DNA of 64,000 nt from a candidate division WOR-3 bacterium (GCA_026418295.1 JAOABP010000002.1:26244-90243), one strand, 5' to 3'. Positions 1-64,000 are shown, counted from the first letter of the stretch. The notes: a model not told the origin generated them from the letters alone. Numbers and translations: made by a program.

Positions 1-1
1 A

Positions 2-1309
<1,308 letters not shown>

Positions 1310-1319
1310 GCAGGGAGTA

Positions 1320-1347
1320 TTGACATAACATATAAATCGGGTAGAAT
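1320..1347 (+). promoter_or_regulatory. sigma-70-like promoter (TTGACA-16nt-TAGAAT) upstream of tmRNA
   Basis: TTGACA at 1320-1325 and TAGAAT at 1342-1347. tmRNA 5' end lies about 30 nt downstream, consistent with a processed precursor. Confidence 0.5.
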
Positions 1348-1379
1348 TTGAATTACCTGGTTTCTCTCAGGGCATAGTC

Positions 1380-1732
1380 GGGGGCGAATGGCTTCGACGG
1401 AGTGCCTGAGGGGCTCAGGGGCATAGCGAGGCTCCTCTGTTGCCTCGTTAATACCAACAGAGGAACTACAGCTGCCAACAGCAGCTACGCACTGGCTGCC
1501 TAAAGCGAGGTAGCCCCTGGACCGGCGAGTTTCACCCGGCGCCGGCTCCGGGTCTAACAGGGTGATCAAGACCGAATCTGTGTCTCAGGGGTTCGGTCGG
1601 ATTACTAACTGAGGCTGGTCTGTCCCCGCCTGTCAGTCGGCTAAGGGACAGATGAGATAAAAAGGACTGACTAACTATGTAGAACCTGAGCTCTGAACGC
1701 TTCGGACGCGGGTTCAATTCCCGCCGCCTCCA
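1380..1732 (+). ncRNA. ssrA: tmRNA (SsrA), tag peptide ending ...ANSSYALAA*
   Basis: 5' GGGGGCGAATGGCTTCGACGG and 3' GGACGCGGGTTCAATTCCCGCCGCCTCCA closely match the E. coli ssrA termini. Acceptor stem GGGGGCG/CGCCTCC pairs. In-frame tag reading frame …GCC AAC AGC AGC TAC GCA CTG GCT GCC TAA encodes ANSSYALAA. Confidence 0.93.
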
Positions 1733-1766
1733 TGGCACAAAGAAATGCAGGTTATATAACTTACTG

Positions 1767-3497
1767 ATGGACAGTCATTTATCCCATACTCCAGGCCAGC
1801 GCGGCTACAGCCGGAAACTCGCAGAAGAGTTTTGCGCATTATCCAGACGTATTCTCCGCGAGGCGAATTCAGGTGTTCCCCGGGACGAATTTACGAGAAT
1901 GGTATTGAGTGAGTTTATTGAATTTTCCGGTTGCGATGAGGTGGAAATGAGGGTAAATGAAGGTTCAAGGTATTATCGCGGGGTCTTGAAAACCGGACCG
2001 GATGGAAAATTCCGATTCAGTCTGAAAACAAATGACTGTCCGCAGGCGCAGGAGGCATTTTCAGGGGACGAGTCAGAAGACCAGAACGTCACTAGGATGC
2101 TTCAGAAACTGGCTAGGGGCGATTACGACTCGAAGCAGCCGGGATTCACTGCTAATGGAGCTTTTCTGATTGCCAATTGTGCCACTCCTGTGATGTTTGA
2201 GGGGCGCGCGATAACAGTTCGGAGTGTGTATCAGTCGCTGGCGATTTTGCCGTTTACTATTGCGGATAACAGTCACGGACTCATTATTCTTAAGAGCCGT
2301 CAGCCCGGTTTTTTCCGGGAGCTGGAGGTGGAATTTTATCAGGGTGTAGCTCAGAGTTTAGGGGTAGCATTTGCCGACCGACGCGCACAGGCGGCTTTAC
2401 GGGAGCGGGTAAAGGAACTTACCTGCTTATATGAGCTGGATCAGGTTTTGAGCCGGGAGGAAAAGGATATCGGTGAAATCATGAAGGCGGCGGCAGAAAA
2501 ACTGCCCCCTGCATGGCTGCATTCGGATATCGCCTCTGCCTGTATTGAACTGGATGGCATAAGGTATGAGACTTCCGGCTTTAAGAATGCTGTTCACCGG
2601 CAGTCGGCAGTAATCAGGGTACACGGGGTTCCCCGTGGCAAGGTTGAAGTTGTTTACCGCGAACCCCGGCCGGTGCTGGATGAAGGTCCTTTTCTGAAGG
2701 AGGAGCGAAATCTGATTGAAGCGGTAGCCCGGGAGATCGGGTTGTTTATTGAGCGATGGGAAGCCCGAGAAGAAAAAGCCCGGTTGGAACTGCAGCTGCG
2801 TCACGCTGACCGGCTGGCCACTATTGGCCAGCTGGCAGCAGGGATTGCCCATGAGTTGAACGAACCGTTAGCCAGTATTCTCGGCTTTTCCCAGCTGCTG
2901 CAGAAGATGCCGGGTATGCCCGAGCCGGCATTGAGAGATTTGGATCGAATTGTCAAGGCAGCACTTCATGCTCGGGGGGTTATCAACAAACTGATGTTTT
3001 TTGCCCGACCGCGACCGCCACAGCAGATGTCCATTTCAGTGAATCAGCTTATTACCGAGAGTATGTATTTTGTTCAGAGTCGCTGCGCAAAAGCCGGGGT
3101 GCAGGTTGTATATGATCTTGCGCCTGATTTGCCGGAAATTCAGGCAGATCCGACACAATTGCAGCAGGTAGTAATCAATCTGGCAGTTAATGCCGTTCAG
3201 GCAATGCCTGGGGGCGGGACGCTGACTCTGGCGACAAGAAAAAAAGACGGGTTTATTGCCCTTATTGTCCAGGATACGGGTGTTGGCATGAGTGAAGAGG
3301 TTAAGGCTCAGATTTTTTTGCCCTTTTTTACGACCAAGCCGGTTGGTGAAGGGACCGGGCTCGGGTTGTCGGTTGTCCACGGAATCGTTACCGCTCATGG
3401 CGGTCGAATCAATGTTGAGTCTGCTCCCGGGAAAGGCAGCCGGTTTGAGGTGCTTTTACCTTTGCTTACACCAAAAGAACTTCAGGAGAGGAGATGA
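1767..3497 (+). CDS. cytoplasmic sensor histidine kinase (GAF-like sensor domains + HisKA + HATPase_c)
   Basis: H-box HELNEPLASILGFSQLL. ATPase N/G boxes (NLAVNAVQAM, QDTGVGM, GTGLGLSVVHGIV). No obvious TM segments. 4-nt ATGA overlap with the downstream regulator. Confidence 0.88.
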   Translation: MDSHLSHTPGQRGYSRKLAEEFCALSRRILREANSGVPRDEFTRMVLSEFIEFSGCDEVEMRVNEGSRYYRGVLKTGPDGKFRFSLKTNDCPQAQEAFSGDESEDQNVTRMLQKLARGDYDSKQPGFTANGAFLIANCATPVMFEGRAITVRSVYQSLAILPFTIADNSHGLIILKSRQPGFFRELEVEFYQGVAQSLGVAFADRRAQAALRERVKELTCLYELDQVLSREEKDIGEIMKAAAEKLPPAWLHSDIASACIELDGIRYETSGFKNAVHRQSAVIRVHGVPRGKVEVVYREPRPVLDEGPFLKEERNLIEAVAREIGLFIERWEAREEKARLELQLRHADRLATIGQLAAGIAHELNEPLASILGFSQLLQKMPGMPEPALRDLDRIVKAALHARGVINKLMFFARPRPPQQMSISVNQLITESMYFVQSRCAKAGVQVVYDLAPDLPEIQADPTQLQQVVINLAVNAVQAMPGGGTLTLATRKKDGFIALIVQDTGVGMSEEVKAQIFLPFFTTKPVGEGTGLGLSVVHGIVTAHGGRINVESAPGKGSRFEVLLPLLTPKELQERR

Positions 3498-4837
3498 GAA
3501 GGGATTACGAGGCGGTAATTCTGGTTGTTGATGATAATGCCGAGACGCTCGAAGTGCTGGAGCGTAATCTCAATGCCGCTGGTTATCAGGTGTGGACCGC
3601 CCAGAATGTCACTGATGCCGTAAAACTGCTGCAAAACGAGCACTTTGATGTTGTAATCACTGATATGAAAATGCCAGGAGCGTCGGGATTGGATCTGATA
3701 AAATATGTGCGCGAAAATTTGAACGACACTGAGGTGATGGTAATTACCGGTTATGCAACAGTGGAAAGTGCAGTGCAGGCAGTAAAGATCGGTGCTGAAG
3801 AGTATTTACCAAAGCCATTTACAGATGAGGAACTGTTGAATGCGGTGAAAAGAGTTCTGGAAAAACTCCGGATGCGGCGTGCCGCCGATGCCAGTAAGAT
3901 TACAATTCAGAAGGTTTATCCAGGACTGCTGGGTGAATCACCAGCGATGAAAAAAGTATTCAATGCGATTGAACGGGCAGCGCAGGTATCAGCCACAGTG
4001 CTGATTACCGGAGAGAGCGGTACCGGTAAGGAGCTGGTGGCACGGGCAATCCACTATGCCAGCAAAAGGGCATCAGCACCTTTTGTGCCGGTTAACTGCG
4101 GTGGAATTCCTGAGAGTCTTCTGGAGAGTGAACTGTTCGGCTATGTTAAAGGGGCTTTTACCGGCGCCACTGAGACCCGGGCGGGATTTTTCCAGACTGC
4201 AGAAGGTGGGTCAATATTTCTTGATGAAATCAGTGAGACCAGTCCTTCGATGCAGGTGAAACTGCTGCGGGTTCTTCAGGATAAAGAGGTCAGAATGCTG
4301 GGGGATTCCCGCGTTTACAGAGTGGATGTGAGGGTAATGGCAGCTACTAACAAGGATTTACTGGCATTGGTTCAAAAGGGGGCATTCCGCGAGGATCTGT
4401 TCTTTCGTTTGAATGTGCTGAATATTTCTGTTCCGCCACTCCGGGAAAGAGGGGAAGACATCTTTCTGCTTGCACGCTACTTTCTGGAGAAATTTGCCCG
4501 GGAGATGGGGCGTTCAGTCCCTCATTTCACAGATCAGGCGCTTGACGCATTCCGCCGGTATGAGTGGCCCGGTAATGTCCGGGAGCTGGAGAATCTGATA
4601 CAGCGACTACTGGTGATGGTGGATGGCGATAAGATTGATATTACTGACCTGCCGTCGCATATGCGGTTTTCAGTTGCCGCCAAGATTGATCTGACCCGGA
4701 CCTTAAAGGAAGTAGAGAGTGAATATATCCTGCAGGTGCTCAAGAGCGTTGGTGGAAATTTAACCCGCGCCGCCTCGATTCTTGGGATCGATCGTAAAAC
4801 CCTGAGAAATAAATTAAAGGAAAGCAAACCCGAATAA
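3494..4837 (+). CDS. sigma-54-dependent response regulator (NtrC/AtoC family enhancer-binding protein)
   Basis: Receiver domain (VVDDN…DVVITDMKMPG). AAA+ sigma-54 interaction domain with Walker A GESGTGKE, GAFTGA motif (KGAFTGATE) and FREDLFFRLNV. C-terminal Fis-type HTH. Confidence 0.93.
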   Translation: MRRDYEAVILVVDDNAETLEVLERNLNAAGYQVWTAQNVTDAVKLLQNEHFDVVITDMKMPGASGLDLIKYVRENLNDTEVMVITGYATVESAVQAVKIGAEEYLPKPFTDEELLNAVKRVLEKLRMRRAADASKITIQKVYPGLLGESPAMKKVFNAIERAAQVSATVLITGESGTGKELVARAIHYASKRASAPFVPVNCGGIPESLLESELFGYVKGAFTGATETRAGFFQTAEGGSIFLDEISETSPSMQVKLLRVLQDKEVRMLGDSRVYRVDVRVMAATNKDLLALVQKGAFREDLFFRLNVLNISVPPLRERGEDIFLLARYFLEKFAREMGRSVPHFTDQALDAFRRYEWPGNVRELENLIQRLLVMVDGDKIDITDLPSHMRFSVAAKIDLTRTLKEVESEYILQVLKSVGGNLTRAASILGIDRKTLRNKLKESKPE

Positions 4838-4993
4838 AACTCAGTGGGGATAATTTACCCGCCGGGAATTTTTGCCCCAAGGCTAAATTAAATCACTGCC
4901 CGGTAAAGCCATTCTAAATAAAACATCATTTTGTATCAAGCTGATAAATAACAACTTGCATGATCGATAAATTTCAGAATTTTACAGGTATGC

Positions 4994-5010
4994 CTGGCAT
5001 ACTTCGTGCA
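4994..5010 (+). promoter_or_regulatory. sigma-54 (-24/-12) promoter, TGGCAT-N7-TGCA
   Basis: cTGGCATacttcgTGCAt: GG at 4996-4997 and GC at 5008-5009, with canonical spacing relative to consensus TGGCAC-N5-TTGCW. Sits about 65 nt upstream of RBS AAAGGAGGA and the ATG at 5076. Follows an AT-rich stretch downstream of the EBP gene. Confidence 0.6.
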
Positions 5011-5075
5011 TAATACAAAAGTGCAAGTATGAGCAAACCGATGGAGAAAGGAAAACTTTAAAAAGGAGGAGCAAT

Positions 5076-5423
5076 ATGGCAGTTTCCACAAAGATTGCCA
5101 AAAAGGCAGCAAAAAAAAGCCAGCTAACGGCGCCAAAGTTCAGGAGAGCCGCAGAGGAGATGCAGGGACTGTGTATTACCTGCAATCATGCGGCGGGATG
5201 TGTCTTTCGCAAGCGCAATAAAAAACCGGTTCTGTTCTGTGAGGAGTTTGATTCCAGTGTGCCGACAGTTGAGGAGCAAATTGTGGAAGAATCATATCCT
5301 ACGGTAGAAGAGATGCGCGAATGGGATGAATTCAAAGGGCTATGTGTGAACTGTGAAAATCGTAACGATTGTATGATTCGCAACCGGGATATCGGGGTCT
5401 GGCATTGTGAGGAGTACCGGTAA
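5076..5423 (+). CDS. small Cys-rich protein with duplicated C-x2-C-x4-C-x10-11-C-EE motif and Lys-rich N-terminus (possibly DUF1540-like)
   Basis: Strong SD (AAAGGAGGA) 8 nt upstream of the ATG. Two repeats: GLCITCNHAAGCVFRKRNKKPVLFCEEF and GLCVNCENRNDCMIRNRDIGVWHCEEY. Lies 9 nt upstream of the GDH gene, so probably co-transcribed. Confidence 0.6.
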   Translation: MAVSTKIAKKAAKKSQLTAPKFRRAAEEMQGLCITCNHAAGCVFRKRNKKPVLFCEEFDSSVPTVEEQIVEESYPTVEEMREWDEFKGLCVNCENRNDCMIRNRDIGVWHCEEYR

Positions 5424-5432
5424 GGAGGACTT

Positions 5433-6755
5433 ATGGCAATAAATACCAGAAGTTCAGTCCGGATAAAACCGACATATAAGCAGACTGCTCCGGAGAAGAA
5501 ACGTCGCAGTGTATATGAAGATGTTGTAAGTCAGTTCAATCGTGCGGCAGATATCATGAATCTTGATTCCGGAGTTCGGAAAATACTGGGTACAACTATG
5601 AACGAAGTGGTCGTCCATTTTCCCGTGAAGATGGATGACGGGCGGATTGAAGTTTTCACCGGGTACCGGGTTCAGCACAACAACGCCCTTGGTCCGTTCA
5701 AGGGCGGATTGAGATACCATCCGGCGGTGGATATCGATGAGGTGCGGGCGCTGGCAACCTGGATGACTTGGAAGTCAGCAATTGTCAACATTCCATTCGG
5801 TGGCGCAAAAGGGGGAATCCAGCTGGACCCGACAAATTATTCTGTTGCCGAACTGGAACGGATTACCCGGCGATTCACATATGCGCTAGGCAATACGATT
5901 GGGCCTGATTACGACATACCTGCACCAGATGTCAACACCAATCCTCAAATCATGGCGTGGATTCTTGATACCTATCAGTCGATGATGCCCGCTTTTGAGC
6001 GTCACCGCTGTCTGGGGGTAGTTACTGGTAAGCCGATTGAATCCGGTGGCAGTGTCGGCCGGGACAAAGCGACGGGTCAGGGTGTGGTTTATCTGATTCA
6101 TGAGTGGGCAAAGGATCACAACTTTGACCTCAGCAAGGCAACCTACATCGTTCAGGGGTTTGGCAATGTTGGGTCCTGGTCAGCCCGGTTGATGAAGCCT
6201 CTGGGGGCAAAGTTGATTGCGGTTGAGGATGTTACCGGTGCGATCGCCGATCCGGAGGGAATTGATCCGGAAGATTTAACCCGTTATGTGCTGGAAAACC
6301 GCGGGGTCAAGGGATATCCCAAGGCAAAGCCGATATCTCATATTGAGTTTCTCCGCACGCGGGCTGATATCTTCATTCCTGCAGCTTTGGAGAATCAGAT
6401 TACGGCGGAAACTGCACCACTGCTCAATGTTCGTCTAGTTGCGGAAGGTGCCAACGGACCGACTGATCCGGAGGGGGATGCTATTCTCAATCAGCGGGGT
6501 ATTGATGTGCTTCCCGATATCCTCTGTAACTCCGGTGGTGTGATTGTCAGTTACTTTGAGTGGTTGCAGAATAAGCGGAGCGAATTCTGGGATCTTCAGG
6601 AGGTTGACTGCAAGCTGTACAAGAAGATTGTGGGCGGTTATCAGCGGGTCAAGGAGGCGGTGAGCAAGTACCGCGTTAACTGGCGGACAGCAGCGTATAT
6701 CGTTGCTCTGGCACGACTGGAGAAGGTGTACAAGGAAAGGGGTATTTTCCCGTAA
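5433..6755 (+). CDS. gdh: glutamate dehydrogenase, short (about 420-440 aa) Glu/Leu/Phe/Val dehydrogenase-family type
   Basis: GPFKGGLRYHP, PFGGAKGG, GNVGSW Rossmann, VAEGANGP motifs. N-terminal roughly 25-aa basic extension. Confidence 0.9.
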   Translation: MAINTRSSVRIKPTYKQTAPEKKRRSVYEDVVSQFNRAADIMNLDSGVRKILGTTMNEVVVHFPVKMDDGRIEVFTGYRVQHNNALGPFKGGLRYHPAVDIDEVRALATWMTWKSAIVNIPFGGAKGGIQLDPTNYSVAELERITRRFTYALGNTIGPDYDIPAPDVNTNPQIMAWILDTYQSMMPAFERHRCLGVVTGKPIESGGSVGRDKATGQGVVYLIHEWAKDHNFDLSKATYIVQGFGNVGSWSARLMKPLGAKLIAVEDVTGAIADPEGIDPEDLTRYVLENRGVKGYPKAKPISHIEFLRTRADIFIPAALENQITAETAPLLNVRLVAEGANGPTDPEGDAILNQRGIDVLPDILCNSGGVIVSYFEWLQNKRSEFWDLQEVDCKLYKKIVGGYQRVKEAVSKYRVNWRTAAYIVALARLEKVYKERGIFP

Positions 6756-6782
6756 TATCCTTTTCCGGCATCAGTACAGGAA

Positions 6783-6817
6783 GCGGTGCGTCCGGAATCC
6801 GGACGCACCGCTTTTTG
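6783..6817 (+). terminator. rho-independent terminator (13-bp stem GCGGTGCGTCCGG/CCGGACGCACCGC + TTTTTG)
   Basis: Perfect inverted repeat at 6783-6795 / 6799-6811 followed by a T-tract, immediately after the GDH stop. Confidence 0.8.
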
Positions 6818-6843
6818 AGTTGCGGTTGACTTGCGGTTATAAT
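6815..6843 (+). promoter_or_regulatory. sigma-70-like promoter TTGAGT-17nt-TATAAT
   Basis: -35 at 6815-6820 and perfect -10 at 6838-6843, 17 nt before the GTG start of the M23 peptidase gene. Confidence 0.5.
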
Positions 6844-6859
6844 GGGATAGAAGGATTAA

Positions 6860-7399
6860 GTGCGGTGTTTGTGCCGGTTCGGACGTGCAGTTTTCCTTCT
6901 GATTCTGCTCAGCTGCGCCTCGCTTTACACGACTCAGCCCCGTTACCGCCGGTTCCGACAGACACCGCGTCTGAAACCGGCAGTTCCTTCCCAGCCAACA
7001 CCAGCCAGACATCCGATGGATGCCTACCGGGGCAGGCTTTCCTGGCCCGTGACCGGAACGGTAATTTCCGGATTCGGACTGCAGGTAGACCCGAAATACG
7101 GCACCAAGGTGAAAAATTCCGGGATTGACATCAGCTGTGCGAAGGGCAGTCCGGTCCGGGCGGTCTGGGAAGGTACGGTCTCCTATGCGGATGTGTTCAT
7201 GGGGCAGGGGCTGATGTTGATTCTGGAACATGGCGGCGGTTATTACTCAGTTTACAGCCGGCTGAGCGAGTTCCGGGTCCGGGCAGGCGAAAAGGTGAAG
7301 ACCGGAGCGGTGCTGGGTTTAAGCGGTGAGCTGCTGCATTTTGAATTGCGGATTGGCGGGAAGGCGGTTGACCCGCTGGAATGGCTGGAAAAGAGGTAA
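6860..7399 (+). CDS. M23 family metallopeptidase (peptidoglycan DD-endopeptidase-like) with N-terminal signal/lipoprotein-like segment
   Basis: GTG start. Hydrophobic N-terminus. M23 signature GIDISCAKGSPVRAV…GYYSVYSRL…GAVLGLSGE…LHFELR. Confidence 0.85.
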   Translation: MRCLCRFGRAVFLLILLSCASLYTTQPRYRRFRQTPRLKPAVPSQPTPARHPMDAYRGRLSWPVTGTVISGFGLQVDPKYGTKVKNSGIDISCAKGSPVRAVWEGTVSYADVFMGQGLMLILEHGGGYYSVYSRLSEFRVRAGEKVKTGAVLGLSGELLHFELRIGGKAVDPLEWLEKR

Positions 7400-7401
7400 A
7401 A

Positions 7402-8352
7402 ATGGGGGCGCAGTTTTCCGGTGAAAAAATCATTGATCTGAATTTTTCCCCGCCGGACTGCCTGATCAGCTATCTTGGTGCGGTGACCGCACTCCTGCGT
7501 GCCCGGGGAATCCGGTGTGACCTGACCGATGTTGCGGGCAGGAGCGGTTATGCGTTTATTATCAATATCCATCCGGAACTTTTGCCCACCGGACCGGTGG
7601 CATTTGACTGGGAGGTGCTGATTGAGGGCACACGCGCACTCGGGGTTGAAGTTGAGCTGGTAGCGGTGGCAAGGGGAGACAATGACGAAGCCAATTTTAC
7701 CGAGCTGTTTGAACGGGTGCGCGAGGAAATTGAGGCGGGACGTCCCTGTATTGTCTGGGGTGCGGGCGAAGGACCGCAGTTCGGTCTGGTCAACGGTTAC
7801 CGGCAGGACCGCTATGTTGTTACCGGTGCGAAAGGGAGGAGGGATGAGATCAGCTATGACCAGTTAAAGGCGGTCTGGCGGATTGCAGGTATATTCGCGG
7901 GGGAGCGTTTTGAGCCTGAATGCCGGACTGAGGAGCGGAAGGCGGTGGTGCGGGCGGTGCGACTGCTGCGGGGAACCGTTGCCTGCTTTGATGCGGAGTA
8001 CTTTTCCGGTGTCCGTGCCTTTTCTGCCTGGGGTGATGCGGTGGCGCGGGGCAGGACTGATTATGAGGGGCTGATTTACAATCTGCTCTGCTATTACGAG
8101 CTCCAGCTGCTGGCAGCCGGCTTCTGCGTTCGCTTGGCAAAAAAACATCCGCAGGCAGCACCTTATCTGAAGAATGCGGCGCGGTGCTTTCAGAACTCAT
8201 TTCACAACTTGGAGCAGGCGGGAAAGCTTGCCTCCAGTCCCGCGGAAGTCAGGCAGAATTCGGAACCGATCGCAAAACTGCTGCGGGCGTGCCGGGAGCA
8301 GAATGAGCAGGCGGCAGTCGAGCTGGAGCGGGCTTTCGGGCTGATGGAATAA
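7402..8352 (+). CDS. hypothetical protein, possibly BtrH-N/C39-like papain-fold domain protein
   Basis: ATG 2 nt after the M23 stop, so likely same operon. N-terminal PDCLISYLGAVTALL resembles the catalytic-Cys region of C39/BtrH-like domains. No confident family assignment. Confidence 0.45.
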   Translation: MGAQFSGEKIIDLNFSPPDCLISYLGAVTALLRARGIRCDLTDVAGRSGYAFIINIHPELLPTGPVAFDWEVLIEGTRALGVEVELVAVARGDNDEANFTELFERVREEIEAGRPCIVWGAGEGPQFGLVNGYRQDRYVVTGAKGRRDEISYDQLKAVWRIAGIFAGERFEPECRTEERKAVVRAVRLLRGTVACFDAEYFSGVRAFSAWGDAVARGRTDYEGLIYNLLCYYELQLLAAGFCVRLAKKHPQAAPYLKNAARCFQNSFHNLEQAGKLASSPAEVRQNSEPIAKLLRACREQNEQAAVELERAFGLME

Positions 8353-8380
8353 AAAAGGCGGGTCAAATGACCCGCCTTGT
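8351..8380. terminator. bidirectional rho-independent terminator (GGCGGGTCA-AAT-TGACCCGCC flanked by A-run/T-run)
   Basis: 9-bp perfect stem at 8357-8365 / 8369-8377, between convergent genes. Confidence 0.8.
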
Positions 8381-8395
8381 GATGTTTCTCCTCTT

Positions 8396-11300
8396 TTACC
8401 GGTTCAGCACCGTCTTGACCTTGACTGAGGTTTCCGGAGTTGTGAGCCGGATGAAGTAGATACCGCTGGCAACTCTGCTGCCGTTGTCATCAGTGCCATT
8501 CCAGCTGGCGGTATAGGTGCCCGCCTTCATTCTGCCGTTGACCAGAGTTCGCACAATTCTGCCGCTGGCATCAAATACCCTGAGCTCGGCGCTGCCGTCC
8601 TGAGGAATCTGGTAACGGATTACCGTTGTGCGTCTGAACAGACTGGGAGCAACCGCAAGAATTCTGCCATCCTTGAGCAGGGTTACGCCCAAATCTTCAG
8701 CTATGCCGGTGGGATTGTCGGATGAGAATTTGATCGCATGGCCCGGAACCCAGGGTGAGGCACCGCGGTGATAAGCACCGTCAAACAGCATCTGGATGTA
8801 TTTCGTCTTGGTGTGATCCTGAATTCCGACCGTTGCCGACCTGCCGGCGCGGTTGGCGGTCAGATACTGAATGACAAACTTGGAGTTGCCATCTTCAGCC
8901 GCATAAGTGGTATCATAGAGGATGATTTCAAATTTTTCCCACTCGGAGCTGCTGAAATAGTGGACCGAATCCCATTCAATGATGAACCGGTGGTTGGCGG
9001 CGTCGTGATAATACCAGACGCTGTCACCGTAAGGTGGATAGAGGTCGTCCCAGTTGGCAGCGATCAGCGGTGGCATGTCGGTGTTCGGCAGGGCGGTGTT
9101 GGAATAGTTGGTGGCGGTGGTATAACCCGGTGCAATCCAGCCGTTGGAGCAGATTGAAATCTGGTTATAGGACTGGCCGTAGAAGATGAAGGGACCGAAT
9201 GCGGGTGGCAGACTGATCTGCACGGTCTGGTCATCAGTGAGCGACAGTCTCGTGCCGATGCCGTAGATTTCCACCCATTCAAAGGTCGGATGTTCAGGAT
9301 AAAGGATGTCCACCTCATCGTAAGCCCAGTAGAGTGGCGGTTCGGAGTTGTCCGGAACCGGGTCAACCTGCCGGATTTCGCCGACGATGATTGTGAATAC
9401 GGCGGTGCTGGCATAGCCGTTGTCTGCCGAGATGTAAAGTGTGCAGGGGATCGGGGTTTCGGGCAGGATTGCGCTGGAGGCGTAGACGGTGAAGTGGTCG
9501 GTGCGGTTGGTGGCGTTTTCGCCTGCGGGGATATTGCCGTAGACCGCAGTAGAGTCGGTGACGCTCAAGCGGGAGTCACCCGAGCGCAGAACCGCCCGGA
9601 CATTGTAGGCGTTGCCCAGTCCGGAGTTGCTGAGCGTTATTTCCAGATCCGCGGTTTCGCTCGGGTCCAGTCGGCCGTTGGGCTGGGAGCCCATTGAATC
9701 CTTGACCACATGGTTGACAAAGACGATGCTCGGTGCGCCAACATACAGTGTGAACAGCGATATCCAGGTGGAGTCCAGCGCATCCTTGCAGACCAGTGAG
9801 CAGTTGATCGGATAGCGGTTGGGCAGACCCGAGGCAACGCTCATGCCGAATCCCTGAGCGTTGAATGCGGAGTCATTGCCGGCAATGTTACCGAAGGTCT
9901 TGACCGAATCGGTGACGGTGACACCAGCGGTTGAGGTGCGCAGTCGGGCGGTAACACTGTTAGCGGTCAGACTGCCGTAATTCTTGACCCACATCGGAAT
10001 CCGGAATGATTCGCCCGGGTTGATGATGCTGTCGCCATTACCACCCGGCGGTGCGTCGTTGATGTAGTGGCGGAGATAGGAGACATATCTGCCGGAGGAC
10101 ATTACAACGATGGAATCAAGATAGGGTATATTATTGGCACCGCTGACTGCGAGCTTGAGAAAGCCCGGAGTCAGACAGGAGACGAGCAGGGTTACCTGTC
10201 CGGAGGCGTTGGTCCAGCCGCGGACAAATGTTTCACCCGGTTTCTGGAGTACAACCATCGCCGATTCCACCGGAGCAAAGCCCGGGGTCTGGACGGTAAT
10301 CGTGACCGGAATGTTGTTGCCGATGTTGATGGCACCGGGTTTTGAGACCACCGGCACAAACGGCCGGGCGCGCCAGATCGGTGTTGCCGGCTCGCCGAAC
10401 AGGTTGCGCTCCATAATCTCCATCCGGTATTTCTGGGAATCAAGAATTACCGGCACCCAGTAGTTTCTGCCATAGGAGATCATTTCGCCCTGATAAATCT
10501 TGCGGGCGGTGCGGAATCCCAGAAAGCCGTAGCCGATCGCATAGTTCAGCTTCTCCGCAACATTCACCCAGCCGGACTCGTAGTTCATCATGACACCGAT
10601 GAAGCCGTTGGGTGCGTGGTTGAACATGTTTTCGGCGATGCAGTCGCCATTCGTTGACCCCAGATCCCACTGGCCCACATTACACGAGACCGCGGTGATG
10701 CAGTTGAGCCGGTTGGTATTGGTGAGGTTAATCATCATCTGGCTGGTAACGCTTCCGTTCAGGTCATAAAGGTCCGGTGCGCCGTGAGCAATCACCGAGT
10801 TGAAGGTGTAGCCGGAGTTCAGCGAGTCACAGTAACGCTGGGGTGTGGGCTGGATCTGACCGTTGCCGGAGTAATACATCTTCAGGTCAAACCAGGGCGG
10901 GGTGGGCGAGGCGTTGGCGATCGAGTCGTTGTAATTGTCCGAGAAGGTGACACCGTTGGGCAGAAGGATTTTATTCCACCAGCCGCCGGTTGTATCCGGT
11001 GCGGTCTCGTAGCGGATGATTTTGCTCCGGACATTGGCGATCTCACTGAACTGATTCAGGGTCATCATGCCGACATGGACATCGGCATAGCCGTCAACCG
11101 AGTCGGCAAGCTCGCCGAAGATGTTGTTGTTGTTGCGGTCCCAGGTGCCATCCAGATCGGAGAAATACATATCGGAGAAGAAGTCATAGCCATAGGCGCG
11201 GGCAACCCGGTAGTAGTTTGCCGGATAGTCAGGCCGGGCGATGAAGACGAAGATTGTGCCCCAGGTGGTGTCCGCATCCTTGATGAAGTTGCGCATCTTT

Positions 11301-12118
11301 TCCGCATTGTCCCTACCCGGATAGGTGGCGCAGATGGATTCCAGGATGACAATCTTTGAGCGCCAGCCGAGCCGGGTGCGCCAGTCCCGCAGCCAGACCA
11401 GCGAATCGGCAAACTGCTGGCTGGTCATGATCACATGCTCGTAATTGCCGGGCTCAAGGAACCGGGAACCGAAACTGCCGGTTCGCTTCGGCGGGGCAAA
11501 ACGGTCAACGTCCTCAGGATTGAGCACCAGGTGCTTGACCTGATCGCCGAACATCTTCAACTGCATTTCGGTGTATGCCGGGGTGTGGTGTCTGCCGGTT
11601 TCATAACTGAGCCGGACGGTGATTTCCGAGACGAGATACAGTCTGCCTTCAACCGGATTGTAGCGGACCGGATAGATGAGAAAACTGGCAATCCGGTAAC
11701 CGGACATACTGCCGACATGGGCGAAGCGGGCAGGATTTTCAGGCCAGACTTTGTTCTGGCTGTAGACCGCCGGGTCCGGAGGCACGAACGGTTTCGGCTC
11801 ATAGTTCTTCTTCCAGGGAATCGGATGCTGAGCGGGCAGGACCTTGTAAGTGCCGGGAAGTGCCTCTTCCTTGAAAGATACGATTTCCAGACCGGTGACT
11901 TCGGCGTCTGCCGGAATTGCCACCTGATAGGGCAGGCAGGGCAGGTCCGGTTCGCCCAGATTGCTGATATGGGCGGACATGCCGAAGTCCACGGTGGTAT
12001 AGCCGTCCTGACTGCCGAGCTGGAGCGCAGTTGCCGGATACTCAAAGCTCCGGGTGAAGCTGGCGCCCAGGGCAATGGTCAGGCAGGCAGAGAGCGTCAG
12101 AAATACAAGACGCTTCAC
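8396..12118 (-). CDS. secreted peptidase C25 (gingipain-like) family protein with T9SS C-terminal sorting domain
   Basis: GTG start (VKRLVFLTLSACL… signal peptide) 5 nt after SD AAAGGAGG. The longer ORF-track start at 12193 is probably not used. C25-like catalytic region (…VIAHGAPDLY…ITAVSCNVGQWD…). C-terminal LRVFDASGRIVRTLVNG…GTYTASWNGTDDNGSRVASGIYFIRL…KVKTVLNR matches the T9SS type-A CTD pattern. Confidence 0.8.
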   Translation of the reverse strand: MKRLVFLTLSACLTIALGASFTRSFEYPATALQLGSQDGYTTVDFGMSAHISNLGEPDLPCLPYQVAIPADAEVTGLEIVSFKEEALPGTYKVLPAQHPIPWKKNYEPKPFVPPDPAVYSQNKVWPENPARFAHVGSMSGYRIASFLIYPVRYNPVEGRLYLVSEITVRLSYETGRHHTPAYTEMQLKMFGDQVKHLVLNPEDVDRFAPPKRTGSFGSRFLEPGNYEHVIMTSQQFADSLVWLRDWRTRLGWRSKIVILESICATYPGRDNAEKMRNFIKDADTTWGTIFVFIARPDYPANYYRVARAYGYDFFSDMYFSDLDGTWDRNNNNIFGELADSVDGYADVHVGMMTLNQFSEIANVRSKIIRYETAPDTTGGWWNKILLPNGVTFSDNYNDSIANASPTPPWFDLKMYYSGNGQIQPTPQRYCDSLNSGYTFNSVIAHGAPDLYDLNGSVTSQMMINLTNTNRLNCITAVSCNVGQWDLGSTNGDCIAENMFNHAPNGFIGVMMNYESGWVNVAEKLNYAIGYGFLGFRTARKIYQGEMISYGRNYWVPVILDSQKYRMEIMERNLFGEPATPIWRARPFVPVVSKPGAINIGNNIPVTITVQTPGFAPVESAMVVLQKPGETFVRGWTNASGQVTLLVSCLTPGFLKLAVSGANNIPYLDSIVVMSSGRYVSYLRHYINDAPPGGNGDSIINPGESFRIPMWVKNYGSLTANSVTARLRTSTAGVTVTDSVKTFGNIAGNDSAFNAQGFGMSVASGLPNRYPINCSLVCKDALDSTWISLFTLYVGAPSIVFVNHVVKDSMGSQPNGRLDPSETADLEITLSNSGLGNAYNVRAVLRSGDSRLSVTDSTAVYGNIPAGENATNRTDHFTVYASSAILPETPIPCTLYISADNGYASTAVFTIIVGEIRQVDPVPDNSEPPLYWAYDEVDILYPEHPTFEWVEIYGIGTRLSLTDDQTVQISLPPAFGPFIFYGQSYNQISICSNGWIAPGYTTATNYSNTALPNTDMPPLIAANWDDLYPPYGDSVWYYHDAANHRFIIEWDSVHYFSSSEWEKFEIILYDTTYAAEDGNSKFVIQYLTANRAGRSATVGIQDHTKTKYIQMLFDGAYHRGASPWVPGHAIKFSSDNPTGIAEDLGVTLLKDGRILAVAPSLFRRTTVIRYQIPQDGSAELRVFDASGRIVRTLVNGRMKAGTYTASWNGTDDNGSRVASGIYFIRLTTPETSVKVKTVLNR

Positions 12119-12240
12119 TTGACCTCCTTTTTGCTCTGACAGCGTTTTGTTCTGTGTCATAAAGCAGGCCCGAGCCTGGTCAAACTGACACAATGTAAAA
12201 TTATCACCCGGCAGGCACCGATGTCAACAATTAATTTCAT

Positions 12241-13419
12241 TTGACTGGGCAACTTTTGCCGGCAGAATTATCATTTGTGCGGGAGTTAACACTGGAAAAG
12301 GTGCGCCGGCTGTTTCCAGTGACACGCCGGCGGGTCTATTTCAACCATGCGGGTACCGGTCCCCTGCCTTCAACCGCAGTGCGGGCAATGCACGGTTTCA
12401 TCCGCAAGGCGGTGCAGGAGGGGTGTGTTGCCTACAGTGAGGCGGAGGCGGTGGTGGAAAACACCCGCCTAATGACAGCCCGGCTTCTGGGGGTGAAGCC
12501 GGAAACGGTCGCCTTTGTCAAAAATACCACCAGCGGTATCATCATTGCCATCGGCTCCATTCCCTGGGAGGAGGGGGACAACCTGATCATGATGAAGGAT
12601 GCGTTTCCGGCAAACACCTATCCCTATCAGCTGCTTCTGCCCGGGGTGGAGAAGCGGTTTGTGACCGCACTGGAGCTGACCGAAGGTCCGGAGTGTGTGT
12701 TCCGGCTTGTGGATGAGCGGACCAGAGCGGTGGCGCTCGACTGGGTCCATTTTCTTTCCGGTGCCCGGTTTGACATCAATGCGATCGGTGCCTTCTGTCA
12801 GCAGCACAATATCTTTTTTATTCTGGATGCGATTCAGGGCCTGGGAGCGGTAAATCACAATTTCAGTTCCACCGGTGCCGACTTTGTTGTTGCCGGCGGA
12901 GGCAAATGGCTGCTGGCACCGCAGGGGATCGGAATCCTGTATGTCAATATGAAAAAACTGCCCCGGCTCAAGCCTTTTAATCTTGGCTGGCTTTCTGCCC
13001 ACTGGCAGGAGTTTAACGATATTTTTACCCCCAAACCCCTGAAGAAGACCGCCGCCCGTTTTGAGGAGGGAACAAAGAACTACATCGGCATCTACGGCCT
13101 GGGTGCGGCACTCAAGCTGCTGCTTGATTTCGGACTGGAAAGTGTTGAAGCCCGGGTTCGCCAGCTGACCGGACAGCTGCGGGAACTGCTGAAAGCGGCT
13201 GATTTTGAGATTATGACCCCGGAGGCGGATGAGAAGCGCGCCGGCATCATTACCTGCCGGAAGCCGGACCGGGATATGGCAGCGGTCGGGGCACAGCTGG
13301 AGACCGCAGGTTTTGTCTGTGCGGTCCGGGAGGGCTGGCTCCGGATTTCGCCCCATTTCTACAATACCGGGGAGGAGGTTGAAAGATTTGTCCACCAGCT
13401 TAAAATTGTTGCCCGCTGA
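12241..13419 (+). CDS. aminotransferase class V-fold PLP-dependent enzyme (cysteine desulfurase-like)
   Basis: FNHAGTGPLP, DAIQGLGA, LLAPQGIGILYV motifs. Start ambiguous: TTG at 12241 or GTG at 12277. Confidence 0.75.
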   Translation: MTGQLLPAELSFVRELTLEKVRRLFPVTRRRVYFNHAGTGPLPSTAVRAMHGFIRKAVQEGCVAYSEAEAVVENTRLMTARLLGVKPETVAFVKNTTSGIIIAIGSIPWEEGDNLIMMKDAFPANTYPYQLLLPGVEKRFVTALELTEGPECVFRLVDERTRAVALDWVHFLSGARFDINAIGAFCQQHNIFFILDAIQGLGAVNHNFSSTGADFVVAGGGKWLLAPQGIGILYVNMKKLPRLKPFNLGWLSAHWQEFNDIFTPKPLKKTAARFEEGTKNYIGIYGLGAALKLLLDFGLESVEARVRQLTGQLRELLKAADFEIMTPEADEKRAGIITCRKPDRDMAAVGAQLETAGFVCAVREGWLRISPHFYNTGEEVERFVHQLKIVAR

Positions 13420-13422
13420 TTT

Positions 13423-14079
13423 ATGGATTGGAGAAAAACGGTCGCCCTGATTCTTTCCGGACTGCTGCTCGCACCACCGGTGCAGGCAGCGGGTGATGGT
13501 GGTGCCGGCATTATTGATGAAGGGGGCGGAGAGTTCCGGATTGAGGTGCCGGTGACAATCCCTCAGGACACGGTCCGTCAGGGTCAGCCCAGGATACCGG
13601 CAGACCGGTCCGGACTGTTTGAGGAGTCCGGTGCCGGAATCGGCTATCTCGTGGTTCAGCCGGATGCGGTGCCGGATTCCATCTTCCTTGACGGCCGGCG
13701 GGTGCTGATTGACCGGCAGGACAAACTGCTTGCGGTCCAGCAGGGCAGACATTATCTGAGCCTGTTTGATGTCCGGGATGTTTATCTGGCGTTCCGGGAT
13801 GAGACACCGTCAGTTTTCTGGCAGCGGATTGCACCCGGGCTCCAGGTTGACCGGTATGCCCTGATGTCCAGTTATGAACGGGAGGCGGTCCGGACAGGCA
13901 CAAAATGGGTCAGTGTCCTGCCCGAGGACACAATTGCAGTCCGGCTTTCCCGCCAGGAGGTGGCGCAGACCTACCGGCGTCATGCCGGCACCGCAGCACT
14001 GACCTTTTTCAGTGTAACCGCAGTGATTGCAGCGGCGATGATCGGCAGTGTAATGTTCATTACCATGGACGGTGAATAG
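13423..14079 (+). CDS. hypothetical exported protein with signal peptide and C-terminal TM anchor
   Basis: N-terminal ALILSGLLLAPPVQAAG. C-terminal hydrophobic helix LTFFSVTAVIAAAMIGSVMFI. Confidence 0.5.
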   Translation: MDWRKTVALILSGLLLAPPVQAAGDGGAGIIDEGGGEFRIEVPVTIPQDTVRQGQPRIPADRSGLFEESGAGIGYLVVQPDAVPDSIFLDGRRVLIDRQDKLLAVQQGRHYLSLFDVRDVYLAFRDETPSVFWQRIAPGLQVDRYALMSSYEREAVRTGTKWVSVLPEDTIAVRLSRQEVAQTYRRHAGTAALTFFSVTAVIAAAMIGSVMFITMDGE

Positions 14080-14088
14080 AAAGGGGGC

Positions 14089-15759
14089 TTGATGCCTTCG
14101 GATATGGAGATTGCTCAGAGTATCAGACTTCTCCCCATCTGGGAGATCGCCAAGGGGCTGGGAATTACCGATATGGACCTGATTCTGCCCAACGGGAATT
14201 ACAAGGCGAAACTTTCGGTCCGGCTGCTGGAACAGCTCAAGGACAGGCCGACCGGCAGACTGATTCTGGTCACCGCCATCACTCCGACCAGGTTCGGCGA
14301 GGGCAAGACCACGGTATCCATCGGACTGTCGATGGCACTCAACCGGCTGGGCAAGAAGTCAATTGCGGTGCTGCGTCAGCCTTCGCTCGGACCGGTTTTC
14401 GGGATCAAGGGCGGGGCGGCAGGGGGCGGTTATGCTCAGGTGCTGCCGATGGAGGACATCAACCTGCATTTCACCGGTGATATCCATGCAGTCAGTTCGG
14501 CACACAACCTGCTTTCCGCAATGCTGGACAACTCGCTTCACTTCGGCAACCCGCTCGGGATTGATGAGCGGGAGATCTTCTTTCCCCGGACGATTGACAT
14601 GAATGACCGGGTGATGCGGTCAATGGTGGTCGGGCTGGGCGGCAGGGCGAACGGTCCGGCACGCGAGGACAGCTGTGTCATTACCGCAGCATCTGAGGTG
14701 ATGGCGATTCTGGGGCTGGCGACCGGCAGGGCTGATCTGAAACAGCGGCTTGCCCGGATGCTGGTGGCGCTCAGCTTTGACGACAAGCCGATTACCGCTC
14801 AGGACCTGGGTGCTACCGGTGCGATGGCGGCATTGCTCAAGGATGCGATCAAGCCCAATCTGGTCCAGACGACCGAGAATACGCCTGCCCTGATTCATAC
14901 CGGTCCGTTTGCCAATATCGCCCACGGCACCGCCAGCATCATCGCCACCAATGCATCGCTCCGGCTCTGTGACTGGACAGTGATTGAAGCCGGGTTCGGC
15001 TCGGACCTGGGTGCGGAGAAGTTTGTTGACCTGGTGGCACCGCTGGGCGGATTCAGAATCGACGGCTGTGTGCTGGTTGCCACTCTGCGTGCGCTCAAGC
15101 ATCAGGGCGGGGCGCCCGATGCCCGCAGAGGTATGCTGCGCCATCTCTGGCTCGGGCTGGAGAATCTGCACCGGCACATCGAGAACTGCCGGACCCTGGG
15201 TATGGAGCCGGTGGTGGCGCTCAACCGGTTTGAGGGTGATGCTGATGATGAGCTGAAACTGGTGCTCAAGGCGTGCGAGGAGCAGGGCACAAAGGCGGTT
15301 GTCTGTGCCCCGCACAGCGCGGGTGGCAAGGGGTGTGAGGAGCTGGCACAGGCGGTGCTGGAGCAGGCGGAACAGAAGCCCGGTGCCAACAAGCCGGTCT
15401 ATGACTGGAACAGCCGGGTTGAGGACAAGATTGAGGCAGTGGCAAGAAAAATCTATCATGCGGGACAGGTGGTCTATACCCCGCGCGCCGAGCGCGACCT
15501 GAAGCGGATTTACCAGCTCGGTTATGACAAACTGCCAATCTGCATCGCCAAGACTCCGCTCTCGCTCAGTGACGATCCGGATTGTCTTGGTGCCTGCAGC
15601 GGGTTCAAGATTACCATTTCCGCAATCCACATCCGCGCCGGTGCCGGGTATCTGGTGCCGGTGGCAGGGGAGATGGAGCTTCTGCCCGGACTGGGCAAGA
15701 AGCCCAATGCGCTCAAGATTGACATCATGGATGACGGCAGGATTGTCGGGCTCTCCTGA
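14089..15759 (+). CDS. fhs: formate--tetrahydrofolate ligase
   Basis: Hallmark PTRFGEGKTTVSIGL, plus NIAHG and GFKITISAIHIRAGAGYLVP regions. Length 556 aa. Confidence 0.95.
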   Translation: MMPSDMEIAQSIRLLPIWEIAKGLGITDMDLILPNGNYKAKLSVRLLEQLKDRPTGRLILVTAITPTRFGEGKTTVSIGLSMALNRLGKKSIAVLRQPSLGPVFGIKGGAAGGGYAQVLPMEDINLHFTGDIHAVSSAHNLLSAMLDNSLHFGNPLGIDEREIFFPRTIDMNDRVMRSMVVGLGGRANGPAREDSCVITAASEVMAILGLATGRADLKQRLARMLVALSFDDKPITAQDLGATGAMAALLKDAIKPNLVQTTENTPALIHTGPFANIAHGTASIIATNASLRLCDWTVIEAGFGSDLGAEKFVDLVAPLGGFRIDGCVLVATLRALKHQGGAPDARRGMLRHLWLGLENLHRHIENCRTLGMEPVVALNRFEGDADDELKLVLKACEEQGTKAVVCAPHSAGGKGCEELAQAVLEQAEQKPGANKPVYDWNSRVEDKIEAVARKIYHAGQVVYTPRAERDLKRIYQLGYDKLPICIAKTPLSLSDDPDCLGACSGFKITISAIHIRAGAGYLVPVAGEMELLPGLGKKPNALKIDIMDDGRIVGLS

Positions 15760-15762
15760 AGC

Positions 15763-16098
15763 CTAAGGACCGGCTTCCAGCGTTGTCCGCAGAGCGATCA
15801 GCTCCTTCTTGAGCCAGAGCAGAATTTCCCGCCCGTCTTTTGCCTGCGGGACCTCAACGCTCCGGCTGTTCATCGCCTGCAGTTTCTTCTTTGCTCCCTT
15901 GATTGTCATCTTCTCCCGGTGGAGCAGATGCTGAATCAGCTCCAGTTTCTTTAACTGCTCATCGGAGATGATCCTTCTGCCCGCAGAGTTGCGCTCAAAC
16001 TTGAACTCAAACTCCTTCTCCCAGTAGCGCAGGGTGTATGCCGGCACCCGCAGAATTCTGCAGGCTTCAGACAGGGAATAGAACTTTTTTTCCTTCAT
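15763..16098 (-). CDS. MerR family transcriptional regulator
   Basis: N-terminal HTH YSLSEACRILRVPAYTLRYWEKEF. Confidence 0.75.
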   Translation of the reverse strand: MKEKKFYSLSEACRILRVPAYTLRYWEKEFEFKFERNSAGRRIISDEQLKKLELIQHLLHREKMTIKGAKKKLQAMNSRSVEVPQAKDGREILLWLKKELIALRTTLEAGP

Positions 16099-17093
16099 CA
16101 GTAGAACTCCTTTTTTGTCGGCCTTTTCAGGAGCCGTTCAATGCTGTTTTCCGGCTTTTCGCCCTGATAAAGTATTTTATAAACTTCTTCAGTTATTGGC
16201 AAGTCAATCCGCAGTTTGCGGGCGAGCTCCAGACCGGCGGGGGCGGTCCAGTAGCCCTCAGCAACTCCGCCGAGCTGTTTGAGCGCCGTTTCGGGCGGGA
16301 TGCCCCTGCCGATCGCCATTCCCAGCCGGTGGTTTCTGGACCGCTCGGAAAAGGCGGTAACAATCAGGTCCCCCATGCCTGCCAGTCCGGCAAAGGTCAG
16401 CGGGTTGGCGTTGAGTGCCAGACCCAGCCGGGTGATCTCTGCCAGACCGCGGGTCAAAAGCGCCGATTTGGCATTAATCCCCAGACCGATGCCGTCCGCA
16501 ATGCCGGCAGCGATCGCAATCACATTCTTGAATGCAGCGGCGATCTCCACTCCGACCACATCGGTATGGGAATAGACCCGCAGGTTACGCACGGTAAATG
16601 TGTCCCGGACCAGCCGGGCTGCAGACTCATCCTCACTCACCGCCACGAGCGAGGTCGGGTCACCGTCTGCCACCTCATACGGAATTCCCGGACCGGCAAG
16701 CACCACCACCGGCGGTCCGGGCAGATGCTCCTTCAGCACCACTGAGAACCGTTTCTTCGTTTCCGGGTCAATGCCCTTGGTCACCGAGACAATCACCTGA
16801 CAGAATGAGGACAGCAGTGGTTTTACCCGCTCTGCTGCTGATGCCAGCACCGCGGAAGGGGTGGCGAAGACGGTGATATCGCTCCGGTCAAGCACAATGG
16901 CGGGATCGGAGCTGACGGTGATGGCCTCAGGAACCGGAACCGATTCAGGCAGGTCCGGATGATGCCGGGTTGCCAGCAGACGGGCAAGCGCCTGTCCGTC
17001 CGGCTCATAAAGGGCAACGGTCAGCCCCTTCTCGTAAAGTTTCAGCGCCAGTGCCAGCGCCCAGCGTCCTGCCCCGATGAATCCAGCCTTCAT
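16098..17093 (-). CDS. gpsA: NAD(P)H-dependent glycerol-3-phosphate dehydrogenase
   Basis: MKAGFIGAGRWALALA Rossmann motif, GpsA-length, upstream of plsY as in many bacteria. Confidence 0.9.
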   Translation of the reverse strand: MKAGFIGAGRWALALALKLYEKGLTVALYEPDGQALARLLATRHHPDLPESVPVPEAITVSSDPAIVLDRSDITVFATPSAVLASAAERVKPLLSSFCQVIVSVTKGIDPETKKRFSVVLKEHLPGPPVVVLAGPGIPYEVADGDPTSLVAVSEDESAARLVRDTFTVRNLRVYSHTDVVGVEIAAAFKNVIAIAAGIADGIGLGINAKSALLTRGLAEITRLGLALNANPLTFAGLAGMGDLIVTAFSERSRNHRLGMAIGRGIPPETALKQLGGVAEGYWTAPAGLELARKLRIDLPITEEVYKILYQGEKPENSIERLLKRPTKKEFY

Positions 17094-17095
17094 TT

Positions 17096-17701
17096 CTACC
17101 TCCGGAAGACCTTCAGCCAGAGCCCGAACTTCGGCTCAGTGCCCGCGGTCAGACGGCGGATGTTCGGAATGTGCCGGATGATAATGAGCATACCGGTTAA
17201 CAGTGTAAAGATCAGCAGAGCCCGGTCAAACCGGTAGAAAAGCAGGGTCAGGACCGGCAGACTGAGGGCAAAGGAGATTGAGGAGAGTGAGACAAAGCCG
17301 GAGACAAGCAGCACAAGCAGAAAGACCGCAATTGCGGGCAGAAAGGCGCGGGGACAAAGAACTGCGGTTACGCCGATGGTGGTGGCAACCCCCTTTCCGC
17401 CGTTGAACCCGAGCCAGGGGCAGAAGATGTGGCCAGCAATTGCGCCCAGCCCGACCAGCTCCGGCAGGAGACCGAACCGCTCTGCGAGCAGGACCGGCAC
17501 AATCCCCTTGGCAAGGTCCAGCACCAGCACCGGAACCGCCCAGCCCAGTCCCAGCACCCGCTGGACATTGGTGAAGCCGATGTTGCCCGAGCCGTGCTTG
17601 CGGATGTCAATCCCCTTCAGCCTGCCCGCCAGATAGCCGGCGGGAACCGAGCCGAAGGCAAAGCCGGCAAGAATGGAAATGACAAAAGAAAGGGAATGCA
17701 T
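17096..17701 (-). CDS. plsY: glycerol-3-phosphate acyltransferase PlsY
   Basis: GSVPAGYLAGRLKGIDIRKHGSGNIGFTNVQRVLG. Multi-TM, 201 aa. Confidence 0.93.
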   Translation of the reverse strand: MHSLSFVISILAGFAFGSVPAGYLAGRLKGIDIRKHGSGNIGFTNVQRVLGLGWAVPVLVLDLAKGIVPVLLAERFGLLPELVGLGAIAGHIFCPWLGFNGGKGVATTIGVTAVLCPRAFLPAIAVFLLVLLVSGFVSLSSISFALSLPVLTLLFYRFDRALLIFTLLTGMLIIIRHIPNIRRLTAGTEPKFGLWLKVFRR

Positions 17702-17736
17702 AGCGCTAAATCAAAATAGCGAACCGCGGGTGATTG

Positions 17737-20700
17737 TCAATCTGATGGCAGAAGTTCTGCCTCAACCTGCGGATAGAGCCGGTCAATCTGCCGTTGAATT
17801 TCAACTGTCTTTTTGATGGCGGTTACAATCCCGCAGTAGTGCCGGATTTCCTCGGTGGTCAGCTGTCTGCCGGTGCGGTCCTTGAGCCATTTGGCACACA
17901 CCTGATACCCGCCGATCTGATAGCTCCAGACCTCGGGTGGAACCGGTGCGAAAAATTTGCCGGCGTTGATGAACACCTGCCGGTCCTCATAGCGCACCTT
18001 TTCAATCAGGTTTGTTCCCCTGCCCTGGAACCGGACCGCGGGCGGGTCCAGTTCTGCCGATTTCAGCAGATGCAGGTCAGCGAGCCTTCTGCCCAGCTGT
18101 GCCAGCCGGCGGAAAAGCGGATAACTGCGGGTGAAGGGAATGCGGGGAAAGTCAAACTTGAGAAACTCCGCATATTTCTGCCGGTAGATATCTGAATACA
18201 GCACCGCATAGGTATAATAGAGAATGTCTTCAGGTGCGGGCGAGCGGTTATAGGCACTGCGGAGCCGGTCAAAAATTTCAGGTGCGATGTTCGGCTCCGG
18301 TCTGACCCCGCTCCTTCGCCGGACCGGGAAAAGCTCATCCCTGCCGGTGTCCGGATAGAGGTAAAGGGGGAATAATGATTCACATCCTTTATTGTCAGAG
18401 CGAATAACGCCGTCAGATATCATATGCTCTGTAATAAAAACATAATTGCAAGGATGTGTAGGAAGCATTTGCCTTCTTGTTATTAGCCCCAAATTCTCCT
18501 GCATCATATGCCGCATGACCTCCTCCCGCGGGCGCCAGACTACAGATTTGTGGTAATAAATATATCTCACATCAAATGGTCGATAGAGAATTTTTGTGAA
18601 GTACTTTTCCCAGTTTTCCACCCTCATCAATTCTTGGCGTGCCCTTGAAACCCGCCACATATAATTTTCTGTGAGCTCCAACCCCTTTTTTATAATCGCA
18701 TCCGAGAGGTCTTTATTGAGAAATGTCATTATTCTTGCCTTGAGAGGCTGGAGTTCAAAGTCAATTACAAAGTGGTCACGGGCAGTAACAATACCGGTCA
18801 CATTGACTGGGAAAATTGATGTTACTTGATAGAAACTCTCATACTCTATTTTACCCTTACCCCTCATTGGTACAAACAGGTAATAGGGTTTAACTGGTGC
18901 AACATCTCTCCAACTCGTTTTGTCAATGTCATTCTTCATGAGCCAACCGTACTTTCTATCTCTTGTTCCCCAGATTTCTGAATGGTGAACCCGGCAGGCG
19001 GTTGTGCCGTTACGGTATTTGACCATCAGGGCGATTGCCACTCCCTGCCGGATGTCAAACACATTTTCATCCTTTGAGCCGTCCGGACACCGCTCCTTCT
19101 TCAGGCTGTTGCCGTGCAGGTCCAGGATGTAGATTTCGTTGAAGGTCTTCATCAGCGACTGGCGCATGCCCCGGAAGGTCGGGTTGTCAAGGTAGCTGTG
19201 ATTGGTGATGAAGCCGACCACCCCTTCGCCTGCCTGGCTGATCTTCCACTGGGCAAAGCGGATGAACTTCACATAGTCATCCTGCAGCCAGACTTTTCTT
19301 TCTTTTAAAGGTTCGCCATCGACATGGTAGTAGCTCTGAACCCCGTCCCGGTCCTCCTTGAGGAAGTTGACCATTTCCGGCTTCATATTGGCGGAGATGC
19401 CGGAATAGGGCGGGTTGCCGATGATGACGAGAATCGGCGTTTCCCGCTTGACCCGGACCGCCAGCCGGGACTCGGTTGAGAGCGATGCCATTCCGGGCAG
19501 GCGGGTTTCGGGCAGGGTCTCCATCTCCAGCGTGTTGGTCAGATACAGTTTGACCCGCTCGTCCGGTTTTAACCGGTAGCCCAGCTCCTCAAGCAGAAAC
19601 GCCATCTTCAGGTGTCCCACCGCATAGGGCGCCATCATCAGTTCAAAGGCATAGAAGTTCTCCAGGATGTGCTCGCGGATGAAGTTTTCCTGTGCCCCTT
19701 CGCCATACCGTGCGGTAAACTCCTTGACCGCCAGTTTCGCCGCTTCGGCAAGGAAGGTCAGGGTGCCGGCAGCCGGGTCCAGGACTGTAACCGAGCTGTT
19801 TGCCAGTCCCTCCTGGCGGTTGAACCGGTCCTTGAGAATTTTGTTGACCGAGCGGACGATATAGGAGACCACCGGTTCGGGCGTATAATAGACACCGCGC
19901 CTTTCCCGGGTTTCCGGGTCGTAGACCGCAAGGAAGGTTTCATAGAAGTGGACCACCGGATCACTGCCCCTGCCTTCATGAAAATACTGGTGCAGGATGT
20001 TTTTGACATCGGTAACCGAGAGCACCTCTGCAATGTCGTCAATGATCCATTCCATCGGTTCCGGCAGGTCCTCGAGCGAGATATAGCGGAAGATGTCACG
20101 CAGGATGCCGATTGTGTGCGGGATATTGTCATAGGCAAGCCGGCGGTTGAATTCGCCGGTGGTGCGGGTGCGGGCGGCAAACAGTCCGTAGGTGATGGTC
20201 TGGGCATAAAGGTCGGCAAAGTCTTCCGGGGTGAGGGTGGTGATGAGATACTGCCGGAAGGCTTCGTAAAATCCGGCAAGGGTGCCGGTCTGATCAGCAA
20301 GCTCCTGCTGGAGCTGGCGGGCGATTACCTCATCGCGGAGAAAGCGGGTGCGGCGGGCAAGTTCGCGGGCAAGGGTTTCCGCATCCAGCACGCGGGGCAG
20401 AGAGAAGGCGAAAAACTGTTCGAGCAGGAGGTTGAGTTCTTCCGGCTGTTCCAGTGGTGGCACGAGTCTGAGCCTGTGGGCAGCAAACGGTCTGCCGAGG
20501 AGCGCCTTTTTTACCAGTTTACCTTGGCGGTAGAGCCGGAATTCAAGAAAGTTGGTCAGTATCAGATTGGGGAATGTATCCCGGTAGCGGGTAAACTGTT
20601 CGGACTCTTCAATCCGGTCCAGATTGTCAATTGTTGGCGATTTGGCTTCAATGTAACCGACGATGTGCTGTCTGCCATCCCAGATCCGGAAGTCGGGGTT

Positions 20701-20898
20701 GCCGGCGTCGGTTCCCCTGGGCTGAACGGTGATTTGGATTTTGCTTCTGCCCGATTGAACCGCCCATTCATTGAGCAGTCCGGCAAGAAGCGGATAATAA
20801 CTTTCCTCCCGGGCATCACCGCGGTGAATGAGGGCGCTGATCTCCTTGAGATAGTTCCGGTAGCGGGCAGGTTCCAGCACCTGTTTAGTATTGCCCAA
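17737..20898 (-). CDS. Type IIG/IIL restriction-modification enzyme, MmeI-like fused endonuclease-gamma-class N6-adenine methyltransferase-TRD
   Basis: N-terminal PD-(D/E)xK-like DGRQHIVGYIEAK. MTase motif I VLDPAAGTLTF and motif IV IIGNPPYSG. About 1053 aa single polypeptide. Start codon appears to be TTG (or GTG 6 codons later). Confidence 0.75.
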   Translation of the reverse strand: MGNTKQVLEPARYRNYLKEISALIHRGDAREESYYPLLAGLLNEWAVQSGRSKIQITVQPRGTDAGNPDFRIWDGRQHIVGYIEAKSPTIDNLDRIEESEQFTRYRDTFPNLILTNFLEFRLYRQGKLVKKALLGRPFAAHRLRLVPPLEQPEELNLLLEQFFAFSLPRVLDAETLARELARRTRFLRDEVIARQLQQELADQTGTLAGFYEAFRQYLITTLTPEDFADLYAQTITYGLFAARTRTTGEFNRRLAYDNIPHTIGILRDIFRYISLEDLPEPMEWIIDDIAEVLSVTDVKNILHQYFHEGRGSDPVVHFYETFLAVYDPETRERRGVYYTPEPVVSYIVRSVNKILKDRFNRQEGLANSSVTVLDPAAGTLTFLAEAAKLAVKEFTARYGEGAQENFIREHILENFYAFELMMAPYAVGHLKMAFLLEELGYRLKPDERVKLYLTNTLEMETLPETRLPGMASLSTESRLAVRVKRETPILVIIGNPPYSGISANMKPEMVNFLKEDRDGVQSYYHVDGEPLKERKVWLQDDYVKFIRFAQWKISQAGEGVVGFITNHSYLDNPTFRGMRQSLMKTFNEIYILDLHGNSLKKERCPDGSKDENVFDIRQGVAIALMVKYRNGTTACRVHHSEIWGTRDRKYGWLMKNDIDKTSWRDVAPVKPYYLFVPMRGKGKIEYESFYQVTSIFPVNVTGIVTARDHFVIDFELQPLKARIMTFLNKDLSDAIIKKGLELTENYMWRVSRARQELMRVENWEKYFTKILYRPFDVRYIYYHKSVVWRPREEVMRHMMQENLGLITRRQMLPTHPCNYVFITEHMISDGVIRSDNKGCESLFPLYLYPDTGRDELFPVRRRSGVRPEPNIAPEIFDRLRSAYNRSPAPEDILYYTYAVLYSDIYRQKYAEFLKFDFPRIPFTRSYPLFRRLAQLGRRLADLHLLKSAELDPPAVRFQGRGTNLIEKVRYEDRQVFINAGKFFAPVPPEVWSYQIGGYQVCAKWLKDRTGRQLTTEEIRHYCGIVTAIKKTVEIQRQIDRLYPQVEAELLPSD

Positions 20899-21254
20899 TA
20901 CGGACCGGATGTCAATTTAAGACAACATTTGTTTTTCTCTGACCATAATGCCCCTGTTAAGTTAGAGTCATTTTTTCCCGCCGATTTCACAGCCGGCAGT
21001 GGGGCGGAAATGGCGGTTGCGGTGGAAGTGACGGTTTTGCCGAGGGTTGGCGGGCGAATTGCGTTCGCGGGTGAGGTTTTTCGGGGCTGTACCCCGGGCA
21101 GTTCCCCTCACCGTGTCGGCAGGGAGGATGCCGGCTGGGGATGATGGCGGTGGATTTGCCGTTGTGGCGGTGCGGGTGACACCGGACCGGAGTGCAAGGT
21201 CAGGTTTGACAAGCCGGTCTGGCGTCAATATCCTTATCTGGACAGGCCCGGTCT

Positions 21255-22064
21255 ATGAATCAATTCCAATCTCCACTTGAACCTCAGCCGTTAAGGTTTG
21301 AACCGGATGAGAAACGGCTTGCCCGGCTTGCCCGGTTTCGCCGGATTGTGCTCTGGAGCACGCTGGGGGTGATGGTACTGGCACTGGTGCTGGTGCTTTT
21401 AATGCCGTCAAGGGTAATGGTGATGAGCGGGGAGGTGAAGGCACCACAGGGGTCAGAACCGGTTTCCCAGGCACCGGTCGCCCGTTCCGCCGGTGATAAT
21501 GAGCCGTCAGCGGTGATGCCGGCGCCGGCAGTCAGCCGGGAACCGGCAGGAGAGCCGGTAAGGGCAAATCCGCAGGCTGAGGCAGCGGGTCTGGTGCGGA
21601 CGGTTGATTCCTGTGGAAGCCTGGCACGGGAGCAGTGGATGCGGGCAGGGGTAATGATTACTGCGGTCACGGTCCGGCTGGAGAATGTGCCGGAGATTCT
21701 GAAGCGGATTGGAATTGCCCGGGCGATTGCGGACAGCGCGCAGGCACGGCTTGCGCAGGCTGAGGCAACGCTGGAGCGGTTGAAGGGTCTGCTGCGGGTT
21801 TCCGGGGGCGCAGGGACGCGGATTAATTCCGCCTATGCGGCTGCCCGGGAGTATGTGAGTCTGATAAGCGAGGAGGCGGGTGACCGGCAGGGCTGGCTTG
21901 ACAGTTATGAGCAGGCGATCCGGGCGCTGGGCGATGATGACTCTGCCCAGTTTGAGATCAAGATGAATGTGGCGGGTGCCTATCAGCGGAAGTCGGATGT
22001 CCGGCAGAAGCGGCTTATCCGGGCAGAGGCGGCGTTGCGCTCCGCGGCTGAGGGGCTGAAATGA
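21255..22064 (+). CDS. hypothetical membrane-anchored protein (single N-terminal TM, Ala/Arg-rich helical C-terminal part)
   Basis: IVLWSTLGVMVLALVLVLLMP TM segment. No recognisable domain. Confidence 0.45.
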   Translation: MNQFQSPLEPQPLRFEPDEKRLARLARFRRIVLWSTLGVMVLALVLVLLMPSRVMVMSGEVKAPQGSEPVSQAPVARSAGDNEPSAVMPAPAVSREPAGEPVRANPQAEAAGLVRTVDSCGSLAREQWMRAGVMITAVTVRLENVPEILKRIGIARAIADSAQARLAQAEATLERLKGLLRVSGGAGTRINSAYAAAREYVSLISEEAGDRQGWLDSYEQAIRALGDDDSAQFEIKMNVAGAYQRKSDVRQKRLIRAEAALRSAAEGLK

Positions 22065-22123
22065 TGCGGGCGTTGGAGTTTTCAGGATGTTTGACAATTT
22101 AATCAACGGAGGTATGATGTCCT

Positions 22124-23341
22124 ATGTTTGATTACCGTCTGGTGCCGATTGAACCGAATGACAGAAAGATTGTGCTGGTAATTCTGGACGGGCTGGGCGG
22201 TCTGCCACTGAAGGATAAGACTGAGCTCGAGACCGCCTGGGTGCCGAATCTGGATCAGCTGGCGGTGAAGTCGGCGCTGGGAAAGATGGTGCCGATTGCG
22301 CGCGGGGTGACTCCGGGTTCCGGTGCTGCCCATCTGGCGATCTTCGGTTATGACCCGGTGCAGTATCCGGTTGGCAGAGGGGTGCTGGAGGCGCTGGGGT
22401 GCGGTCTGAATCCCGGTCCGGGGGATCTGTGCGCCCGGGCAAATTTTGCCACCGTGGATGAGAATGGCGTGATTACCGACCGCCGGGCAAAGGAGAACGG
22501 GGAGCGGATGCGGGATCAGGAGTGTGCGGAGCTGTGTGAGCTATTGGAGGAGAAGATTCCCGAGATTGACGGGGTGAAGGTAACGATTGTGCCCGGGAAG
22601 GGGCACCGGTTTGTGGTGATGTTTTCCGGTCCGGGGCTGGCAGACGGTCTGAGCGATTCCGACCCGGGTAAGGAAGGGAAGACACCACTGCCGGTGCAGG
22701 CGCTGAAACCGGAGGCGGAGAGGTCGGCGCAGGTTGCCAACCGGTTTATTGAGCTGGCAGCCGGAGCGCTGAAAGGGCGTAAAAGGGCAAATTATGTGCT
22801 TTTGCGCGGGCTGGCACTGCCACCACGACTGCCCAATTTTCAGGAGCGCTATCAGCTGCGGGCGGCAGCAATCGCCGCCTATCCGATGTACCGGGGTCTG
22901 GCAAGACTGGTGGGGATGCGGGTTCTGCCGTGCGGAGAGACCTGGGAGTCGGAGATTGAGACGCTGGAGAAGAATTATGCCCATTACGATTTTTTCTATA
23001 TCCATTTCAAGGAGTTTGATCAGGCGGGTGAGGATGGAGATTTTGAGCGCAAGGTGGAACTGCTGGAGCAGTTTGATGAGCGGATTGTGCCCCGGCTGGT
23101 GAAGCTGAAGCCGGATGTGCTGTGCATCACCGGCGATCATTCCACTCCCGCAGTGCTCAAGGGACACTCCTGGCACACGGTGCCGTTGCTGATTCATTCA
23201 CCCTGGGTCCGGGTTCATTCCTTTGCTGAGGAGTTCGGAGAGCGGGCGTGTATCCGGGGAAGTCTCGGGCTGATCTTCGGTATTGAGATCATGCCGCTGC
23301 TTATGGCAAACGCCCAGCGGTTCGGGAAGTTCGGGGCTTAG
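22124..23341 (+). CDS. apgM: 2,3-bisphosphoglycerate-independent phosphoglycerate mutase, archaeal-type (ApgM family)
   Basis: IVLVILDGLGG, CITGDHSTPAVLKGHSWHTVPLLI. About 405 aa metalloenzyme-superfamily layout. Confidence 0.82.
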   Translation: MFDYRLVPIEPNDRKIVLVILDGLGGLPLKDKTELETAWVPNLDQLAVKSALGKMVPIARGVTPGSGAAHLAIFGYDPVQYPVGRGVLEALGCGLNPGPGDLCARANFATVDENGVITDRRAKENGERMRDQECAELCELLEEKIPEIDGVKVTIVPGKGHRFVVMFSGPGLADGLSDSDPGKEGKTPLPVQALKPEAERSAQVANRFIELAAGALKGRKRANYVLLRGLALPPRLPNFQERYQLRAAAIAAYPMYRGLARLVGMRVLPCGETWESEIETLEKNYAHYDFFYIHFKEFDQAGEDGDFERKVELLEQFDERIVPRLVKLKPDVLCITGDHSTPAVLKGHSWHTVPLLIHSPWVRVHSFAEEFGERACIRGSLGLIFGIEIMPLLMANAQRFGKFGA

Positions 23342-23343
23342 CG

Positions 23344-23910
23344 TTGAAACACTGGGCGATCATTTCGGTCTGGGACAAGAGCGGTCTGAAGGAACTGGCA
23401 GCGGCGCTGACTGAAGCAGGTCTGGGGATTCTGTCAACCGCGCGGACCGCAGCGGTGCTGCGGGATGCCGGTATTCCGGTTACCGAGATCGCCGAGTGGA
23501 CCGGTGCACCGGAGATCCTGGGAGGCAGGGTCAAGACGCTCCATCCGAAGGTGGCGGCGGGAATTCTCTGCCGGCGCACTGAACCCGGCATCGAGCCGGT
23601 GGATGTGGTGGTGTGCAATCTGTATCCGTTTGCTGAAGGTCTGCGTCAGGGGCTGAAGGTTGAGGAGATGGTGGAGCTGATTGACATTGGCGGGGTGACA
23701 CTCCTGCGTGCCGCAGCCAAGAACTGGGAGTTTGTGACTCCGGTGCCGGCACCGGAATATTATCCGCTGGTGATCGAGGAGCTGAGACAGAACCGGCAGG
23801 TGCGGCGCCAGGTGCGGCTGGAGCTGGCAGGTGCAGCGTTTGAGTTGACAAGTGAGTATGACCGGCTGATCGCCGGCTATCTTAAGCAATTGTTGACAGA
23901 CTGCCGGTAA
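23344..23910 (+). CDS. stand-alone IMP cyclohydrolase (MGS-like) domain protein, PurH N-terminal-domain homolog
   Basis: ALISVWDKSGL…LSTARTAAVLRDAGIPVTEIAEWTGAPEILGGRVKTLHPKV aligns with the PurH IMPCH domain. Only 188 aa; no AICAR transformylase domain follows. Confidence 0.75.
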   Translation: MKHWAIISVWDKSGLKELAAALTEAGLGILSTARTAAVLRDAGIPVTEIAEWTGAPEILGGRVKTLHPKVAAGILCRRTEPGIEPVDVVVCNLYPFAEGLRQGLKVEEMVELIDIGGVTLLRAAAKNWEFVTPVPAPEYYPLVIEELRQNRQVRRQVRLELAGAAFELTSEYDRLIAGYLKQLLTDCR

Positions 23911-23922
23911 ATTTAGTATAAT
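23893..23922 (+). promoter_or_regulatory. consensus sigma-70 promoter TTGACA-18nt-TATAAT for the ribosomal alpha operon
   Basis: TTGACA 23893-23898 (inside the 3' end of the upstream CDS) and TATAAT 23917-23922. RBS AGGAGGA precedes the rpsM GTG at 23983. Confidence 0.6.
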
Positions 23923-23982
23923 TACTGTTGTTTGCTGGATTTTCACTTTTTAGGAAAGTTTAACTGTTTTTCAGGAGGATAA

Positions 23983-24372
23983 GTGGCACGAATTGTTGGT
24001 GTTGATCTGCCGGATGGCAAGAAGGTGCTTTATGCCCTGCCCGCAATCTACGGGATCGGGCTGTCATCGGCAAAGAAGTTGTTAGCCGCCACCGGTATTG
24101 CCCCGGATAAGAAGGTCGGAGAACTTTCCGATGAGGAGCTGGCAAGGCTGCGGCAGGAGATTGAAAGCCGGTTCAAGGTTGAGGGTGAACTCCGGGCAGA
24201 GGTGGCAGCGAATATCAAGCGGCTGATGGAGATCAGCTGTTATCGCGGATTGCGGCACCGGGCGCGCCTGCCGGTGCGCGGTCAGCGGACGAGGACGAAT
24301 GCCCGGACCCGGAAGGGACCGCGCAAGACTTCAGGCGTGATCAAGGTAAAGTCAACTGCACCGAAGGAGTAA
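23983..24372 (+). CDS. rpsM: 30S ribosomal protein S13
   Basis: [36 protein letters not shown] start after AGGAGGA. Confidence 0.95.
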
Positions 24373-24375
24373 GAG

Positions 24376-24750
24376 GTGGCAAGGAAGTCTTCAAGGAAAC
24401 GGGCGTCACCGGTGTGTGTGGCGCATATCAATACCACATTTAATAATACAATTGTAACCATTGCCGAGCCGGACGGTTCGGTGATCTGCTGGTCGTCTGC
24501 CGGCAAGGTCGGGTTCAAGGGTGCGAAGAAGGGGACACCCTATGCTGCCGGTCAGGCGGCAGAGAGCGCCGGCAAGGAGGCAGTGGCACTCGGGGTGCGC
24601 AAGGTTGAGGTTCAGGTGTGCGGACCCGGACCGGGCAGGGAGGCGGCAATCCGCTCACTGCAGAACGCCGGGCTGGACATTGTATCCATCCGTGATGTCA
24701 CCCCGATTCCCCATAACGGATGCCGGCCGCCGAAGCAGCGCCGGGTGTGA
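24376..24750 (+). CDS. rpsK: 30S ribosomal protein S11
   Basis: [49 protein letters not shown]. Confidence 0.95.
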
Positions 24751-24797
24751 GGTTTAATTGACTGTCAGGTGGAAAGGATTATAATCACAAACAGGTT

Positions 24798-25412
24798 ATG
24801 GCAAGAGATATAGGACCTAAATGCAAGCGCTGTCGCCGGGCAAGGGAGAAGCTGTTCCTGCGCGGCAACAAGTGTATTTCCGACAGCTGTGTGCTGATGA
24901 AACGCGGTGAGGAGACTGAGAGTGCGGCACGACGCCGGATTTCTGCCTATGCGATTCAGCTGCGGGAGAAGCAGAAGCTGCGGATGATGTACGGAATTCT
25001 GGAGACTCAGTTCCGGAACTATTTTGAGCGGGCAGCAAAGAGCCCGAATACCGCCGCCGCACTGCTGACCCTGCTTGAGACCAGGCTGGATAATGTGGTT
25101 TTCCGGCTGGGGTTTGCCGATTCCCGGGCTCAGGCACGGCAGCTGGTGCGCCACGGTCACATTACCGTTGACGGCCGGCGGGTAGACATTCCTTCCTATC
25201 AGGTGCGACCCGGTCAGGTGATTGCCGTCGGCAGTGAAAAGGGAAGGAAGCTGGTGAGTGCGATTGTCGCCGCCAAGGAACCCGGAGTGGTTCCCTGGCT
25301 GAGCGCAAATCATCAGCAGCTGACCGGACAGGTTCTCAGACTGCCGAATCAGGAGGATTTGAAGGATGTTCCTTGTAATATGCAGTTAATCGTGGAGTTT
25401 TATTCAAAATGA
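24798..25412 (+). CDS. rpsD: 30S ribosomal protein S4 (zinc-ribbon type)
   Basis: MARDIGPKCKRCRR…LRGNKCISDSC N-terminal Cys4. S4 domain GHITVDGRRVDIPSYQV. Confidence 0.95.
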   Translation: MARDIGPKCKRCRRAREKLFLRGNKCISDSCVLMKRGEETESAARRRISAYAIQLREKQKLRMMYGILETQFRNYFERAAKSPNTAAALLTLLETRLDNVVFRLGFADSRAQARQLVRHGHITVDGRRVDIPSYQVRPGQVIAVGSEKGRKLVSAIVAAKEPGVVPWLSANHQQLTGQVLRLPNQEDLKDVPCNMQLIVEFYSK

Positions 25413-26452
25413 GACTGAAACCTTTTATCATGCCAGAGAAGTATGAACTGGAAGCTGCTACCGCTTCCGACAGTTACGGGAAATTTATCATTGCGCCGCT
25501 GGAACGGGGCTGGGGGACAACGATCGGAAATGCGCTGCGCCGGGCACTGCTTTCTTCAGTCCAGGGAGCAGCCGTTGTCGAGGTGCGGATTGACGGGGTG
25601 TCGCATGAGTTTACCACTATTGATGATGTGGTGGAGGATGTGCCGGAGATTATTCTGAATATCAAGAAGCTCCGGTTCCGGCTCTGGTCCGAAACTCCGA
25701 AGCTGTGCCATCTCTATGCAAAAGGGAAACGGGAATACTATGCCCGGGATATGACCGTGCCACCGGAGCTGGTGGTTGCCAATCCGGACCAGAAAATCCT
25801 GACGATTGCCGACAGCCGGAAGTCGCTGACGATTGAGATGGTGGTGGAGAATGGCCGGGGTTATGTCCGGGCGGAACGGTTGAAGCGGGGAAGGACCGCA
25901 CCCGAGGGCACGATCTTTCTTGACGCCTTCTTTTCGCCCGTGAAACGGGTGAATTACTGGGTGGAGAGTATGCGGGTCGGGGACCGGACCGATTTTGAAC
26001 GGGTGGTATGCGAGGTCTGGACCGATGCCACGGTGACTCCGGAGGAGGCGCTGATTCAGTCAGCAACAATTCTGAGGAATCACATGGCGGCGCTGATCCC
26101 GCAGGAGAAGGAGCCGGAGTTCATTCAGGAGGAGAAGGTTCTGAAAGACCAGGACCGGCTGGCAGAACTGCTGGCAATGGATATCGATGAGCTGGAGCTG
26201 TCCAACCGGGCGCTCAACTGTCTGAAGCGGGGCAGATCGAAGCGGACCGGCGAGCGGATTTCAATCCAGACCGTCGCTGATCTGGTACAGAAGAGTGAAC
26301 GGGAAATCATGGAAATCGAGAATTTCGGCCGGAAGTCACTTGAGGAGCTGAAGAAGGTTCTCGAGGATCTGGGGTTGACGCTGGGAATGGACATATCCGG
26401 GATCCCCGTCCGGACACCAACCGAGGAGAATGAAGAAAAAGAGCAGGAGTAA
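25409..26452 (+). CDS. rpoA: DNA-directed RNA polymerase subunit alpha
   Basis: N-terminal domain FIIAPLERGWGTTIGNALRRALLSS. C-terminal domain ELELSNRALNCLKRGR. 4-nt overlap with rpsD. Confidence 0.95.
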   Translation: MRLKPFIMPEKYELEAATASDSYGKFIIAPLERGWGTTIGNALRRALLSSVQGAAVVEVRIDGVSHEFTTIDDVVEDVPEIILNIKKLRFRLWSETPKLCHLYAKGKREYYARDMTVPPELVVANPDQKILTIADSRKSLTIEMVVENGRGYVRAERLKRGRTAPEGTIFLDAFFSPVKRVNYWVESMRVGDRTDFERVVCEVWTDATVTPEEALIQSATILRNHMAALIPQEKEPEFIQEEKVLKDQDRLAELLAMDIDELELSNRALNCLKRGRSKRTGERISIQTVADLVQKSEREIMEIENFGRKSLEELKKVLEDLGLTLGMDISGIPVRTPTEENEEKEQE

Positions 26453-26463
26453 AAGGAGCGGCT

Positions 26464-26928
26464 GTGCGACACGGTGATCGAGTGAAAAAACTGGGCAGAA
26501 AATATGAGCACCGGCGGGCGCTGATGCGGAATCTGATTGCCGCCCTGATCCGGTATGAGCGGATCCGGACTACTGTGGCGAAGGCGAAGGAGGCACGCCG
26601 CCACGCCGAACGGCTGGTCCGGTTTGCGATTTCCGGTACACTGGCAGACCGGCGACAGGTGGCAAGAATGGTTTCAGAACCGGCGCTGGTGCGCAAGCTG
26701 TTTAATGAGATTGCACCACGGCTGGCTGACCGCCAGGGCGGATATACGCGGATTCACCGGCTTGGATACCGTCCGGGCGATTCCGCCGAGATGGCGTATC
26801 TTGAGTTTGTTGTGCGTTCTGAAAAGCCGGCTGCGGAGGAGAAGGAAAAGAAACAGCCGAAGAAGCAGAGGGAGACAAAAGCAAAGGGAGTTTCGAAGAA
26901 ACCGGCAAAGAAGCAGGGGTCAGCATAA
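26464..26928 (+). CDS. rplQ: 50S ribosomal protein L17 with Lys-rich C-terminal extension
   Basis: MRHGDRVKKLGRKYEHRRALMRNLIAALIRYERIRTTVAKAKE. Confidence 0.93.
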   Translation: MRHGDRVKKLGRKYEHRRALMRNLIAALIRYERIRTTVAKAKEARRHAERLVRFAISGTLADRRQVARMVSEPALVRKLFNEIAPRLADRQGGYTRIHRLGYRPGDSAEMAYLEFVVRSEKPAAEEKEKKQPKKQRETKAKGVSKKPAKKQGSA

Positions 26929-26942
26929 GCCGGGCTGGGTGA

Positions 26943-27310
26943 TGCAGCGCAAACTGCTGAAGTCAAAAATTCAGGGGCTGAGGATTACCGGCAAGGAACT
27001 GTATTACGAAGGCAGTCTGCAGGTAGATGCAGCCCTGCTGGAAGCTGCCGGAATTGTTCCCGGTGAGATGGTTCAGGTTGTTAACATAAATAACGGGGAA
27101 CGGTTTGAAACCTATGTGATTCCGGCTGGCGCCGGTTCGGGTGTGTGCTGTCTCAAGGGAGCCGCTGCCCGGCTGGGTGAGGTTGGTGATCAGGTAATTG
27201 TGATGAGTATGGCTTATGTTGACGAGAGTGAACTCAGCCGGCACCGGATCGTCCGGGTAAAGGTTGACGAGAACAACCGGATCGTTAAAGAGGAAGCTGA
27301 TGGCAAATAA
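26943..27310 (+). CDS. panD: aspartate 1-decarboxylase
   Basis: MQRKLLKSKIQGLRITGKELYYEGSLQVDAALLEAAGIVPGEMVQVVNINNGERFETYVI… aligns with PanD, including the self-processing region around the conserved Gly-Ser in KGAAARLG. The ORF-track 251-aa version is an upstream out-of-frame extension into rplQ. Confidence 0.85.
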
Positions 27311-27782
27311 GGGGAATTGCGCTCCCCTGATTTGCTTGATTGACCAGTATTATCCCATTATAATTTTTCTTATAATTACTTTCCTTTTTCCGGTTCCGGC
27401 ATGCCGGCCTCCATCGGCAAAGGCGGAACTTGAAGTTCCCAAGGTGAAGCTGGAGGTGCTGAATGGTGCGGGAGTACACCGGCTGGGACGGGCAGTGGAA
27501 CGGGAGCTGCTCGCCCGGGGGTTTGATGTCTATCGGGTAGGTGATATTGACAGCAGTTATGAACAGACGATGGTGGTGGATCTCCGGGATCCACAAGGGA
27601 TGAACGCCCAAGCCATTGCTGCGGCGCTGGCGGTACGGAGAAAGCTTTTCTGGTTTTATCAACCGGAGGTGAAACATCCGCTCGTCCGGGTTGCGGTTGA
27701 CTCCGGCAGTTTTTATGAGGTGCGGTTGATTCTCGGCCGGGATTACCGGCAGTTTTTTCCTCAGGCAATGGTTTTATACTGA
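27300..27782 (+). CDS. LytR_C (LytR/CpsA/Psr C-terminal) domain protein with N-terminal TM
   Basis: LEVLNGAGVHRLGRAVERELLARGFDVYRVGDID…YEQTMV pattern. ATG overlaps the panD stop (ATGGCAAATAA). Confidence 0.65.
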   Translation: MANKGNCAPLICLIDQYYPIIIFLIITFLFPVPACRPPSAKAELEVPKVKLEVLNGAGVHRLGRAVERELLARGFDVYRVGDIDSSYEQTMVVDLRDPQGMNAQAIAAALAVRRKLFWFYQPEVKHPLVRVAVDSGSFYEVRLILGRDYRQFFPQAMVLY

Positions 27783-28141
27783 TGGCAGATTCAATGAAAT
27801 TTGCCGAGCGGCTGGCAAGGCTGATTGACCGGAAACTGGGGGAGGATATTCTGATTCTGGATCTCCGGGCGGCATCAGCGCTGGCAGATTTTTTTGTGAT
27901 CACGACCGCAAATTCTACTGTTCATGCCCAGGCGATCGCCCAGGCGCTGCTGGAAAAGAGCAAAAGCCGCGGTTTTGCCCCTCCGCATCATGTGGAAGGA
28001 ATGGATTCGGCACAGTGGATTCTGATTGATTATCTTGATGTGATTGTACATATATTTCTGGGGGAAGTGCGTGAATTTTACGGGCTGGAACGGCTATGGG
28101 GGGATGTGCCGCAGAAGAGGCTGGATAACCGGAAAAGATAG
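27782..28141 (+). CDS. rsfS: ribosome silencing factor RsfS (Iojap family)
   Basis: DFFVITTANSTVHAQAIAQAL…WILIDYLDVIVHIF…FYGLERLW. Confidence 0.9.
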   Translation: MADSMKFAERLARLIDRKLGEDILILDLRAASALADFFVITTANSTVHAQAIAQALLEKSKSRGFAPPHHVEGMDSAQWILIDYLDVIVHIFLGEVREFYGLERLWGDVPQKRLDNRKR

Positions 28142-28180
28142 GCCTGGAGATATGAGCTGGAGTTTCAAAGGAGGTGTGAT

Positions 28181-28639
28181 TTGAATCTAACATCATTGTT
28201 ACGGGCGGACCGGATTAATCTGGATCTGAAGAGTAAAAGGAAACCGGAGGTGCTGCGGGAGCTGGTGCTGATGATCCGCAGTGGTGACACCGCGGAACAG
28301 CTGCTGCAGACTTTGCAGAAGCGTGAAGAGCTGGGGTCAACCGGGATCGGCAAGGGGATTGCCATTCCCCACGGCAGGTCGCTTTTGCTGGATAAACTGG
28401 AGATTGCGGTTGGCAGGTCAACAAAGGGGGTGGAGTTTGATGCAATTGACAAAAAGCCGGTTCATCTCTTCTTTCTGGTAATGGCGCCACCGCAGGACCC
28501 CGGCAACCAGTATCTCATTACTCTGGGCAGGATTGCCCTCGTGTGTCAGGAGCTGACGAAACGCAGGCAGCTGTTTGATCCGCAGACTCCGGAGGAGTTC
28601 ATAGAACTGGTGCGCAGTCTTGAGGAGAAGGTGAAATGA
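28181..28639 (+). CDS. ptsN: PTS EIIA(Ntr)-type nitrogen regulatory protein
   Basis: PTS EIIA type-2 fold signature: GIGKGIAIPHGRS (phospho-His region), VHLFFLVMAPP. Confidence 0.8.
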   Translation: MNLTSLLRADRINLDLKSKRKPEVLRELVLMIRSGDTAEQLLQTLQKREELGSTGIGKGIAIPHGRSLLLDKLEIAVGRSTKGVEFDAIDKKPVHLFFLVMAPPQDPGNQYLITLGRIALVCQELTKRRQLFDPQTPEEFIELVRSLEEKVK

Positions 28640-28986
28640 ACCCCAAGATCGAGGCGCTGCGATCGCTCGAGGAGTTCGATCACATTCTGCGGGATATTGA
28701 AAGTGATAAGTATCCGGATGACAGTTTCAAGGGGTTGAAGGCATCAGAGCAGTTTATCAAGATTGCCGAAAAGGAGCGGGCAAAGCTCACCAGAAAGATT
28801 GACCCGAAGGTGCTGGCGCAGTATGAGCGGATCATGAAACGGTACGGTGGCCGGGTAGTAGTGCAGGTGATTAAGGAGTTCTGCGGGGGATGTTATATCC
28901 GGCTTCCCTCGGAGCTGGTGGTCAGGTGCCGGACAGAGCTGGTCACCTGTCCCAACTGCGGACGGTTTCTGTACTGGGTTAAGTAA
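28636..28986 (+). CDS. zinc-ribbon domain protein (COG1579-like, short form)
   Basis: C-terminal CGGCYIRLP…CPNCGRFLYWVK zinc ribbon preceded by a coiled-coil region. Confidence 0.6.
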   Translation: MNPKIEALRSLEEFDHILRDIESDKYPDDSFKGLKASEQFIKIAEKERAKLTRKIDPKVLAQYERIMKRYGGRVVVQVIKEFCGGCYIRLPSELVVRCRTELVTCPNCGRFLYWVK

Positions 28987-29005
28987 TAACTGCTATCACA
29001 GCTGA

Positions 29006-29782
29006 GTGGTACATTTTCTTCTGTTAGTCGGTATCAACGCATTTGATTTTCTCCTGCTCAGCGGAACTGCCAGCGGTATTGGTGCGGGCACCGGGGTAGC
29101 AGACTGGCAGCAGGCACTGATATACAATCCGGCACAGACGATGCCTTCTGAGAGGGCAGGACTGAGTATAGTCTATGCCTGTCCTTACGGAGTGCCGGGG
29201 TTGAACTGTGTGCGGGTGGGTGCCGGATTCGCTATCAACCGTATAAATCTGAATGTCGGGATGCAGTTTCTGGGAATTGATGGGTATGGAGAGTATGACC
29301 TGGGGGTGGGGCTCGGGCTGGCGATAACAGGAGAAGTGATCACCGGATTTGCGGTCCACGGACTGCTGGTGAGGATGCCGACTGCAGGATGGTTGTTTGT
29401 GCCCGCTTTTGACGGGGGGATTTCATGGTCAATATCCAAGTTCCGTCTGGGAACGGCAGTTCAGAATTTCAACCGGCCCAGGTTTGATAATGGCGATGAG
29501 GTGCAACCCCGGCTGCGCGCCGGGGTTGCCTGGGAGCCGGTGGAACCGCTGCTGCTGGCGGTAGATTTTGGAAAACAGGGTGAAAGCGAGCGGTTACTGG
29601 CGGGGATTGAAATCCGTATTTTTCCCGAATTAAAGGTGCGAGCCGGTATGGAAACCGCACCCTGGTGTATCCGTGCCGGGTTCGGGCTGAAAGTCAAGCG
29701 TTTTGGGGTGGATTACGGGTATCACTACCTGTCGGAGCTGGGGGGAACGCATATTATCGGTGTTAACTACACGTGGAATTAA
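29006..29782 (+). CDS. hypothetical protein, putative outer-membrane beta-barrel
   Basis: Alternating hydrophobic Gly/aromatic-rich strands. C-terminal …IIGVNYTWN. No recognisable family. Confidence 0.4.
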   Translation: MVHFLLLVGINAFDFLLLSGTASGIGAGTGVADWQQALIYNPAQTMPSERAGLSIVYACPYGVPGLNCVRVGAGFAINRINLNVGMQFLGIDGYGEYDLGVGLGLAITGEVITGFAVHGLLVRMPTAGWLFVPAFDGGISWSISKFRLGTAVQNFNRPRFDNGDEVQPRLRAGVAWEPVEPLLLAVDFGKQGESERLLAGIEIRIFPELKVRAGMETAPWCIRAGFGLKVKRFGVDYGYHYLSELGGTHIIGVNYTWN

Positions 29783-31332
29783 TTCTGCTCCTTGTGTGCT
29801 GGGGAATTGTTTCTCAGGAACTGATTCCGGACTGGCCTGTTACTCCAGATGATGATGAAATCTATGAGCTGGTTGAAGACAGTATCGCCGGTGTTGAAAA
29901 ACTGCCGGGCGCGGGGTTGCATAATTACCGTGCAGTCTGGCGTCTGAAGACGGAATCACCTGCGGAAGTACCGTTGTCACTGGGCAGTTTTCTGCGGCTG
30001 CAACTGCAGCGGGAAAATTGTGCCGGGGTTGTTGTCATGGAAAAGGATCCCGGTGAAGCCGGCTGGGCCGATTTCTGGGGTGCTGGCTTGACATTCAGAC
30101 ATAGCCGGTGGCGTTTTACTGCCGGTGATTATATTCTGCACTTTGGCCGGGGACTGATTCTGGCTGGACCCGGGGTTCGTTCCGGTTTCGCTCAGCTGGA
30201 GACGCTCCGTAATGATGTCCTTGCCCGGTCAGCCCAGGAGAATCGTAATTGGCGCGGGCTCAGAGTTGATTACCACACTGGAGGACGGGTTTTATTTACA
30301 TTTGCCGGCAGTTACAGCCGGCGCGATGCTCAACTGAATCCGGATGGCACGGTTGCTAAACTGTTGTTTTCCGGTTATCACCGGGATTCGGCGGCTGTTG
30401 CCGCAAAGGGGAGTATCGGTCAGTTGTTAACCGGGATAATTCTGCAGCTGAAATTGAGTGATGTCTGTCGGGCAGGAGTGGCGGTGAACAGCACCCGTTA
30501 TGACCGGATGCTGGTATCAGAGGATAGTTTTTATTCATTTTCCGGACAGAATCTGGCCGCAGGCAGTGTCTTTTGTGCGCTCGGCAGCTCCCGGCGCGGC
30601 GGCGAGATTGAGTTTGCCCGTTCCATTCCCGGCGGATTTGCCGGTGCCGTCCGGGTCAATCTCTCCGAGCAGGGCTGGAATGTGGTGCTTAACGGCCTTT
30701 TAACCGGTGAGCGGTTTTTCTCACCGGCAGGACGCAGCCCCGTACTGACAAACCGGAAGGCGAGAGGTCAGCTTACCGGCCGCCTGGGCTGGAAAAACAG
30801 AGGTCTGACTCTGCAGGTGGGCGGGAATACCTATTATGACTATCTGATGGATTCGATTCCTGCCCGGCTTGAGATTGCTGCGGGATACGAGTTCGGGAGA
30901 TTTGGATTTGATATTAAAACCGCGAGAAAGTTCCGTCAGGAACAGGAACGCTTCCGTGAGACCCGCATTGAGCTGAGGTTGGAGATGCGTCAACTTGGGG
31001 TGTCTGTATACGGTGGTGATGCATATCATGATAATTCAGTTTCCTCCGCCCGCGTCGCCGGTATCAACCTGAAATTGAAGCTGAACCCGGTGGATCTGCG
31101 ACTTGCCGGTGCAATTGGTTCAGTTCGTGGCACTGGAATTGCATTTGGAGTTCCTGATCCCGGTGTGACATACACAGAGGCAAGTTATAATTTTCGTTCC
31201 TCTGCAACGAGGCTTGCACTGGCGGCGGGAATAAAGCTGGGCAGAACGGTGAGGCTGGCAATCAAGTTGGGAATGACACATTACCGATGCTGGGATCAGG
31301 ATTGGGCAATGCAGCTGGAATTACTGAATTAG
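29773..31332 (+). CDS. hypothetical protein, putative outer-membrane beta-barrel/secreted
   Basis: Overlaps the previous CDS by 10 nt. Long Gly/Arg/aromatic-rich amphipathic pattern. No recognisable family. Confidence 0.4.
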   Translation: MELILLLVCWGIVSQELIPDWPVTPDDDEIYELVEDSIAGVEKLPGAGLHNYRAVWRLKTESPAEVPLSLGSFLRLQLQRENCAGVVVMEKDPGEAGWADFWGAGLTFRHSRWRFTAGDYILHFGRGLILAGPGVRSGFAQLETLRNDVLARSAQENRNWRGLRVDYHTGGRVLFTFAGSYSRRDAQLNPDGTVAKLLFSGYHRDSAAVAAKGSIGQLLTGIILQLKLSDVCRAGVAVNSTRYDRMLVSEDSFYSFSGQNLAAGSVFCALGSSRRGGEIEFARSIPGGFAGAVRVNLSEQGWNVVLNGLLTGERFFSPAGRSPVLTNRKARGQLTGRLGWKNRGLTLQVGGNTYYDYLMDSIPARLEIAAGYEFGRFGFDIKTARKFRQEQERFRETRIELRLEMRQLGVSVYGGDAYHDNSVSSARVAGINLKLKLNPVDLRLAGAIGSVRGTGIAFGVPDPGVTYTEASYNFRSSATRLALAAGIKLGRTVRLAIKLGMTHYRCWDQDWAMQLELLN

Positions 31333-31333
31333 G

Positions 31334-32170
31334 ATGCTGGATTATCATATTCATCCCGATTTTTCCCCTGATGCACAGGGCAGTATCGAGCAGTTCTGCA
31401 GGCGAGCGGTAGCGATCGGGATGCAGGAAATCTGTTTTACCACTCATTATGAGCCGGACCCTGTAAGGGCAGGGATCGAGCGGGTCATTGTTCAGGGTAA
31501 TCCGGTGGCGGTTGATTCTGACTGGCCCGAACGCTACCTGGAGGAGATTGAACGGTGTCGCCGGCGGTTTCCAGAGTTGACAATTGTCTCGGGCGTAGAG
31601 GTTGGCTATGAACTGGGACTGGAGGGGAAAATTGCCAATTTTCTCAGCCGCTACCGGTTTGATTTTGTCCTGGGGGCAGTACACTGTCTCGATCATGTTG
31701 CGATTACATCGCGGAAGGAACTTGATGATTTCCAGAGTCATTTGAAACCCCTGGGTGCCGGATATCTTGCCCGGCGCTATTTTGAATATGTCCGGGCAGC
31801 TGCCGGTTCCCGATTGTTTGACTGCCTGGCACATCTTGATATCTGGAGAAAATATATCAGTTCCGGGATCGGCGCTGAATTTGAACCTGCGATTCAACCG
31901 TGGATCACTCCGATGCTGGAAACGATTGTCCGGAGCGGTGTGGGGCTGGAAATTAACACCTCAGCATTGCGGCGGGGAGATCGTGAACCTTATCCGGCAG
32001 CGGCGATTGTGTTGCAAGCAGTAAAGCTGGGAGTCCGGGTATTTACCATTGGTTCGGACGCGCACCGTCCGCAGGAGCTGGGCGAGGGCATAGACTGCGC
32101 TTATCAGCTGCTGAAACGTTTCGGAATGAAGCCAGCACGGTTTCGTGACCGGCGGCCAATTTGTGGTTAG
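31334..32170 (+). CDS. histidinol-phosphatase family PHP-domain protein
   Basis: MLDYHIHPDFSPDA…CFTTHYE…AHLD…GSDAHRP metal-binding His/Asp pattern of the PHP (HisJ/HisK) family. Confidence 0.75.
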   Translation: MLDYHIHPDFSPDAQGSIEQFCRRAVAIGMQEICFTTHYEPDPVRAGIERVIVQGNPVAVDSDWPERYLEEIERCRRRFPELTIVSGVEVGYELGLEGKIANFLSRYRFDFVLGAVHCLDHVAITSRKELDDFQSHLKPLGAGYLARRYFEYVRAAAGSRLFDCLAHLDIWRKYISSGIGAEFEPAIQPWITPMLETIVRSGVGLEINTSALRRGDREPYPAAAIVLQAVKLGVRVFTIGSDAHRPQELGEGIDCAYQLLKRFGMKPARFRDRRPICG

Positions 32171-32240
32171 TTAATCGATTTTGATCTTGCTCGGTATGAC
32201 ATCCGGCTTGATTTGAAGGTGGTGCAGCCTAAAATTTAGT

Positions 32241-33320
32241 ATGCGCCGGGGTGTTGTTGATCTGCCGCTACATTCTGGCCACGCTCCGGGCTGGCTGTTT
32301 GAGCGCATGAAACGGCTGGTGCGCAGCGTGGCGGAGGTGATCGTATTTGAGTTCGGGACGCTTGAGCTTCTGCGTCGCCTTTCTGATCCGGTGTGGTTTC
32401 AGAGTCTGGGATGTGTAGCCGGTTTTGACTGGCATTCGAGTGGATTGACAACAACGGTGTGTGGCGCACTGAAGGAGGGGATCCGAGGAATGGAGCGGGA
32501 GCTGGGAATATTTGTCTGCGGCGGCAAGGGGCGGGCATCACGCCGGACCCCGGAGGAGATCGAGTTTTTTGCTGAGCAGTTCAGCCTCGATGGTGATAAA
32601 CTGATTCAGACCAGCCGACTGGTAGCCAAGGTTGACAGCAGTGCCCTGCAGGACGGGTTTCAGATTTACCATCATCTTTTTATCGGGACAATTAATGGAA
32701 ATTGGGCGGTGATCCAGCAGGGAATGAATGAGGTAACGGGCTGGGCACGACGCTACCACTGGTTTTCAGAAGGAATGGAAAGTTTTGTCGTCGAACCTCA
32801 TACCGGCATTGCCGGACCCGCCGGTGGCACGGTGCTAAATCTGACCGCACGCGAGGCAGAATCTGCCCGGGAAACAGCGACGTTTATTGCCCGGCAATTT
32901 CCCGCCAAGACGATTAAAGAATTCACGCAGATAAGACTGCCAGCCCAGCATCCAGTTTCGATCCAGGATATTTCGCCCAATTATCTTAAAAAGGTGCTGA
33001 TAAAAACTTACGAACAACCTCCGGCCGATTTTGCCTCACTCCTGCTGGTTCCGGGTGTGGGTCCGAAGACCGTCCGGGCGCTGGCACTGGTTGCCGATGT
33101 GATTTACGGTGCACCGCTTTCCTTCCGGGATCCGGTAACCTATACCTTTGCTCACGGTGGTAAGGATGGTTATCCCTATCCTGTGAACCGGAGTGAATAT
33201 GATCGGTCTCTTTCATTTCTGGAGAAGGGAATAAAGGAAGCACGAATCGGGCGCCGGGAAAAGCTGGAGGCACTGCAAAGGCTGGAGCGGTGGTCAAGGA
33301 TGCTGGTGAAGACGATATGA
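32241..33320 (+). CDS. hypothetical protein (DUF763-like)
   Basis: No catalytic motif recognised. Family assignment tentative, from recollection of the N-terminal VDLPLHSGHAPGWLFERM… pattern. Confidence 0.4.
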   Translation: MRRGVVDLPLHSGHAPGWLFERMKRLVRSVAEVIVFEFGTLELLRRLSDPVWFQSLGCVAGFDWHSSGLTTTVCGALKEGIRGMERELGIFVCGGKGRASRRTPEEIEFFAEQFSLDGDKLIQTSRLVAKVDSSALQDGFQIYHHLFIGTINGNWAVIQQGMNEVTGWARRYHWFSEGMESFVVEPHTGIAGPAGGTVLNLTAREAESARETATFIARQFPAKTIKEFTQIRLPAQHPVSIQDISPNYLKKVLIKTYEQPPADFASLLLVPGVGPKTVRALALVADVIYGAPLSFRDPVTYTFAHGGKDGYPYPVNRSEYDRSLSFLEKGIKEARIGRREKLEALQRLERWSRMLVKTI

Positions 33321-34261
33321 AGGGGGTTCGAAAGCTTTTTCCGGAGGAGTTCTGCCGCCGGTATGAACAGTTTATACCCGATTTCGATCTGTTTCTGGAG
33401 GCGATGCTTACACCATTACCCAAGGTTTTCCGTATCAACACACTTAAGGCGGAACCGGAGGAGGTGATGCCATTACTCGCAGAACTTGATCCTGAGCCCC
33501 TGTCTTACCTGCGGTTTGCATACACGGTCAAGAATGGCCGAGGTTTGGGGAGACAGCTGGCGCATTTTCTGGGTTTGATTTACATTCAGGAAGCGGCATC
33601 AATGATTCCACCGGTGGTTCTTGATCCTCAGCCCGGGGACAAGGTCCTGGATCTGGCAGCTGCTCCGGGATCAAAGACCACACAGATGGCGGCGTTGATG
33701 AGGAATCGGGGACTGATTATTGCCAATGATCTCTCTCTTGAACGGCTTCGGGGGCTGATTGGAAACGTTGACCGTATGGGCTGCCTTAATGTTGTGGTCT
33801 GTCGGGCGGACGGAATTGTACTCGGCCGGAAGCTTGCCGCCAGTTGCGACCGTGTACTGGTAGATGCACCATGTTCGTCTGAAGGAACAATCAGAAAGAC
33901 CGAGGAGGCTCTGCGACGCTGGTCGGTACGCGGGATTGCAAATTTCAGCCGGGTACAGAAAGGGTTGATTTGTGCTGGCTATCAGGCCTTGAGACCCGGC
34001 GGCCAGATGGTCTATTCGACCTGCACAATCGCACCGGAGGAAAATGAAGCGGTAGTTGCCTATCTGCTGAAGAGATTTCCCGAAGCCGAAATTCTGCCAG
34101 TAGAGCTGGATAATTTCGTCATGAGACCGGCATTGACAGAATGGGAGGGAGACACTTTTCCATCGGCAATAAGACGGTGTCGCCGGATTCTCCCTCAGGA
34201 TAATAATACCGAGGCGTTCTTCGTTGCGTTAATCAGAAAACCTGATGATGTCACCAGTTGA
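33317..34261 (+). CDS. RsmB/NOP2/Sun-family RNA (cytosine-C5) methyltransferase
   Basis: SAM motif LDLAAAPGSKT. Catalytic DAPCSSEGT and TCT(I) Cys motifs. ATGA overlap with the upstream gene. Confidence 0.85.
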   Translation: MKGVRKLFPEEFCRRYEQFIPDFDLFLEAMLTPLPKVFRINTLKAEPEEVMPLLAELDPEPLSYLRFAYTVKNGRGLGRQLAHFLGLIYIQEAASMIPPVVLDPQPGDKVLDLAAAPGSKTTQMAALMRNRGLIIANDLSLERLRGLIGNVDRMGCLNVVVCRADGIVLGRKLAASCDRVLVDAPCSSEGTIRKTEEALRRWSVRGIANFSRVQKGLICAGYQALRPGGQMVYSTCTIAPEENEAVVAYLLKRFPEAEILPVELDNFVMRPALTEWEGDTFPSAIRRCRRILPQDNNTEAFFVALIRKPDDVTS

Positions 34262-34658
34262 GTTTCTGCGCAACCGGTTCGGTCTTCCGGAAGAATGGCT
34301 CCAGGGGCTTGAAACCATTACGGAGCAGGCAACAGTTTTCATCGGGACACCGGAAGTAATCAGGTTTAACGCAGTGAAGCCGCTGCGGCGGGGTCTGCGT
34401 CTGTGCCGGATTTTCCCGCATTCCATCAAGCCAACAACATTTGCGATGCAGCTTCTCGGCCGGGAAGCGACTGCCAACCAGATCGAAGTTGACGAACAAC
34501 AGGCAAAACAGCTGATCAATGGCGGAACTGTAGAGATCGCTGCCGATGTGGAAAACGGTTTTGTGCTCATCAGCTGGCGCAGTTTTATCATCGGTGTCGG
34601 TATCTACAAGCGGCCGGTGCTGAAATCCTGTATCCCCAGATTCAGACCGGTGGACTGA
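34245..34658 (+). CDS. hypothetical protein; possibly the detached C-terminal domain of an RsmF-type methyltransferase
   Basis: Overlaps the methyltransferase CDS by 17 nt in another frame. No independent motif. Confidence 0.4.
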   Translation: MMSPVEFLRNRFGLPEEWLQGLETITEQATVFIGTPEVIRFNAVKPLRRGLRLCRIFPHSIKPTTFAMQLLGREATANQIEVDEQQAKQLINGGTVEIAADVENGFVLISWRSFIIGVGIYKRPVLKSCIPRFRPVD

Positions 34659-35229
34659 GCCAGTTGCCCTGGCGCAGAAGTTCATAAAGCATGACCGCAG
34701 CAGCAGTGGCAACATTGAGTGAGTTCTTAAAGCCGAACACCGGTATTTCTACTAATTCGTCGCAGAGCTGCAGCGCCGCCTGAGACACGCCAAGCGCTTC
34801 ATTGCCCAGGACGACTGCTACTGGAAAATAATAGGTTACTGCATAGTACGGTTTGGCACCGACAACGGTTTCCAGCCCGATGATCTGTACTTGCTTTAGT
34901 TTCAATTCGTGCAGTGCGTCCGTGATGGAATCATAGTGGCAGGTGGGAACGGTGTTAGTGGTCCCCAGTGCGGTTTGCGCCAGCTTCCGATGCGGCGGAT
35001 GGGCAGTGTAACCACAGGTAATTACCATCTGGGCGCGGGTGGCATCTGCAAGTCGGAAAATAGCTCCGACATTAAAGGCGCTGCGGAGATTATCAAGAAC
35101 AATGTAAACCGGGTGGCGGGGTAAACGCAGAAACTCTTCCTGAGGCAGATTGGAATCCCGGGAGCGAACTTCGTAGAATGTTTCGATTCCGTCGGGGGCA
35201 GGCAGATGTTTGGGGTGTTTATGTTTCAC
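34642..35229 (-). CDS. TrmH/SpoU-family RNA 2'-O-methyltransferase
   Basis: VLDNLRSAFNVGAIFRLADA…VVLGNEALGVS…NSLNVATAAAVMLYE. Confidence 0.85.
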   Translation of the reverse strand: MKHKHPKHLPAPDGIETFYEVRSRDSNLPQEEFLRLPRHPVYIVLDNLRSAFNVGAIFRLADATRAQMVITCGYTAHPPHRKLAQTALGTTNTVPTCHYDSITDALHELKLKQVQIIGLETVVGAKPYYAVTYYFPVAVVLGNEALGVSQAALQLCDELVEIPVFGFKNSLNVATAAAVMLYELLRQGNWLSPPV

Positions 35230-35848
35230 TGGCGGTTTCCTTCTTCATTTGTTCGTTAACAGCTCTGATGCGTTCGAAAGCTGTGCGCAGAGTTTTCCCT
35301 GAGGCAATAGCACCATGACCGCACCAGATGACTACGCGGGCGTATCGGAATGCCTTAGCGGTGGCACGGGCAAGTTCTCTTGAACCGGCAGGAAAGAAGG
35401 GAATTGCGGATACTGCGAGCGTGCGCTGCCGTTTTAAAACCGAAATCACTGCGTCAGGAGTATGTTCAAGAGAAAATCGGATTATCGTTCCGGGGTGGGA
35501 ATGGAGTATCCATTTTTCCTGAGGGCGATACCGAGCGATAATCCGCTGGGAGAGAATGTGAGCGCAGATTTCTTCAGTGGGCAGCGCATCTGCGGGTTTG
35601 ACGGTGAAACGGCAGCCAGTGTGGGCGGGATAGACAAGACAAAGATAGGGGAGAGGATTGTGGTAAATCTGTTTCATACGAGCACCAGAAATTTTGGTCA
35701 GTAACATTTGTCCCAGACGCAGCGAAAAATTGCCGGCATGAGATGGCGCCCATTTCAGGCGGTGAAGCAGACCGGCAACTTCTGATATCTGCCGGATAGC
35801 AGAAAGATTAATACTCCCATTAATCAGATGATTGACTAAATTCACCAA
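35219..35848 (-). CDS. class II aldolase/adducin-family protein
   Basis: WAPSHAGNFSLR, metal-binding His pattern HSHP…HGAIASG. Confidence 0.65.
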   Translation of the reverse strand: MVNLVNHLINGSINLSAIRQISEVAGLLHRLKWAPSHAGNFSLRLGQMLLTKISGARMKQIYHNPLPYLCLVYPAHTGCRFTVKPADALPTEEICAHILSQRIIARYRPQEKWILHSHPGTIIRFSLEHTPDAVISVLKRQRTLAVSAIPFFPAGSRELARATAKAFRYARVVIWCGHGAIASGKTLRTAFERIRAVNEQMKKETASET

Positions 35849-35938
35849 TTAATATGATGTTAAATTTTTAAGGCAGATGGTCAAGATTGAATGCCGGCAC
35901 GGCGTTGACTTGAAATGGTCAGACGTTAGTTTCTTGAT

Positions 35939-37009
35939 ATGCGCGTGCTGATAACTGCGGGGGAAAAATCAGGGTTTGTGCTCGCAGATCTGCTCAGCAA
36001 AAAAATCAGAGATATAAGCAGTGAGATTGAAATTTGCTATCTTGATCTTACTGATGTAGCCGGTGATGCCTTTGGATTCACTCCCAAGATACTGCCGAAA
36101 TTGCTTCAGGGGCGAAGGTTGCTTAAGCGTTTGCTCTCTTCTGCCCTTAATTGCCAGCCGGATCTGGCAGTGCTGATTTCCATGCCGACTGTTAATTTGC
36201 ATTTAGGGAAGAAATTGCGGGCAACAGGGCTAACGACAGTTTTTATCGCGCCACCGCAATGCTGGGCTTGGGGTGAATGGCGGGTGAGATTGCTGAAGCA
36301 GGCTGCAGATCAGGTAATATGTTTATTCAGTTTTGAAGAACATTTTTTCCGGCAGGCTGGTATACGAGCAGTTTATTTCGGTTATCCGTTCTACGACGCG
36401 TTGCAGTTGGAGATGAGCAGAAGGGAGGTGTATGAAATGCTGGGGATTCCGGAAGACGAAGAATATATCGTTTTACTGCCGGGAACAAGAAAGGATGAAA
36501 TAGATTTTCATCAACTGCTCTTTATCCGCGTATTTCAGCATTTACAAATGAGACATCCGAGGCTTCATGGTGTCATTGTTGGGGGTAAGGAAAGCGTATT
36601 GCCACCGGGTGTAGTGCAGGTCGGATTGCAACACCGTTATGATGTCTTTTCTTGGGCACGGGCAGCACTGACAGTATCGGGGACAGTCACAGCAGAACTG
36701 GCGATTCTGGGAATTCCGATGGTGGTGTCTTATCACCTGGAGCCGGTGAGCAGGTTTCTCGTCCGGATTTTCGTCCGAACCCCCTATTTTGCACTGCCCA
36801 ATATCATTGCAGGGGAGGCAGCTGTTCCGGAGTATCTTAACCCGGATCAGAAACAGTTGATCAGTCAGATTTCTAGACTGCTTGATGAATGCGATTATCG
36901 TCAGACAGTAATTGCAAAGCTGGGGGCAGTCAGAAGGAAACTTGAACCTGCAGGTGCTACCGAGCAGATCGCCCGGCTGATTGTCGGTCTGCTATCGGGG
37001 AAATCCTGA
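35939..37009 (+). CDS. lpxB: lipid-A-disaccharide synthase
   Basis: MRVLITAGEKSG N-terminus. LLPGTRKDEI (LLPGSR-like motif). ALPNIIAGEAAVPEYL near the C-terminus. Confidence 0.85.
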   Translation: MRVLITAGEKSGFVLADLLSKKIRDISSEIEICYLDLTDVAGDAFGFTPKILPKLLQGRRLLKRLLSSALNCQPDLAVLISMPTVNLHLGKKLRATGLTTVFIAPPQCWAWGEWRVRLLKQAADQVICLFSFEEHFFRQAGIRAVYFGYPFYDALQLEMSRREVYEMLGIPEDEEYIVLLPGTRKDEIDFHQLLFIRVFQHLQMRHPRLHGVIVGGKESVLPPGVVQVGLQHRYDVFSWARAALTVSGTVTAELAILGIPMVVSYHLEPVSRFLVRIFVRTPYFALPNIIAGEAAVPEYLNPDQKQLISQISRLLDECDYRQTVIAKLGAVRRKLEPAGATEQIARLIVGLLSGKS

Positions 37010-37045
37010 GGAGTTGTTTGACATTACTTTGGTTATCAGTAGTTA

Positions 37046-37924
37046 TTGTGTGTTATGCTCAAGCACATTGTTAAATCAATGCGTCCGAAGCAGTGGGTTA
37101 AGAACCTGCTGGTTTTTGCGGCGCTGATCTTTTCTGAAAATCTGCTTGCCTGGGATAAGTTGGTGCGGACCGCAGCTGCCTTTATATTCTTCTGTCTTGT
37201 ATCTGGTGCAGTCTATGTCATTAATGATGTTGTTGACCGGGAAAACGACCGTACTCATCCCAAGAAGCGACTCCGGCCAATCGCTGCCGGAGAATTGCCA
37301 GTTCTGCCCGCACTGGTGGCGGCGGTGCTGGCGGTTGGAGCCGGTATCGGGGGAGGTTTTTACCTGAATTGGCGGTTCGGGCTGGTGATTGCTATTTATT
37401 TTTTACTACAGCTGGGATACTCATTCGTACTCAAGAAAATTGTAGTGCTGGATGTGATGGTGGTGGCAGCCGGGTTTGCCTTGCGGGCAATTTCTGGTAC
37501 TTATGTGATTGCAGTTCAGATTTCTCCCTGGCTTTTTGTCTGTACTATTCTCCTTGCTCTTTTTCTGGCCCTTGCCAAGAGACGGCACGAACTGCTCTTT
37601 CTTGAAGGCGGAGGAATTTCCCACCGCAGTGTGCTGGGCAAGTATTCCGAGACGCTTTTGGATCAGATGATTGCCGTGGCAACTTCAGCCACGGTAATTA
37701 CCTACTGTCTTTATACCATTGCACCCGAAACCGTGCACAAATTCGGAACACACAATTTGATTCTGACAATGCCATTTGTGCTCTATGGAATTTACCGGTA
37801 CCTGTATCTGGTTTACCGGCGGGAAGAAGGAGGGGCACCGGAGAAGGTGCTTTTTACCGATCTGCCACTGATCATTGATGTGTTTTTGTGGATGATAAGT
37901 GTGGTGCTGATCCTTTATTTCTGA
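37046..37924 (+). CDS. UbiA-superfamily prenyltransferase, decaprenyl-phosphate phosphoribosyltransferase (DPPR synthase)-like
   Basis: MRPKQWVKNLLV…YVINDVVDRENDRTHPKKRLRPIAAG…LAKRRHEL aligns motif-for-motif with Rv3806c-type enzymes. Multi-TM. Confidence 0.8.
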   Translation: MCVMLKHIVKSMRPKQWVKNLLVFAALIFSENLLAWDKLVRTAAAFIFFCLVSGAVYVINDVVDRENDRTHPKKRLRPIAAGELPVLPALVAAVLAVGAGIGGGFYLNWRFGLVIAIYFLLQLGYSFVLKKIVVLDVMVVAAGFALRAISGTYVIAVQISPWLFVCTILLALFLALAKRRHELLFLEGGGISHRSVLGKYSETLLDQMIAVATSATVITYCLYTIAPETVHKFGTHNLILTMPFVLYGIYRYLYLVYRREEGGAPEKVLFTDLPLIIDVFLWMISVVLILYF

Positions 37925-40202
37925 ACCGGGGAAAAATAAATAAAATTGCAGACACTGCCAGCAGAGTCACGATGCTGATGAAGAGTCCGATGTTGAGCAG
38001 TTGCCGGTCGTAATAAAGGATAACTGTATGAGTTCCGGCAGGAAGAGCCAATGCGCGCAGGCAGTAATCTGCTCGGAGGATTTCTGCCGGACGACCGTCA
38101 ATGGTTGCGCGCCAGTCCGGATAGAATATTTCGGATATCATCAACAGAGTCGCCCGTTTGAGTTCCCCGTGGAGCATCATCTTTTCCGGCTGACGCTGAA
38201 CAATTGTGATTGAACCGGCGGGTAAACTGTCTGGTTCAGGCAGCGGTTCAGGAGTCTTTTCCAGTACAGCAATTCGCCGGTAATCAAAATCCGGTTCGCT
38301 GAGTCTGGTCAGAATTTCGCGGCGGTCTTTTACAACTACAAAGGTATCGGTCAGCCAGACACGGGGAAGGGCATCAGGATTCCGGACTAATCCGGTGGAA
38401 CGGTTGACCGAGTCTACCATTATCTGATACCGGACATTGAGCAGGTTGTTCTTACGCTGCTGGGGTATGTCAAAGGTTACATAGTCAATGAGTTTCAATG
38501 GTGTGTATCCTTCCAGCAGTTCCAGTTGCCAGAGCAGGCCTTCGTTGCGTTGCAGGACCATATACTGTCCCACCCGGGCGTTGATCCGGAAGGGGTAAGT
38601 GCGGGATTCCTGAACAAGCTGGTCGATGAATGGACGTCGGGGATAGAACTCTTCCGGTCCTACCGAGCTCTGATTAAACCTGTGTCCGAACTGGTAAAGG
38701 TCAAGAAAGCTCACCACGAGCAGAATGGCGGCAAAGCCACTGCTTTTTCCCCGGTTGCGGAGTGTCAGCCAGCTGAAGAAAAGCGCTGCTGTGACGAGAA
38801 GAACAAATAATAGTGACTGCTTGAGGGCGTTGCTGAAGATAGATGTTTCATTCAGTGCCGGAAATATCCGGTTAAAGGCGCCGGCTAATAGTGCAAGGTT
38901 GAAGACAATCGCGTACGCCAGCAGACCGAAACCCGGTATCAGCAGCCGTTTAACCGGCAGTTTTGAATTCAGAAGCACATCGATTCCCTGTCCGGCAAAG
39001 AAGGCAAAGGCGATGGTAAAGAGATTTATGAACCGTGCCGGTATTCGAAAGCGGTTGAAGCCGGGCAGGAGTTCGAAAGTCAACCGATAAAACGGGGTGT
39101 ATTTCCCGAGTGCCAACAGCAGGGCGACCAATGCCAGCAGGGCGAAGTGCCAGCGAAGCCGGTGTTTACTGAAGGCAATACCGATAATGCCCAGAAAGAA
39201 GGGGATAATTCCGAAATAAACAGCGGTTTCCCAGTAGCTGTAGGCAGCGGGATTGCCCCAGAATTCTACAGTATCAGTGCCGCTGCCGGTAATACTTCCG
39301 AAGAATTTGGGTATGAATATTGTGATCAAAAATGACGGCGACAGGGACAGTTCGGCTGATTCTGCATAGGTCATCAGCTCTCGCACTGTAAAGGAGGAAA
39401 ACCGGTATGAGGGAAGATAGGCGCAGGCGGCAAGGGCAAAGCCGGTGAGAATGCTCAGGAGGAACAGCGGCAGGTGAGTGGTGAGAATAAGCCGGCGTTC
39501 AGCACGCCAGCTGGAGATAATGTGAAGCAGAAATAAAAATCCCAGGGCGTATACCATATGTAATGTCATCTGGGGATGCCCGGCAAGATTGGCGATGCCG
39601 AGAAGCATTCCGCCCACCAGTGCATCTCGGATGTGCCGTGAGCTGAGCGTCCGGTAAAAGAACAGCAGAATCAGGGGAAACCAGGCAAAGGTGCTGATCA
39701 GAGTCAGATGGATGATATGCATAATCATGAAGCCGGAAAAGGCAAAGGTCATTCCGCTGATGAGACCGGCAAGTGGTGATGCCCGGAGTTCCCGCATCAG
39801 GAGATAAAATCCGACTCCTCCGAGCAGGATGTGTAAAATACATTTGAATTCCACGATCCAGAAGACCAGCCGCTGACTGCTGGTGGAAAGAAATGCCAGC
39901 AGCCAGTTCAGGGGGTAGAATACCTGGGTCTGAATATCGGCAAGAAACGGCATTCCGCCGAACATATACGGGTTCCAGACCGGGATTGTCAACTGGCGCA
40001 GCTGGTTGAAGAGGAAGTAGTGAAATGGGTAATACTGATAAAGAATATCCTCCCAGAAAAAACTTCTGCCATTAAGAGTGTTCCAGAAATAGACCAAGAC
40101 CGCAAGGCTGAGTACCAGATGGGGTAATAATTTCCGGATCAAACCGGCGTTTTTGACCGGAATTGGTGGTCGGACCGGAGGTCTGCGGCTCCGGCGTTTC
40201 AT
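37872..40202 (-). CDS. YfhO-family integral membrane protein (GT-C-like putative glycosyltransferase)
   Basis: N-terminal FFWEDILYQYYPF…PVWNPYMFGGMPF. More than 12 predicted TM helices plus a large C-terminal extracytoplasmic domain. Convergent 53-nt overlap with the UbiA gene. Confidence 0.65.
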   Translation of the reverse strand: MKRRSRRPPVRPPIPVKNAGLIRKLLPHLVLSLAVLVYFWNTLNGRSFFWEDILYQYYPFHYFLFNQLRQLTIPVWNPYMFGGMPFLADIQTQVFYPLNWLLAFLSTSSQRLVFWIVEFKCILHILLGGVGFYLLMRELRASPLAGLISGMTFAFSGFMIMHIIHLTLISTFAWFPLILLFFYRTLSSRHIRDALVGGMLLGIANLAGHPQMTLHMVYALGFLFLLHIISSWRAERRLILTTHLPLFLLSILTGFALAACAYLPSYRFSSFTVRELMTYAESAELSLSPSFLITIFIPKFFGSITGSGTDTVEFWGNPAAYSYWETAVYFGIIPFFLGIIGIAFSKHRLRWHFALLALVALLLALGKYTPFYRLTFELLPGFNRFRIPARFINLFTIAFAFFAGQGIDVLLNSKLPVKRLLIPGFGLLAYAIVFNLALLAGAFNRIFPALNETSIFSNALKQSLLFVLLVTAALFFSWLTLRNRGKSSGFAAILLVVSFLDLYQFGHRFNQSSVGPEEFYPRRPFIDQLVQESRTYPFRINARVGQYMVLQRNEGLLWQLELLEGYTPLKLIDYVTFDIPQQRKNNLLNVRYQIMVDSVNRSTGLVRNPDALPRVWLTDTFVVVKDRREILTRLSEPDFDYRRIAVLEKTPEPLPEPDSLPAGSITIVQRQPEKMMLHGELKRATLLMISEIFYPDWRATIDGRPAEILRADYCLRALALPAGTHTVILYYDRQLLNIGLFISIVTLLAVSAILFIFPRFRNKGSAPHLSSTKTHQ

Positions 40203-41308
40203 TGCTGGATAACCGGACGGGCAGGTGTATATTGCTGCAGCTGTCTTTTGCCCCGGGCGGCTTTCTCTCCAAATGGACCCTGGCGAATTACTGCCAGTTC
40301 CCGCCGGGCATCACGGATAATCGCCTCAGCTTCCGGGTTAGCTTCTTTACCTTTAAGAGACAGAAAGGCATGAGCACCAGCAATTCTGCCTTCTAAAATT
40401 GCGGTCGATGCTTCTTCAATTCCGCTGACATCACCGGCGACATAGACTCCGGGGACACTGGTCTGCAGGTTTTCATCATGCCAGGCAACCAAGCCTCCCA
40501 GTTCCGGAATATACACAAGATAACAGTCGATTTGAGATAACAATTCTATCAATGGGGAGAGTCCTACTGCCAGACAGATAGTATCGACCTTCAGTTTTCT
40601 CTCCGACCCTTTTATCGGACGGAATTTCCGGTTCACTCTGCAGATAACCGCACCGGTTACATATTCTTTCCCCAGTGCAGCTTTGATCGTGTGGGAGGTC
40701 AGGATTGGCACCCCGCAGCGGCGGAGTTTAGCAGCATGGACGTGGTAGCCGCCGATATAGGGGAGCGCTTCAACAACTGCGGCAACTTCCACATCCGCCT
40801 GAAGCAGCTGATAGGAAACAATCAGGCCGATATTACCCGAACCAATCATCAGTACCCTTTTGCCCGGTCTGATGCCATAAACATTCATCAGCGTCTGAAC
40901 CGCACCCGCACCGTAAACGCCCGGAAGATCATTGTTTTCAAACAGAACGTTATTTTCATAGGCACCGGTCGCAATAATCAGCCGGTCATAGGTAAGTTTG
41001 GTAAACTGCTGACTGCTGGCGAGGCCGAGGATGTTCGGCTGAAAATGGCCGATCACAGTGGTGTTGAGGACAATCTCGGCGCCGGTTTTGCGCAGTTCCT
41101 GTTCGAGAATGGCAGCGATATCAACTCCTCTGGTTCCACAGTAATGTGTTCGGGAACCGAAGAATTTGTGGGTTTGTTTGATCAGCTGGCCACCAAGCCG
41201 GGGGTTGTCGTCAATTACGGTTACCTGCGCGCCGAGCCGGGCAGCAACAATTCCTGCTGACAGCCCGGCCGGTCCGCCGCCCACAATTGCAATTTCCGTG
41301 TGTTTCAC
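40199..41308 (-). CDS. FAD/NAD(P)-binding pyridine nucleotide-disulfide-family oxidoreductase
   Basis: Two dinucleotide-binding motifs (IAIVGGGPAGLSAGIVAA and VLMIGSGNIGLIVSYQL). Likely GTG start after a GGAGG, just downstream of the 2Fe-2S gene stop. Confidence 0.7.
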   Translation of the reverse strand: MKHTEIAIVGGGPAGLSAGIVAARLGAQVTVIDDNPRLGGQLIKQTHKFFGSRTHYCGTRGVDIAAILEQELRKTGAEIVLNTTVIGHFQPNILGLASSQQFTKLTYDRLIIATGAYENNVLFENNDLPGVYGAGAVQTLMNVYGIRPGKRVLMIGSGNIGLIVSYQLLQADVEVAAVVEALPYIGGYHVHAAKLRRCGVPILTSHTIKAALGKEYVTGAVICRVNRKFRPIKGSERKLKVDTICLAVGLSPLIELLSQIDCYLVYIPELGGLVAWHDENLQTSVPGVYVAGDVSGIEEASTAILEGRIAGAHAFLSLKGKEANPEAEAIIRDARRELAVIRQGPFGEKAARGKRQLQQYTPARPVIQQ

Positions 41309-41318
41309 TCTGCCTCCT

Positions 41319-41651
41319 TTACAGTTTTCCCCGGCCGTGCTGACGCTCAACCCGGACCCCTTCCCGGAGCGGTTCCATACACACCATGGTATTCGGTACT
41401 CCATCCACCACCATCAGACAGGAGGAGCACTTGCCGACTGCGCAGAAAAATCCGCGGGCACGCTTATGCTTTTCGGTATAACGAAAAACCTTGACACCAT
41501 TGGCAACCAGTGCGGCTGCAATCGTTTCTCCAAGGTAGCCCTGCATCGGCTTGCCTTCAAAATAAAAAGTAACCTTCTTCCCCCGATTAAAGGTTAATAT
41601 CGGGTGATTGGTAATTCTGGTCTCTTTAGGTTCAGAGGTTTTCCTGGACAT
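41319..41651 (-). CDS. (2Fe-2S)-binding protein (sarcosine-oxidase-alpha N-terminal-like)
   Basis: KKVTFYFEGKPMQGYLGETIAAALVANGVKVF…GFFCAVGKCSSCLMVVDGVPNTMVC. Confidence 0.7.
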   Translation of the reverse strand: MSRKTSEPKETRITNHPILTFNRGKKVTFYFEGKPMQGYLGETIAAALVANGVKVFRYTEKHKRARGFFCAVGKCSSCLMVVDGVPNTMVCMEPLREGVRVERQHGRGKL

Positions 41652-42411
41652 AGTTGACCGCATTCTCAAATATGACAATTCCATCCGGTTTTGTCAAATT
41701 TTCCCGATGCCAGCGGGGATGGTGTTCCCGTCTGGTATAGCGTTCGGGATGGGGCATCAGGCCGAAGATTCTGCCAGTGGGATCACAGATGCCGGCAATA
41801 CCTTCGACTGATCCGTTGGGATTATCAGGATAGCCTGCCCGTTCGCCCCGGGCATTGACATAGCGGAGGACTATCTGTCCGCGGGCATTGAGCTGCCGGA
41901 GAGTCTCCGGCGTATCAACAATAAACTTGCCTTCGCTGTGGGCAACCGGCAGGTACACGATCTCAGGCAGGTTGCGGGTGAAAACGCAGGGTGTCGTTTC
42001 AGTTCTCAGATAAACCCAGCGATCTTCATAACGGGCGGAGTCATTGGTATCAAGGGTCACCCGCTGTGGTTCAAACGGCTTTTCCAGTGCCGGCAAGAGT
42101 CCGCTTTTAACCAGCACCTGGAAACCGTTGCAGATACCGAGGATCAGCTTGCCCTCGGCAAGAAACCGCTCGATTTCTTCTGACAGATTATGTTTGATTT
42201 CATTTGCCAGCACCCGGCCGGAGGCAATATAGTCGCCATAAGAAAATCCGCCGGGGATTACAAAAATCTGATAGTTACGGAGCAGGGCCGGTTTTTTCTT
42301 CAGCCGGTTAATGTGGACCGTTTCCGGACAGGCTCCGGCAAGTTCAAAGGCATAGGCGGTTTCTTCGTCGCAGTTGATGCCGGCGGCAAAGAGCACGCAC
42401 ACCCGGATCAT
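41632..42411 (-). CDS. purQ: phosphoribosylformylglycinamidine synthase subunit PurQ (glutamine amidotransferase)
   Basis: GINCDEET…PGGFSYGDY…GICNGFQVL…HGEG…GLMPHPER aligns with PurQ. Confidence 0.85.
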   Translation of the reverse strand: MIRVCVLFAAGINCDEETAYAFELAGACPETVHINRLKKKPALLRNYQIFVIPGGFSYGDYIASGRVLANEIKHNLSEEIERFLAEGKLILGICNGFQVLVKSGLLPALEKPFEPQRVTLDTNDSARYEDRWVYLRTETTPCVFTRNLPEIVYLPVAHSEGKFIVDTPETLRQLNARGQIVLRYVNARGERAGYPDNPNGSVEGIAGICDPTGRIFGLMPHPERYTRREHHPRWHRENLTKPDGIVIFENAVNYVQENL

Positions 42412-42512
42412 ATTTTTAAAGAATAACCGGTTCCAAGCGAGTGTCAATTGTGGAAAAACGTCCCTGTATCAGGGCGAGCTTGATTGCGCCCGGGTATCGG
42501 TTAAAACATTAA

Positions 42513-43106
42513 GTGGCAAGAAATCTGTTCTGGCTTTTGATATTTGCCGGGTGCGCCGCTGTAATTGAACCAGGTGATGGTCGTGCAGGTTCATATCTTC
42601 GGGGTGGCGTTAATGTCGAGCGATTTGTCGAGGGTTTTGGGCAGAGACGTCCCTCACGGCTGCTGGGACTTTTTACCAGCGAACCCGGAATCGAGATCGC
42701 CGGGTTGGGTGTGGTGGCTCAGGGCCGGGCTGAAATCGGCGATTTTCTGGCTTACGGGCAGGCAGTGCAATCCCGGCTGAAACTGCTTGAGCTGCAGACG
42801 GAAGCGGATTCAGTCTTCTGCCGGCTCGAGGAGAGAAACATCTGGCTTGAGCTGCTGGGCTGCAGTCCACTGCAGTATCAGGCGGTTTTTCTGCTGGAAG
42901 ATGGCAAGATTAACCGCGTGCGCATCCGGCTGGAACCGGCAAGCCGGGCTGAGCTCATCGGCAAGGGGCTGCAGTTTTTTAACTGGCTCAAACATCAGGA
43001 ACCCCAATTGCTTGTTCAGCTGATGCCGGACGGCAGGTTCCAGTTCACCCCTGAGAACGGCAGCAGGCTTCTGGAGCTGATTCGCAGCTGGCAGAGGCAG
43101 AATTGA
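42513..43106 (+). CDS. hypothetical lipoprotein, NTF2/SnoaL-like fold suspected
   Basis: Signal peptide with Cys ([10 protein letters not shown]). No motif-level assignment. Confidence 0.4.
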
Positions 43107-43147
43107 CATTAATCATTAAAAAGGTATTTTACAGAAAAGGAGGCAGA

Positions 43148-44005
43148 TTGGATAATAAAAAGGTTGGTGTGATTGGTGCCGGAACAATGGGGTCCGGCAT
43201 TGCCCAGGTTTTTGCTCAGAACGGTTACGAGGTGATTCTGGTGGATGTGGAACAGCGGCTGATTGATAATGGACTGGCAGCGATTAAAAAATTCCTGGAC
43301 AAACTGGTGGAAAAGGGAAAGATTGATTCCCAGAGCGCACAGGAGACCATAAGGCGCATTACTCCGAATCTGGATCTGGCGGCATGCTCGGACTGCGGAC
43401 TGGTGGTTGAAGCGGTTACCGAGAATGTGGCGGTGAAGAAAGATATCTTTGCCCGGCTGGATAAACTCTGCAGTCCGGATTCGATTCTAGCAACGAATAC
43501 TTCCACCATTTCGGTCACCCTGCTGGGGGCAGCAACCAGAAGACCGGAGAAAGTAGCAGGAATGCATTTTATGAACCCGGTGCCACTGATGCCGCTGGTG
43601 GAGGTGGTGCGGGGTCTTGCGACTGCAGATGCGGTTATTGAGGAAATTGTTGCCCGGTCCAAGGAACTGGGGAAGACACCGGTGGTGGTTAACGATTCGC
43701 CCGGTTTTGTCTCCAACCGGGTGCTGATGCCGATGATTAATGAGGCAATTTTCTGTCTGGAGACTGGGGTAGCGGACCGGGAGGCGATCGACACAGTGAT
43801 GAAACTGGGGATGAATCATCCGATGGGTCCGCTGGCGCTGGCAGATCTGATCGGTCTGGATGTGGTGCTGGCGATTCTGGAGGTGCTGTATCAGGACCTG
43901 GGGGACCCGAAATACCGTCCCTGTCCGCTGCTGCGCCGGATGGTGGCTGCCGGCTATCTGGGACGCAAGACCGGCAGAGGGTTTTATGATTATTCCCGGA
44001 AATAG
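43148..44005 (+). CDS. hbd: 3-hydroxybutyryl-CoA dehydrogenase
   Basis: [29 protein letters not shown]-terminal 3HCDH domain. Likely TTG start after AAAAGGAGG. Confidence 0.88.
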
Positions 44006-44025
44006 CCGTTCCTGTTAGGTAGACA

Positions 44026-45396
44026 GTGGCAACCGTTCCCGCAAGGAAAATCCTGACCGTTTCTCAGGTAAATGCACTCGTTGCCGGGATGCTTGATGAG
44101 TATTTTTCCGATCTCTGGATTACCGGCGAGGTCTCAAATCTGAACTATCATTCCAGCGGGCATATCTATTTTAAACTGAAGGATGAGGGGGCACAGATTG
44201 ATGCCGCCTGCTTCAGGAGTTCAGCTCAGAAGCTGAAATTCCGGCTTGAGGACGGGATGCAGGTTGTTGCCCATGGCCGGCTGGAAATTTATGTTCCATC
44301 AGGCAGATACCAGATTATTCTTGATACGATTGAACCCCGGGGTATTGGTGCGCTCCAGCAGGCGTTTGAACAGCTCAAGCGGAAACTGGAAAAGGAAGGG
44401 CTGTTTGACCCCGAACGCAAACGTCCTCTGCCCAAACTGCCGCGGGTGATCGGGATTATCACTTCCCCTTCCGGTGCGGCGATCCGGGATATGCTCAAGA
44501 CGCTGCGTCTGCACCGGGCGCACTGCCGCGTCCTTCTTTATCCGGTCCAGGTTCAAGGGGAGGGTGCTGCCGAACAGATTGCGCGCGCCCTTGCCGGGCT
44601 CAACCGGCGGGATGATGTGGAGGTAATAATTCTGGGCCGGGGTGGCGGTTCAATTGAGGACCTCTGGCCCTTTAATGAGGAAATTGTCGCCCGGGCGATC
44701 GCTGCCTCGCGAATTCCGGTGGTTACCGGTATTGGCCATGAAGTAGACTACACGATTGCGGACTTTGTTGCCGATTACCGGGCAGCAACTCCGACCGCCG
44801 CTGCTCAGAAAGTGGCACAGGGCTGGCAGGAGCTGGAGCAGCGGTTTGAACAGACAGAAAAGGAACTGGTAATGACTATTCAGGATCTGCTGTTTCATCT
44901 TGAGCAGCGGATTGACGAACTCAGCCGGCACCGGGCATTTGAGCAGGTGGTGCGCCGGGTCCGGGAGTTTCATCATCATGCCGAGATCCTGCAGGCGGAG
45001 ATGAGAGACGTCTTCCGCCGGCTGATCAGTGTTCGGAATGAAACCCTCAACCGGCTGAGGGAACGGCTCAGTCATCAGAATCCGGCAGTGAAAATCCGGC
45101 AGGGCATGATTCAGCTGAACGGACTGAAGACCGGATTGCAGCAGGCGATTACCGGCACCGTCACAGGTTTGAGCACCCGGCTGGCGCGTCTTGCCGGCGC
45201 ACTTGACGCTTTGAGTCCGCTTGCCATTCTCGCACGGGGCTATGCGTTGTGTTTCAGCGCGGATGGGACATTAATCAAGAAGATTAATCAGGTGGAACCT
45301 GGAGAAGAGATGCTGGTCCTGCTCAGTGACGGCAGGTTGAAGTGCGGGGTGCAGGAAAAAATCCCGGGAGGAGAAAATGGGAAACAAGAACAGTGA
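44026..45396 (+). CDS. xseA: exodeoxyribonuclease VII large subunit
   Basis: OB-fold N-terminus LTVSQVNALVAGML…WITGEVSNLNYHSSGHIYFKLKD, then catalytic and coiled-coil regions. Confidence 0.92.
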   Translation: MATVPARKILTVSQVNALVAGMLDEYFSDLWITGEVSNLNYHSSGHIYFKLKDEGAQIDAACFRSSAQKLKFRLEDGMQVVAHGRLEIYVPSGRYQIILDTIEPRGIGALQQAFEQLKRKLEKEGLFDPERKRPLPKLPRVIGIITSPSGAAIRDMLKTLRLHRAHCRVLLYPVQVQGEGAAEQIARALAGLNRRDDVEVIILGRGGGSIEDLWPFNEEIVARAIAASRIPVVTGIGHEVDYTIADFVADYRAATPTAAAQKVAQGWQELEQRFEQTEKELVMTIQDLLFHLEQRIDELSRHRAFEQVVRRVREFHHHAEILQAEMRDVFRRLISVRNETLNRLRERLSHQNPAVKIRQGMIQLNGLKTGLQQAITGTVTGLSTRLARLAGALDALSPLAILARGYALCFSADGTLIKKINQVEPGEEMLVLLSDGRLKCGVQEKIPGGENGKQEQ

Positions 45397-45625
45397 GGAA
45401 AAAATTGATTTTGAGCAGGCGCTTGCCGAGCTGGAGAAGATAGTCAAGCAACTGGAGAATGGCAGTCTGCCGCTTGAGCAGTCGCTGGCGCTGTTTGAAC
45501 GCGGGGTGAAGCTGGCGCGGCAGTGTCGGGAAAAACTGCAGGCGGCAGAGCTCAAGATTAATAAGCTGATTGAGGAACGGGAAGGGGAGCTGAACGAGGA
45601 GCCATTTTCCGAAGAACCGGATTAG
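45377..45625 (+). CDS. xseB: exodeoxyribonuclease VII small subunit
   Basis: FEQALAELEKIVKQLENGSLPLEQSLALFERGVKLARQCREKL. Confidence 0.92.
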   Translation: MGNKNSEEKIDFEQALAELEKIVKQLENGSLPLEQSLALFERGVKLARQCREKLQAAELKINKLIEEREGELNEEPFSEEPD

Positions 45626-45789
45626 AACTCGCTCATATCGTAGCCCAGAATCTTGGATTTCTTGAACTCGGCAACCTTGTTGCCCTTGTCATCATAGAGG
45701 ACATAATTCTCGCCCTCTTCCACAATCTTTTCGGCGATGATGTTCACACGAAAAACAGGATTGGAATCCAGATAGATGTGAAAGGTCAT
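45622..45789 (-). CDS. unannotated small ORF (55 aa) MTFHIYLDSNPVFRVNIIAEKIVEEGENYVLYDDKGNKVAEFKKSKILGYDMSEF
   Basis: Below the 60-aa cutoff of the supplied track; found by manual reverse-strand translation. ATG start; stop overlaps the xseB stop convergently by 4 nt. Confidence 0.35.
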   Translation of the reverse strand: MTFHIYLDSNPVFRVNIIAEKIVEEGENYVLYDDKGNKVAEFKKSKILGYDMSEF

Positions 45790-46309
45790 AAACCAGCCCC
45801 TTTCTTTTTTGTATGAGCATACCTTTTCACAGGCTGGCTGTCAACAACGTCCCCTTAGCCAAAATTCCTATTTACCGGTCCGGTTATTCCAAAGCATTCC
45901 GGATGGAGAGCGGTAATGGGGGAAAGCCGCGGGGAAACCTGATGGAGAGAGGAGCCATGTCATCGAACGGCAGTCCGGACTCAGTAATAAACTTGAGTGT
46001 GACTCCGGACTGCCAATGGTGATTTGTGGCGGGTCATATGACCCAGGTCGGTGAAAAAGCCAGCCTTTTAATTACTCCGGATGAACCCCCAATATGCCAG
46101 TTTGTGCATTGGTATTATATAATTGCAATAAATTCATATAGATAAATTTAATTGTTACAATATTTATATGTGCAGATTTGTACACATATTCCGTTCCTGA
46201 GTCAGTTCAGATTTTCCGTTTGCAGGAGATATTTGGCGATTGCAGGACAAGTTATTGTGTATTTGGTTCTGGCTGATGGGTGAACACTATTCCAGCCTTG
46301 AATTTTCGT

Positions 46310-46338
46310 TTGACAAAATGCATACCTGAGTGTATAAT
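46310..46338 (+). promoter_or_regulatory. near-perfect sigma-70 promoter TTGACA-17nt-TGtTATAAT (extended -10)
   Basis: TTGACA 46310-46315 and TATAAT 46333-46338. RBS AGGGAGGGAG, then ATG at 46387. Confidence 0.6.
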
Positions 46339-46386
46339 TATATATATAGGGAAGGAATTCCTGTTTAGGAAGGGAGGGAGCTAGTT

Positions 46387-47136
46387 ATGGAGGATATTAG
46401 AAAACTGATTCAAAATCTGCGGGATAAAAACCCGTGTGTACGTAGCGGCGCAGCGTGGGCGCTGGGCGCGACGAAGGACAGTTGTGCGGTTGAACCGCTG
46501 ATTGAGGCGCTCAAGGATGCTCACTGGGATGTGCGGCGCGGTGCAGCGATGGCGTTGGGGATGCTTAAGGATGCGCGGGCGGTCGATGCCCTGATTGCTG
46601 CTTTGAAGGATGAGGACTGGGATGTGCGCTGGAGTGCGGCATGGGCACTGGGTGCGATCAAGGATGCCCGTGCGGTTGAACCGCTGATTGAGGCGCTTAA
46701 GGATGAGCATGCCTGGGTACGCTGTTATGCAGCTGAGGCGCTGGGAAAGATCGGTGATGCGCGGGCGGTGGATGCGCTGATTAACGCACTGCAGGATGAA
46801 GATGCTGCAGTCCGGCGGAGTGCTGCGTGGGCACTTGGATCGCTTAAGGATATCCGGGCGGTAGAGTCACTGATTGGAGTCCTGCGGGATGAGGATCCGG
46901 ATGCCCGGGAGCGGGCGGCGTGGGCGCTGGTGAAACTCGGTTCACGGATTGTTGAGATGCTGATGACCGCAATGCGGCACAGTGATCCGACGGTGCGTCA
47001 GAGCGCTGCCTATGTACTGCGGGCGGTAAAGGACGCCAATTCCTTTGAATCGTTGATGAGTGCACTGCGGGATAACGATTCTGAACTCCGCGACCGGATC
47101 GCTGAGGCGCTGAATGCCATTGCCCAGATCAGGTAG
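46387..47136 (+). CDS. HEAT (PBS-lyase-type) repeat protein
   Basis: Seven or more tandem roughly 31-aa repeats of the form [33 protein letters not shown]. Confidence 0.85.
46423..46990 (+). repeat. in-frame tandem 93-bp DNA repeats (HEAT repeat units)
   Basis: Recurrent GATGCGCGGGCGGT(C/G)GATGC(C/G)CTGATT…AAGGATGAGGACTGGGATGTGCG blocks with 93-nt periodicity. Confidence 0.7.
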
Positions 47137-47211
47137 CAGTTTCCGGATTCGAGTGAAGATATTGCTAAGATAAGCTGAGTGAGCCGGAGGAAGGTCCGGG
47201 AGCGAACCGGG

Positions 47212-48036
47212 TCACTCTTTAAGTCCGGCACGTGCCTGAGACTGGATGATCTGTTTCTGGGCGATAAAGAAAAGGATAACGAGCGGAATGATGGAGAGTG
47301 TAGTCGCTGCCATCAACAGGGTATAGTTAGTGGACTGCTCACGGGAGAAGTATGCCAGTCCCACCTGCAGGGGACGGATGTGATCGGAGTTGGTAACGAT
47401 CAGGGGCCAGAAGAAGGAATTCCAGCTGGAGATGACATTGAAGACGATGATCGTGGCAATTGGCGCCCGACACAACGGGATGACAATCCGGAGGAGAGTT
47501 TGAAGGGTGGAAAGGCCGTCAATTCTGGCGGCGTCAAACAGGTCCTGTGGCAGCTGACGGATGTGCTGGCGCAGGAGAAAAATGGAGAAGATATTGACAA
47601 TCCAGGGCACGATCATTGCCGCATAGGTGTCAATCCAGCCGAGCCGGTAGAGGATCATATAAGAGGGGACAAGGTAGACCGGCAGCGGAATCATCATCAG
47701 GGCGAGCAGGAGCATAAACAGGACTTCCCGCCCCGGAAAACGGAGCCGGGCGAAGGCGTAGGCTGCCGGGATGCCGGTGAAGAGGATGCCCGCAACCGAC
47801 AGCAGGGTGATGAGCACAGTGTTGCCCAGATAGCGCCACAGTGGAATCTGGCGGAATACCTCGAGATAGTTACTGAACTGCCACTTTGCCGGTATCCAGG
47901 TAGGCGGAAAGAGCAACGCCTCAAGCGGGGTCTTGAGTGAGGTGACGACCATCCAGTAAAAGGGCAGGAGCATAGAGACACTGCCCATAATCAGCAGGAG
48001 ATGGACCGGCAGGTTGCGGACGGTTCTTTTAGCCAT
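47212..48036 (-). CDS. carbohydrate ABC transporter permease (MalG/UgpE-like)
   Basis: Six TM helices. EAA-loop region DAARIDGLSTLQTLLRIVIPL. Confidence 0.85.
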   Translation of the reverse strand: MAKRTVRNLPVHLLLIMGSVSMLLPFYWMVVTSLKTPLEALLFPPTWIPAKWQFSNYLEVFRQIPLWRYLGNTVLITLLSVAGILFTGIPAAYAFARLRFPGREVLFMLLLALMMIPLPVYLVPSYMILYRLGWIDTYAAMIVPWIVNIFSIFLLRQHIRQLPQDLFDAARIDGLSTLQTLLRIVIPLCRAPIATIIVFNVISSWNSFFWPLIVTNSDHIRPLQVGLAYFSREQSTNYTLLMAATTLSIIPLVILFFIAQKQIIQSQARAGLKE

Positions 48037-48982
48037 AATGCACCTTTTTCTCCAGAACCAGCCGCTGGAGGATGGTCAGGCAAAGGATAATGAGGAAGGC
48101 AATAAAGGCAATTGCAGCACCGTAACCGAGGCGCCAGAGTTCAAAGGCATTCTCATAGAAATAATACATCACCACTTTGGTAGTGCCCAGTGGTCCGCCC
48201 GGCGGTGGTCCGGTCATAATCCAGACTTGGGCGAAGGTCTCAAAGGCGGCAATTGAGCTCATAATCAGAACATAGTAGGTCGTCGGTGAGAGCAGAGGCC
48301 AGGTGATTTTCCAGAAGGTTTTAAACCGGGATGCGCCGTCAATCCTTGCCGCCTCATAATAGGTCTTAGGAATGTTCTGCAGACCGGCAAGGAAGAGGAC
48401 GATGTTGTAGCCGAGCGCCTTCCAGATGCCCATCAGGACAAGCGAGATCAGGGCAATTGACGGACCGCGCAGGGCATAAGGAAGATTGTTGCCGTGACTG
48501 CCCAGAATCAGCTGGAAGATACCCCGCGGGTCCTGAAGCCAGCGGATACCGGTGATGTCAGCGAGGGAAAGAAAGTAATTGAAGACGCCACGTTCCGGAT
48601 GAAGGAGCCATTTCCAGACAACAGATACAGCAACAATGGAGGTGACCACCGGCAAGTAATAGATGGTCCGGTAGACACTCAAGCCGCGGATGCGCTGATT
48701 GAGCAGCAGGGCGATAAAGAGGGAGAAAAATATTGTTACCGGGACTTCAAAAATGATATACCAGCCGGTGTTCAGGAGTGATTTGTAAAACATCGGGTCT
48801 TTGAGGACTTCAAGATAATTTCCCAGGCCGACAAAGGAACGGGGACCAGCCATACCCCAGTCATACAGACTCATCCGGACTGACAGCAGAATCGGAATTA
48901 TGCGAAAGGCGATGAGAATGAGGAGTGCCGGCAGGAGCAACAGAATGGCATTAATTGCTTCACGGACAGGTCGGGATGGCAT
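48029..48982 (-). CDS. carbohydrate ABC transporter permease (MalF/UgpA-like)
   Basis: EAARIDGASRFKTFWKITWPLL EAA motif. Multi-TM. 8-nt overlap with the downstream permease. Confidence 0.85.
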   Translation of the reverse strand: MPSRPVREAINAILLLLPALLILIAFRIIPILLSVRMSLYDWGMAGPRSFVGLGNYLEVLKDPMFYKSLLNTGWYIIFEVPVTIFFSLFIALLLNQRIRGLSVYRTIYYLPVVTSIVAVSVVWKWLLHPERGVFNYFLSLADITGIRWLQDPRGIFQLILGSHGNNLPYALRGPSIALISLVLMGIWKALGYNIVLFLAGLQNIPKTYYEAARIDGASRFKTFWKITWPLLSPTTYYVLIMSSIAAFETFAQVWIMTGPPPGGPLGTTKVVMYYFYENAFELWRLGYGAAIAFIAFLIILCLTILQRLVLEKKVHYG

Positions 48983-49090
48983 TTTTTACCTATTATAAAC
49001 AGTGCACCGGATGAGTCAAATCCACCTCAAAAGCCAGATTTGACTGCAAGCCAGCCGGGCATAATCTATATCTTATCCAGGAGGAACACG

Positions 49091-49666
49091 ATGAGCAGGA
49101 AACTGATACCCGTAATAATATTGAGTGTCATTTTACTAACCGGCTGTGGAGGACCGAAGTCAACTACCTCCAGTCAGCAGAGTGTATCTGTGACTGAAGA
49201 TAGCCCGGTGCTTGTAATCACCAGTCCTTATTTTGCTGATAGAGAGACGATTCCCAGGAAGTTTACCGGCGATGGCGAGGATGTATCGCCCGAACTGCGC
49301 TGGGATAATGTGCCTTCCGGAACCAGAAGTTTTGCATTAATCTGTTCTGACCCGGATGCGCCGCTGGGCACATTCATTCACTGGGTGATTTATGACCTGC
49401 CCGCAGATGTCCGGCACCTGCCTGAGGGAATGCCGAAAACGGGTGTGCTGGATAATGGCGCCCGGCAGGGGGTTAACGGGTTCAGACAACTGGGGTATAA
49501 CGGACCCAAACCGCCACCCGGCAGGCCGCACCGGTATATTTTCCGGCTTTACGCACTGGATACCATTTTCGGTGCCGAACCGGGAATATCTGCCGGCAGA
49601 CTTGCCGGAATGATGGAGAATCATATTCTTGCAACTGCCGAATTGACAGGAATTTATGGAAAGTAG
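49091..49666 (+). CDS. YbhB/YbcL-family phosphatidylethanolamine-binding protein (PEBP), lipoprotein
   Basis: Signal peptide IILSVILLTGCGG. DPDAP…HW, GYNGPKPPPGRPHRY, FRLYALD PEBP motifs. Confidence 0.85.
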   Translation: MSRKLIPVIILSVILLTGCGGPKSTTSSQQSVSVTEDSPVLVITSPYFADRETIPRKFTGDGEDVSPELRWDNVPSGTRSFALICSDPDAPLGTFIHWVIYDLPADVRHLPEGMPKTGVLDNGARQGVNGFRQLGYNGPKPPPGRPHRYIFRLYALDTIFGAEPGISAGRLAGMMENHILATAELTGIYGK

Positions 49667-50189
49667 TTATAAAGAAAAATATCCCCAGCTTGCCGAGCTG
49701 GACCGGGATTTTTTGATTTCAATCCTTGAGGATGCGGCAAAGAACTGGCTGGCGCATGACGGGTTGTGGTTTCAGGGAGTGGAGCGCAGGTTCGGCATGG
49801 AAACTGCGATTGAGATTGATGCCGAGGCGTGGCGGCAGTTTACCGTGATTGAGGCAAGGCGGATTATGGAGCGGCACGGTATTGCGCCGGGAAGCGGAAT
49901 TTCCGGACTTGCGCGGGCTCTGGGTTTCCGGCTCTATGCCTTTATCAACCGGCAGGAGATCACCGAGCAGACCCAGAACCGGCTGGTGTTTACGATGAAG
50001 GAGTGCCGGGTGCAGGCGGCGCGCAAGCGCAAGGGGCTTGATGACTTTCCCTGCAAAACTGTGGGTCTGGTTGAATATGAGTGGTTTGCCAGAACGGTTG
50101 ATGAGCGGATACAGACCCGTTGTCTTTTCTGCCCGCCGGACCGGCATCCGGATGATGCCTGGTGTTCCTGGGAGTTTGTGATTAAATGA
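49656..50189 (+). CDS. hypothetical protein (possibly ATC-hydrolase/DUF-type cytosolic protein)
   Basis: WLAHDGLWFQGVERRFGMETAIEID region. Family assignment is recollection only. Confidence 0.4.
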   Translation: MESSYKEKYPQLAELDRDFLISILEDAAKNWLAHDGLWFQGVERRFGMETAIEIDAEAWRQFTVIEARRIMERHGIAPGSGISGLARALGFRLYAFINRQEITEQTQNRLVFTMKECRVQAARKRKGLDDFPCKTVGLVEYEWFARTVDERIQTRCLFCPPDRHPDDAWCSWEFVIK

Positions 50190-50899
50190 GTCGAGCGTCA
50201 GAAACCGGTTCCTCCAGACGCTACACGATGCGGGATGTGCCGGCAGCGGAGCGTCCCCGGGAACGGCTGGTGCGCTATGGTGCGGACAAGCTTTCCGGTG
50301 AGGAGCTCCTTGCGGTCTTAATCAGCCGGGGAACATCCGGAGTGCCGGTGCGGGAGATTGCCCATGAGCTTTTGGTGCGTTTCGGCTCGGTGGCGCGGAT
50401 TGCAGAGGCAAGTATTGAGGAGCTGAAGCAGGTGCCGGGTATCGGTCTGGCAAAAGCCTGTCAGCTCAAGGCGGCGTTTGAGCTGGCCCGTCGCTACCTC
50501 GAAAGTCAGGTTCCGGAGCAGAGACAAGAGCTGACCTCACCGGAGGCGGTGGTAAAACTCCTTCTGCCGCGCCTGATTGAGAAGAAAAAGGAGTGTTTCT
50601 TTACCGTGCTGCTTGATGCCCGGAACCGGCACATAAGGACCGAACAGGTTTCAGTCGGCAGTCTGGACACCACCCTTGCCCATCCGCGCGAGGTTTTTGA
50701 TGCGGCGGTCCATGACCATGCACCGGCGGTAATTCTGGTGCACAATCACCCCTCCGGAGACCCGACACCGTCAGAGGAGGATATCAGACTGACGAGACGG
50801 CTGGTTGAGGCGGGCAAGCTCCTGGGAATCAGGGTACAGGATCACATCATAATTGCCGGCAGTTCCTATTACAGCTTCCGCAGTCACGGACTGCTGTAG
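50186..50899 (+). CDS. radC: RadC-family JAB/MPN domain protein
   Basis: HhH N-terminus (ELLAVLI…G, VPGIGLAKACQLKAAFEL). JAMM motif HNHPSGDPTPSEEDIRLT. Confidence 0.9.
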   Translation: MSRASETGSSRRYTMRDVPAAERPRERLVRYGADKLSGEELLAVLISRGTSGVPVREIAHELLVRFGSVARIAEASIEELKQVPGIGLAKACQLKAAFELARRYLESQVPEQRQELTSPEAVVKLLLPRLIEKKKECFFTVLLDARNRHIRTEQVSVGSLDTTLAHPREVFDAAVHDHAPAVILVHNHPSGDPTPSEEDIRLTRRLVEAGKLLGIRVQDHIIIAGSSYYSFRSHGLL

Positions 50900-50909
50900 G
50901 TCTCAGGCT

Positions 50910-51134
50910 TCAGACCTCTTCAGGTGGGGGCCAGACCGCCATGCAGGCAGGGTTGGCGCAGCGCAGGGTTTCTGCCCGGCAGGCTTTGAGACAGCGGGGG
51001 CAGGAGGCGCTGCTGACTCTGCCATCCGGTTCCAGATATGCCTCTTCCTCCCAGTTGTAATTGCACTTTTCACAGAAGTAGCCGGCAAGGGTTTCTTTAC
51101 GGTTGCAGGAGGGACAGCGACAGCGATTGCTCAT
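50910..51134 (-). CDS. small Cys-rich zinc-ribbon protein (74 aa, 11 Cys)
   Basis: CPSCNRK…CEKCNYNW…CPRCLKAC…CANPAC pattern of four CxxC pairs. Confidence 0.45.
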   Translation of the reverse strand: MSNRCRCPSCNRKETLAGYFCEKCNYNWEEEAYLEPDGRVSSASCPRCLKACRAETLRCANPACMAVWPPPEEV

Positions 51135-51215
51135 AGCTTAAATATAGTCAGCATGAATTCCGCTGTCAACTCCTGAACCGCTTGCCTTTTGCTACCGGCA
51201 GGTTAAACTGAAGAT

Positions 51216-52076
51216 GTGGTTGCGCTGATTACCGGGGTCAAGGGTTTGCTGGGTACTTATTTGTCTTTTTTTCTCAGGGCTGAAGGTGTCAGAGTTACCG
51301 GCTGGGATCTGCCGGAGCATGATATTACCCGGATTGAGGAGTGTATTAACGCCATCCACGAGGAAAATCCGGAGGTGATTTTCCATCTTGCCGCCTGGAC
51401 CGATGTTGACGGCTGTGAGGCGGAGCCGGCGCGGGCGCTGGCGGTAAATTTTCAGGGGACCTGGGCGGTGGCGCTCGGTGCGGCGGAAACTGGGTGTAAA
51501 CTTGTGTATTTGTCAACCGATTATGTTTTTGATGGCAGGAAGCGGAAACCCTACCGGGAGAGCGACAGGCCCAATCCGCTTTCGGTCTACGGCAGAAGCA
51601 AATACCTGGGTGAACAGGTGGTGATGAAGAACTGCCGGCGTTATTTTATTGTCCGGACGAGCCGGCTTTTCGGCCGACACGGCAGAAATTTTGTCAATAC
51701 GATTCTCAGCCGGGCAAAGGTGGATGGTGAGCTCCGGGTGGTCAATGATCAGACCGGTTCGCCGACTTATGCGAAAGATCTGTGTCTGCCACTGGTGCGG
51801 CTTGTTCGCTCCGAACATTACGGCATCTATCATCTGACCAATTCCGGTCAGTGTACCTGGTTTGAGTTTGCCCGGGAGATTGTCAGGCTTGCCGGCTTGA
51901 ACTGCAAGGTCATACCGATTACGACCGCCGAAAGCGGACGCCGGGCACCGAGGCCCGCATATTCGGTGCTGGACAATCATCATTACCGGCGCCGGTTCGG
52001 TTTGGAGTTGAGACCCTGGCAGGAGGCATTAAGGAGTTATCTTGATGAGATACAGGCAGCCGAAACTGGCGGTTGA
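51216..52076 (+). CDS. rfbD: dTDP-4-dehydrorhamnose reductase
   Basis: GTG start. LITGVKGLLG Rossmann motif; HLAAWTDVD; LVYLSTDYVFDG; RTSRLFG. All RmlD hallmarks. Confidence 0.85.
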   Translation: MVALITGVKGLLGTYLSFFLRAEGVRVTGWDLPEHDITRIEECINAIHEENPEVIFHLAAWTDVDGCEAEPARALAVNFQGTWAVALGAAETGCKLVYLSTDYVFDGRKRKPYRESDRPNPLSVYGRSKYLGEQVVMKNCRRYFIVRTSRLFGRHGRNFVNTILSRAKVDGELRVVNDQTGSPTYAKDLCLPLVRLVRSEHYGIYHLTNSGQCTWFEFAREIVRLAGLNCKVIPITTAESGRRAPRPAYSVLDNHHYRRRFGLELRPWQEALRSYLDEIQAAETGG

Positions 52077-52461
52077 CTGCATAATCCGGCTCCGGGACCG
52101 GGTGGTGCTGATTTACCGGCGGAATGAGCCGAAGGGCTGGGCACTGCCGGGCGGATTTGTGAACTACGGCGAGACGGTGGAGGAGGCGGTGGTGCGGGAG
52201 ATCCGGGAGGAAACCGGTCTGGAGCTGGATAATCTCCAGCAGTTTCATGTCTATTCGGATCCGAAGCGCGACCCACGGTGGCACTGTGTTTCGGTGGTTT
52301 TTACCGCCGAGGGCAGAGGAGAACCGCGTGCCGGGGATGATGCAGGCAGAATCATGCTGGTGGAGCTGGACCGACTGGATGAGGTTAATTTAGTTTTTGA
52401 TCACCGGCAGATTCTTGAGGACTACCGCGGGCAGTGCGGTGCTAATCCGGATAGGCGTTAA
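52045..52461 (+). CDS. NUDIX hydrolase
   Basis: Nudix box GWALPGGFVNYGETVEEAVVREIREETGL. Overlaps the rfbD 3' end by about 32 nt. Confidence 0.85.
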   Translation: MRYRQPKLAVDCIIRLRDRVVLIYRRNEPKGWALPGGFVNYGETVEEAVVREIREETGLELDNLQQFHVYSDPKRDPRWHCVSVVFTAEGRGEPRAGDDAGRIMLVELDRLDEVNLVFDHRQILEDYRGQCGANPDRR

Positions 52462-54256
52462 GCTGCTTTGCCCATTTGTTGAGCTGCTGGCGCCGGGTGT
52501 TATCATCTTCGGGCAAAACCAGCGGCCGGCCGCGGGCGTCAATTATCACTCCGGATAATCCGCCTTCCACTTCCGCTTCAACGGTCTTGCCCGAGCCGGC
52601 GCCGGCATCAAATCCCCGCTCCGGAGTGATCACCGCCTTTGCCTTTTCACCTACCGGGAGGGGCAGGCATTGAATGTCACCGAAGTTAACCTTTGCCTCA
52701 AATGTTTCTCCATTATTCTTGATTATCCTGACATGAACACAGGTTTTGCCTTCCTTGCCCTGGCCCGCCGGTGAGATGCTCGTGCCAAGGTGAATCAGAC
52801 AGTCCTTTTCAAAGACTTCCTGTGCTGCCTCCGGATGGACTTCAGTCAGCACCCCGAGATGAGGCATCATGAAGATGGAGTCTACGGTGAGCCGGGTGAC
52901 TCCTTCGGGTTGAAATGCGTCCAAAAGCATCATTGCCGCCTGTGCCCGGCGCGGGGCATGGGAGAGCGCACCGCCGGAACCGACGATCAGTGCCAGTTCC
53001 ATCATATTGACCAGTGTTTCTCCGGTGCGTGCCTGCGCAAAGGCGTCGGAGATGGTCCGCTCCTGCTGGACACCCTTGAGTCCGACTGCCATCGATTTGT
53101 GATGTTGAAGTGCAAGGCGCAGGGCTTCACGGGCAATTGCCTGCTCCAGCTTCAGGTCCTCCAAAGTTGAAGGTATAGTAGTAGGCCGGATCATCTTGTT
53201 GCGAATCCGGTTCCGGACTTCGCTTGTCGGGATGTCGAGCGGCAGCCAGCGGATGATGTTCTTTTCACCGGCTTCAGCCAGCACATTGGAGACGGAATAG
53301 GACATGCCGAGATTGGCGGAGACGGTGCGGTTGAAAATGCCCTGAAATACGCTGAATACATCGGTGGTGGCACCGCCGATGTCCACCCCCAGGACCGCAA
53401 TCCCCTGACTTTTGCCGATATTTTCAATCAGGAGTCCGACCGCACCGGGTGTGGGCATGATCGGGACATCGGTCCATTCCATCAGTTTCCGGTAGCCGGG
53501 TGCGTGTGCCATCACATGTTCCATGAACAGGTCATGGATCTTATGCCGTGCCGGTCCGAGATTTTCCCGCTCAAGCACGGGCCGGATGTTTTCAACAATT
53601 ACCAGACTGGTTTTATCCTTCAGTGTCTTCAGAACCAGTTCCCGGGCGTCCTTGTTGCCGGCATAGATGACCGGCAGGTTGTAGCCAATACCGAAACGGG
53701 GTTTGGGATCGGCCGCGGCGATCAGTTCAGCCAGTTCTACAACATGGGAAACGGTGCCGCCATCAACCCCGCCGGAGAGCAGAATCATGTCCGGCCGCAG
53801 GGTCCGGATCCGTTCGATCTTTTCGTGAGGAAGCCGGCCGTCGTTGGAGGCGATGACATCCATGACGATGGCGCCGGCACCCAGCGCTGCCCGGGCCGCA
53901 CTTTCTCCGGTCATCGTGAGTACGACCCCGGCAACCATCATCTGCAAGCCGCCACCGGCCGAGGAGGTGGAAATGTAGATGTCAGTTCCTTCTTTTTCAC
54001 TTGCCTTGGGTTTGTAGATGCCTTCGCCTTTGACCAGTTTAACCCCGGAAAGTTCTTCCACCTCCATCACCGAGTTAAGCACACCTTTGGTTACATCCTC
54101 AAACGGGGCTTCAACTGTCGTCGGTGCTTCACCCCGGACGATCAGCCGGTATTCACTGCCCCGTTTCTCAATCAGAATTGCCTTGGTGGTAGTGGAGCCA
54201 CAGTCGGTGGCAAGGATACGGGTAATCTTTTCTTTATCAAACTTTGGTTTGTCCAT
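52442..54256 (-). CDS. GlmL/MutL-family (glutamate-mutase-accessory-like, ASKHA-fold) protein, about 605 aa with C-terminal extension
   Basis: N-terminal ILATDCGSTTTKAIL and central VLGVDIGGATTDVFSV sugar-kinase/Hsp70-fold phosphate motifs, as in GlmL/MutL-like proteins. Convergent 20-nt overlap with the NUDIX gene. Confidence 0.55.
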   Translation of the reverse strand: MDKPKFDKEKITRILATDCGSTTTKAILIEKRGSEYRLIVRGEAPTTVEAPFEDVTKGVLNSVMEVEELSGVKLVKGEGIYKPKASEKEGTDIYISTSSAGGGLQMMVAGVVLTMTGESAARAALGAGAIVMDVIASNDGRLPHEKIERIRTLRPDMILLSGGVDGGTVSHVVELAELIAAADPKPRFGIGYNLPVIYAGNKDARELVLKTLKDKTSLVIVENIRPVLERENLGPARHKIHDLFMEHVMAHAPGYRKLMEWTDVPIMPTPGAVGLLIENIGKSQGIAVLGVDIGGATTDVFSVFQGIFNRTVSANLGMSYSVSNVLAEAGEKNIIRWLPLDIPTSEVRNRIRNKMIRPTTIPSTLEDLKLEQAIAREALRLALQHHKSMAVGLKGVQQERTISDAFAQARTGETLVNMMELALIVGSGGALSHAPRRAQAAMMLLDAFQPEGVTRLTVDSIFMMPHLGVLTEVHPEAAQEVFEKDCLIHLGTSISPAGQGKEGKTCVHVRIIKNNGETFEAKVNFGDIQCLPLPVGEKAKAVITPERGFDAGAGSGKTVEAEVEGGLSGVIIDARGRPLVLPEDDNTRRQQLNKWAKQLNAYPD

Positions 54257-54563
54257 TTTCACCCTCACTTTCGGTTTTAGGCCCTCGGCGCTCCTCTTCC
54301 AGCTGTTCAATCGTCTGAATCAGAATTTCAATGTTAGCGCGGTCCTCTAACAGGGCGGCAATCTCATCATACTGGTGGAAGGGAAAAAGCGCCATGATGA
54401 TTGGCTGGAAAAAAACCATCAGCTGGGAGCCGACAAAGGAGAGCGGTTTGGTTGATTCCAGCAGAACAATCGCTACCGGCGTAAGCCGGAGCTCGACCGT
54501 CTTGCGGGCGATTCGGGTCAGAATCTCGGTCTTGCGTTCGGGGGTAATATCAGAGGCAAACAT
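54237..54563 (-). CDS. hypothetical protein (108 aa)
   Basis: ORF tightly packed between gcvPB (1-nt gap) and the GlmL-like gene (20-nt overlap). No motif recognised. Confidence 0.4.
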   Translation of the reverse strand: MFASDITPERKTEILTRIARKTVELRLTPVAIVLLESTKPLSFVGSQLMVFFQPIIMALFPFHQYDEIAALLEDRANIEILIQTIEQLEEERRGPKTESEGENGQTKV

Positions 54564-56009
54564 CTATTCCTGATAGTTGACATCCAGCAATCTTGACGCC
54601 CGTGCTTCATCAAGCCGGCGCACCGGAGTAGAGTGGGGAGCATTATGGAGGATTTCCGGTTGCGTTCGGGCTTCCTCGGCGATCTGCTTCATTGCCTGGA
54701 CGAATTCATCGAGCGATTCCTTTGATTCAGTTTCAGTTGGTTCGATCATCAGCGCCTCCGGTACGATCAACGGAAAGTAGACAGTGGGTGCATGCAGGCC
54801 GAAGTCAAGCAGCCGTTTTGCCACATCCAGCGTCCGGACGCCGTGCTGTTTGAGGTTGTTGCCAGAAAAGACCACTTCATGCAGGGACCGCCGGGCGTAG
54901 GGAAGTTCGTAAATTCCTTCCAGTTCACGGCGGATGTAATTGGCGTTGAGCACCGCACATTCGGCGACCCGCTTCAAACCATCGGCACCGAGCATACGGA
55001 TGTAGGTGTAGGCGCGGACCAGAACCAAAAACTGGCCTAGGGAACCCAGAACTCTGCCGATGGAATCAGGACGGTCATATTCCAGCCTGTACCCATTTTC
55101 GCCTTTGACAATTACCGGGCGGGGCAGAAATGGCTCCAGGTGTTTTTTGACCGCAACCGGTCCGGCACCGGGTCCGCCACCACCGTGCGGTGTGGAGAAG
55201 GTCTTGTGAAGGTTGATGTGCATCAGATCAAAGCCCGCATCAGCCGGGCGATGAATTCCCAGGTAGGCATTGAGGTTGGCACCATCAAGGTAGACGAGTG
55301 CACCCTGCTCGTGCATGATTTCGCAGATCCGTTTGATCTCCGACTCAAACAGCCCGAGGGTGTTGGGATTGGTGACCATCAGGCAGGCAACGGAGTTGTT
55401 GCAGGTACGCATCAGCTCCTGCGGGTCAATCAGTCCCTGGTCAGTGGATTTGATCTGGACTGCCTGGAATCCGGAAAGCACTACTGAAGCGGGGTTAGTA
55501 CCGTGGGCCGAGTCGGGTACAAGCACGAGATTACGGTTCTCACCCTTCTTTTCAAAATACCTGCGCACCATCATGATGCCGGTAAGTTCACCGTGGGCAC
55601 CGGCAGCAGGCTGCAGGGTTACAGCATCAAATCCGGTAATCTCCTTCAGAAATTCTCCGAGTTCAAACATCAGCTGGAGTGCACCCTGGATCAGCGTTTC
55701 CGGTCCGTAGGGATGAAGGCTGGTAAAGCCGGGTAACCTGCAGGTCAGTTCATTGACCTTTGGATTGTATTTCATCGTGCAGGAGCCCAGCGGATAGAAA
55801 CCTTTATCTACATGGTGGTTCAGCGTGGAGAGCCGGGTGAAATGGCGGATGATGTCAATTTCCGACAATTCCGGGAGGCGATTATCAGCCCGGACCATAT
55901 TAGAACCGAAAACGGCAGCCGGGTCAACTGCAGGAACATCAAGTTCCGGCAGAGACCAGGCACGTCTGCCAGGGCAGGAAAGTTCAAAGAGTGATTTTTC
56001 CGGTTTCAT
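54564..56009 (-). CDS. gcvPB: glycine dehydrogenase (aminomethyl-transferring) subunit 2
   Basis: PLP-lysine region [22 protein letters not shown]. About 480 aa. Confidence 0.93.
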
Positions 56010-56203
56010 TTTTTCCTCATACTGGTGATCAGCCGGTCGATCGACCGGTCATAGGTTCTTTCTGCTTCCGGGGGAAAGAAGCAGCCGGGGATTTCTCCGT
56101 GCTGGCGGTGATAAGCCACACATTCACAGCAGCGTCCTTTCCGGGCGCACGGTTCATAGGTGCAGGTGCAGTTGTTGCGGTTTGCCTTCAGGTTACATTC
56201 CAT
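56006..56203 (-). CDS. Cys-rich micro-protein (65 aa) embedded between gcvPA and gcvPB
   Basis: [43 protein letters not shown]…; ATG start verified on minus strand (cat 56201-56203). Overlaps the gcvPA stop by 11 nt and the gcvPB start by 4 nt. The ORF-track 120-aa version is an upstream extension into gcvPA. Confidence 0.5.
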
Positions 56204-57548
56204 AGTTGCTCCTGAACTGTTTGATGAATGATAGATACTGATTAAGCTCCTGACGGGTGCGTCTTTCCGTGACCGCAACGAGCAGCCGGTTCTGCCACTG
56301 CGGGTTGAACTGTCCGAGATCAACGCCAGGCAGAATCCCCTGCTGGACCCCGGCGGCGATAATTTCACCTGCCGGGACTGGGGTTTCTACGACAAATTCC
56401 TTGAAGCAGGGGGCAGAGGTGGGCAGCTTAAAGCCCGGAATTTCTGCAATAGCAGTGGCAAGATATGTTGCCTTTGCCAGACACTGCCGGGCAACCTCTT
56501 TGATTCCTTCTTTGCCCATCCAGGCAAGATAAACGGTGGCAGCCAGTGCACACAGCGCCTGATTGGTGCAGATATTGGAGGTGGCACGTTCACGCCGGAT
56601 ATGCTGTTCCCGGGTCTGAAGCGCCAGCACATAGCCGGTCCTGCCTTCAACATCAACTGTACGGGCGGCAATCCTGCCAGGCATATGACGGATGTATTTC
56701 TTTTTGGCAGTCAGAATTCCGAGATAGGGTCCGCCCAGGGAAAGGGGAATGCCCAGTCCCTGACCTTCTGCAACCGCAATGTCGGCATCATAGGCGCCGG
56801 GTGGTTGAAGGATACCAAGAGATATGGGATCAACGGCAACGATAAGCAGTCCACCAGCTTCGTGAGTCAGCCGGCCAATTTCCTGAACTGGTTCCAGCGC
56901 ACCGAAGAAATTCGGATGCTGAATGATTACTGCCGCGGTATCGGTGTTGAGCAGTTTCTGCAGTCTATCGAGATCAGTGAGCAGGTTTTTGTCCGGAATG
57001 GCGACAATCGGGACATTCAAGCCATGGGCATAGGTGGCAATTACCTCACGATAGACCGGATTAACGGTCGCACTGACGAGCACCTGAGAGCGACCGGTAA
57101 TGTCCCGTGCCATGTGAACTGTCTCTGCCAAGGCGGAGGCGCAGTCATACATGGAGGCGTTGGCAACCTCCATTTCAAACAACCGGCAGACAAGGGACTG
57201 GAATTCATAGATTGACTGGAGTGTCCCCTGACTGACTTCAGCCTGATAAGGAGTATATGCGGTATAGAATTCCGACCGGGAGATGATCGTATCAATAAGT
57301 GCCGGCCGGTAGTGGTCATAGGCACCTGCCCCGGCAAAGCAGATCAGTTGGTCAGTGCCGGCGTTGAGGCGGGCGAGGCGACTGAGCTCGCTGATTACTT
57401 CGGGTTCGGAAAGAGGTCGGGGAAGGTTGAACCGGTGCCGGTATTTGAGTTCTTCCGGGATGGTATCAAAAAGTTCGTCAATGTTTTTTACGCCGATGCG
57501 GTCGAGCATCTGGCGAATATCTTCCGGAGTATGAGGCGCGTAATTCAA
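56193..57548 (-). CDS. gcvPA: glycine dehydrogenase (aminomethyl-transferring) subunit 1
   Basis: [34 protein letters not shown]. About 450 aa. Confidence 0.93.
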
Positions 57549-57952
57549 TGATGCTCCGATCTTTTTACCAGTTCGGCGTAGGCGGTATGGTCCAGCAGGC
57601 TGTTAATCTCTTCCGGGTGGGAGATTTTAATTCGGCAGAGCCAGCCCTGACCATAGGGGTCCCGGTTGACCATTGCCGGCGCCTCGCCTTCTGCCTTGTG
57701 GATTTGAGTATTTACTTCGATCACCTCTCCCGAGAGTGGGGCGTAGATATCCGATGTTGCCTTGACCGCCTCGATAAAACCGATCGGATCGTTCTGTTTG
57801 ACCGTTTTGCCAAGTGCGGTGATCTCCACATAGACAACATCGGAAAGTTCGTGCTGAGCGAAATCGGTGATTCCCACAGTGGCAATGTCGCCTTCAATTC
57901 TTGCCCACTCGTGGGTTTTTGTATATTTCAGATCCTCAGGAATTTGTGCCAT
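57545..57952 (-). CDS. gcvH: glycine cleavage system H protein
   Basis: YTKTHEWARIEGDIATVGITDFAQHELSDVVYVE…EAVKATSDIYAPLSGEV (lipoyl-Lys). Confidence 0.93.
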   Translation of the reverse strand: MAQIPEDLKYTKTHEWARIEGDIATVGITDFAQHELSDVVYVEITALGKTVKQNDPIGFIEAVKATSDIYAPLSGEVIEVNTQIHKAEGEAPAMVNRDPYGQGWLCRIKISHPEEINSLLDHTAYAELVKRSEHH

Positions 57953-57963
57953 TTATATCCTCC

Positions 57964-59061
57964 TTATTTCTTCCTTGAGCCGGACTTGTAAAATGGTGGG
58001 GGGACTACAACCGCTCTTGCACGGTGGTTGCGGATTTCTATCGTCAACTCGGTCCCGGATGATGAAAACCGGCGCTGGACATAGGCAAGGGCGATTCCCT
58101 TGTTCAGCGAAGGGGACATCGTGCCTGAGGTCGTGATGCCAATCTGATTGTCATCGGCAAAGACCGGCAGGCGGGGACGGGGAATTGCCTTTTCCAGCAT
58201 CTCCAGGCAGACGAGACGGCGTGCCGGTTTTTCCTGTGCTACCTGCTTTAATACTTCAGACCCAATAAATCCGCCCGGTTTATCCAGCTTAACGACGAAG
58301 CCGAGTCCGGCTTCGAGCGGGTTGGTGGTCTGGTCAATGTCATTGCCGTAGAGGCAGTATTTCATTTCCAGCCGCAGGGTGTCACGGGCACCAAGCCCGA
58401 TCGGTTCAATTTCAAACTCCCTGCCGGCTTCCATCAGCGCATCCCAGACCGCAAGAGCGCTTTGCGCGGGAATATAGAGTTCAAATCCATCTTCTCCGGT
58501 ATAGCCGGTCCTGGAGATGAGGCAGTCAATACCAGCAATTTTGCCCTCGGTTGCCCAGTAGAACCCTACAGGTGCAAGATCAATTGAGCAGATTTTCTGC
58601 AGGCAGGGCTCGGCTTTGGGGCCCTGAATCGCCAGCTGTGCTACTGCATCGGTAATGTTTTCAATCCGGACATCGCCGTTGCGGTGCTCAAGCAGCCATT
58701 GGGTATCCTTTTCATTATTGGCGCCGTTGACTACGAGTAGATAGTGATCTGGCAGGCGGTAAACTACCAGGTCATCGACAATTCCACCGTCAGGATAACA
58801 CATGACTGAATACTGTGCCTGATATACCGCCAATGTTGATGCATCGTTAGTGGTCATATGATTGATAAACCGGAGTGCATCGTTTCCCGAAATGCGGATT
58901 CTGCCCATATGAGAAACATCAAATACTCCTACTTTCGTGCGCACGTGGTGATGTTCGGGGATTATGCCCTTAAATTGAACTGGTAGATGATAGCCCGCAA
59001 ACTCGATGATTTTGCCGCCGGCACTCAGATGACGCGGATAGAATGGAGTCTGTTTTATCAT
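57964..59061 (-). CDS. gcvT: glycine cleavage system aminomethyltransferase T
   Basis: KQTPFYPRHLSAGGKIIEFAGYHLPVQF; 365 aa. Confidence 0.93.
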   Translation of the reverse strand: MIKQTPFYPRHLSAGGKIIEFAGYHLPVQFKGIIPEHHHVRTKVGVFDVSHMGRIRISGNDALRFINHMTTNDASTLAVYQAQYSVMCYPDGGIVDDLVVYRLPDHYLLVVNGANNEKDTQWLLEHRNGDVRIENITDAVAQLAIQGPKAEPCLQKICSIDLAPVGFYWATEGKIAGIDCLISRTGYTGEDGFELYIPAQSALAVWDALMEAGREFEIEPIGLGARDTLRLEMKYCLYGNDIDQTTNPLEAGLGFVVKLDKPGGFIGSEVLKQVAQEKPARRLVCLEMLEKAIPRPRLPVFADDNQIGITTSGTMSPSLNKGIALAYVQRRFSSSGTELTIEIRNHRARAVVVPPPFYKSGSRKK

Positions 59062-59145
59062 GGACAGATATCTTAATTATAATGGTCAGAAAAGTCAAGA
59101 AAATGCAATTTGACACCAGCCGCAGAAACAATAAGATAAAAGAAC

Positions 59146-60378
59146 TTGATGCTGCTTTTGATAATCCAGCTCCTCGTGAGTCAGGTTGGGAGAGGAGAAA
59201 TTCGGGCAGTATATTTTGCCGCCGACAGTCTGGGAAGAAGACTTGTGGACTTTCTTGACGGTGCGACTGCTTCAGTTGACTACTGCTTTTACAACTCCTC
59301 CCGTAGTGATGTCGTTGAGGCGCTGATTCGGGCGCACGACCGCGGGGTCCGGGTACGGGTGATTACCGACAACAGCCGGATGGACGATGAATGGGTGGCA
59401 CGGTTGCGGAATGCCGATATTCCGGTCTGGTCAGATGCCGGATTTCCGGGGGAAACTTATTATATGCACAACAAGTTTGCTGTCCGCGATCTGGCTGATG
59501 ATGACAGCCTGAATGATCTGCTGTGGACCGGTTCCTATAATCCCAATCAGGATGAACTTAATGCCGATTTTGCAATTGAAATTGCTCATTCCGGCATTGC
59601 CCGGGCATATCTTGATGAATTCAATCAGATGTGGGGTTCATCAGGCGGTCTGCCAGTCCGGGACAGCGCCCGGTTTCACAGCCGGAAGCAGGATGTTTTG
59701 ACCGTCCACCGTTTTCTCATTGAAGATTGTCCGGTATATGTCTATTTTGCACCTCAGGACCGGGTGGTTGATTCCATCACCGCCTGGCTCCGACAGGCGC
59801 GCCAGGAGATCTTTTTTGTCATCTTTTCCTTTACCTATCAGCCACTGGGGACGGTGATGATTGAACGCCGGCAGAATGGGATTACGGTCCTAGGCGTCAT
59901 TGACAAATCCGGGGCAAATGACCCTGCTTCTCAGTATCCGGTGCTCAAGAGCAGCGGTATCCCGGTACTGATTGATTCCGTACCGTTCGGCAGTAAGGTG
60001 CTGCATGAAAAGATCGTTGTCCTTGATCGCTCAAAGGTGATTGCCGGTTCTGCAAACTGGTCCAACAATGCCAATTTCAACAATGACGAGAATGTGCTTT
60101 TCATTTTCAGCTCAAATGTCGCCAAGCGGTTCTATCCCGAGCTCGTAGCCCGGTATCGGGAAAGTGGAGGGTCACTGCCTCCGGGGATCAGGGAAGGAGA
60201 TAAAGAAAGACCGGTGATTCGGTTCCGGCGGGCAAGGAGCAGATTCCGTTCTGCCCTTGGAGACGTTATTTATGATTCTGCAGGCAGAAGAATTGCGCCG
60301 GGGGGGATCATGACTTCCGGTTTGTATTTTCAGCTGGCACCGGATAGTGGTAGTTTCCGGCTTGTCTTTCTACATTAG
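59146..60378 (+). CDS. phospholipase D-family protein with two HKD motifs
   Basis: YYMHNKFAVRD (HxK 1) and LHEKIVVLDRSKVIAGSANWSNNA (HxK…N 2). Start codon uncertain: the ATG at 59146 gives no signal peptide; a GTG near 59179 is an alternative. Confidence 0.7.
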   Translation: MMLLLIIQLLVSQVGRGEIRAVYFAADSLGRRLVDFLDGATASVDYCFYNSSRSDVVEALIRAHDRGVRVRVITDNSRMDDEWVARLRNADIPVWSDAGFPGETYYMHNKFAVRDLADDDSLNDLLWTGSYNPNQDELNADFAIEIAHSGIARAYLDEFNQMWGSSGGLPVRDSARFHSRKQDVLTVHRFLIEDCPVYVYFAPQDRVVDSITAWLRQARQEIFFVIFSFTYQPLGTVMIERRQNGITVLGVIDKSGANDPASQYPVLKSSGIPVLIDSVPFGSKVLHEKIVVLDRSKVIAGSANWSNNANFNNDENVLFIFSSNVAKRFYPELVARYRESGGSLPPGIREGDKERPVIRFRRARSRFRSALGDVIYDSAGRRIAPGGIMTSGLYFQLAPDSGSFRLVFLH

Positions 60379-60480
60379 AGTTTGTTAATATTCCGAACAA
60401 TTTTTCTGCTAAAACTGCCCCGGCAGGACATAGAAAAACATGGTAAACACTGGAACCGAAATGAATGGAGCAAATTAAAT

Positions 60481-60508
60481 TTGACTTCTCTGCACCCGGA
60501 TATATAAT
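60481..60508 (+). promoter_or_regulatory. sigma-70-like promoter TTGACT-16nt-TATAAT
   Basis: TTGACT 60481-60486; TATAAT 60503-60508; RBS AAGGAG; GTG at 60577. Confidence 0.5.
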
Positions 60509-60576
60509 TAACATCAATCTAAATTACGATGGCTCGGTCAAAGTCACCAAGTTTTATAACCAAAAAGGAGTTCAAG

Positions 60577-62841
60577 GTGAGAAATGTCCGTTATTTGATC
60601 ATTACTGTCGTACTGCTTTCGGCGTTAATTTTTTTCGCCCCGGCAGTACAGGCACGGCAGATGATTGTCCGGGTTGATGTGCCGGACTATCCCACGCTTT
60701 ATCAGCATATTCCCTTTAAGGGAAGTTCAATTGAAATTGCCGGTGCACAGCCCGGCAAGTCTTATGACCTGCTGGTGGACGAAAGTGATCTGCCGCTGGT
60801 GCTCAATTCCGGACTTAAGGCTGAGATTGTAGTGCCGGACTTGGAGGCACAGAAGCAGGAAGCGGCGGCGTTTGGATTTTACTGTTCTTACGATTCGCTC
60901 TTATCGATTATGCGCAACTGGGCAGCAAGCTATCCTTCAATCTGTCGGCTGGAGTCAATCGGTCAGACCTATCAGGGACGCTGGATTTACGGAGTCAAAA
61001 TTTCGGATAATGTGAATCTGGATGAGGAGGAGCCCGAGGTGCTGCTGGAGGCGATGCATCATTCCCGGGAATGGGCGACACCTCAGGCGGCAAGGTATTT
61101 TGCCGATACGATACTGCGCAACTACACAACCAACCCAGCTTTTCAGAATTTTGTTGACAATCACGAACTCTGGGTTTTCCCGATTATAAATGTTGACGGT
61201 TATGTCTATGACTATCCCAGTCAGCGCAGCTGGCGCAAGAACCGTCAGCCCTACGGTTCGGCTATCGGTTGCGACCCGAATCGCGATTATAATGGTGCCT
61301 GCAACGGTTCCAGAATGGCAGACTGGGGGGCGCTCGTTCCGGGGTCACGATCTTCTCACCTACCTTCGGATGAAACATTCATGGGCGGATATGGTGCCTG
61401 GGGTTATGAGGTGAATGCCTTGTGTAACTTCTTTAAACAGCGGACATTCTTGGCAGATATTTCTCTGCATTCATATTCTGAACTGGTGCTCTGGCCCTAT
61501 GGAAATGGCGAGACACCACCTGACAACAATACATTTGTCAGTCTTGGTCAGAGGATGGCACAGCAGATGCAGAAGCTCTCCGGAGGAACTTATACCCCCG
61601 AGCCTTCAAGTGAGCTTTACCCGACTGCCGGCGGCTCAATCGATTGGATGTATGGCTGGGCACGGCATATCGGTGGCTTTCCCTGTCTTTCCTATGTTTT
61701 TGAGATTGGTACGACTTTTTATCAGAATGTAAGTCAGCTGGATGCAATTCAGCGCGAAGTGTTCAAGGGCATCTGGTATCTCTTTAACCGTGCGGATTCA
61801 ATTGGTGAGGTGCTGGAAGGTGTGGTACCTAGGCCGATTCTGGCAGTGATGGATTCAAGTCTTACCGGCACATTTACTGTGCACTGGTCTCCGATCCGGC
61901 CTGAGCATAATCATCCGGAGAAGTGGGAGCTGGAGGAGCTGAGCGGTTTGAGTGTGGTAACCGAGGATTTTGAGTCCGGTTCTGCCCGCTGGGTTCTGCA
62001 AGGTGCTTCACTGTCATCCACACAGAAGCATGCCGGTAGTTACAGTGTGTCACTCGGGACGGGAAACAACATTTCCAACTATGCGATGACCGCTGATCCT
62101 TATCCGGTTCAACCCGGTGACAGTCTGATTTACTGGATCTGGTATAATACCGAAGCAAACTATGATGTTGTGGTGACCGAAGTGTCGCTGGAAGGCAAGG
62201 AGTGGATTCAGCTGCATAACCGTTACGACGGCAATTCCGGGGGGTGGCTACGTAAGGCTTATTCACTTGATCCATGGGCAGGAAAATCGGTCTACATCCG
62301 ATTTCGGTATATGACGGATGATAATACATTGGGCAGCGGGGTGTATGTTGATGATGTTTATCCGGTGCCGTCATTTGCCAGTCGCCGGCTGGTTGCCAGT
62401 AATATTACCGACACGATGTATGAGGTTACGGTTGCTGAACCCGGTCAATACTGGTATCGGGTACGGGGTTATAATTCCACTTGGGGCTGGGGTGATTATG
62501 GACCGCTGGAGGATATCATTGTTACCGGAAGCGGAGTTGCCGAGCAGCCAAAGGTAAAGCGATATCGGACCGATCTGAGTCTCCTCGGTCCCAATCCTGC
62601 TTCCGGTGCCGGCATCCGGATTCAATACTCACTTGCTCACAGCGGTAATGCTGAGCTGGCAGTTTTCGATGCTACGGGCAGGGCGGTGCGCAGGCTGATA
62701 TCGGGCGTGGTGCCCGCAGGGGAGTATCAGATTAACTGGGATGGAGCTGATAGTCAGGGGAAGAGACTACCAGCCGGCGTCTATTTCTGCCGTCTGATTG
62801 CTGACGAGACAAGAACCGGACGGATTGTTCTCAACCGCTGA
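60577..62841 (+). CDS. secreted M14 zinc carboxypeptidase with T9SS C-terminal sorting domain
   Basis: GTG start after AAGGAG. Signal peptide YLIITVVLLSALIFFAPAVQA. M14 zinc-binding HSREWAT and downstream His. C-terminal AELAVFDATGRAVRRLISG…YQINWDGADSQGKRLPAGVYFCRL…GRIVLNR T9SS CTD. Confidence 0.82.
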   Translation: MRNVRYLIITVVLLSALIFFAPAVQARQMIVRVDVPDYPTLYQHIPFKGSSIEIAGAQPGKSYDLLVDESDLPLVLNSGLKAEIVVPDLEAQKQEAAAFGFYCSYDSLLSIMRNWAASYPSICRLESIGQTYQGRWIYGVKISDNVNLDEEEPEVLLEAMHHSREWATPQAARYFADTILRNYTTNPAFQNFVDNHELWVFPIINVDGYVYDYPSQRSWRKNRQPYGSAIGCDPNRDYNGACNGSRMADWGALVPGSRSSHLPSDETFMGGYGAWGYEVNALCNFFKQRTFLADISLHSYSELVLWPYGNGETPPDNNTFVSLGQRMAQQMQKLSGGTYTPEPSSELYPTAGGSIDWMYGWARHIGGFPCLSYVFEIGTTFYQNVSQLDAIQREVFKGIWYLFNRADSIGEVLEGVVPRPILAVMDSSLTGTFTVHWSPIRPEHNHPEKWELEELSGLSVVTEDFESGSARWVLQGASLSSTQKHAGSYSVSLGTGNNISNYAMTADPYPVQPGDSLIYWIWYNTEANYDVVVTEVSLEGKEWIQLHNRYDGNSGGWLRKAYSLDPWAGKSVYIRFRYMTDDNTLGSGVYVDDVYPVPSFASRRLVASNITDTMYEVTVAEPGQYWYRVRGYNSTWGWGDYGPLEDIIVTGSGVAEQPKVKRYRTDLSLLGPNPASGAGIRIQYSLAHSGNAELAVFDATGRAVRRLISGVVPAGEYQINWDGADSQGKRLPAGVYFCRLIADETRTGRIVLNR

Positions 62842-62859
62842 CAGGCTTGCAGCAGAAGA

Positions 62860-63612
62860 TTAGGGGTGCTGATTTTGGTCAGCACCCCTTTTTGAAGTTA
62901 CCAAGCTTTTTGAGGGGAGATATTGGAATTTGAGATTATGAATTCCCCAGAAGAGATTGGTTTTGATCCGGTGGTCCTGCCGACTGAGCCGGTTGAGGAA
63001 ACGGCGAACCAAAAGTCGGTGGCTTTTTTGCTGGTAGGGGCATTGGTTACGGACCGGTCTGATGCCGGCGCTTTTCAGGCGGGAGCGAATCATCTCTTCA
63101 GTGAAGTAATAGAGGGGGCGAATGATGGTCAGGGCACCGTTAAAAAGCGGTTGGACCGGAATGATGGTGCTGGCAGAGGCGGTAAAAAGCAGATTCAAGA
63201 GAAAGGTCTCATTCACATCCTCCAGATGGTGTCCGAGTGCAACCTTTGTGCAACCAAGTTTTGCTGCAGTCTGAAACAGCGCTTTGCGCCGTTCCCGGGC
63301 ACAGAAGAAGCAGGACTCCGAGTGTGTCTGCCGGAGTTTCTGGGGCACATCAATTTGTTTAATTATGCAGCTAAGTCCAAGTCTAGTGCAGATTTTTTCG
63401 ATTCTTTCAGTTTTCCACTCCGGAAAGCCGGGGTGGATGTGAACCGGTAGGAGTTGCCAGTTCAACTGCTGGCGGCGATTGTAATTTACAAGTGTCAGCA
63501 GCAGACACAGGCTGTCTGCCCCTCCAGAAACTCCAATGACCACCCGTTCATTTTCTTTGAGCAGCTGATTGGGGGGCAGAGCCCGGCGCAGGAGCCGTTC
63601 TGCTGGTTTCAA
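62860..63612 (-). CDS. PP-loop ATPase, TtcA-like tRNA 2-thiocytidine synthetase family
   Basis: PP-loop VVIGVSGGADSLCLL; CFFCARERRKAL (TtcA-type CxxC); second Cys pair later. Start apparently TTG, overlapping the upstream stop (TTGA). Confidence 0.7.
   Translation of the reverse strand: MKPAERLLRRALPPNQLLKENERVVIGVSGGADSLCLLLTLVNYNRRQQLNWQLLPVHIHPGFPEWKTERIEKICTRLGLSCIIKQIDVPQKLRQTHSESCFFCARERRKALFQTAAKLGCTKVALGHHLEDVNETFLLNLLFTASASTIIPVQPLFNGALTIIRPLYYFTEEMIRSRLKSAGIRPVRNQCPYQQKSHRLLVRRFLNRLSRQDHRIKTNLFWGIHNLKFQYLPSKSLVTSKRGADQNQHP
62863..62896. terminator. rho-independent terminator GGGGTGCTGA-TTTTGG-TCAGCACCCC + TTTTT
   Basis: 10-bp perfect stem at 62863-62872 / 62879-62888 with a T-run. 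Lies downstream of the M14 gene and within the last codons of the convergent TtcA-like ORF. Confidence 0.7.
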
Positions 63613-64000
63613 CTTTGGGTGTCGGAATTTTTGCGCCTTGGGAGAACTATTTCCGGAAACTGGCGGAGCTGTTCCCAGAAAAGTTCCTCAATTTGCTTTA
63701 GCCGTTCCGGCGTGCGGGCTTCAAACCTGAGCACGAGAATCGGTTGAGTATTGGAGGCACGCACCAGACCCCAGCCGTCGTCAAAAACTACCCGAGCACC
63801 ATCAATGTCAATTACCTGATAGTTCTTTCGGAAATGATCCTGTAATTTTTTGACTATGTGAAATTTGAGCTGGTCGGCATCCGGGCTCGTAATCCGGACC
63901 CGGATTTCCGGAGTGGCACAGTAGTAAGGGATTTCTGCGGTCAGCTGGGAAAGGGATTTGCCTGTGGTATCAAGGATCTGAAGGAGACGGAGGGAGGCGA
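63609..64000 (-). CDS. phosphoglucosamine mutase/phosphomannomutase-family protein, C-terminal 129 aa only (N-terminus beyond window end)
   Basis: Manual reverse translation: …GARVVFDDGWGLVRASNTQPILVLRFEARTPERLKQIEELF…, the characteristic alpha-D-phosphohexomutase C-terminal domain. Confidence 0.8.
   Translation of the reverse strand, partial: ASLRLLQILDTTGKSLSQLTAEIPYYCATPEIRVRITSPDADQLKFHIVKKLQDHFRKNYQVIDIDGARVVFDDGWGLVRASNTQPILVLRFEARTPERLKQIEELFWEQLRQFPEIVLPRRKNSDTQS

Follow-up and report, generated by a model that had tools for sequence, protein, structure and literature searches.

A 64,000-nucleotide stretch of DNA from a candidate division WOR-3 bacterium (GCA_026418295.1, JAOABP010000002.1:26244-90243), hereafter the window, harbors seven tightly packed minus-strand genes at positions 52442-59061, in the order gcvT, gcvH, gcvPA, a 65-aa cysteine-rich ORF, gcvPB, a small gene termed p108, and the gene of a 604-aa ASKHA protein. 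The first gene of the operon, gcvT (57964..59061), encodes a 365-aa aminomethyltransferase (Pfam GCV_T, E 1e-94, and GCV_T_C), and is followed after an 11-nt gap by gcvH (57545..57952), encoding the 135-aa lipoyl carrier H-protein (Pfam GCV_H, E 4e-41). The 451-aa alpha subunit of glycine decarboxylase is encoded by gcvPA (56193..57548), which begins with a TTG codon and overlaps gcvH by 4 nt; positions 2-444 of the NCBIfam GcvPA equivalog model align with residues 1-444 of the protein. The 481-aa beta subunit, the PLP carrier, is encoded by gcvPB (54564..56009) and matches the NCBIfam GcvPB equivalog. All four proteins exceed the curated NCBIfam cut-offs (GcvT 445 bits versus 300, GcvH 163 versus 117, GcvPA 621 versus 364, and GcvPB 717 versus 441), bearing out the contiguous gcvT-gcvH-gcvPA-gcvPB set that an initial annotation, made from the DNA alone, had proposed on this strand. 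The PLP-binding lysine motif of GcvP sequences, HINLHKTF, is present in GcvPB of the window and in all 34 gcvPB ORFs of related loci. The operon contains no lpd, lplA or lipA.

Three further genes are packed into this set. The 65-aa ORF (56006..56203) shares 11 nt with the 3' end of gcvPA and 4 nt (ATGA) with the start of gcvPB, as the initial annotation had described, and carries AGGAG 5 nt upstream of its ATG. The ATG of p108 (54237..54563) abuts the gcvPB stop codon, and the MutL/GlmL-family ATPase gene (52442..54256) overlaps the p108 ORF by 20 nt. Each of the three extra ORFs is preceded by a ribosome-binding site, the intergenic spacing across the seven genes runs from -20 to +11 nt, no convincing internal terminator was found within the operon, and a sigma-70-like site lies 5' of gcvT on the minus strand (59098-59070). 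The entire seven-gene order recurs in other WOR-3 genomes, and the seven genes are probably co-transcribed. With hundreds to thousands of homologues for each, the ORFs are far beyond chance. A convergent plus-strand NUDIX hydrolase gene (52042..52461; Pfam NUDIX, E 4e-22), whose 3' end overlaps that of the ATPase gene by 20 nt, lies outside the operon and marks its end; it is placed likewise in the related WOR-3 loci L001, L002, L006, L008 and L020. The order gcvT-gcvH-gcvPA-gcvPB is that of the standard split-P operon, as in Thermus or Thermotoga-type genomes, and the family scores here are ordinary. The locus departs from this standard in the gene wedged between gcvPA and gcvPB, in the two genes appended at the end, and in that gcvPB leaves the other gcv genes in relatives of the locus while staying with the appended pair.

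The 65-aa protein belongs to Pfam DUF6485 (PF20095), scoring above the gathering threshold (E 3.6e-9, 37.4 bits versus 24). The initial annotation had let the importance of this ORF depend on its conservation, and it proved to be real, conserved and rich in metal ligands, with 250 homologues. Alignment of 26 diverse members revealed the invariant residues C12, C14, C19, C25, C26, C28, H32 and C41, and the protein also has the YDRS motif and C-terminal YDRS helix of the family. Because of these eight invariant ligand residues, DUF6485 is predicted to bind metal (Zn or Fe-S) as a small Cys8/His protein. Its AF2 model is weak (pLDDT 67.7), and we found no function, solved relative or paper for the family. 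DUF6485 adjoins gcvPB in a single WOR-3-like subclade, always directly 5' of it; conversely, gcv genes were found near DUF6485 in 0 of 80 metagenome loci and in 0 of 6 checked genome loci outside WOR-3. Since its neighbors in these ~85 non-gcv loci are unrelated, spanning 53 Pfam families and many different operons, a role of DUF6485 dedicated to glycine cleavage is improbable. Its function may be broader, and it was inserted once, just 5' of gcvPB, in the WOR-3 lineage, where translational coupling would allow its co-production with gcvPB.

The mechanical ORF of the ASKHA protein is 622 aa long, with a TTG start at 54310. Its homologues are all ~600 aa in length and the ATG at 54256 follows a GAGGGTG ribosome-binding site, so the gene likely spans 52442-54256 and encodes 604 aa, close to the ~605 aa first estimated. 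The protein comprises an ASKHA core (residues 1-495) and a beta-rich C-terminal domain of ~110 aa. Both actin/Hsp70-type phosphate motifs reported in the initial annotation are present (ATDCGSTTTK, residues 16-25; DIGGATTD, residues 292-299), along with the adenosine motif GSGG (residues 426-429), and all three are invariant among 44 homologues; with these motifs and its two-lobed fold the protein is a member of the ASKHA superfamily. It matches Pfam MutL (PF13941) over the full length of the model (E 4e-127, 425 bits versus a gathering threshold of 27; positions 1-450 of 450 against residues 32-504 of the 622-aa ORF). It is also the best conserved protein of the operon, with 76% identity to its counterpart in L012 (53-63% for the others) and 69% in L027 (37-57%). 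The GlmL/MutL-like label given to it at first stands in respect of PF13941 and fails at the level of NCBIfam, where the GlmL equivalog (NF040745, 227 bits versus 475), Or-4 (NF040744, 216 versus 600) and TIGR01319 (163 versus 204) all score below cut-off; "GlmL-like" is therefore valid only at the level of the Pfam family.

The 108-aa protein encoded between gcvPB and the MutL-like gene has no Pfam, NCBIfam or PADLOC match, in agreement with its first description as an unknown. It has 311 close homologues, and 1703 representatives of 50%-identity clusters match at E<=1e-3. The alignment revealed an acidic C-terminal helix after the core motif PAI-FLES-KPLSF-GSQ-MVFF-P, and a helical or hydrophobic character is predicted for the protein. 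Among 78 species-representative loci, distributed over many phyla, 58 have p108 directly 5' of the MutL-like gene on the same strand. Thus p108 and the MutL-like ATPase form a widespread conserved pair, and it is this pair, widespread yet unstudied and in many phyla located directly after the gcvPB gene, more than the micro-protein, that makes the locus interesting. We found no literature on this arrangement.

Across 66 loci, gcvPB is located 5' of the MutL-like gene in 31, usually directly 5' of p108. The linkage is seen in 12 of 14 WOR-3 loci, 5 of 5 from Eisenbacteria, the one TA06 locus, 1 of 3 from Latescibacterota and in bins labelled otherwise, and is present likewise in shorter loci from Stahlbacteria and Cloacimonadota. 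In roughly half of the loci MutL occurs with no gcvPB nearby, among them all 12 from Poribacteria and all 5 from Zixibacteria, as well as those of Brocadia, Gemmatimonadetes, Ignavibacteria and two of the bins with a proteobacterial label. Among 29 informative loci there are 13 in which gcvPB stands alone with p108-MutL, gcvT, gcvH and gcvPA being absent within 8 kb or more and the upstream genes being unrelated. The four lone GcvPB proteins that were scanned all pass the NCBIfam equivalog cut-off (679-727 bits versus 441), and the PLP-lysine motif is kept in all lone GcvPBs. In the MutL tree, full-operon and lone-gcvPB loci are interleaved while the order PB-p108-MutL stays constant. The conserved partner of p108-MutL is thus gcvPB in particular, not the complete glycine-cleavage system to which the initial annotation had tied the extra genes. 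Its proposal of an add-on to that system holds insofar as the extra genes sit tightly inside the operon and several candidate phyla repeat the p108-ASKHA linkage to gcvPB, but not for DUF6485, whose gcv link is limited to a single subclade. We saw no sign of lipoylation or redox coupling, the roles that this annotation had suggested.

We tentatively propose, with a probability of about 0.38, that p108 and MutL constitute a two-component ATP-driven chaperone or reactivase for the beta subunit of the P-protein, with DUF6485 as a lineage-restricted passenger. The WOR-3 operon combines an ordinary split-P glycine-cleavage set with three passengers, two of which form a conserved two-protein unit having gcvPB as its preferred genomic partner. 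The Hsp70/DdrA-like ASKHA subunit would hydrolyze ATP, p108 may serve as adaptor or plug, and the putative client with which they would interact physically is the glycine decarboxylase beta subunit with its PLP. Their task could be assembly of the beta subunit with the alpha subunit or, alternatively, exchange of a spoiled cofactor, such as PLP that abortive transamination has turned into PMP, by analogy with the presumed action of GlmL, DdrAB and EutA on B12 enzymes. The description of the GlmL/MutL family as a reactivating chaperone (PMC4682846) supports this reading, and a presumed ATP-dependent accessory or reactivating role is a point of likeness to clostridial GlmL/MutL (PMC4682846). Clostridial GlmL/MutL and Or-4 of the ornithine degradation cluster (PF13941, TIGR01319) share the Pfam family, the ASKHA fold and the ATP-binding motifs with the MutL-like protein, and the clostridial gene, like that of the MutL-like protein, adjoins a cofactor-dependent enzyme that converts an amino acid. 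The MutL-like protein differs in falling below all three NCBIfam cut-offs, in being ~145 residues longer and having a beta-rich C-terminal domain, in having the obligatory small partner p108, and in its neighbors, which are the PLP-dependent GcvPB and/or a membrane-protein module in place of a B12 mutase.

The pair also differs from DdrA-DdrB, PduG-PduH and GdrA-GdrB. It falls outside the diol/glycerol dehydratase reactivase families of large and small subunits, and the MutL-like protein has no sequence-level link to them, its Pfam matches at E<=0.01 being MutL and two weak hydantoinase hits. The small subunit gene precedes the large one here, and the enzyme proposed as client depends on PLP instead of B12. 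The predicted helical or hydrophobic p108 was compared with the glycine-cleavage subunits and resembles none of them, giving no sign of DdrB-style subunit mimicry. We know of no purely PLP-dependent enzyme that has an ATP-dependent reactivase, and linkage inside related candidate phyla could reflect inherited gene order, not selection.

The main rival explanation, which we regard as possible, is that p108-MutL is part of a separate membrane-associated machine (c8, p108, MutL, c3, DUF6754, c6, c7 and c10) unrelated to glycine cleavage, the adjacency to gcvPB being inherited gene order and co-transcription in WOR-3 incidental after relocation or loss of the membrane genes. In other phyla the pair runs into an uncharacterized membrane-protein module, a conserved neighborhood of the kind that the initial annotation had itself named as counting against its reading. 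The module places c3 3' of MutL in 32 loci and DUF6754 (PF20539, E 1e-117), c6, c7 and c10 in 15-18 loci each, with the membrane sets duplicated in tandem two or three times in L023, L037, L041 and L054. Membrane-anchored c8, with two TM helices and a PH-like part, precedes the pair and is fused to p108 in the proteins P0413 and P0424. This adjoining membrane set points to a membrane-associated role for which the P-protein has no obvious need; many clades have the module without gcvPB, and the very strong conservation of MutL would suit a hub that has many partners. Conversely, c3, c4, c6, c7, c8 and c10 are all absent from the window, and likewise from beside MutL in the closest WOR-3 relatives, yet p108-MutL is welded to gcvPB there. 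Neutral retention alone also hardly explains the 13 loci in which gcvPB stays with p108-MutL apart from its obligate partner gcvPA. In the MutL tree the gcvPB linkage occurs in three clades that are separate from one another. None of the MutL-like protein, p108, DUF6485, c3, DUF6754, c6, c7 and c10 matched PADLOC anti-phage models.

The two contexts meet in L026, L047, L074 and L023, and in L033 as far as its contig reaches, where the full string gcv(T-H-PA-)PB-(c8)-p108-MutL-c3-DUF6754-c6-c7-c10 occurs. Glycine decarboxylase might accordingly work with the membrane module, MutL/p108 being the coupling ATPase, whether to handle a substrate or product at the membrane or to energize multiple paralogous membrane sets in common; their multiplication in tandem behind one MutL-c3 pair is reminiscent of transport systems with a shared energizer. 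We consider this unlikely: the argument is purely contextual, the membrane genes are absent from the window, and to our knowledge no mechanism ties P-protein chemistry to a membrane complex. An 87-column alignment of c3 with GcvH is not significant (hhalign probability 9.8%), and the lipoyl-bearing lysine is not conserved in c3.

It is quite improbable that the MutL-like protein is itself an enzyme, an ATP-dependent activator of the hydantoinase/acetone-carboxylase type (acting on bicarbonate/CO2 or a small substrate, for example) that drives the P-protein toward glycine synthesis in an anaerobe. Linkage to the glycine-cleavage subunit that handles CO2 would suit such an activity, but the weak hits to Hydantoinase_A (E 0.003) and to Hydant_A_N (E 0.008) are below the Pfam cut-offs, and the best Foldseek matches, which include N-methylhydantoinase, acetone carboxylase and acetophenone carboxylase, have TM-scores of ~0.2; a partner subunit, HyuB-like or other, is lacking, and the conserved membrane neighborhood would be left unexplained.

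Despite the 425-bit match to PF13941 and the database names "glutamate mutase L" and "methylaspartate mutase", it is very improbable that the protein is the GlmL that assists or reactivates B12-dependent glutamate (methylaspartate) mutase, or the relative of GlmL from the ornithine pathway, given the failed NCBIfam cut-offs, the extra C-terminal domain, the lack of a mutase subunit in the window, where all genes across 49-64 kb were identified, and the lack of a B12 mutase among the annotated recurrent neighbor clusters of 80 loci (p108, gcvP, gcvT, gcvH, c3, DUF6754, c6, c7, c8, c10, sugar isomerases and GFO oxidoreductases, with several clusters of 5-11 loci outside this annotation).

Lastly, and as a slight correction to the initial annotation, public databases already list the micro-protein, as a 100% identical "DUF6485 family protein", and the MutL-like protein, as "glutamate mutase L / methylaspartate mutase", each from a candidate division WOR-3 MAG.

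Annotation of the window placed seven ORFs on the minus strand at 52442-59061 with almost no intergenic space between them. The operon begins with gcvT (57964-59061, 365 aa), followed after an 11-nt gap by gcvH (57545-57952, 135 aa) and, with a 4-nt overlap, by gcvPA (56193-57548, 451 aa). A cysteine-rich ORF of the Pfam family DUF6485 (56006-56203, 65 aa) overlaps gcvPA by 11 nt and is joined by an ATGA overlap to gcvPB (54564-56009, 481 aa). The start ATG of a 108-aa ORF, p108 (54237-54563), abuts the gcvPB stop codon, and p108 in turn overlaps by 20 nt a MutL-family ORF (52442-54256, 604 aa), which encodes a GlmL/MutL-like ATPase of the ASKHA superfamily. Mechanical ORF calling extends the last gene to 622 aa from a TTG at 54310; because its homologues are all ~600 aa long and a GAGGGTG site lies 5′ of the ATG at 54256, 52442-54256 is most likely the true extent. 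Shine-Dalgarno-like sequences are found at each of the three extra ORFs (DUF6485, p108 and MutL-like), a sigma-70-like site is located just 5′ of gcvT (59098-59070), the operon shows no convincing internal terminator, and a convergent NUDIX gene (52042-52461, plus strand) closes it, overlapping the 3′ end of the MutL-like gene by 20 nt. Riboswitch control was ruled out, as an Rfam search of the window returned no glycine riboswitch or other RNA control element, its sole match being a tmRNA gene (RF00023, 181 bits) at 1380-1735 on the plus strand. GcvT, GcvH, GcvPA and GcvPB all score comfortably above curated NCBIfam cut-offs, and the glycine-cleavage genes of the window are ordinary. The initial annotation of the operon was right in every detail. 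Public MAGs of candidate division WOR-3 have annotated counterparts of the micro-protein (100% identity) and of the MutL-like protein (99%).

Scanning one genome per GTDB species with an alignment of the MutL-like protein yielded 586 confirmed matches, from which the best 80 loci (65-90% identity to the protein in the window; these and further loci are numbered L below) were kept. Their hosts are WOR-3, Latescibacterota, Stahlbacteria, Edwardsbacteria, TA06, Eisenbacteria, Cloacimonadota, Zixibacteria, Poribacteria, Ignavibacteria, Gemmatimonadetes, Brocadia and bins labelled delta-proteobacterial. Of the 78 loci with enough sequence, 58 have a p108 homologue directly 5′ of the MutL-like gene and in the same orientation, the statistics for high-GC loci (Eisenbacteria) being derived from tblastn and not from simple ORF calling. 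No Pfam, NCBIfam or PADLOC model matched p108; when 1.84 billion cluster representatives were searched with its profile, 1703 members were retrieved at E ≤ 1e-3, which puts the family at 1700 or more clusters of 50% identity, nearly all of them stand-alone proteins of 90-190 aa. In sequence, p108 has the conserved core PAI-FLES-KPLSF-GSQ-MVFF-P, and an acidic helix comes after it. In the MutL-like protein all three ATP-binding motifs are invariant and the ASKHA core of ~495 residues shows high conservation (column identity averaging ~0.74-0.90 per 50-residue block), with lower conservation in the beta-rich C-terminal domain of ~110 residues. No other operon protein is as well conserved: its identity is 76% versus 53-63% for the other six in one related locus (L012), and 69% versus 37-57% for the other operon proteins in a second (L027). 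With p108 as a small partner of their own, the homologues make up a subfamily that is distinct and exceptionally well conserved. A literature search found no paper describing the pair, its conservation, its attachment to gcvPB or the membrane neighborhood described below. One p108 homologue among the cluster representatives (P0437) is fused to a SAM-dependent methyltransferase domain. In Poribacteria p108 is mostly missing from the MutL-like loci (L036, L044, L050, L053 and L058-L063) and was found in L080 only; in this phylum the MutL-like gene adjoins xylose-isomerase-like TIM-barrel and GFO/IDH/MocA oxidoreductase genes, a third genomic context.

In 31 of the 66 loci whose upstream sequence reaches 3 kb or more, gcvPB was found 5′ of the MutL-like gene; these comprise 12 of 14 from WOR-3, 5/5 from Eisenbacteria, 1/1 from TA06, 1/3 from Latescibacterota and several bins that are unclassified or carry other labels. 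The same linkage is seen in Stahlbacteria and Cloacimonadota loci that are shorter. The linkage is absent from Poribacteria (0/12) and Zixibacteria (0/5), and from the Brocadia, Gemmatimonadetes and Ignavibacteria loci. In most cases gcvPB directly precedes p108, while in Eisenbacteria-type loci a gene of the recurrent neighbor cluster c8 intervenes. Of the gcvPB-linked loci, 29 extend far enough to be judged. The complete gcvT-gcvH-gcvPA-gcvPB set is present in 16; the other 13 have gcvPB alone with p108-MutL, DUF6485 being present or not, and the genes further 5′ are unrelated housekeeping genes. The four lone GcvPB proteins that were scanned are bona fide (679-727 bits against an equivalog cut-off of 441), and the PLP-lysine motif is kept in all lone gcvPB ORFs. 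In the MutL tree, full-operon and lone-gcvPB states are interleaved, with gcvPB-p108-MutL constant. It is striking that gcvPB parts more readily from its obligate partner gcvPA than from p108-MutL. The conserved unit is therefore gcvPB-p108-MutL and not the glycine-cleavage system plus an add-on; the proposed attachment of an ASKHA protein to glycine cleavage is supported by its recurrence with gcvPB and has to be narrowed from the whole system to that unit.

The reactivases DdrAB and EutA act as chaperones or reactivators of B12 enzymes. The combination of a large Hsp70-like and a small subunit in DdrA/DdrB (DdrB has ~115 aa) has a suggestive parallel in the MutL-like protein and p108; this is a resemblance and not membership, as p108 has no Pfam match and the MutL-like protein none to a reactivase family. 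GlmL is likewise held to be a chaperone/reactivator, in its case for glutamate mutase (PMC4682846). By analogy with these systems, we infer an interaction, a client and an activity from the gene content, packing, motifs and comparative linkages observed: p108 and the MutL-like protein would form a two-component, ATP-driven chaperone or reactivase whose client in the WOR-3 organism would be the PLP-bearing beta subunit of glycine decarboxylase, a reading to which we assign a probability of about 0.4. Its task might be the assembly of the beta with the alpha subunit or the swap of a spoiled cofactor, and DUF6485 would be a metal-binding mini-protein co-produced with GcvPB in the WOR-3 lineage, probably with a broader role. 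Should the pair prove to be a dedicated factor of this kind, it would to our knowledge be the first ATP-dependent chaperone/reactivase of a purely PLP-dependent enzyme.

A longer conserved string, c8-p108-MutL-c3-DUF6754-c6-c7-c10, was found in many phyla, including Zixibacteria, Latescibacterota, Ignavibacteria, bins labelled delta-proteobacterial and some WOR-3 (for example L023 11800-19696, L037 8912-19625, L054 7568-21655, L066 8947-17571 and L074 9580-17448), and Brocadia shares its p108-MutL-c3 part only. Membrane proteins in this string are DUF6754 (PF20539), c6 and c10, both polytopic, c7, with TM helices at either end, and the membrane-anchored c8 (~150-200 aa), in which two TM helices are combined with a PH-like part; c3 has 375 aa, and of these proteins DUF6754 alone has a family model. 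In some loci the DUF6754-c6-c7-c10 set is tandemly repeated two to three times behind a single MutL-c3 pair. Natural c8-p108 fusion proteins among the cluster representatives (P0413, 261 aa; P0424, 288 aa) suggest that c8 and p108 act together and that p108 can act at the membrane in the organisms concerned. An unrelated conserved neighborhood of the ASKHA gene had been named initially as a refutation of its attachment to glycine cleavage; the membrane neighborhood corresponds to it and weakens a purely glycine-cleavage-centered reading. The pair may instead belong to a separate membrane-associated machine, its adjacency to gcvPB being inherited gene order; the breadth of the string and the fusions speak for this explanation, the retention of lone gcvPB genes beside p108-MutL speaks against it, and we consider it a serious though rather doubtful alternative. 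In a search for solved-structure relatives by sequence, c3 returned noise only. Its N-terminal part could be aligned with GcvH over 87 columns (c3 49-144, GcvH 19-111; alignment A3) at a non-significant hhalign probability of 9.8%; the alignment would fit a shared barrel-sandwich-hybrid fold, but no lysine is conserved in c3.

In four loci (L026, L047, L074 and L023) the genes run from gcv to c10 in one string, and in a fifth (L033) likewise to the contig end. A formulation in which the pair is a dedicated glycine decarboxylase chaperone/reactivase or, more broadly, the ATPase hub of a membrane machine (c8, c3, DUF6754, c6, c7 and c10) with a functional tie to glycine decarboxylation in several of the candidate phyla is unlikely to be correct; in the broader sense, that machine could be previously unrecognized and widely distributed. 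Improbable is the related proposal of a joint function, in which glycine decarboxylase itself works with the membrane module: the five strings are compatible with it, and none of the membrane-module genes (c3, DUF6754, c6, c7, c8, c10) occurs within the 64-kb window.

A hydantoinase-type enzyme, in which the ASKHA protein activates a small substrate and has no chaperone role, would accord with part of the structural results. The AF2 model of the MutL-like protein is mediocre (pLDDT 68.5, pTM 0.69; C-terminal domain >90), and Foldseek returned Hsp70s, N-methylhydantoinase, acetone carboxylase and FtsA with low TM-scores; the fold search confirms ASKHA and does not discriminate between reactivase, Hsp70, FtsA/PilM and hydantoinase types. 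A sequence search for solved-structure relatives found none. In Pfam the protein is a clear MutL member (425 bits) with two weak hydantoinase matches and nothing else, and we regard hydantoinase-type activity as quite improbable. The initial description as GlmL/MutL-like holds at the level of the Pfam family and not for GlmL itself, whose NCBI cut-off is missed (227 versus 475 bits), as are those of the ornithine-pathway protein Or-4 (216 versus 600) and even of the TIGR01319 subfamily (163 versus 204). The classical GlmL function implied by the annotated names would explain the family match, and was rejected as very improbable on these scores and on gene context, no B12 mutase gene being present in the window or among the annotated recurrent neighbors of the 80 loci. 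The names "methylaspartate mutase" and "glutamate mutase L" given to homologues in NCBI and UniRef records are therefore misleading, and we regard the MutL-like protein as an ASKHA accessory ATPase of the GlmL family whose partner and context are new. Subunit mimicry was dismissed (profile-profile probabilities of p108 and DUF6485 against GcvT, GcvH, GcvPA, GcvPB and MutL ≤3.2%), as was a defense system (no PADLOC match).

The micro-protein is a member of DUF6485 (37.4 bits versus a cut-off of 24), and a database search returned 250 homologues from WOR-3, Elusimicrobiota, Atribacterota, Omnitrophota, Desulfobacterota, Clostridia and at least one archaeon. Across 26 diverse members C12, C14, C19, C25, C26, C28, H32, C41 and a YDRS motif are invariant and C3 nearly so, a pattern that calls for metal binding, presumably of zinc or an iron-sulfur cluster. 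An AF2 model, itself weak (pLDDT 67.7, pTM 0.40), yielded no hit in a fold search; a sequence search found no solved-structure relatives, and a literature search no paper mentioning DUF6485. Among the best 80 of the 586 MutL-like matches, 11 loci contain DUF6485, in all cases immediately 5′ of gcvPB whether gcvPA is present or not; in the MutL tree they group as one subclade, which fits a single insertion. A general partnership of DUF6485 with gcvP was rejected, since gcv genes were near it in 0/80 metagenome loci fetched via DUF6485 and in 0/6 loci from non-WOR-3 genomes (Caldatribacterium, Caldicellulosiruptor and MAGs labelled Elusimicrobiota, Myxococcota and Pseudomonadota). In loci without gcv its same-strand neighbors are varied (53 Pfam families among 64 proteins), the sole recurrent arrangement being a flanking pair of paralogous DHDPS-Fae fusion proteins. 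This makes DUF6485 a small protein in broad use, which one lineage captured 5′ of gcvPB. The view of the micro-ORF as a glycine-cleavage add-on survives as regards its conservation and its place beside gcvPB in one subclade and fails for glycine cleavage in general; the family is known but uncharacterized, and that it is found at this position is a curiosity of the lineage. As a useful negative result, embedding and translational coupling do not necessarily make a micro-ORF a dedicated subunit of the enzyme whose genes it separates.

The labels "glutamate mutase L" and "methylaspartate mutase" are at present carried by thousands of metagenomic proteins; they would wrongly suggest that WOR-3, Eisenbacteria, Zixibacteria, Poribacteria and other uncultured phyla ferment glutamate and could mislead pathway reconstructions for candidate phyla with mislabelled homologues. 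If the gcvPB link is functional, the pair would be an unsuspected maintenance or assembly factor for one of the most central one-carbon enzymes and would stretch the reactivase concept past B12 enzymes; if it is not, the pair nonetheless points to a conserved membrane-associated system that has yet to be described and merits study. The comparative signal is strong and yields directly testable hypotheses for the function we infer.

Several minor observations were made. In at least six metagenome loci DUF6485 lies between the two ~485-aa paralogues, each a DHDPS/DapA-like protein with a formaldehyde-activating-enzyme (Fae) domain (L096 2923-6054; L104, L105, L108, L128, L145, L155), which echoes its flanking by the paralogues gcvPA and gcvPB, with one-carbon chemistry again. 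The NUDIX gene occupies the same place in related WOR-3 genomes (L001, L006, L008, L020), and in unrelated lineages DUF6485 has NUDIX or MazG genes as direct or close neighbors (L166, 847-1401; L086, L088, L089, L092, L102, L168), a recurrence that may be coincidence. Elsewhere in the window, a 74-aa ORF with several CxxC pairs (50910-51134, minus strand) fills most of the RadC-RmlD gap on the opposite strand and looks like a zinc-ribbon mini-protein, with no Pfam match. A DUF6125 protein (49656-50189, plus strand; E 3e-80) adjoins a PEBP-family protein, and a 770-aa M14 carboxypeptidase (60529-62841, plus strand) has at its C-terminus a MAM-like and an FlgD-Ig domain; FlgD-Ig domains of this type are known from secreted proteins of the FCB group.
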